Of a DNA stretch of 36,843 nucleotides, positions 1 through 36,843 are shown piece by piece (position 1 is the first letter of the stretch; each line of letters begins with the position of its first letter). The stretch is taken from the IMG/VR virus record IMGVR_UViG_2529292736_000005. One strand, 5' to 3'. The DNA is from a virus. Lineage: Duplodnaviria > Heunggongvirae > Uroviricota > Caudoviricetes. Below the pieces are notes generated by a model. It was given only the letters and a program-made list of their open reading frames with translations. It was not told the DNA's origin and did not search any database. The position numbers and the translations under genes are program-made.

Positions 1-673
1 TTCTGGCCCTTCGTGGACGGCAGGCCCGTGGCAGGAAGCCATAGTGATCGGCCAGCAGCAGGAACCCGGAGTTGAACACCACCTTCCCATTGTTATTTTT
101 CAGAACTGCGGCTTTCTGGTTATCGACCAGCACGGTTTTCACGCTACCGCCGAAGTAGCGAAAGGCGCGGACCAGTGACTCATAGGTATGTTCAGCATCC
201 TGCTTTGGTGCCGCGAAGACATGGAAGCGACGTGAGAACCCCAGCGTATTAACCGCGAAGTTAACCCTGCATCGTTGCCCGGCAACCTCAGCCTCAACTT
301 CTCCCCAGTCATGCTGTAGCTGGTAACCGGGCTGAGTTTCGAAGCGAACCGTTTTCTTCGATGGCCGCATCTTACGTTTGGGCTGGATGTAGTAGCGCAA
401 CATGGAACGGCCACCGGTATAACCCATCGCTTTGATTTCCGCCAGGATGACCTCGCCGTTCCAGACGTTCTCAGCCAGACGCATATCTATATAGTCCATG
501 AACGGCTTGAGTTTGGCCATTTTGTGGCGTGTTTTTCTGGCCGGAGGTTCCGGGTATTTCAGGTACCGTCTGACGGTCCGCTCAGAGCAACCAACCTGAG
601 TGGCAATATCAACAATATACGCACCTTGCTGGCGCATTTGCTTTATCATGTAAAAATCCTCTCTGCTCAGCAT
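1..673 (-). CDS. istA: IS21-family transposase IstA, N-terminal ~224 aa (C-terminus lies beyond window start)
   Basis: Reverse-complement translation from ATG at 671-673 reads MLSREDFYMIKQMRQQGAYIVDIATQVGCSERTVRRYL...LLADHYGFLPRACRP, an HTH N-terminus then IS21/IS100-type IstA sequence recognised from memory; frame is open to position 1, so it is absent from the ORF track. Confidence 0.8.
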   Translation of the reverse strand, partial: MLSREDFYMIKQMRQQGAYIVDIATQVGCSERTVRRYLKYPEPPARKTRHKMAKLKPFMDYIDMRLAENVWNGEVILAEIKAMGYTGGRSMLRYYIQPKRKMRPSKKTVRFETQPGYQLQHDWGEVEAEVAGQRCRVNFAVNTLGFSRRFHVFAAPKQDAEHTYESLVRAFRYFGGSVKTVLVDNQKAAVLKNNNGKVVFNSGFLLLADHYGFLPRACRPRRAR

Positions 674-780
674 GAGTGTTCCCTTTGTGGTGTAGGAACC
701 TTAAGGAAACAACATGTTGGGTGGAGCGGACAATCCAAATGGTGAATTACTGTCTTATATCATTGGCGCTGACAAACTGT
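1..780 (-). mobile_element. IS21-family insertion sequence, partial; inner boundary approximate (700-790)
   Basis: Contains istA; the terminal inverted repeat cannot be fixed without the other end; a TGACA/TGTCA inverted motif at 770-783 is a candidate end. Confidence 0.45.
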
Positions 781-871
781 CAGTGCCGGATTCTTATCCG
801 TGTCCGGCGCACGACCACACGCTGTCACGAGAGGTCTCCATTCTCAACCAGTAACCTCAATGGAGGATAAA

Positions 872-1066
872 ATGTCAGAGCAGGAGTTAAAACTTGGTGC
901 ATGTTATTGTGTTCTCAAGGAGCTGGTACACATGCTTCCATCTACTCAGTATCAACAGTTAGTTGGCAATTTAAATCAGCGAATCGAAGCTATGTTAAAA
1001 TCTGATGGTTTTAATAACGTAGAAACGCTGATGCTAAAAAGATATCTTGATGGATTAATCAGATAA
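872..1066 (+). CDS. hypothetical small protein (64 aa)
   Basis: ATG at 872 preceded by GGAGG; upstream in-frame ATGs of the 88-aa track ORF lack an RBS. Confidence 0.45.
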   Translation: MSEQELKLGACYCVLKELVHMLPSTQYQQLVGNLNQRIEAMLKSDGFNNVETLMLKRYLDGLIR

Positions 1067-1282
1067 CATTTTTTTACGGCGTTCATATTCGTTAATATTT
1101 ATGAAGCCTGTTGCCAGAAGCAGTTCGTTAATTTCATGGTTGTTTGGCTGTTTCTGGCTCTTTGAGCTGGGATCTTCCACTTCTTTTTCTGCAAATTGTT
1201 TTGCTGTATCCTCTGTGCCATGGATATTTAAAGCTGTATCTGAAAACAGCCCAGTAAACGCATCGCGCACATTACGAGCCAT
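1055..1282 (-). CDS. hypothetical protein (75 aa), possibly the 3' part of a frameshifted gene
   Basis: ORF track; overlaps the upstream 54-aa ORF in another frame across an A-run. Confidence 0.35.
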   Translation of the reverse strand: MARNVRDAFTGLFSDTALNIHGTEDTAKQFAEKEVEDPSSKSQKQPNNHEINELLLATGFININEYERRKKMLSD

Positions 1283-1392
1283 ATTATCAGTGTCTTTTTT
1301 GTTACCGATTCCAATTCAAGTTCGTTCAGACGATGACGAAGTGTGTGTGCTGCAATCTCCTGGATTGAAGGAGGTAAATCTTTAAATTCCAT
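1228..1392 (-). CDS. hypothetical small protein (54 aa, MEFKDLPPSIQEIAAHTLRHRLNELE...)
   Basis: Own translation of reverse complement; GAGG 7 nt upstream of ATG; below the 60-aa track cutoff. Confidence 0.3.
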   Translation of the reverse strand: MEFKDLPPSIQEIAAHTLRHRLNELELESVTKKTLIIWLVMCAMRLLGCFQIQL

Positions 1393-1403
1393 CGTCAACC
1401 TCA

Positions 1404-1556
1404 TCAGTCAGTGTTTCTTGCTAACCAGCGATGCGCACCAGCTGCGGTTTTAAACGTTTTACTTTTGGTATACGTCATCGCGGTGAAGGTGCCGTCCTGG
1501 TTAGGGAACACACCGCATACCAGAGATTCGTTGTTGCCAAGATTGAGCGTATCCAT
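1404..1556 (-). CDS. small protein (50 aa, MDTLNLGNNESLVCGVFPNQDGTFTAMTYTKSKTF...), possibly YdfA/YdaF-like
   Basis: Internal ATG of the 79-aa track ORF with GAGG RBS; family assignment is an unverified recollection. Confidence 0.4.
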   Translation of the reverse strand: MDTLNLGNNESLVCGVFPNQDGTFTAMTYTKSKTFKTAAGAHRWLARNTD

Positions 1557-1563
1557 GTTGACC

Positions 1564-1749
1564 TCATTTCCCCTTAACGCCGGGGTAGCGGAACAAAAAA
1601 CCTGCTGCGCTGTTATACAAAGTGTTCCCGCCGTCATGTTCATACGCCTCGGGCTGGCTACTTAACCCCTGACCACTGCCGGGTAACTCGAAGTATTTCC
1701 CTGCGTTCTGTGGGGCGGGGTGGGTTGGTATTTTTAGTTTAATAAACAT
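1564..1749 (-). CDS. hypothetical protein (61 aa), first ORF downstream of parE2
   Basis: ORF track; stop lies 7 nt before the next start; no clear RBS. Confidence 0.3.
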   Translation of the reverse strand: MFIKLKIPTHPAPQNAGKYFELPGSGQGLSSQPEAYEHDGGNTLYNSAAGFLFRYPGVKGK

Positions 1750-1847
1750 TAAACTTAAGTCAAGTAAAAACTAAACCGCGGGGCATAACAAACACAACGC
1801 TTTTGATAAAGTCGTTGCGGTTGTTATGTTTCTATTGGTAGTGAAAG

Positions 1848-2126
1848 TTAGGGAAACTGGCGTCTTGCGTGGATCACGTTTACTACTTCAACGCTTGATG
1901 TTGTTACGCGGTATAGAATTATATAGTTAGGGTGGGCTACAATCTCACGCAAGCCAGGTACTCTGTCGCTTGGTGGGTATAAATACGGATGTTCGGATAA
2001 CGGCAGCACACAACCCCTTAATCGCTGCCATAAGCGTTCAGCCGCATCTATGTCGAAACGAGCAATATAACTAGTTATATCATCTAGGTCGGTATCTGCG
2101 CTTTCAAGCCATAACACGGGTAACAT
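1848..2126 (-). CDS. parE2: ParE-family type II toxin ParE2 (92 aa)
   Basis: MLPVLWLESADTDLDDITSYIARFDIDAAERLWQRL... matches the ParE2 toxin of the O157 paaR2-paaA2-parE2 module (recollection); start taken at the internal Met adjacent to the paaA2 stop. Confidence 0.8.
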   Translation of the reverse strand: MLPVLWLESADTDLDDITSYIARFDIDAAERLWQRLRGCVLPLSEHPYLYPPSDRVPGLREIVAHPNYIILYRVTTSSVEVVNVIHARRQFP

Positions 2127-2127
2127 T

Positions 2128-2319
2128 TTACTGCTTGCTCCGTTCCTTACGCATCTTAGCAAAGCGTTCTGCCATTCTGCGCTCAACTTCGTCATGGGGA
2201 ATTGCTGGGCGCGGATCTGCAAGGCTCGTTGCTACTTTCGCACGCAGCCATTCGTTGTAACTGTTTTCTTGTTCAATGGTTTCAAATTCAGAAACCATTG
2301 GTGAAAGGGCTCTATTCAT
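2128..2319 (-). CDS. paaA2: PaaA2 antitoxin (63 aa)
   Basis: MNRALSPMVSEFETIEQENSYNEWLRAKVATSLADPRP...; GGAGG RBS before ATG at 2317-2319; immediately upstream of parE2. Confidence 0.8.
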   Translation of the reverse strand: MNRALSPMVSEFETIEQENSYNEWLRAKVATSLADPRPAIPHDEVERRMAERFAKMRKERSKQ

Positions 2320-2339
2320 GTTTCCTCCGGTTTTATAAC

Positions 2340-2711
2340 TCAGGCGCGGCGGCATTTTTGCGCCGCAATCCATCTCGCTATGAGATCTTCCATTGATTCT
2401 TTTTTCTGCTTTAACTCGCTGATTATCTGGCGTTGCTCATCCTCAGGGAAGGCTGAAAAAATCTGCAATAATTCCAGTTGATTAGACGTTAACCCTGCAT
2501 GTGGTGGAGAAACCCCCGGTTGTTCTGCGTATTCCGCATCCAGATACCCTTCCGGCATCCCGTATGTTTGCTCTATTCTTCTGGCAGCCTTTTCTCCAAA
2601 CGAGGCTCTCCCACTCATTAGTTGAGATAGGTAGCTCTTCTCTTTGGGTGGCAGAGTTTTATCTTTAAACCACTCCTTGAGACGTAAACGGCGAATTTCT
2701 TTTTTTTGCAT
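2340..2711 (-). CDS. paaR2: PaaR2 HTH repressor (CI-like), 123 aa
   Basis: Start at MQKKEIRRLRLKEW... (2709-2711); first gene of the leftward operon, divergent from the Cro-like gene. Confidence 0.75.
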   Translation of the reverse strand: MQKKEIRRLRLKEWFKDKTLPPKEKSYLSQLMSGRASFGEKAARRIEQTYGMPEGYLDAEYAEQPGVSPPHAGLTSNQLELLQIFSAFPEDEQRQIISELKQKKESMEDLIARWIAAQKCRRA

Positions 2712-2808
2712 GTGGTAATTATCTTTAGTAATCACTAAACAAGCAAATACTTGACTTAATGGTTTATTAAACACTAAACTCGCAAAAAAACACTAAACCG
2801 AGGAAGGT
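2712..2808. promoter_or_regulatory. divergent promoter/operator region between paaR2 and ydaS-like gene
   Basis: Three direct copies of CACTAAAC; TTGACT -35-like hexamer at 2751-2756. Confidence 0.45.
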
Positions 2809-3111
2809 ATGACATTAAAAGAGTTTATTAAATCATTAAGGGTTGGTGATGCTAAGAAATTCGCGGCCAGACTTGGTGTATCGCCATCTTACTTATCGCA
2901 AATGGCGTCTGGACGAACAGCTATATCTCCAACCCGCGCCCTTATGATCGAATCTGCGACGGAAGGCCAAGTAAGTAGGGCGGAGCTACGACCCCATGAT
3001 TGGGAGCTTATTTGGCCTGAGTATGCGAGCGGCATTCGTTTGGGGCAAACACATGTAGTTCATGCTGAAGGTGATTGTAGTACATGCTTATCTGATGGAG
3101 TTGATTCATGA
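2809..3111 (+). CDS. ydaS: Cro-like HTH regulator, YdaS family (100 aa)
   Basis: HTH segment AKKFAARLGVSPSYLSQMASGR; GGAAGG RBS; position equivalent to cro. Confidence 0.7.
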   Translation: MTLKEFIKSLRVGDAKKFAARLGVSPSYLSQMASGRTAISPTRALMIESATEGQVSRAELRPHDWELIWPEYASGIRLGQTHVVHAEGDCSTCLSDGVDS

Positions 3112-3533
3112 AAATCAAGCATGAACACATCCGCATGGCGATGAATGTCTGGGCGCATCCGGACGGCGAAAAAGTACCGGCTGCGAAAATTACCAAAGCG
3201 TATTTCGAGCTGGGAATGACGTTCCCGGAACTGTATGACGACAGCCATCCGGAAGCCCTGGCCCGTAATACCCAGAAAATTTTCCGTTGGCTGGATAAAG
3301 ACACCCCTGATGCTGTTGAAAAAATGCAGGCTCTGTTACCGGCGATCGAAAAGGCGATGCCGCCTTTGCTGGTGGCCCGTATGCGCAGCCACAGTTCTGA
3401 ATATTACCGTGAGATCGTCGAACGGAGGGATCGGCTGGTGAAGGATGTCGATGATTTTGTTGCGTCAGCGGTTGTTTTGTATGACCAGATGAATCGCGGC
3501 GGCCCGGCAGGGAATGCTGTGGTGATGCACTAA
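3108..3533 (+). CDS. ydaT: YdaT-family regulator (CII-like), 141 aa
   Basis: MKIKHEHI... N-terminus typical of YdaT (recollection); overlaps ydaS stop. Confidence 0.7.
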   Translation: MKIKHEHIRMAMNVWAHPDGEKVPAAKITKAYFELGMTFPELYDDSHPEALARNTQKIFRWLDKDTPDAVEKMQALLPAIEKAMPPLLVARMRSHSSEYYREIVERRDRLVKDVDDFVASAVVLYDQMNRGGPAGNAVVMH

Positions 3534-3555
3534 AAGCACGGTGTTCGGGGGTTTT

Positions 3556-4518
3556 ATGAGCAGCAAGCTTCATGGTCTTGTCTGGGAAGGGTGCGCCTTC
3601 ACCGGCATGATCTTATCCAGGGTGGCGGTTATGGCCCGTCTTGCAGACTACAGCAATGACGAGGGTGTGTCATGGCCTGCCATTGAAACTATCCGGCGTC
3701 AGATCGGTGCAAGAAGTGAATCCACAGTGAAATCGGCTATTGCAGAACTGGCGAAAGAGGGCTGGCTGACGAAGGAAGAGCGTAAGGTCGGTGGGCGTAA
3801 TGTAAGCAATATCTATCGGCTTAATGTGGAAAAACTCGAAGCAGCTGCGGCGGCGGCGCGTGAGTCATATAAACCGAAAAGAAAAATTAGCCCGGCAAAA
3901 AATGACCCGTTAACAGTTGACCCGTCAAATATTGACCCCTCAACGGTTGACCCGTCAAATTTTGATGGATCAACTGTTGATAAAAAACTGCCGATTAGGG
4001 GGGCGATGATTGACCCCGATCCGTCAGTATTAAAACCTGATCCGTCAGATAAAAGATCTTCTTGTCCGGACGCTTCGCAACCGGACCCGCAGACGGCTGA
4101 ACAGGATTTTTTAACCCGACACCCTGACGCGGTTGTGTTCAGTGCGAAAAAACGCCAGTGGGGAAGTCAGGAAGATTTGGTGTGCGCACAGTGGATCTGG
4201 GGACGAATCGTGAGTCTTTACGAGCAGGCGGCCAGCTATGATGGCGAGATCACTAGACCGAAAGAACCCAACTGGACAGCATGGGCCAATGACGTTCGCA
4301 CAATGCGGATGCTGGATGGCAGAACTCACAGACAAATTTGTGAAATGTTTGGGCGTCTCCAGCGGGATTCGTTCTGGGTAAAAAACATCATGAGTCCGGC
4401 AAAACTCCGGGAAAAATGGGATGAACTGGTTATCCGCCTGGGGCGTTCGCCTGCGCAGCGTTGCGTGAATCACATTTCTGAACCGGACACTGAAATTCCG
4501 CCGGGCTTCAGGGGGTAA
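3556..4518 (+). CDS. replication initiator, O-like (N-terminal HTH; iterons inside the gene)
   Basis: MSSKLHGLVWEG... with GGGGG RBS; internal repeated DPS peptide motifs encoded by DNA iterons. Confidence 0.65.
   Translation: MSSKLHGLVWEGCAFTGMILSRVAVMARLADYSNDEGVSWPAIETIRRQIGARSESTVKSAIAELAKEGWLTKEERKVGGRNVSNIYRLNVEKLEAAAAAARESYKPKRKISPAKNDPLTVDPSNIDPSTVDPSNFDGSTVDKKLPIRGAMIDPDPSVLKPDPSDKRSSCPDASQPDPQTAEQDFLTRHPDAVVFSAKKRQWGSQEDLVCAQWIWGRIVSLYEQAASYDGEITRPKEPNWTAWANDVRTMRMLDGRTHRQICEMFGRLQRDSFWVKNIMSPAKLREKWDELVIRLGRSPAQRCVNHISEPDTEIPPGFRG
3905..4060. repeat. putative replication origin iterons inside the O-like gene
   Basis: GTTGACCCGTCAAAT occurs twice (3914-3928, 3944-3958) with degenerate copies ATTGACCCCTCAACG, TGACCCCGATCCGTCAG, CTGATCCGTCAG. 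Confidence 0.45.
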
Positions 4519-4558
4519 GTGTTAATTTCTGGTCATGAGGTAATTTTCAGGAGGGCTT

Positions 4559-4981
4559 GTGGCAAAAGTTTTTACACAAGAAGAGCGGGAAAAAATTAAA
4601 GGGCTGATCGTGGAATTCGTACGCCTTAACGGACGAGGCACGATTCGGCAGTTATCGGATGAAATTGGTGTCAGTCATGCGTCTGTCGGTCGTTTATGCA
4701 TGGAGCTGGCCGCCAGTGGTGATGTTTACAATTCCGGTTACGGAGTATTCCCGTCTGAGCAGGCGCGCAAGGACTGGCAAAACGCCCGCAAAAAACTCTC
4801 AAGGGCAAAGCTGAAGAAACCATCTGTGGTTGATCCGGACCTTATCTGGCTATTACCAGACGGCGAAATACGCCGCTACGACAGGCGTCAGAACATAATC
4901 TGTCGCGAGTGCCGGAAGAGCGAAGTTATGCAGCGCATATTGTCGTTTTATCAGGGTAATTTTCAGGAGGTAGCGCAGTGA
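4559..4981 (+). CDS. hypothetical protein (140 aa)
   Basis: GTG start 5 nt after AGGAGG; ORF track. Confidence 0.55.
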   Translation: MAKVFTQEEREKIKGLIVEFVRLNGRGTIRQLSDEIGVSHASVGRLCMELAASGDVYNSGYGVFPSEQARKDWQNARKKLSRAKLKKPSVVDPDLIWLLPDGEIRRYDRRQNIICRECRKSEVMQRILSFYQGNFQEVAQ

Positions 4982-5472
4982 GTGCACCGGCAACCATTCT
5001 TGATATGTGCTGTGGCAGCCGCATGTTCTGGTTCGATAAGAATGACGACCGGGCGATATTTAGCGATATCAGAAAGGAAGAGCACACATTATGTGATGGA
5101 CGAAGACTGATAATTAGCCCTGACCTGATAGCAGATTTTCGTGCATTACCATTTGCAGACGCATCGTTTCCGGTGGTTGTATTCGACCCTCCGCATCTTG
5201 AGCGTGTTGGTGATAACGCCTGGATGGGAAAGAAATATGGACGGCTGAATAAAGATACCTGGCGTGATGATTTGCGGCAGGGATTTAAAGAAGCCTTTCG
5301 TGTGTTGCGGCCATACAGCGTTCTGATTTTTAAATGGAATGAAACGCAAATACCTGTTCGCCAGATATTGGCACTGACCGACAGAAAGCCTGTTATCGGT
5401 CAACGAACAGGAAAGGGTGACAAGACCCACTGGATTATTTTTATGAAGGAGGCGACCAGTGAGCAAGATTGA
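4978..5472 (+). CDS. putative SAM-dependent methyltransferase (164 aa)
   Basis: Motif I-like ILDMCCGSRMF followed by hydrophobic strand FPVVVFDPPH (DPPH catalytic-type motif); GTG start after AGGAGG. Confidence 0.45.
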   Translation: MSAPATILDMCCGSRMFWFDKNDDRAIFSDIRKEEHTLCDGRRLIISPDLIADFRALPFADASFPVVVFDPPHLERVGDNAWMGKKYGRLNKDTWRDDLRQGFKEAFRVLRPYSVLIFKWNETQIPVRQILALTDRKPVIGQRTGKGDKTHWIIFMKEATSEQD

Positions 5473-5641
5473 CTATCAAGAACTGCGCGAGGCGGCGGAA
5501 CAGGCAACGCAAGATGAATGGGTAGCATATATTTTGCCGGGTCATAACGCATTTATCCTGCGCGCACGTCTGAGGGTAGGCATTGCGGATACTTTATTGA
5601 CTGGCCTGGCGTCTGTCAGGGGCGGGAGAGCATCAACATGA
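5459..5641 (+). CDS. Ead/Ea22-like small protein (60 aa)
   Basis: N-terminus MSKIDYQELREAAEQA paralogous to the ORFs at 6141 and 10657; GTG start after AAGGAGG. Confidence 0.4.
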   Translation: MSKIDYQELREAAEQATQDEWVAYILPGHNAFILRARLRVGIADTLLTGLASVRGGRAST

Positions 5642-6144
5642 GCATCAGAACCTACGCAGTGAATTGCAATGACGCATGGCTAAACACCGAAGGTGATGAC
5701 ATCTCCGGCTCATACGTTAAGTACAAAGACCATCAGGAAGTGGTTGCCGCTCTTGAGGCCAAGTGCGCGGCGCTGACAGCGGAGAATGCGGGAATAAAGT
5801 CTGCAATTCCAGAATCACGGGATATTGAGGATGACAATGACAATATGGATGACGTATCTCTCGCGGAAGACTTCGGGTTCAATCATGCAATAGAACGGAT
5901 GAGGAGACAGATACCTGAAACGCCAACCACTGATGCTTTCCTGGCTGAAGTCCGGGCGCAGGGGGTGGATGCTGCTATAGAAGCTGCAAAAAATCTGGTG
6001 GCCCAAGAATATGAGTATAAGGATTTCAAAGCGGCGCAGAGTGATTGCTGTATGCACCCTGGTTCAGACCTGGTAGGGAAGGTTGAAATGACTGAGTGGT
6101 TAGTTGACTTTGCTGCCCAGCTTCGCAAAGGAGGCAACCAGTGA
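5638..6144 (+). CDS. hypothetical protein (168 aa)
   Basis: ORF track; ATGA start/stop overlap with the upstream ORF. Confidence 0.5.
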   Translation: MSIRTYAVNCNDAWLNTEGDDISGSYVKYKDHQEVVAALEAKCAALTAENAGIKSAIPESRDIEDDNDNMDDVSLAEDFGFNHAIERMRRQIPETPTTDAFLAEVRAQGVDAAIEAAKNLVAQEYEYKDFKAAQSDCCMHPGSDLVGKVEMTEWLVDFAAQLRKGGNQ

Positions 6145-6788
6145 GCGAAATTAATTACCAGTCACTGCGTGAGGTGGCGGAACGTGCAATTCCAGCAATG
6201 GAACGCCTGTTAATGTTGCCAGCTGATGATGATTTGTTAAGTGAACAGGAACTTAAAGATTACGGTGTGGATATTGATGCGCTCAATGCCTTCAAATTTC
6301 TGACCGGACCAGAAACCGTGCTGGCACTACTGGACGAACGGGAAAGAAACCAGCAATACATCAAACGCCGCGACCAGGAGAACGAGGATATTGCACTAAC
6401 GGTTGGGAAACTGCGTGTTGAGCTGGAAGCCGCAGAGAAGCGCAACGCAAAATTACAAAGCGAGAATGCATACATCCGCAACCGGTTCAAAGAGCTGGAC
6501 CTGTTAATCGGGAAAAACATTCTGGTCATGCAGGCTGCGATTATCGAATGGCAGGCAACTGGCGACGCTAAAAGCGGACTGGCATGGATTTATAACACAC
6601 TGTTTGGCCTAGGCGAATTGCCGGACGAATCTGAGAAAGATGCTCAGGCCTACTTTAATCGCAAATATGCACCGATTGACGAAAAGCTCATGGAGCTTCA
6701 CAAGTGGTTTTGGGAACAAAGTGAAGCCGAGCGCGCCGCTGGCATTCGCATCAAAGGAGAGGAGCATGGAAATAAAACCAGAGGATGA
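6141..6788 (+). CDS. Ead/Ea22-like protein (215 aa, coiled-coil rich)
   Basis: N-terminus MSEINYQSLREVAERA; GTG start after AAGGAGG. Confidence 0.55.
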   Translation: MSEINYQSLREVAERAIPAMERLLMLPADDDLLSEQELKDYGVDIDALNAFKFLTGPETVLALLDERERNQQYIKRRDQENEDIALTVGKLRVELEAAEKRNAKLQSENAYIRNRFKELDLLIGKNILVMQAAIIEWQATGDAKSGLAWIYNTLFGLGELPDESEKDAQAYFNRKYAPIDEKLMELHKWFWEQSEAERAAGIRIKGEEHGNKTRG

Positions 6789-7122
6789 GTTAAGCAATAT
6801 CGTTTTATTTCCGGTAAAAGAGGATGACCCTCGTAATCAGGTTAATTTTCTTTATGAGCCATCGGAAAGACCATATTGCCATCACGCCTCTGTTCGGGTT
6901 GACGAAAAAGAGCGTCAGGTCCGCTGTAAAATCTGCGGTGCAGTTGTGGAGCCGTTTGACTGGATGCTCTCTGTGGCGAAAAGAGAAACCAGACTGGCAG
7001 ATGATGTAAGGCTATTGCGCCAGGAGGAACAGGAAAGGCGGAAAAATATAGAAAAGTTAATTCAGATTGAGCGTAACGCAAAAGCGCGGATATGCAGGGC
7101 GACAAAATCCAGAACTGAATAA
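6766..7122 (+). CDS. hypothetical protein with Cys/His zinc-ribbon-like motif (118 aa)
   Basis: Start MEIKPEDEL after AGGAGAGGAG; CHH...CKICG motif. Confidence 0.45.
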   Translation: MEIKPEDELSNIVLFPVKEDDPRNQVNFLYEPSERPYCHHASVRVDEKERQVRCKICGAVVEPFDWMLSVAKRETRLADDVRLLRQEEQERRKNIEKLIQIERNAKARICRATKSRTE

Positions 7123-7217
7123 TTAAATTTAGCACTGTAAATAAAATCAAATCCTTAACCGGAGGGATTTCTGCACCCTCAGAACATCAGGAGGCCGTCC
7201 GAAAGGGCGGTAGTGAA

Positions 7218-7259
7218 ATGCGAAAATTCAAAATAATTATTGAAACGGGAATAGCCGGT
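7218..7259 (+). pseudogene. 5' part of a small acidic ORF disrupted by the IS66-family insertion
   Basis: ATG at 7218 after an RBS; 14 codons run exactly to the target duplication. Confidence 0.5.
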
Positions 7260-7344
7260 GTAACCGTCTCATTTAAACCGTCTTTCGCCTCCCTTTCCTG
7301 TTTCCGATACTAATGTCCATTTTCGCAGTAAAGGGACATTTAAG

Positions 7345-7995
7345 ATGAATGCACGAAAAGCGGTACTGGCAGACAATCCGGAATTGATCCTGCGTGTGCT
7401 ACAACTGAGATTTGACGAGTCACTGTCGTACCCGCGCATTTCTGCGCAGACCGGTATCAGCAAAACCGCCATTTTTTCTCTGGTGAGGCGATTTCACCAG
7501 GTATTCACTGACTGGCCTCTTTCCGGAGAATATTCCTGCGTGCAACTGGCCCGGGCTCTGTTCCCGGGGCGATACCCTTCAGCCCCGACAGTGACTCAGC
7601 CTGTGAAAACAGAGAAAATCCGCCGGAACCGATTTTCACCGGAGTTTAAATGGAGGCTTGTTCAGCAAACTCTTTTACCCGGTGCCTGTGTCGCACAAAT
7701 AGCTCGTGAGAACGGAATCAACGATAACCTGCTCTTTAACTGGCGGCATCTCTGGCGTAACGGCGGCCTGCAGCCGACCGGCGAACATGAAACATCGCTA
7801 CTTCCCGTGACGTTAACTCCGGAGCCGGATAATAAAATCCCGGCACCAGTGCAGATACCTGAACAGATAAATACACCGCCCGACAGTCTGTGCTGTGAGC
7901 TGGTTCTGCCGGCCGGAACTCTCAGGCTGAAAGGTGAACTGACACCGGCGTTATTACAGACACTTATCCGCGAAATGAAAGGGAGCAGCCACTAA
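7345..7995 (+). CDS. tnpA: IS66-family TnpA (orf1)
   Basis: ORF track; first ORF of a three-ORF IS66 layout. Confidence 0.75.
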   Translation: MNARKAVLADNPELILRVLQLRFDESLSYPRISAQTGISKTAIFSLVRRFHQVFTDWPLSGEYSCVQLARALFPGRYPSAPTVTQPVKTEKIRRNRFSPEFKWRLVQQTLLPGACVAQIARENGINDNLLFNWRHLWRNGGLQPTGEHETSLLPVTLTPEPDNKIPAPVQIPEQINTPPDSLCCELVLPAGTLRLKGELTPALLQTLIREMKGSSH

Positions 7996-8342
7996 TGATA
8001 TCTCTCCCTGCCGGTTCGCGTATCTGGCTGGTTGCCGGTATCACCGACATGCGAAATGGTTTTAACGGCCTGGCATCAAAAGTTCAGAACGTCCTGAAGG
8101 ATGACCCGTTCTCCGGGCATCTGTTCATCTTCCGCGGACGCCGGGGTGACCAGATAAAAGTGTTGTGGGCTGACAGTGACGGACTGTGCCTCTTCACCAA
8201 ACGCCTGGAGCGGGGCCGCTTCGTCTGGCCGGTTACCCGTGACGGCAAGGTGCACCTTACTCCGGCTCAGTTATCTATGCTTCTTGAAGGTATCAACTGG
8301 AAGCACCCGAAACGAACGGAACGCGCTGGCATCCGCATATAA
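7995..8342 (+). CDS. tnpB: IS66-family TnpB accessory protein (orf2)
   Basis: MISLPAGSRIWLVAGITDMRNGFNGLA... typical IS66 Orf2. Confidence 0.85.
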   Translation: MISLPAGSRIWLVAGITDMRNGFNGLASKVQNVLKDDPFSGHLFIFRGRRGDQIKVLWADSDGLCLFTKRLERGRFVWPVTRDGKVHLTPAQLSMLLEGINWKHPKRTERAGIRI

Positions 8343-8361
8343 CCCGTTGTAAAGTGAGGAT

Positions 8362-9933
8362 ATGGACACCTCACTTGCTCATGAGAACGCCCGCCTGCGG
8401 GCACTGTTGCAGACGCAACAGGACACCATACGCCAGATGGCTGAATACAACCGCCTGCTCTCACAGCGGGTGGCGGCTTATGCTTCCGAAATCAACCGGC
8501 TGAAGGCGCTGGTTGCGAAACTGCAACGTATGCAGTTCGGTAAAAGCTCAGAAAAACTTCGCGCTAAAACCGAACGGCAGATACAGGAAGCCCAGGAGCG
8601 AATCAGCGCACTTCAGGAAGAAATGGCGGAAACGCTGGGTGAGCAATATGACCCGGTACTGCCATCCGCCCTGCGCCAGTCTTCAGCCCGTAAGCCGTTA
8701 CCGGCCTCACTTCCCCGTGAAACCCGGGTCATCCGGCCGGAAGAGGAATGCTGCCCGGCCTGTGGTGGTGACCTCAGTCCTCTGGGGTGTGATGTGTCAG
8801 AGCAACTGGAGCTTATCAGCAGCGCTTTTAAGGTTATCGAAACACAACGTCCGAAACTGGCCTGTTGCCGGTGCGACCATATCGTGCAGGCACCAGTACC
8901 TTCAAAACCCATTGCACGCAGTTATGCCGGAGCGGGGCTTCTGGCTCATATCGTCACCGGGAAGTATGCAGACCATCTGCCGTTATACCGCCAGTCAGAA
9001 ATATACCTTCGTCAGGGCGTGGAACTGAGCCGCGCCACGCTGGGGCGCTGGACCGGTGCCGTTGCTGAACTGCTGGAGCCGCTGTATGACGTGCTGCGCC
9101 AGTATGTGCTGATGCCCGGTAAAGTCCATGCGGATGATATCCCCGTTCCGGTCCAGGAGCCGGGCAGTGGTAAAACAAGAACTGCCCGGCTGTGGGTCTA
9201 TGTCCGTGATGACCGTAACGCCGGTTCACAGATGCCCCCGGCGGTCTGGTTCGCGTACAGCCCGGACCGGAAAGGTATCCATCCACAGAATCACCTGGCC
9301 GGTTACAGCGGTGTGCTTCAGGCAGATGCTTACGGTGGTTACCGGGCGTTATACGAATCCGGCAGAATAACGGAAGCCGCGTGTATGGCCCATGCCCGGA
9401 GAAAAATCCACGATGTGCATGCAAGAGTGCCAACCGACATCACCACGGAAGCCCTGCAGCGTATCGGTGAACTGTATGTCATCGAGGCAGAAGTCTGGGG
9501 ATGTTCAGCAGAACAGCGTCTGGCAGCAAGAAAAGCCAGAGCGGCTCCACTGATGCAGTCACTGTATGACTGGATACAGGAACAGATGAAAACACTGTCG
9601 CGTCACTCGGATACGGCAAAAGCGTTCGCATACCTGCTGAAACAGTGGGAGGCCCTGAACGTGTACTGCAGTAATGGCTGGGTGGAAATCGACAACAACA
9701 TCGCAGAGAACGCCTTACGGGGAGTGGCCGTAGGCCGGAAAAACTGGCTCTTCGCGGGTTCCGACAGCGGTGGCGAACATGCGGCGGTGTTGTACTCGCT
9801 GATCGGCACATGCCGTCTGAACAATGTAGAGCCAGAAAAATGGCTGCGTTACGTTATTGAGCATATCCAGGACTGGCCGGCAAACCGGGTACGCGATCTG
9901 TTGCCCTGGAAAGTTGATCTGACTTCTCAGTAA
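8362..9933 (+). CDS. tnpC: IS66-family transposase TnpC (523 aa)
   Basis: N-terminal leucine-rich helix, CPACGG...CCRC zinc motif, DDE-type core. Confidence 0.85.
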
Positions 9934-9964
9934 ATATCAATACGGTTCTGGCGAGCCGCTTACG

Positions 9965-10312
9965 ATGAAAACACTGTCGCGTCACTCAGATACGGCAAAA
10001 GCGTTCGCATACCTGCTGAAACAGTGGGATGCACTGAACGTGTACTGCAGTAATGGCTGGGTGGAAATCGACAACAACATCGCAGAGAACGCCTTACGGG
10101 GAGTGGCCGTAGGCCGGAAAAACTGGATGTTCGCGGGTTCCGACAGCGGTGGTGAACATGCGGCGGTGTTGTACTCGCTGATCGGCACATGCCGTCTGAA
10201 CAATGTGGAGCCAGAAAAGTGGCTGCGCTACGTCATTGAACATATCCAGGACTGGCCGGCAAACCGGGTACGCGATCTGTTGCCCTGGAAAGTTGATCTG
10301 AGCTCTCAGTAA
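9965..10312 (+). pseudogene. 3' fragment of a second, diverged IS66-family tnpC
   Basis: 9964-10342 aligns with 9585-9963 with about 14 substitutions by eye (~96% identity). Confidence 0.7.
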
Positions 10313-10350
10313 ATATCAATACGGTTCTGACGAGCCGCTTACTAGCCGGT

Positions 10351-10491
10351 GGAGATTTCGAGGATGAATTCGAAGTGGATGATGATGCAACACCAGATGA
10401 AATACAGGATGAAGCTAAAGATATTTTCTTTAACTACTGCAATTACTCATACCACGAAATAAAAGACGAAGAGGAAGAACAAAATGGCTGA
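10351..10491 (+). pseudogene. 3' part of the small acidic ORF disrupted by the IS
   Basis: In frame with 7218-7259 once the IS and one repeat copy are removed; restored product is 60 aa. Confidence 0.5.
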
Positions 10492-10660
10492 TTTTGGTTC
10501 AACTAAATATAACGCCAGTTTTGAAGAATGGCATGAACTGTTAATGGATTATGCAGAGTTACGCGGTGGAAGTGCCGCTGATGCTGAAGCATGGCGTGAT
10601 GATTATGAAGCAGGGAAAACACCGGTCGAAGCATATTGTGATGAGTGGGGCGATGAATGA
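10484..10660 (+). CDS. hypothetical small protein (58 aa)
   Basis: Own translation MADFGSTKYNASFEEWHELLMDYAELRGG...; stop overlaps the next start. Confidence 0.4.
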   Translation: MADFGSTKYNASFEEWHELLMDYAELRGGSAADAEAWRDDYEAGKTPVEAYCDEWGDE

Positions 10661-11016
10661 GCGAGATTAATTATCAGGAAGGGCATGAAAAGGCAGGGCA
10701 GGCAAAACCAGTGGCATGGCGATATCGCTACGTGAAAAAAGGCGTTACAGACTTTCAGGGGAAGCAGTGGGTTGGTGACTGGAAATATGTCCCGACAAAA
10801 GAGGATTGCAACGACAGACCGAACTATGAAATTCAGGCGTTATTCACTGCCCCGCCTGTGCCACTGACACCAGAAGGATTGATTAAAGCAGTGCGTTTCT
10901 ATGAACAGGTAAAGCGTGAGAATCCGCCAGTCGAAACCGGAGCATGGAAAGACGCTGTTGACTGGGTGCTCAAAGAGGCTTGCCAGTCTGTAAACATTGG
11001 CATCAAAGGAGAGTGA
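10657..11016 (+). CDS. Ead/Ea22-like protein (119 aa)
   Basis: N-terminus MSEINYQEGHEKA; ORF track. Confidence 0.5.
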   Translation: MSEINYQEGHEKAGQAKPVAWRYRYVKKGVTDFQGKQWVGDWKYVPTKEDCNDRPNYEIQALFTAPPVPLTPEGLIKAVRFYEQVKRENPPVETGAWKDAVDWVLKEACQSVNIGIKGE

Positions 11017-11017
11017 T

Positions 11018-11281
11018 ATGGCAACTTTGACAAAAAAAGAACAAGCATGGTTGAGCGAATTACAGGACGTTCTTGATCGCTGTCCATCACCGAAAAAAAT
11101 TGGTTTTTACACCATTGGCGATAAAAGCATTTACCTGTATGACCTGCGCCGCATGGATGAAATCATGGAGGCTCTTGATAATCGTTCGTCGATGGATTGG
11201 TGTGTTGCTGTTCATGATATGAATGCAGGGTTTGATGAAAAGATTTTGTTCCCCTCATCAGTTGAAAGCACTGCGGGTTAA
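11018..11281 (+). CDS. hypothetical protein (87 aa)
   Basis: ATG at 11018 after AAAGGAGAG; internal start of the 94-aa track ORF. Confidence 0.45.
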   Translation: MATLTKKEQAWLSELQDVLDRCPSPKKIGFYTIGDKSIYLYDLRRMDEIMEALDNRSSMDWCVAVHDMNAGFDEKILFPSSVESTAG

Positions 11282-11291
11282 GGAGTAACAC

Positions 11292-11459
11292 ATGACCACT
11301 ATTACCAAAGAACGTATTGAATTGTTCATTAAAAATCCGGTTGAAAACGGGCTTACCCGTGGTGAACAAATGGAACTGGCACGGATTGCGCTGGCATCGC
11401 TGGAAGCAGAGCCGGTTGTGTTCTGGTTTGAAAAATATCAAGAAGGGGCTACGGCATGA
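11292..11459 (+). CDS. hypothetical small protein (55 aa)
   Basis: Own translation [16 protein letters not shown]...; AGGAG RBS; ATGA overlap with next ORF. Confidence 0.35.
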
Positions 11460-11800
11460 CGACTTTTACCAGAGAGCAGTTAATAGCTCACGCAGAGGAG
11501 ACTATTGAAGCACAGAGACTGTGCATACCGGGCACAATCGACCATGACATCATCCGCACATATAAGATGGATATTGCTGTTCTGGAAATCGCACTGGTAT
11601 CGCTGGCAGCAGAGCCAGCCGGTAAATTGCATGAATACAAACCAGTGGGATATCAGCGTCTGGTCGATGAGTTAACCATGCTGGTAAAGCAGTTAACCTG
11701 GCAACTGAGGAAAGCGAAGCCAGACTGCAAATTACCGGATAAGGCGATGAGTTATCTGGAGCGGAACGGACTGATAAGCGTGGAGGATATTTTACGATGA
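11456..11800 (+). CDS. hypothetical protein (114 aa)
   Basis: ORF track; shares an (A)L(A/V)SL(E/A)AEP motif with the preceding small ORF. Confidence 0.5.
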
Positions 11801-12091
11801 CCTGGCCTGAAGCATTAACAACGGTAGGAATTGCGATGGCGGTGGCGCTGGTGGTGTATTCGATTTGCCGCTGGGGATAAAAACGGTTTGCGGTAAAGCG
11901 AGAGTTAAGTAGAATTGCTGCGGGTGCTTGAGGCTATCTGCCTCAGGCATGAACACCAAAAGGCAGATAGAGAAAAGCCCCAGTTAACATTACGCGTCCT
12001 GCAAGACGCTTAACATTAATCTGAGGCCCAATCTATGTCTCACAAATGTAGGTTAGCCTCTTACGTGCCGAAAGGCAAGGAGAAGCAGGCT

Positions 12092-12247
12092 ATGAAGCAG
12101 CAAAAGGCGATGCTAATCGCCCTGATCGTCATCTGTTTAACCGTCATGGTGACGGCACTGGTAACGAGGAAAGACCTCTGCGAGGTACGAATCCGAACCG
12201 GCCAGACGGAGGTCGCTGTCTTCACAGCTTACGAACCTGAGGAGTAA
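12092..12247 (+). CDS. hok: Hok/Gef-family type I toxin (51 aa)
   Basis: MKQQKAMLIALIVICLTVMVTALVTRKDLCEVRIRTGQTEVAVFTAYEPEE, near-identical to HokD/RelF as recalled; in-frame upstream extension from 12035 is mok-like. Confidence 0.8.
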   Translation: MKQQKAMLIALIVICLTVMVTALVTRKDLCEVRIRTGQTEVAVFTAYEPEE

Positions 12248-12316
12248 GAGACCCGGCGGGGGAGAAATCCCTCGCCACCGCTGATGTGTCAGGCATCCTC
12301 AACGCACCCGCACTTA

Positions 12317-12342
12317 ACCCGCTTCGGCGGGTTTTGTTTTTT
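12317..12342 (+). terminator. rho-independent terminator downstream of hok
   Basis: ACCCGC-TTCG-GCGGGT stem-loop followed by TTTGTTTTTT. Confidence 0.6.
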
Positions 12343-12414
12343 CCTGGCATTCTGGTTTACAATTCGCACACCAGCCTGAACAACTGGCACCTGCTGCGCC
12401 AGCAGAGACAACCG

Positions 12415-12693
12415 ATGGCGCACGATACCAAATTACACAATTCTGATAATTCAGCCGTCTTTGCCAGCAGGCGCGGACGGTGTTTTCACGCATTCAAATC
12501 TGACTGGTACCAGCATCCCCCATGCACTGAAGAACAGGCCGAATGGCTCATTCAGTGTTACCGCAGGCGCGGATACGAGGTTAAAAAAGCCCTTAACCTC
12601 GACTACCGTCACTGGATAATCTCCGTCAGGCTTCCTTACTCTGAACGCCCACCGCGTCCGTCCCGCACATTCCAGCAACGCATCTGGAGGTAA
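12415..12693 (+). CDS. hypothetical protein (92 aa)
   Basis: First in-frame ATG downstream of the terminator hairpin; weak RBS. Confidence 0.4.
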   Translation: MAHDTKLHNSDNSAVFASRRGRCFHAFKSDWYQHPPCTEEQAEWLIQCYRRRGYEVKKALNLDYRHWIISVRLPYSERPPRPSRTFQQRIWR

Positions 12694-12694
12694 C

Positions 12695-13087
12695 GTGCGG
12701 GTATTACTTCGACCTGTTCTGGTACCGGAACTCGGGCTGGTGATCGTTAAGCCGGGCCGTGAATCCATGCCGGTATTCCACAATACCCGGGTACTGGTGG
12801 AGCCGGAACCGAAAAGCATGCGTAATCTGCCGTCCGGGGTCGTTCCTGCCGTTCGCCAGCCGCTGGCGGAGGATAAATCATTACTGCCATTTTTCAGCGA
12901 CGAACGAGTGATTCGTGCTGCTGGTGGCGCTGGCGCATTGTCTGACTGGTTACTGCGCCATGTTAAATCCTGCCAGTGGCCACACGGCGATTATCACCAC
13001 AGTGAAACCGTCATTCACCGTTATGGTACCGGCGCAATGGTGTTGTGCTGGCACTGCGACAACCAGTTGCGTGACCAGACCTCCTAA
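12695..13087 (+). CDS. hypothetical protein with C-terminal CWHCDNQ Cys/His motif (130 aa)
   Basis: GTG start 5 nt after GGAGG. Confidence 0.5.
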   Translation: MRVLLRPVLVPELGLVIVKPGRESMPVFHNTRVLVEPEPKSMRNLPSGVVPAVRQPLAEDKSLLPFFSDERVIRAAGGAGALSDWLLRHVKSCQWPHGDYHHSETVIHRYGTGAMVLCWHCDNQLRDQTS

Positions 13088-13126
13088 TCACTTGAGCAAC
13101 TTGCTCACCAAAACCTGTCAGCATGG

Positions 13127-13744
13127 ATGATTGACGTCATTCGTCACGCAATGAATGGCACACAGGAGCGTGAATTATCGCTGGCTGAATTATCCTGGTG
13201 GGCGGCCTGCAATCAGGTGGTGGATGCACTACCTGAGGCAGTAGCGCGTCGTTCGCTGGGATTACCAGCGGAAAAAATCCGCTCCGTATACCGTGAGAGT
13301 GACATCGTACCGGGAGAACAGACAGCCATCAGCATACTGAAGCAGCGCACAAAAAATATTGCGCTGCCACTTCACGTCCACCAGCAACAAAATCCACCAC
13401 AGGAAAAGACGGTGGTCAGCATTGCCGTTGATCCGGAGTCTCCGGAATCCTTCATGAAACGACCTAAACGTCGCCGCTGGGTTAACGAGAAATACACGCG
13501 CTGGGTGAAGACACAGCCGTGTGCGTGTTGTGGTAAGCCAGCCGACGATCCCCATCACCTGATTGGTCATGGTCAGGGCGGAATGGGGACAAAATCTCAC
13601 GATATTTTCACGCTACCGCTGTGTCGGGAGCATCACAACGAGCTTCATGCGGATCCGCTGGCGTTCGAAGAAAAGCATGGCTCTCAGGTTGATTTAATTT
13701 TTCGTTTTCTTGATCACGCCTTTGCAACCGGCGTGCTCGGGTAA
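13127..13744 (+). CDS. HNH-like Cys/His-motif protein, DUF968/YdfU-like (205 aa)
   Basis: CACCGKPADDPHHLIGHGQGGMGTKSHDIFTLPLCREHHNELH; sits just upstream of rusA. Confidence 0.5.
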   Translation: MIDVIRHAMNGTQERELSLAELSWWAACNQVVDALPEAVARRSLGLPAEKIRSVYRESDIVPGEQTAISILKQRTKNIALPLHVHQQQNPPQEKTVVSIAVDPESPESFMKRPKRRRWVNEKYTRWVKTQPCACCGKPADDPHHLIGHGQGGMGTKSHDIFTLPLCREHHNELHADPLAFEEKHGSQVDLIFRFLDHAFATGVLG

Positions 13745-13756
13745 AAGAGGTTACTG

Positions 13757-14131
13757 ATGCGTATAGAGTTTGTTTTGCCTTACCCGCCGACGGTGAACAC
13801 CTACTGGCGACGTCGTGGCAGCACATATTTTGTATCAAAAGCCGGTGAGCGTTATCGCCGGGCTGTGGCGCTTATTGTTCGCCAGCAGCGGCTGAAATTA
13901 AGCCTGTCCGGAAGGCTGGCGATAAAGATTATTGCCGAGCCACCGGATAAGCGCCGCCGTGACCTGGACAATATTCTGAAAGCGCCGCTGGATGCGCTGA
14001 CGCATGCGGGGTTGCTAATGGACGATGAGCAGTTTGATGAAATCAATATCGTTCGTGCTCAGCCAGTATCTGGTGGACGTCTGGGGGTGAAGATTTACCC
14101 CATAATGCTTGCAGGGCAGGTCAAAAAATGA
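13757..14131 (+). CDS. rusA: Holliday junction resolvase RusA
   Basis: Conserved DKRRRDLDN motif and overall RusA-like length and composition. Confidence 0.85.
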   Translation: MRIEFVLPYPPTVNTYWRRRGSTYFVSKAGERYRRAVALIVRQQRLKLSLSGRLAIKIIAEPPDKRRRDLDNILKAPLDALTHAGLLMDDEQFDEINIVRAQPVSGGRLGVKIYPIMLAGQVKK

Positions 14132-14949
14132 AACTGGAAGATTTACCGAAATACTACTCCCCAAAATCCCCCGGCCTGACTGATGCATCGGCCTCAACGT
14201 CGAAAGATGCGCTGAGTATCACTGATGTGATGGCCGCGCAGGGCATGACACAGAATCGGGCTGAGATGGGGTTTTCTGCGTTCCTTGGGAAAATGGGCAT
14301 TAGTATGAATGACAGAGAGCGGGCAACAGAATTGCTGACAGAATATGCACTCAGTCGGTGTGATCGCGTGGCGGCGTTAAGAAAACTCCCGGCAGAAATA
14401 AAACCGGTAGTGATGCGCATTATGGCTTCGTACGCTTTTGAGGATTATGCCCGTAGCGCAGCGAGTAAAAAGCAGTGCCCTTGTTGCTATGGGGAAAAAT
14501 TTATTGAAAGCGTAGTTTTTACAAACAAGGTCCAGTATCCGGATGGTAAGCCGCCGGTATGGGCAAAGTGTACGAAAGGTGTGTATCCGTCTTACTGGGA
14601 AGAATGGAAAAAAGTCAGGGAGGTGGTAAAAGTTGCCTGTCCGGAGTGTGGCGGAAAGGGTGAGGTTTCCACCGCCTGTAAGGATTGCCGTGGGCGTGGT
14701 GTCGCCATTCATCGTGAAGAGTCGGTAAAACGTGGTATGCCTGTTATCAGAGACTGCCAGCGTTGTGGTGGTCGTGGCTGTGAAAGACTACCATCAACGG
14801 AGGCATTTAATGCCATATGCGAAGTGACGAGTGCTATCACGCTTGATACGTGGAAAAAATCAGTGAAACGCTTTTACGATACGTTGGTGGTTCGGTTTGA
14901 CATTGAAGAGGCATGGGCGGAGCGGCAGTTAAAGAGGGTAACGCGATAG
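14128..14949 (+). CDS. late antiterminator Q (QuuQ-like, zinc-binding)
   Basis: SPKSP...TDVMAAQGM...SYAFEDYARSAA pattern and multiple CxxC motifs resemble QuuQ-type Q proteins (recollection). Confidence 0.75.
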   Translation: MKLEDLPKYYSPKSPGLTDASASTSKDALSITDVMAAQGMTQNRAEMGFSAFLGKMGISMNDRERATELLTEYALSRCDRVAALRKLPAEIKPVVMRIMASYAFEDYARSAASKKQCPCCYGEKFIESVVFTNKVQYPDGKPPVWAKCTKGVYPSYWEEWKKVREVVKVACPECGGKGEVSTACKDCRGRGVAIHREESVKRGMPVIRDCQRCGGRGCERLPSTEAFNAICEVTSAITLDTWKKSVKRFYDTLVVRFDIEEAWAERQLKRVTR

Positions 14950-14954
14950 TGTTG

Positions 14955-14982
14955 TTGATTTTTCCCGAATCTGTGGTAAATT
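14955..14982 (+). promoter_or_regulatory. putative late promoter PR'
   Basis: TTGATT, 16-nt spacer, TGgTAAATT extended -10, immediately downstream of Q. Confidence 0.4.
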
Positions 14983-15031
14983 TGCTCTAACGATGGGCGT
15001 TTTATGCCTGACGTTAGAAGATTTTTTACAC

Positions 15032-15053
15032 CCCGCCGCCTGGCGGGTTTTTT
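15032..15053 (+). terminator. rho-independent terminator (tR'-like)
   Basis: CCCGCC-GCCT-GGCGGG stem-loop followed by TTTTTT. Confidence 0.55.
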
Positions 15054-15175
15054 ATGACTGAAATCGCGTCAGTACAGTAAACGCGCTGGTGGCGGTGAAT
15101 ACCTGTCTTTCAGCTTGCTGGCTTTTTCGACAAGAGTTATTGGTGTGTCACGTTAACCGGAAAAGGGAAAAAGAC

Positions 15176-15373
15176 ATGCTAAAACAGCAGGATATGACAG
15201 AAACCGCCAGAGTAGTGTTTAATGAATTAAGCGTTACCGAACCGGCGACAGTCGGGGAGATAGCGCAGAATACTTACCTTTCACGCGAACGCTGCCAGTT
15301 AATACTGGCCCAGCTGGTTATGGCGGGTCTGGCAGACTATCAGTTCGGTTGTTACAGACGCCTTCCGCAGTGA
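15176..15373 (+). CDS. small putative winged-helix DNA-binding protein (65 aa)
   Basis: Internal ATG after AAAGGGAAAAAG; sequence VGEIAQNTYLSRERCQLILAQL suggests an HTH. Confidence 0.45.
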   Translation: MLKQQDMTETARVVFNELSVTEPATVGEIAQNTYLSRERCQLILAQLVMAGLADYQFGCYRRLPQ

Positions 15374-15385
15374 AGGCTTTTTTAT
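15360..15385 (+). terminator. rho-independent terminator overlapping the stop of the winged-helix ORF
   Basis: GCCTTC-CGCAGT-GAAGGC stem-loop followed by TTTTTTATTT. Confidence 0.45.
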
Positions 15386-15401
15386 TTGTGGTAAATGGGC
15401 G

Positions 15402-15430
15402 GCTGGTGGGTGTTAGGGGCACCCACCAGC
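15402..15430. repeat. perfect 11-bp inverted repeat with 7-nt loop
   Basis: GCTGGTGGGTG-TTAGGGG-CACCCACCAGC. Confidence 0.6.
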
Positions 15431-15523
15431 CATCTGCTCATGCGTTGGGTTCACAAGCAAACCTCAGGCCCACTGCTTTGCGCAAAAGCAGAATGAGCCT
15501 ATCAGAGACAGGCTTAATGATCC

Positions 15524-16573
15524 ATGCTTAATACTGTAAAAATATCCAGTTGTGAGTTAATCAACGCCGACTGCCTGGAATTTATCCGGTCGTTACCCGA
15601 AAATTCTGTTGACCTGATAGTCACGGACCCGCCGTACTTTAAAGTGAAGCCTGAGGGCTGGGATAACCAGTGGAAGGGCGACGATGATTACCTGAAGTGG
15701 CTGGACCAGTGTCTGGCGCAGTTCTGGCGGGTGCTGAAACCTGCCGGAAGTCTTTACCTGTTCTGTGGTCATCGCCTGGCATCTGATATCGAAATCATGA
15801 TGCGTGAACGCTTCAGTGTGCTGAACCATATTATCTGGGCGAAGCCGTCCGGACGCTGGAACGGATGCAACAAGGAAAGCCTGCGGGCGTATTTCCCCGC
15901 CACAGAGCGCATTCTGTTCGCGGAACATTATCAGGGGCCGTATCGTCCGAAAGATGCCGGGTATGCGGCGAAGGGCAGTGCACTGAAACAGCATGTGATG
16001 GCCCCGCTGATTTCTTACTTTCGTGATGCGCGCGTGGCCCTGGGGATAACGGCAAAACAGATTGCAGATGCCACAGGAAAGAAAAACATGGTGTCGCACT
16101 GGTTCAGTGCCAGTCAGTGGCAGCTACCGAACGAAAGCGATTATCTGAAATTACAGTCGCTGTTTGCCCGGGTGGCAGAAGAGAAACATCAGCGCGGTGA
16201 ACTGGAAAAGCCCCACCACCAGCTGGTGGATACGTATACGTCACTGAACCGGCAGTATGTGGAGCTGCAGAGTGAATATAAGCATCTGCGGCGGTATTTT
16301 GGTGTGACGGCGCAGGTGCCGTACACGGATGTGTGGACACATAAACCGGTGCAGTTCTATCCCGGGAAACATCCGTGCGAAAAACCGGCAGAAATGCTGC
16401 AGCAGATAATCAGCGCAAGCAGTCGTCCGGGTGACCTGGTTGCAGATTTTTTTATGGGCTCAGGTTCAACGGTAAAAGCTGCACTGGCGCTCGGGCGTCG
16501 TGCGATTGGCGTTGAACTGGAGACCGGACGTTTTGAGCAGACAGTCAGGGAAGTTCAGGATTTAATCGTTTGA
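15524..16573 (+). CDS. DNA methyltransferase, beta-class N6-adenine/N4-cytosine type (349 aa)
   Basis: N-terminal DLIVTDPPY catalytic motif and C-terminal DFFMGSGST SAM-binding motif. Confidence 0.85.
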   Translation: MLNTVKISSCELINADCLEFIRSLPENSVDLIVTDPPYFKVKPEGWDNQWKGDDDYLKWLDQCLAQFWRVLKPAGSLYLFCGHRLASDIEIMMRERFSVLNHIIWAKPSGRWNGCNKESLRAYFPATERILFAEHYQGPYRPKDAGYAAKGSALKQHVMAPLISYFRDARVALGITAKQIADATGKKNMVSHWFSASQWQLPNESDYLKLQSLFARVAEEKHQRGELEKPHHQLVDTYTSLNRQYVELQSEYKHLRRYFGVTAQVPYTDVWTHKPVQFYPGKHPCEKPAEMLQQIISASSRPGDLVADFFMGSGSTVKAALALGRRAIGVELETGRFEQTVREVQDLIV

Positions 16574-16622
16574 AACGGATGAGATTGCAGAATTAATTAC
16601 GCACCATTATTATTCTGCTTCC

Positions 16623-16698
16623 GGCCCTTTAGCTCAGTGGTGAGAGCGAGCGACTCATAATCGCCAGGTCGCTGGTTCAAATCCAGCAAGGGCCACCA
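16623..16698 (+). tRNA. tRNA with CAU anticodon (Ile2-type; or Met)
   Basis: Cloverleaf folded by hand: acceptor GGCCCTT/AAGGGCC, loop CTCATAA, T-loop GGTTCAAATCC, 3' CCA. Confidence 0.8.
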
Positions 16699-16798
16699 TC
16701 ACAAACCGCCATTAGCTTATCAGGAAGAGCAGACGACACGATAACAGGGTTGTTGGTGCGGGGGCGGGTCCCCGATGGCGGTCCATTATCGGTATTCA

Positions 16799-16875
16799 GC
16801 GTTGTTAGCTCAGCCGGACAGAGCAATTGCCTTCTAAGCAATCGGTCACTGGTTCGAATCCAGTACAGCGCGCCA
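16799..16875 (+). tRNA. tRNA-Arg (UCU)
   Basis: Acceptor GCGTTGT/ACAGCGC, anticodon loop CTTCTAA, T-arm ACTGG-TTCGAAT-CCAGT, 3' GCCA. Confidence 0.8.
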
Positions 16876-16982
16876 TATTCATTCTTCCAGATTCCTTTCG
16901 GCAGAGCCTTATACTGAAATATACCTGGCTCAGGATATTGTTGAAAATATTATATGTTTGTCAAAAATAAAAGTTCTGTTAA

Positions 16983-36843: not shown

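Follow-up and report, generated by a model that had tools for sequence, protein, structure and literature searches.

What is an IS66-family insertion with two right ends, does it move as one piece, and where did its second right end come from? These questions are raised by positions 7218 to 10491 of a 36,843-nucleotide stretch of Caudoviricetes DNA (IMG/VR record IMGVR_UViG_2529292736_000005), referred to here as the window. We consider it very likely that the feature is a three-ended IS66-family derivative, consisting of a complete IS679-type element followed by the final 379 bp of ISCro1, that it is a mobile unit, and that it was most probably born by nested insertion.

Anatomy of the insertion

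The composite is 3,083 bp long (7260-10342) and has the 8-bp sequence TAGCCGGT on both sides. Its features are given in Table 1. The last base of the inner IRR is joined directly to the final 379 bp of ISCro1, which supplies a second intact IRR. The terminus of the inner element, ...GAGCCGCTTAC at 9963, recurs at 10342 with one change in the last 20 nt. All coordinates of the composite, the direct repeat around the whole unit and the second intact right end had been given in the original prediction and were found as described.

Table 1. Features of the composite and its target gene, in window coordinates
Feature	Coordinates	Strand	Evidence
DUF7167 prophage gene, 5' part (14 codons)	7218..7259	+	Joining 7259 to 10351 rebuilds the ORF
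Left TSD copy, TAGCCGGT	7252..7259		Other genomes with an empty site have a single copy
Complete IS66-family element, IS679 type, 2,704 bp	7260..9963	+	Gapless, 95.8% identical to genomic copies of equal length (2,704 bp) with a transposase that NCBI assigns to the 'IS679 family'
IRL, GTAACCGTCTCATTTAAACCGTCTT	7260..7284	+	17-18 of 25 positions match the reverse complement of the right ends (counted from the end sequences)
tnpA, 216 aa, helix-turn-helix accessory protein	7345..7995	+	PF01527 HTH_Tnp_1, E=5.6e-16; NF038385 IS66_access_TnpA, E=1.9e-85
tnpB, 115 aa	7995..8342	+	PF05717 TnpB_IS66, E=4.7e-40; NF033819
tnpC, 523 aa, DDE transposase	8362..9933	+	PF03050 DDE_Tnp_IS66, E=1.7e-102; zf-IS66, LZ_Tnp_IS66, IS66_C; NF033517
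Inner IRR of the IS679-like element	9939..9963	-	Simple 2,704-bp copy in L007 ends at the same terminus
ISCro1 right-end fragment, 379 bp (ISCro1 positions 2321-2699)	9964..10342	+	Matches the final 379 bp of an ISCro1 copy of 2,699 bp at 100% identity
115-aa ORF, C-terminal part of ISCro1 TnpC	9965..10312	+	DDE_Tnp_IS66 profile positions 222-283 and IS66_C
Outer IRR, ISCro1-derived, the end used in composite moves	10318..10342	-	TSDs abut the outer, not the inner, end at five sites
Right TSD copy, TAGCCGGT	10343..10350		Read from the sequence
DUF7167 prophage gene, 3' part	10351..10491	+	Its stop and the start of the following prophage ORF (ATG 10484) overlap

The inner element has the organization of the IS66 family. 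The three genes of the full unit that had been predicted, tnpA (HTH), tnpB (IS66 Orf2-like) and tnpC (DDE_Tnp_IS66), are consecutive and carry the expected Pfam and NCBIfam signatures. PF13817, PF13005 and PF13007 are additional Pfam matches in this gene set, and the three NCBIfam models (NF038385, NF033819 and NF033517) each score above their cut-off. The tnpA stop (7993-7995) and the tnpB ATG (7995-7997) overlap as TAATG. The ends are imperfect inverted repeats in the range of about 20-30 bp starting 5'-GTAA, the reverse complement of the right ends being GTAAGCGGCTCG(C/T)CAGAACCGTATT. An 8-bp target-site duplication is present at five composite sites and around simple copies (GGGCAGCA, TGTTTTTG and GATGTATC).

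ISCro1 is an IS66-family element of 2,699 bp that makes 8-bp duplications (PMC12115866; also PMC3072379). The inner element is only 86.5% identical to it overall because strong divergence marks the first ~600 bp (the IRL-adjacent region and the 5' half of tnpA), where indels fall within the initial 400 bp; identity is ~97% from about position 600 onward. The complete element thus lacks near-identity over 2,699 bp and cannot be called ISCro1, a name that fits the appended 379 bp alone (100% identity).

When 9585-9963 was aligned with 9964-10342, all 379 of 379 positions could be aligned with no gaps and 14 mismatches (96.3% identity), which makes the earlier count of about 14 substitutions by eye exact. 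The homology between the two segments breaks off exactly at 9584/9963 (self-BLAST E=3e-179). Each of the 14 differences is an ISCro1 allele, and copies matching the 379-bp fragment at 99% identity or more occur in 1,860 E. coli records, ISCro1 being very common. The view that these 379 bp descend from the element's own end by divergence, and are nested in it, had to be abandoned, as the fragment is an unaltered ISCro1 right end appended outside a complete element. Two colinear segments of this similarity would also result if the element had duplicated its own final 379 bp locally in tandem and one copy had then diverged, but such a history is refuted by the 100% match of the outer segment to ISCro1 and by the ISCro1 origin of every difference. 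The copies at five sites are moreover so alike that they leave no time for 3.7% divergence in one arm only, and we give this scenario practically no credence.

Removal of the composite restores a continuous acidic ORF, as had been claimed. The rebuilt ORF (7218-7259 plus 10351-10491) encodes 60 aa, with 20 D/E, 5 K/R and a pI of 4.05, and matches Pfam DUF7167 (PF23768, E=1.2e-14). A search with an 800-bp reconstruction of the empty site recovered it as a single uninterrupted piece, at up to 99.8% identity, in 1,204 of the 5,426 complete E. coli genomes. The intact target in these genomes is a 183-bp DUF7167 gene of a lambdoid prophage (8359-8541 in L008). The window's own insertion junction was absent from the complete E. 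coli genomes searched, and the insertion is known from one record, the IMG/VR contig. The insertion looks recent on sequence grounds, since a plasmid copy matches the composite at 100%, the duplication has no mismatch and the target gene shows no other damage.

Composite copies at other sites

The 3,083-bp unit was found at five insertion sites with 98.6-100% identity, the same IRR/GATGAAAA junction and a perfect 8-bp duplication at each. The duplication is TAGCCGGT in the window, TCTGATTA in L001, L003, L004, L006 and L009-L012, TCCTGTTC in L005, GTTAATAT in L007 and GATTATAC in L013. At least four sites lie outside the window, on F-type plasmids of human enterotoxigenic E. coli (ETEC), and the structure is present in 13 plasmid records from nine human ETEC isolates of several countries. 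The copy on pTW10590_102 matches the window composite at 100% identity. Empty sites were confirmed for the window and for the GTTAATAT site; L001 carries the site of L005 uninterrupted, and vice versa. No other copy was seen that shared the window's flanks or lacked duplications.

As every plasmid site shows a separate, perfect 8-bp duplication around the composite, the composite transposes as a unit. The suggestion of the original prediction that it had done so is thereby upheld by the same composite at four further sites. Read from the sequences, the 3,083-bp package is shown to act as one transposable unit, from the IRL to the outer IRR. Strain WS4437A-1 harbors two composites at different sites that have 44 differences from the window copy in common, 38 of which fall in the interval 1681-2287 of the composite; judged by its sequences, this pair shows that the unit moved within one strain. 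A simple 2,704-bp copy in L007, with its own duplication GGGCAGCA, is identical to the inner part of two composites on the same plasmid. This is consistent with, although not proof of, an inner IRR that may still be usable.

The original prediction had also offered recombination between two diverged copies. Homologous recombination of this kind, or assembly in situ at the prophage site (arrival of ISCro1, followed by a second insertion and a deletion), would dispense with unit transposition. Recombination between copies does occur, for L002 joins the left flank of one site to the right flank of another, and the clustered patches of substitutions point to gene conversion. Homologous exchange is nevertheless unable to make the exact junction of an IRR terminus with internal IS sequence, and the same junction at five sites with their own 8-bp duplications would need the same rare events five times. 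Together with the identity of the window and pTW10590_102 copies, this makes such an origin most improbable. An assembly artefact, in which repeats of two IS variants were collapsed or expanded, might be suspected in genomes where IS66-family copies are abundant. It is contradicted by the recurrence of the structure across the plasmid records, isolates and countries given above and by the coherent flanking duplications and empty sites, and has next to no probability.

A short junction query was confounded by ordinary copies, which match it in two joined pieces, and composites were therefore taken as the single-piece rows only (E=2e-77). The composite junction was found neither in species-representative genomes (one genome per GTDB species) nor in JGI metagenomes, and in IMG/VR only in contig IMGVR_UViG_2529292736_000004, which overlaps the window. 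Phage records held no composite, only simple IS66-family copies. The chromosome of strain 300709 (H10) appeared composite-like at first; it carries a simple copy broken by IS1 and IS3.

Origin of the junction

We infer that the composite was born in a single event. Most probably, an IS679-like element would have inserted into a resident ISCro1 at GATGAAAA (ISCro1 positions 2321-2328), in the same orientation and presumably 379 bp from the ISCro1 right end. A later transposition would have used the IRL of the inner element and the IRR of the host ISCro1: the transposition proteins of the IS679-type element would pair these two ends and insert the whole unit with an 8-bp TSD. The donor junction sought was the left part of ISCro1, ...CAGCAACAGATGAAAA, joined to GTAACCGTCTCA. 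The ancestral nested donor was not found in 5,426 complete E. coli genomes, in one genome per GTDB species or in JGI metagenomes, and it is for this reason that we infer the formation step. Four rows of full coverage from the complete E. coli genomes turned out to be head-to-tail pairs and not the donor junction. L019 carries a true nested insertion of ISCro1 in ISCro1 with the TSD TTTAAACC, so insertion of one IS into another does occur in this IS66-family group.

The same mobile composite could also have been produced from a head-to-tail pair of an IS679-like element and ISCro1 by an IS-mediated adjacent deletion. The right end of the IS679-like element would attack ISCro1 position 2321 intramolecularly, the intervening DNA would be lost and the IRR would become joined to internal ISCro1 sequence. 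The junction predicted is the one observed, and head-to-tail pairs do occur: in L013/L018 nothing but a shared 8-bp duplication lies between a composite and an ISCro1, and IS66-family pairs less than about 600 bp apart are present in 22 records. Against this, no precursor with matching endpoints was found, and we know of no documented adjacent deletions by IS66-family elements. Since a nested insertion with its duplication is seen directly in L019, the nested route needs no new assumption, and we regard adjacent deletion as unlikely, though not negligibly so.

Relation to known systems and the 379-bp passenger

The composite can be set beside several known arrangements. Its inner element resembles IS679 (IS66 family; EPEC plasmid pB171) in its 2,704-bp length, in the order tnpA-tnpB-tnpC with overlapping TAATG, in its imperfect ends of ~25 bp that begin GTAA, and in the 8-bp duplication. 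Unlike IS679, the composite adds a second right end, and NCBI gives its transposase no label beyond 'IS66 family'. The appended 379 bp correspond exactly to ISCro1 positions 2321-2699, whereas the IRL region and the 5' half of tnpA of the inner element set it apart from ISCro1. In the work of Han et al. in 2001, an intact IS679 with an IRR-only fragment reportedly transposed as a unit with an 8-bp duplication and needed tnpA, tnpB and tnpC; the construct, Tn679, is said to have consisted of intact IS679, a marker and an IRR-only IS679 fragment. In both Tn679 and the composite, one complete element gives the proteins and the IRL, a distal IRR-only fragment gives the right end, and an 8-bp duplication is made. 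The composite differs in being natural, in having no cargo between its right ends and in taking its distal end from a sister IS. It is a natural, cargo-less counterpart of this experimental design.

ISEcp1-type units that use an alternative downstream right end likewise employ a distal end, so that DNA past the normal right end is carried, but the distal end of the composite is a genuine family IRR and not a weak surrogate sequence. Classical compound transposons also carry DNA beyond the normal right end by means of a more distal end. They have two complete IS copies bracketing cargo; here a single complete IS is accompanied by a 379-bp end fragment, and cargo is absent, the passenger being mere IS debris. 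With only one complete IS, the composite is therefore not a compound transposon. Structurally it is a neat variation within a known family, and nothing fundamental about the family is altered.

The composite provides a natural case, at five sites, of an IS66-family element using a right end that lies farther out and derives from a sister element; insertion sequences begin carrying extra DNA in this way. On this reading, IS679-type proteins would accept an ISCro1 end, and co-resident members of the family would then be able to mobilise one another. As a lineage marker, the exact IRR/GATGAAAA junction identifies a group of human ETEC plasmids, together with one prophage.

The 379-bp passenger is most likely without a function of its own, and scans of the element for promoters and terminators and for repeats gave only chance-level matches. 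The 115-aa ORF begins at an internal Met immediately past the junction and is annotated by NCBI in the plasmid copies as an incomplete pseudogene. It is conceivable, but quite improbable, that it is expressed from read-through tnpC transcripts as a truncated-transposase regulator acting, for example, by multimer poisoning or by biasing the choice of end; if so, it might aid the persistence and spread of the composite in one ETEC lineage. The product of this ORF is predicted to comprise the C-terminal end of the DDE domain and the IS66_C domain of TnpC.

Structure and identity of the composite

The 3,083-bp composite (window positions 7260-10342) consists of a complete inner element and an appended 379-bp right end. 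A full IS66-type unit ending at 9963 had been predicted, and the domain signatures and termini agree with it: the tnpA stop overlaps the tnpB start, and the termini are imperfect 25-bp inverted repeats with GTAA as first bases. By every sequence criterion tested, the element belongs to the IS66 family. The second right end, with about 14 substitutions by eye, was also borne out, since base-for-base alignment of 9964-10342 with 9585-9963 gave exactly 14 mismatches and no gaps (96.3% identity; E=3e-179 in self-BLAST). In the pairwise alignment the similarity of the two segments breaks off exactly at the boundary, and ...GAGCCGCTTAC is the terminus shared by both copies. The predicted 8-bp direct repeat around the whole unit is present.

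Features of the composite and target-site duplications (TSDs) read from the flanks of its copies (L numbers are sequence stretches around composites)
Feature	Position	Strand	Remarks
Complete inner element	7260-9963	+	2,704 bp, three same-strand ORFs
tnpA	7345-7995	+	HTH_Tnp_1 / IS66_access_TnpA
tnpB	7995-8342	+	TnpB_IS66
tnpC	8362-9933	+	DDE_Tnp_IS66 with zf-IS66, LZ_Tnp_IS66, IS66_C
8-bp direct repeat (TSD) TAGCCGGT	7252-7259 and 10343-10350		window; flanks whole composite
TSD TCTGATTA			eight plasmids: L001, L003, L004, L006, L009-L012
TSD TCCTGTTC	12 bp upstream of TCTGATTA site		pWS1933D_83 (L005)
TSD GTTAATAT	within hok/DUF5431 region		p504239_155 (L007)
TSD GATTATAC			pWS4437A1_42 (L013)

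The original prediction that the extra 379 bp are a diverged copy of the element's own end did not hold. They are 100% identical to the final 379 bp of a 2,699-bp ISCro1 copy, and 14/14 differences between the appended and inner segments are ISCro1 alleles, so the extra end comes from the right-hand side of a sister element and is no decayed duplicate. Matches of at least 99% to these 379 bp occur in 1,860 E. coli records, ISCro1 copies of composite-carrying strains among them. The inner element is 95.8% identical, colinear and gapless, to 2,704-bp elements whose transposase is labelled 'IS679 family' by NCBI. Against canonical 2,699-bp ISCro1 it is ~97% identical from about position 600 to the end, and only 86.5% overall because the first ~600 bp are strongly diverged with indels. 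On these sequence matches we assign the inner element to the IS679 type and the appended part to ISCro1. ISCro1 is described as 2,699 bp long with 8-bp duplications (PMC12115866) and has been reported expanded in Citrobacter rodentium (PMC3072379).

The two types differ greatly in their left ~600 bp (window 7260-7860, compared with positions 508-1100 of L015, the stretch with the ISCro1 copy), which hold the IRL-proximal region and the 5' half of tnpA, whereas their right 2.1 kb are ~97% identical. This difference despite identical tnpB products (WP_000624622.1) points to a modular exchange of the left end.

Movement of the composite as a unit

The complete 3,083 bp stand uninterrupted in plasmids from human enterotoxigenic E. 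coli, the composite-carrying strains being TW10590, TW11681, WS1933D, WS4437A-1, 504239, 300709, 67-1, S1-NGR-02-A and E562. At every composite site the TSD adjoins the IRL on one side and the outer IRR on the other, and all copies have the same internal junction, GCTTAC followed by GATGAAAA. The GTTAATAT site is uninterrupted in L005, L001 is uninterrupted at the site occupied in L005, and L005 at that of L001. With five TSD-flanked sites, an identical internal junction and empty sites, the composite transposes as one unit, as the duplication around it had implied. Plasmid p504239_155 also holds a simple copy of 2,704 bp, bounded by a TSD of its own, GGGCAGCA. Its sequence is the same as that of the inner part in this plasmid's composites, which is compatible with the inner end still being in use, whichever form descended from the other.

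The experimental Tn679 of Han et al. (2001) was similarly built from one complete element and an IRR-only fragment; it is reported to have moved as a unit, with an 8-bp duplication and a requirement for all three genes. With a single complete IS and no cargo, the composite is not a compound transposon. The searchable literature yielded no account of this natural variant. The composite is thus a three-ended, mobile chimera of an IS679-type element and ISCro1, and varies the structure of a well-known family. It shows in nature that a distal end can be used and that sister elements recognise each other's ends, which makes it useful yet unsurprising to the specialist.

In the leading region of F-type plasmids, from hok to an ssb-like gene (L001 ~1690-1760, L005, L007), three independent IS66-family insertions fall within ~30 bp: the composite at TCCTGTTC (L005) and TCTGATTA (L001 and others), and a simple 2,704-bp copy, in opposite orientation, at TGCTGCCC (L007). 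Their closeness suggests that the region is a hotspot.

The window composite is 100% identical to the pTW10590_102 copy, and most other copies differ from it at 6-9 positions. The two WS4437A-1 copies, which lie at different sites, have 44 differences from the window copy in common; 38 of these fall in a single patch (composite 1681-2287), so the unit moved within this strain after acquiring the patch. Differences are clustered across L001-L013, with 6 SNPs in 142 bp (composite 1129-1270, window 8388-8529) and, in the WS4437A-1 copies, the 38 in about 600 bp (window 8940-9546). Gene conversion with other IS66-family copies, unlike point mutation, typically leaves such clusters. One composite copy of p504239_155 (L002) has hybrid flanks, GTTAATAT on the left and TCTGATTA on the right, the outcome to be expected if two copies recombined by homology. 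A psiB-psiA-DUF5431 segment is also present twice in this 156-kb plasmid, and both features indicate that two F-type plasmids underwent IS-mediated recombination or cointegration.

Origin of the junction and related arrays

At the composite junction the last base of a transposon end is joined to internal sequence of another IS. This is the hallmark of a transposition event, and the exact end abutting internal IS sequence speaks against homologous exchange or slippage; the alternative in the original prediction, recombination between two diverged copies, was therefore not retained. The simplest origin that we infer has two steps. An IS679-like element would have inserted into ISCro1 at GATGAAAA (ISCro1 2321-2328) in the same orientation, and a later event would have paired its IRL with the IRR of the host ISCro1. 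Searches of complete E. coli genomes, species-representative genomes and JGI metagenomes did not recover the ancestral nested donor. A head-to-tail pair that underwent an IS-mediated adjacent deletion would yield the same junction, a possible alternative to nested insertion followed by distal IRR use.

The chromosome of E. coli TUM9757 (L019 562-5923) carries a genuine nested insertion of the kind proposed for the first step: ISCro1 1-20, a complete ISCro1 and then ISCro1 13-95, with the TSD TTTAAACC duplicated inside the IRL. This array continues with an IS679-like element truncated by IS21.

Other arrays were observed. Head-to-tail IS66-family copies less than ~600 bp apart occur in 22 records of E. 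coli genomes. In pWS4437A1_42 (L013 4675-4700; L018, from the same plasmid, 75-100 and 2782-2797) a complete ISCro1 follows the composite head to tail, in the order GATTATAC-composite-GATTATAC-ISCro1-GATTATAC; the common TSD implies that the 8 bp next to the end of one element were the exact target of the other. In the prophage gpU of E. coli O103:H2 strain 129 (L020 574-5981), a complete ISCro1 is directly followed by a second copy that lacks the first 6 nt and differs at one base. Either this 5.39-kb pair, flanked by TSD TACACGGG, is a further unit of an IS with an extra right end that moved as a whole, or it dimerised in situ. Three events (L013, L019, L020) lie no more than ~20 bp from the IRL tip of a resident element, a hint that IS ends may be targeted for insertion, with a query design biased towards such cases. 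In the afa/dr region of E. coli ST131 a '2,824-bp ISCro1' is described, ~125 bp longer than the 2,699-bp element, and other strains have a '118-bp insertion of unknown origin' in the same hotspot (PMC8764528); the former may be another ISCro1 with extra terminal material.

The disrupted gene and its prophage site

Removal of the unit was predicted to restore a continuous 60-aa acidic ORF. Joining 7259 to 10351 does so (20 Asp/Glu, pI 4.05), and the product matches Pfam DUF7167 (E=1.2e-14). An 800-bp reconstruction of the empty site was recovered as one uninterrupted piece in 1,204 of the 5,426 complete E. coli genomes, with identity up to 99.8%, and in one of these the intact gene, 183 bp long, bears the annotation DUF7167 family protein. 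The insertion itself is absent from all 5,426 and was seen only in an overlapping IMG/VR contig. On both sides of it the window is colinear with the empty-site lambdoid prophage, and it resembles lambdoid phages with the Q antiterminator and lysis genes. In that annotated genome the early region of the prophage holds the DUF7167 gene, with ea22-like genes on one side and the rusA/Q region on the other. The insertion splits this gene and adds 3 kb, in the same orientation, inside the early-right gene string of the prophage; a scan of the element picked up no plus-strand terminator-like site. The prophage ORFs on either side (6141-6788 and 10657-11016) share their first seven residues, MSEINYQ, but differ after them, a pattern typical of mosaic ea22-like gene families.

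Follow-up and report, generated by a model that had tools for sequence, protein, structure and literature searches.

In the 36,843-nt stretch of phage DNA analysed here (the window), the gene of a Q antiterminator is followed, all on the + strand, by the late promoter PR', the intrinsic terminator tR', a small gene encoding a 65-aa winged-helix protein, a second intrinsic terminator, a structured leader, the gene of an adenine DNA methyltransferase and two tRNA genes. The Q gene is directly upstream of this segment, and holin and lysozyme genes lie downstream of the methyltransferase gene. A lambda-type late operon in a lambda-like prophage has its promoter-proximal part here. The original prediction, which described a Q-proximal orphan methyltransferase unit in a late operon, agrees with this layout of a PF03589 Q gene, PR', two terminators and downstream lysis genes. 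The gene content is ordinary and already known. Within it there is a conserved three-part cassette consisting of the winged-helix ORF, the RNA leader and a methyltransferase of the M.EcoGII type, a family of non-specific adenine methyltransferases.

The Q gene (14128-14949) encodes a 273-aa antiterminator of the quuQ type (PF03589 Antiterm, 6.3e-51; phrog_127). A gene of E. coli 55989, labelled 'antitermination protein' in RefSeq, is 98.5% identical to it. PR' (14955-14994) was recognised by its match to lambda PR'. It consists of a -35 box TTGATT (14955-14960), a 16-nt spacer, an upstream TG (14974-14975) and a -10 box TAAATT (14977-14982). By analogy with lambda, transcription would start at about 14989, and AACGAT (14989-14994) would be the -10-like pause element. 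The lambda promoter used for comparison is TTGACT-17-TAAATT-TGACTC-AACGATGGG; the layout TAAATT-N6-AACGATGGG is identical in both, and 20 of the 25 positions from the -10 box through AACGATGGG are shared (GGTAAATTTGCTCTAACGATGGG here, GGTAAATTTGACTCAACGATGGG in lambda). A simple promoter scan overlooks PR', since it scores 8/12. The terminator tR' (15032-15053) was found by a terminator scan and by folding: its stem (15032-15047) is followed by T6 and folds at -12.6 kcal/mol (z = -2.9). Both elements had been proposed originally, as a putative PR' at 14955-14982 and a tR'-like terminator at 15032-15053, and both withstood the comparison. In alignment A1, PR' is conserved in loci sharing its Q type and nowhere else, and homology between phages of different Q types starts at tR'. 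An RNA initiated at PR' and ending at tR' would, by the same analogy, be about 65 nt long (14989 to about 15053). A passage in one paper describes PR' as always active but terminated during lysogeny, which yields a short RNA (PMC7547250).

The methyltransferase gene (15524-16573) encodes a 349-aa M.EcoGI/M.EcoGII-type N6-adenine DNA methyltransferase (PF01555, 1.8e-44, residues 29-340). The assignment to the beta class made from the initial reading is upheld by this domain and by the order of motifs, DPPY at residues 35-38 (15626-15637) and then FxGxG, here FMGSG, at residues 310-314 (16451-16465). Relatives of known structure in the PDB are M.RsrI, CcrM and MboIIA. The protein is identical to M.EcoGII in 330 of 350 positions (about 94%; PMC11551740, Suppl. 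Table S1), where a few mismatches may be reading errors, as the reference was machine-read from a PDF. About 20 substitutions separate the two, several of them in the central target-recognition region. Adenine methylation in any context is thus an extrapolation from a homologue of 94% identity. M.EcoGII itself methylates adenine in any context, is borne by a prophage, is unexpressed in its host and is harmful if made constitutively (PMC5778455). Homologues of 92-93% amino acid similarity in two STEC lysogens gave no methylation signal (PMC6602927).

The immediate neighbours of the methyltransferase unit are Q, the tRNA genes and an esterase gene. No restriction endonuclease Pfam domain was found in these neighbours or in the 20 other ORFs of the window, and the loci of relatives likewise have no restriction gene. 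This fits the earlier statement that no restriction gene adjoins the methyltransferase and answers the search of the prophage for a partner enzyme that was proposed with it; the absence is not proven, because 7 of the 20 scanned ORFs have no Pfam match at all. The two phage tRNA genes (16623-16875; ARAGORN, Rfam) have the anticodon CAT, annotated as tRNA-Ile in relatives, and the anticodon TCT (tRNA-Arg). They lie downstream in the methyltransferase's own transcription unit, in agreement with the annotation of related prophages.

The small ORF (15176-15373) is under a median dN/dS of 0.11 and is therefore a real gene. Its product has the predicted topology alpha1-beta-alpha2-alpha3-beta-hairpin, modelled by AF2 at pLDDT 92 from an alignment of 65 sequences (an earlier model from 26 sequences reached pLDDT 62 and was set aside). 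Foldseek relates the model to the winged helices of MarR, OhrR and SarZ, with TM-scores up to 0.8-0.87; MarR, IclR and O-methyltransferases contribute the best-matching winged helices (query TM 0.65-0.87). The winged-helix character suggested originally is backed by the predicted fold; a fold search cannot tell DNA-binding from RNA-binding winged helices. Among 24 diverse members of the family, DprA_WH is matched by 13 and TrmB by 12, with weak matches also to HTH_20; the protein of the window has no Pfam family at gathering score. No likeness to the m6A-reading winged helices of DpnI and the N-terminal domain of Mrr was seen in profile searches against the PDB or Pfam. The family is narrow (428 clusters in 5.8 billion sequences), and all members are short among the 120 matches listed.

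Linkage of this ORF to the methyltransferase gene is tight. It lies directly upstream, with 34-98% amino acid identity, in 61 of 77 species-level loci, and upstream in two other sets in 74/75 and 105/112 loci. Conversely, the methyltransferase gene comes next after the small ORF in all 72 loci considered. However, the ORF is not essential to either leader or methyltransferase: 13 species-level loci have no small ORF and keep the inverted repeat, the whole leader and an intact methyltransferase gene. A toxin-antitoxin pair, with the winged-helix protein as antitoxin and the methyltransferase as toxin, was considered and is unlikely, because a 150-nt structured spacer and a terminator separate the genes and because the methyltransferase is intact in loci without the winged-helix gene.

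Upstream of the small ORF there is a conserved block (15114-15151), seen in the alignment of ORF-upstream regions, with the consensus CTTGCTG-N10-CAGAGTTATCTGTATGTCAC. It is kept from Escherichia to Xenorhabdus and Providencia. Interpretations as a promoter, a sigma-E site, a CRP site or an RNA hairpin were tried, and none fits all genera. One possibility is that the block is the cassette's own promoter and operator, and that the cassette is an autonomous moron, independent of Q and autoregulated by an antitoxin-like winged-helix repressor. In favour of this, the block has a fixed place upstream of the ORF across genera, in each case closely following a terminator, the cassette is found downstream of various Q types and also in contexts where Q of the query type was not detected, small winged-helix proteins are usually DNA-binding repressors, and the DNA downstream of PR' is a known site of moron insertion (PMC4104026). 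However, the block is a poor match to a sigma-70 promoter (TTGCTG-17-TATTGG here, or TATCTG, with a -10 box ending in G), the promoter scan was negative, and the second terminator would still block the methyltransferase gene without antitermination. Besides, the methyltransferase is silent in lysogens (PMC5778455, PMC6602927), and loci lacking the ORF lack the block as well, yet retain the methyltransferase and the leader. We consider such autonomy unlikely.

The second intrinsic terminator, hairpin 1 (15360-15385), has a stem at 15360-15377 followed by T6 and folds at -8.9 kcal/mol. Terminator scan and folding thus both recover it at the predicted place, and it encloses the stop of the small ORF as had been noticed: the TGA (15371-15373) lies within the loop and 3' arm. 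A hairpin with covarying stems occupies this position in other genera and in most loci without the small ORF. Directly 5' of the leader there is a terminator or hairpin in almost all contexts examined, either after the ORF, or as an ORF remnant, or as tR' itself, which takes the place of hairpin 1 in two loci (L012 and L023). In one locus (L086) no obvious terminator or hairpin was observed before the leader.

Between hairpin 1 and the methyltransferase gene lies a perfect inverted repeat. It had been reported as 11 bp long (15402-15430); the repeat is indeed perfect, and its length is 12 bp (15401-15412 with 15420-15431, 7-nt loop), the 11-bp version being nested inside. The repeat forms the inner helix of a candidate hairpin, H2 (15395-15441), whose outer helix pairs 15395-15400 with 15436-15441. 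H2 folds at -33.7 kcal/mol (z = -6.2). Its two helices are 98-99% paired in 50 sequences; in four pairs both partners vary, and where a single side varies, G-C is replaced by G-U. H2 is followed by the domain P1-P2-P3 (15448-15523), identified by a covariance model, covariation and folding. P1a (15448-15453/15518-15523) abuts the AUG, P1b is formed by 15455-15458/15512-15515, P2 by 15467-15472/15494-15499 and P3 by 15473-15479/15485-15491. The covariance model (R1) matches the window at 15390-15535 with 134.8 bits, and there is one match per locus (76-174 bits), always abutting the ATG of the methyltransferase gene.

In the leader alignment 95.5% of the cells are paired, compared to 29-43% with slid partners. 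Changes on both sides occur in 11 pairs vs. 4.0 +/- 1.2 in shuffles, none of 500 shuffles reaching 11; these counts come from related sequences in an alignment fitted to the model. P1 (helix 3), with five pairs showing compensatory changes, is the part of the leader richest in such changes. The leader of the window (147 nt) has a minimum free energy of -63.4 kcal/mol (z = -4.0), with the AUG paired. When metagenomic sequences were searched with the leader pattern, allowing variable gaps, 120 loci were found, and the methyltransferase gene is directly downstream in all 112 that had enough sequence; seven of these 112 have no small ORF and keep leader and methyltransferase. The leader occurs only before the methyltransferase gene; no further copy separates other late genes, either in the window or in the fetched loci. 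In Xenorhabdus and Photorhabdus it is shorter and different.

No Rfam 15 family matched the leader above gathering score; the best was P26, a minus-strand match to a hairpin only, with 24.2 vs. 36 bits. None of the sRNAs AgvB, AsxR, StxS and Pas maps to the leader, the Pas/STnc100 element being at 17572-17761. A leader peptide starting at ATG 15395 (33 aa here) was rejected, as there is no conserved leader ORF: the frame stops after seven codons (MGGWWVL*) in most genera, or differs. Alternative pairings of GCUCAU (15436-15441) with AUGAGC (15493-15498) and of AUGGGC with GCCCA were considered as well. Covariation does not support alternative pairing, because GCUCAU is changed to GCCCGU in Providencia while its partner is unchanged. 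The 5' strand of H2, AAUGGGCGGCUGG, is almost invariant, and thus a part of the conservation may be sequence-specific, reflecting protein binding, rather than purely structural.

The original prediction likened the small ORF and the repeat to a controller protein with its C-box. Spelled out, this would mean that the 65-aa protein would bind the inverted repeat as a DNA operator and switch a methyltransferase promoter whose extended -10 box is the second copy of the 10-mer TGTGGTAAAT. This is in accordance with the DNA-binding fold of a small ORF upstream of a methyltransferase, the perfect 12-bp repeat between the two genes, their tight linkage and the 10-mer in common with the -10 region of PR'. 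The recurrence of the motif is real: the window has exactly two copies of TGTGGTAAAT (14972-14981 and 15387-15396) vs. 0.07 expected, a figure that holds for this specific word, picked post hoc. We treat it as a coincidence or as shared -10-like composition, because the word was chosen afterwards, another, unrelated exact 10-mer repeat (family D18) exists in the same 1.8 kb, and the copy in PR' is missing from phages with other Q types. The form TGTGGTAAAT is confined to the E. coli lineage; elsewhere it is replaced by TGTGAAAAT, TGTGGAAAT or TGTGGAAT, and the spacing varies. We reject an internal promoter at the second copy. AUGGGC (15395-15400), the covarying 5' strand of the H2 outer helix, overlaps and immediately follows the proposed -10 box, and therefore a transcript from this promoter could not contain it; moreover, both motif and spacing vary in other genera.

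Other observations also contradict the controller-protein reading. C proteins are XRE-type HTH proteins. However, HTH_3 is matched by none of the 24 diverse members of the small family, every match being to a winged-helix family, and the AF2 model and Foldseek likewise predict a winged helix and not an XRE-type fold. The sequence GACTNNNAGTC, which we take to be the C-box consensus, is not enriched: allowing at most one mismatch there are 6 occurrences in the window vs. 8.4 expected, and none is exact. The sole match in this region (15335-15345) is inside the small ORF, and the intergenic regions have none. The repeat is situated downstream of the ORF, past the terminator, and not in a promoter upstream of it. 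It is unchanged in loci without the ORF, and two loci (L084 and L087) have identical small proteins and different stems. Finally, no restriction gene was found in the neighbours or among the 20 other ORFs of the window. A regulated promoter of this type is thus highly improbable, and the proposed controller-protein arrangement is not retained, given a winged helix in place of the expected fold, no C-box motif, a dispensable ORF and a repeat that evolves as RNA.

The last point rests on the pattern of substitutions. Across genera, the repeat shows G-C to G-U changes and double compensatory changes, and the wobbles fit the + strand only. Since both kinds of change maintain pairing on the sense strand, the repeat acts as RNA. 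Conservation and covariation show it to be, instead of an operator, the inner stem of H2 in a candidate methyltransferase leader RNA of about 135 nt.

The position of P1 suggests what the leader may do. P1a pairs GGUYCA with UGAUCC at -6 to -1 relative to the methyltransferase start, and this UGAUCC, which could pair with the GGAUCA that is found at the 16S rRNA 3' end, is the only Shine-Dalgarno-like sequence there. As P1a would cover it, initiation of translation may be held down or be conditional. In 39 loci, pairing predominates at positions -12 to -9 and -6 to -2. The mean unpaired probability from -12 to +3 is 0.35, compared to 0.43 with shuffled upstream sequences, and is lower in 29 of the 39 loci. 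The thermodynamic case for occlusion of the start site is therefore modest.

Another explanation is that the structure serves only processing or stability, H2 being an RNase III site or a protective hairpin of the late mRNA, as in T7 and lambda, with no role in translation. With about 18 bp, interrupted by an asymmetric internal loop of 4 nt, and a folding energy of -33.7 kcal/mol, the irregular H2 duplex resembles phage RNase III substrates. The modest computed occlusion is also consistent with this. On the other hand, compensatory changes are most numerous in P1, which ends at the AUG, and the leader is confined to the front of the methyltransferase gene. Processing and translational control can, besides, coexist. 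We regard processing alone as a doubtful explanation.

The translational role could also belong to a switch resembling that of com-mom in phage Mu. Com is a zinc-finger RNA-binding activator, and translation of mom needs it. Here, the winged-helix protein would bind the leader RNA, for example at the AAUGGGCGGCUGG strand or at the H2 apex GUGUUR..GCAC, and open or close P1, so that translation of the methyltransferase would require it or be limited by it. The layout is shared, a small ORF and a predicted mRNA structure at the translation start going with a late DNA-modification enzyme that is harmful; the small ORF here is tightly linked to the methyltransferase gene, and the 5' strand and apex of H2 are conserved beyond what pairing needs. 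Winged helices can bind RNA hairpins, and SelB with SECIS RNA (2pjp) is among the fold matches (query TM 0.69). However, RNA binding by the small protein is only putative, as the fold search is blind to the distinction between DNA and RNA binding, and the protein has just two conserved cysteines, whereas Com is a zinc finger. Moreover, where the ORF is missing, in the 13 species-level loci and in seven of the 112 metagenomic ones, the methyltransferase is intact and the leader scores 112-173 bits, with a median (about 164) like that of ORF-bearing loci. Hence the small protein cannot be an obligatory activator, and a switch of this kind seems improbable.

A broader proposal can be made somewhat speculatively. 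A new class of cis-regulatory RNA for M.EcoGII-family methyltransferase genes may be formed by hairpin 1 together with the GUGRAAAUGGGCGG motif, H2 and P1-P3, as a conditional translational switch keeping a promiscuous and host-toxic DNA/RNA adenine methyltransferase off until a late signal opens P1. The signal might be the winged-helix protein, cleavage of H2 by RNase III or a small ligand (SAM, SAH), and the winged-helix protein could act in trans as a partner of the RNA or else recognise the methylated product. We judge this possible, though on balance not likely.

As a whole, the region is best explained by assuming that Q antitermination gates transcription of the cassette and that the leader is an added post-transcriptional lock on the toxic methyltransferase; this we consider rather probable. 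In the proposed scheme, with Q-dependence, start site and terminator efficiencies all carried over from lambda and the Stx phages, PR' would be constitutively active, and without Q its transcripts would end at tR' as the 65-nt RNA. Transcripts reading through tR' would meet the next barrier where the small ORF ends, at hairpin 1. During lytic growth, Q would be made and would load at the AACGAT pause, and RNA polymerase would then pass both terminators, so that the winged-helix protein, the methyltransferase, the tRNAs and the lysis and head genes would be co-expressed. The methyltransferase might modify adenines of progeny DNA in any context and shield it from many restriction systems, and it would be off in the lysogen, where it would be harmful. 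As the second lock, P1a over the start site would keep translation initiation low or conditional. Candidates for opening the leader are cleavage of H2 by RNase III, co-transcriptional folding or a protein. The winged-helix protein would be a co-transcribed, tightly linked accessory that neither the leader nor the methyltransferase needs.

The same cassette layout is found in Stx phages, between Q and stx. The module is present in 2463 of 5426 complete E. coli genomes (45%), often in multiple copies, and directly upstream of stx in many Shiga-toxin phages. The published work found in our literature search covers the enzyme, widely used as a tool for non-specific m6A labelling, and not the upstream ORF, the leader or the Q context; silencing of M.EcoGII in the prophage was guessed at in the discussion of PMC5778455. 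The scheme offered here is testable: two terminators dependent on Q antitermination, a dedicated structured leader at the start site and a previously ignored winged-helix partner gene. If true, it accounts for the silence of the methyltransferase in lysogens and predicts that lambdoid and Stx phages use hypermethylation of virion DNA as a broad strategy against restriction; a new RNA motif would also join the catalogue.

Several parts of the region have known counterparts. The small protein shares its predicted fold with MarR, OhrR and SarZ, the N-terminal domain of IclR, the C-terminal winged helix of DprA and the dimerisation winged helix of small-molecule O-methyltransferases. Unlike these, it is only 65 aa long and its model has no dimerisation helices. 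As in C.PvuII, C.AhdI and C.Esp1396I, a small ORF with a DNA-binding fold adjoins a methyltransferase gene, with an inverted repeat nearby. In contrast to the C.PvuII type, the fold is a winged helix and not the five-helix XRE-type HTH, neither a C-box consensus nor a restriction gene was found, and the repeat is 3' of the ORF, evolves as an RNA helix and persists without the ORF.

The enzyme resembles the non-specific adenine DNA methyltransferases M.EcoGII and M.EcoGI of E. coli O104:H4 C227-11 (REBASE; EGT69837.1). Like M.EcoGII, it is a prophage-borne orphan of 349 aa with the order DPPY, target-recognition domain, FxGxG, and the two share about 94% identity; it differs by the 20 or so substitutions, several in the central target-recognition region. 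The near-identical enzyme of phage 1720a-02, which PMC5778455 names as a relative, is among the matches found here.

The similarity to Mu com-mom would consist in a late, host-toxic DNA-modification gene preceded by an ORF of about 62-65 aa, with a predicted mRNA structure over the start. Unlike Com, the small protein is a winged helix; about 6-20% of loci do without it, and their leader is unchanged.

Finally, the promoter region corresponds to PR'-qut-tR' of lambda, the source of 6S RNA, and to that of Stx phages, the source of the short RNA StxS: there as here, Q precedes a constitutive promoter with TAAATT, the AACGAT pause and an intrinsic terminator, and by analogy a short terminated RNA is expected here too. 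Unlike lambda Q, the Q protein of the window belongs to PF03589 and has 273 aa with a DnaJ-like zinc-finger CxxCxGxG region, and there is no relation in the spacer between the -35 and -10 boxes, the binding place of lambda Q. With about 65 nt, the short RNA would fall short of the 194 nt known there, and a second terminator lies 330 nt further downstream.

The methyltransferase gene (15524-16573, + strand, PF01555) encodes the motif DPPY at residues 35-38 followed by FxGxG at residues 310-314. This is the beta-class order, as in the original prediction. The protein is identical to M.EcoGII (sequence printed in the supplement of PMC11551740) at 330 of 350 positions, and by sequence similarity can be assigned to the M.EcoGI/GII family, a known enzyme type. 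M.EcoGII, which methylates adenines irrespective of sequence context, is encoded by a prophage, silent in its host and deleterious under constitutive expression, and the enzyme of phage 1720a-02 has been named as its close relative (PMC5778455). The same phage is among the matches to the module (94.8% nucleotide identity). Homologues at a similar distance were classed as 'nonspecific', and two STEC lysogens showed no signal from them (PMC6602927). Of 5426 complete E. coli genomes, 2463 carry the 1.7-kb module, in at most eight copies each, and in many Stx2 phages and phiP27 it is located between Q and the tRNA-stx genes. Since M.EcoGII-type enzymes are known, and the module is common in E. coli and present in Stx phages, the gene content is ordinary and already known.

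All elements that had been listed downstream of Q were found in the sequence. The inverted repeat upstream of the methyltransferase gene is perfect, as predicted, but has 12 bp instead of 11 bp (15401-15412 with 15420-15431, + strand). Among Stx phages, the 5' arm of the repeat is constant and the 3' arm can have CACTCACCAGCC or CACCTGCCAGCC in place of CACCCACCAGCC. Each change converts a G-C or U-A pair to a G-U or U-G pair when read as + strand RNA, but to a mismatch when read as DNA or on the opposite strand. In Providencia, both arms are altered together (GACTGTAAAGGTG with CACCCTTACAGTC). This pattern of substitutions marks the inverted repeat as an RNA helix, not an operator. It is extended by an outer helix (AUGGGC 15395-15400 with GCUCAU 15436-15441, + strand), in whose 3' strand wobble changes (GCUCAU, GCCCGU) leave the pairing intact. 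Together they form hairpin H2, with 6 + 12 bp and a 4-nt internal loop (-33.7 kcal/mol, z = -6.2).

The outer helix also bears on the proposed second '-10' box, TGTGGTAAAT. Nucleotides of this helix overlap and directly follow the box, and thus a promoter at this site is excluded as the source of the leader RNA. The 10-mer at this position differs elsewhere (TGTGAAAAT, TGTGGAAAT, TGTGGAAT), and its identity with the -10 region of PR' is specific to this lineage.

The complete leader, on the + strand, consists of a terminator-like hairpin (hairpin 1) around the stop codon of the small ORF, the single-stranded motif GUGRAAAUGGGCGG 3' of it, hairpin H2, and the domain P1-P2-P3. A covariance model was built over the whole intergenic region and 51 loci were realigned to it. 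In this alignment 95.5% of cells are paired, as compared with 29-43% when the 3' partners are slid. Both partners have changed in eleven pairs, four of them in the repeat helix and five in the long-range helix P1, whereas shuffling gave 4.0 +/- 1.2 such pairs and none of 500 shuffles reached 11; these counts come from related sequences and from an alignment fitted to the model.

No GGAGG-type Shine-Dalgarno sequence is present before the methyltransferase gene. The 3' end of 16S rRNA, GGAUCA, is complementary to UGAUCC. As UGAUCC is paired within the basal helix P1a (15448-15453 with 15518-15523, + strand), whose 3' strand comprises the six nucleotides before the AUG, P1a in this model would hide the sole Shine-Dalgarno-like element. 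The predicted fold of the 147-nt leader of the window has an energy of -63.4 kcal/mol (z = -4.0), and the AUG itself is paired. In 39 loci, the unpaired probabilities are 0.14-0.34 at positions -12 to -9 and -6 to -2. The effect over the region -12 to +3 is modest, with a mean unpaired probability of 0.35 against 0.43 in shuffled sequences, and a lower value in 29 of the 39 loci.

The leader belongs to the methyltransferase, and this association is exclusive. The model has one match per locus, always abutting the methyltransferase ATG. The leader pattern retrieved 120 metagenomic loci, and the methyltransferase adjoins it in all 112 that have enough downstream sequence. In nearly every context examined, a terminator or hairpin stands directly 5' of the leader. 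No matching family was found in Rfam; this dedicated structured leader, absent also from the literature searched, appears to be new.

A shorter, different leader occurs approximately 100 nt upstream of the methyltransferase in Xenorhabdus and Photorhabdus (loci L052-L085), where the covariance model (R1) detects it only weakly. It contains hairpin 1 around the ORF stop codon, the motif GGUGAAAUG, and a GC-rich hairpin that is variable and frequently has a T-run behind it, as terminators do. A small GGCUUUCCAGAGAGCC hairpin precedes the methyltransferase start codon.

The small ORF (15176-15373) is a genuine gene for a winged-helix protein and is linked to the methyltransferase. The methyltransferase served to collect 80 species-level loci, which range from Escherichia to Xenorhabdus, Photorhabdus, Providencia and Morganella. 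Of the 77 whose upstream sequence was long enough, 61 encode a homologue of 62-67 aa directly upstream (34-98% identity, consensus MLKQQDMTETA...RCQLILTQLVMAGL...). The ORF is also present in 74 of 75 IMG/VR loci and 105 of 112 metagenomic loci. Conversely, the methyltransferase is downstream in 72 of 72 IMG/VR loci collected via the small ORF, a sample that is all about 98% identical to the query. The median dN/dS is 0.11. The AF2 model, made from a 65-sequence alignment, has pLDDT 92 and the topology H9-16, short strand, H26-33, H37-49 and beta-hairpin 53-62. Foldseek matched it to winged helices of MarR/OhrR/SarZ (query TM-score up to 0.87), and further to those of IclR, O-methyltransferase N-terminal domains and SelB. 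Pfam searches with 24 family members yielded winged-helix families only (DprA_WH in 13, TrmB in 12), and no HTH_3 match. With 428 clusters the family is a narrow one, and the members listed are all short. The recognition of this gene as a conserved partner appears to be new.

In thirteen species-level loci the small ORF is lost and the methyltransferase intact. The leader of these loci scores the same as others (112-173 bits, median about 164), and hairpin 1 usually persists as a remnant whose stems covary; in two of them, L012 and L023, tR' is fused straight onto the leader. Since loci without the ORF are otherwise unchanged, the winged-helix protein cannot be required as an activator. Its role may be to modulate the leader, to work on DNA jointly with the methyltransferase, or to regulate its own gene via a conserved block upstream (15114-15151, consensus CTTGCTG-N10-CAGAGTTATCTGTATGTCAC). 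This block is conserved from Escherichia to Xenorhabdus, always after a terminator. It is a poor match to a sigma-70 promoter, and as an RNA element or operator no single reading suits all genera.

The Q antiterminator gene (14128-14949, + strand) encodes 273 aa with a PF03589 domain (6.3e-51) and a DnaJ-type CxxCxGxG zinc-finger region (E = 8.8e-6, under the Pfam cut-off), whereas the Q protein before the same cassette in phiP27 and 1720a-02 has about 126 aa. Downstream on the same strand, comparison with lambda identifies a candidate PR', TTGATT-16-TAAATT with an upstream TG. It was missed by a simple promoter scan because it scores only 8/12. The lambda promoter reads TTGACT-17-TAAATT-TGACTC-AACGATGGG, and that of the window TTGATT-16-TAAATT-TGCTCT-AACGATGGG. 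In lambda, AACGAT at +1 to +6 is a -10-like element that pauses the sigma-70 holoenzyme for Q loading. By analogy, transcription would start at about 14989. The unit is of the lambda type, with Q of a different family.

Two terminators follow on the + strand. The predicted tR'-like terminator has a stem at 15032-15047 followed by T6 (-12.6 kcal/mol), and an RNA of about 65 nt would end there. The second (stem 15360-15377 followed by T6, -8.9 kcal/mol) encloses the TGA of the 65-aa ORF, again as predicted.

The likely order of events in late transcription follows from lambda and Stx-phage biology, as described in part in PMC7547250 and PMC4104026. PR' would be constitutive, with transcripts halting at tR' and leaky ones at the second terminator. 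Upon lytic growth Q would be made and RNA polymerase would pass the terminators. The methyltransferase would therefore be a late gene, and progeny DNA would be methylated against restriction. The structure of the leader suggests that it may restrict the start of translation or make it conditional, and so add a second lock on a toxic enzyme.

The window represents a lambdoid prophage of Rac/Qin-like type, with YdaS/YdaT, a ParE toxin, an IS66 insertion, DUF968 and RusA in its early region. The IS66-family element (7345-10312) contains an HTH_Tnp_1 orf, TnpB_IS66 and DDE_Tnp_IS66, with a second, truncated DDE fragment at 9965-10312. None of the complete E. coli genomes contains the entire window (1-25000 compared; best match 75% coverage, 96% identity), whereas E. 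coli 55989 and NCTC86 match the segment from Q to the methyltransferase at 99.8% identity, a mosaic pattern typical of lambdoid phages. The methyltransferase is followed by two tRNA genes (16623-16875, + strand; CAT, tRNA-Ile by annotation of relatives, and Arg-TCT), whereas a set of three (ileZ, argN, argO) is present in E. coli 55989 and several Stx2 phages. The stx slot of related Stx phages (16900-18300 in the window) is toxin-free here. Two ORFs without a Pfam match above the threshold occupy it, one of 118 aa (16983-17339) and one of 108 aa on the minus strand (17796-18122). At the equivalent position, by place only, phage Stx2_EH1910 has a gene annotated as iraM. A strong Rfam match to the sRNA STnc100 (RF02076; 132 bits, E = 5e-30) was found at 17572-17761 (+ strand), just upstream of a DUF1737/SASA esterase gene (18368-20236). 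In a 2026 preprint, STnc100 is linked to prophage PasD sRNAs.

The genes are widespread and already described, but the control scheme is a concrete one and bears on late expression in Stx phages and on an enzyme in wide use. The small ORF and the repeat had been interpreted as a controller protein and its C-box regulating an orphan methyltransferase. This reading fails in every testable defining feature, as the fold of such controllers and their box motif and its position are unmatched here, and Pfam searches of the adjacent genes and 20 other ORFs of the window gave no restriction-endonuclease domain. In layout, the unit resembles com-mom of phage Mu, where a small ORF and a structured mRNA likewise accompany a late gene for a toxic modification enzyme. 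However, it is not a member of the com-mom type, since the zinc finger is missing and the small ORF is dispensable.
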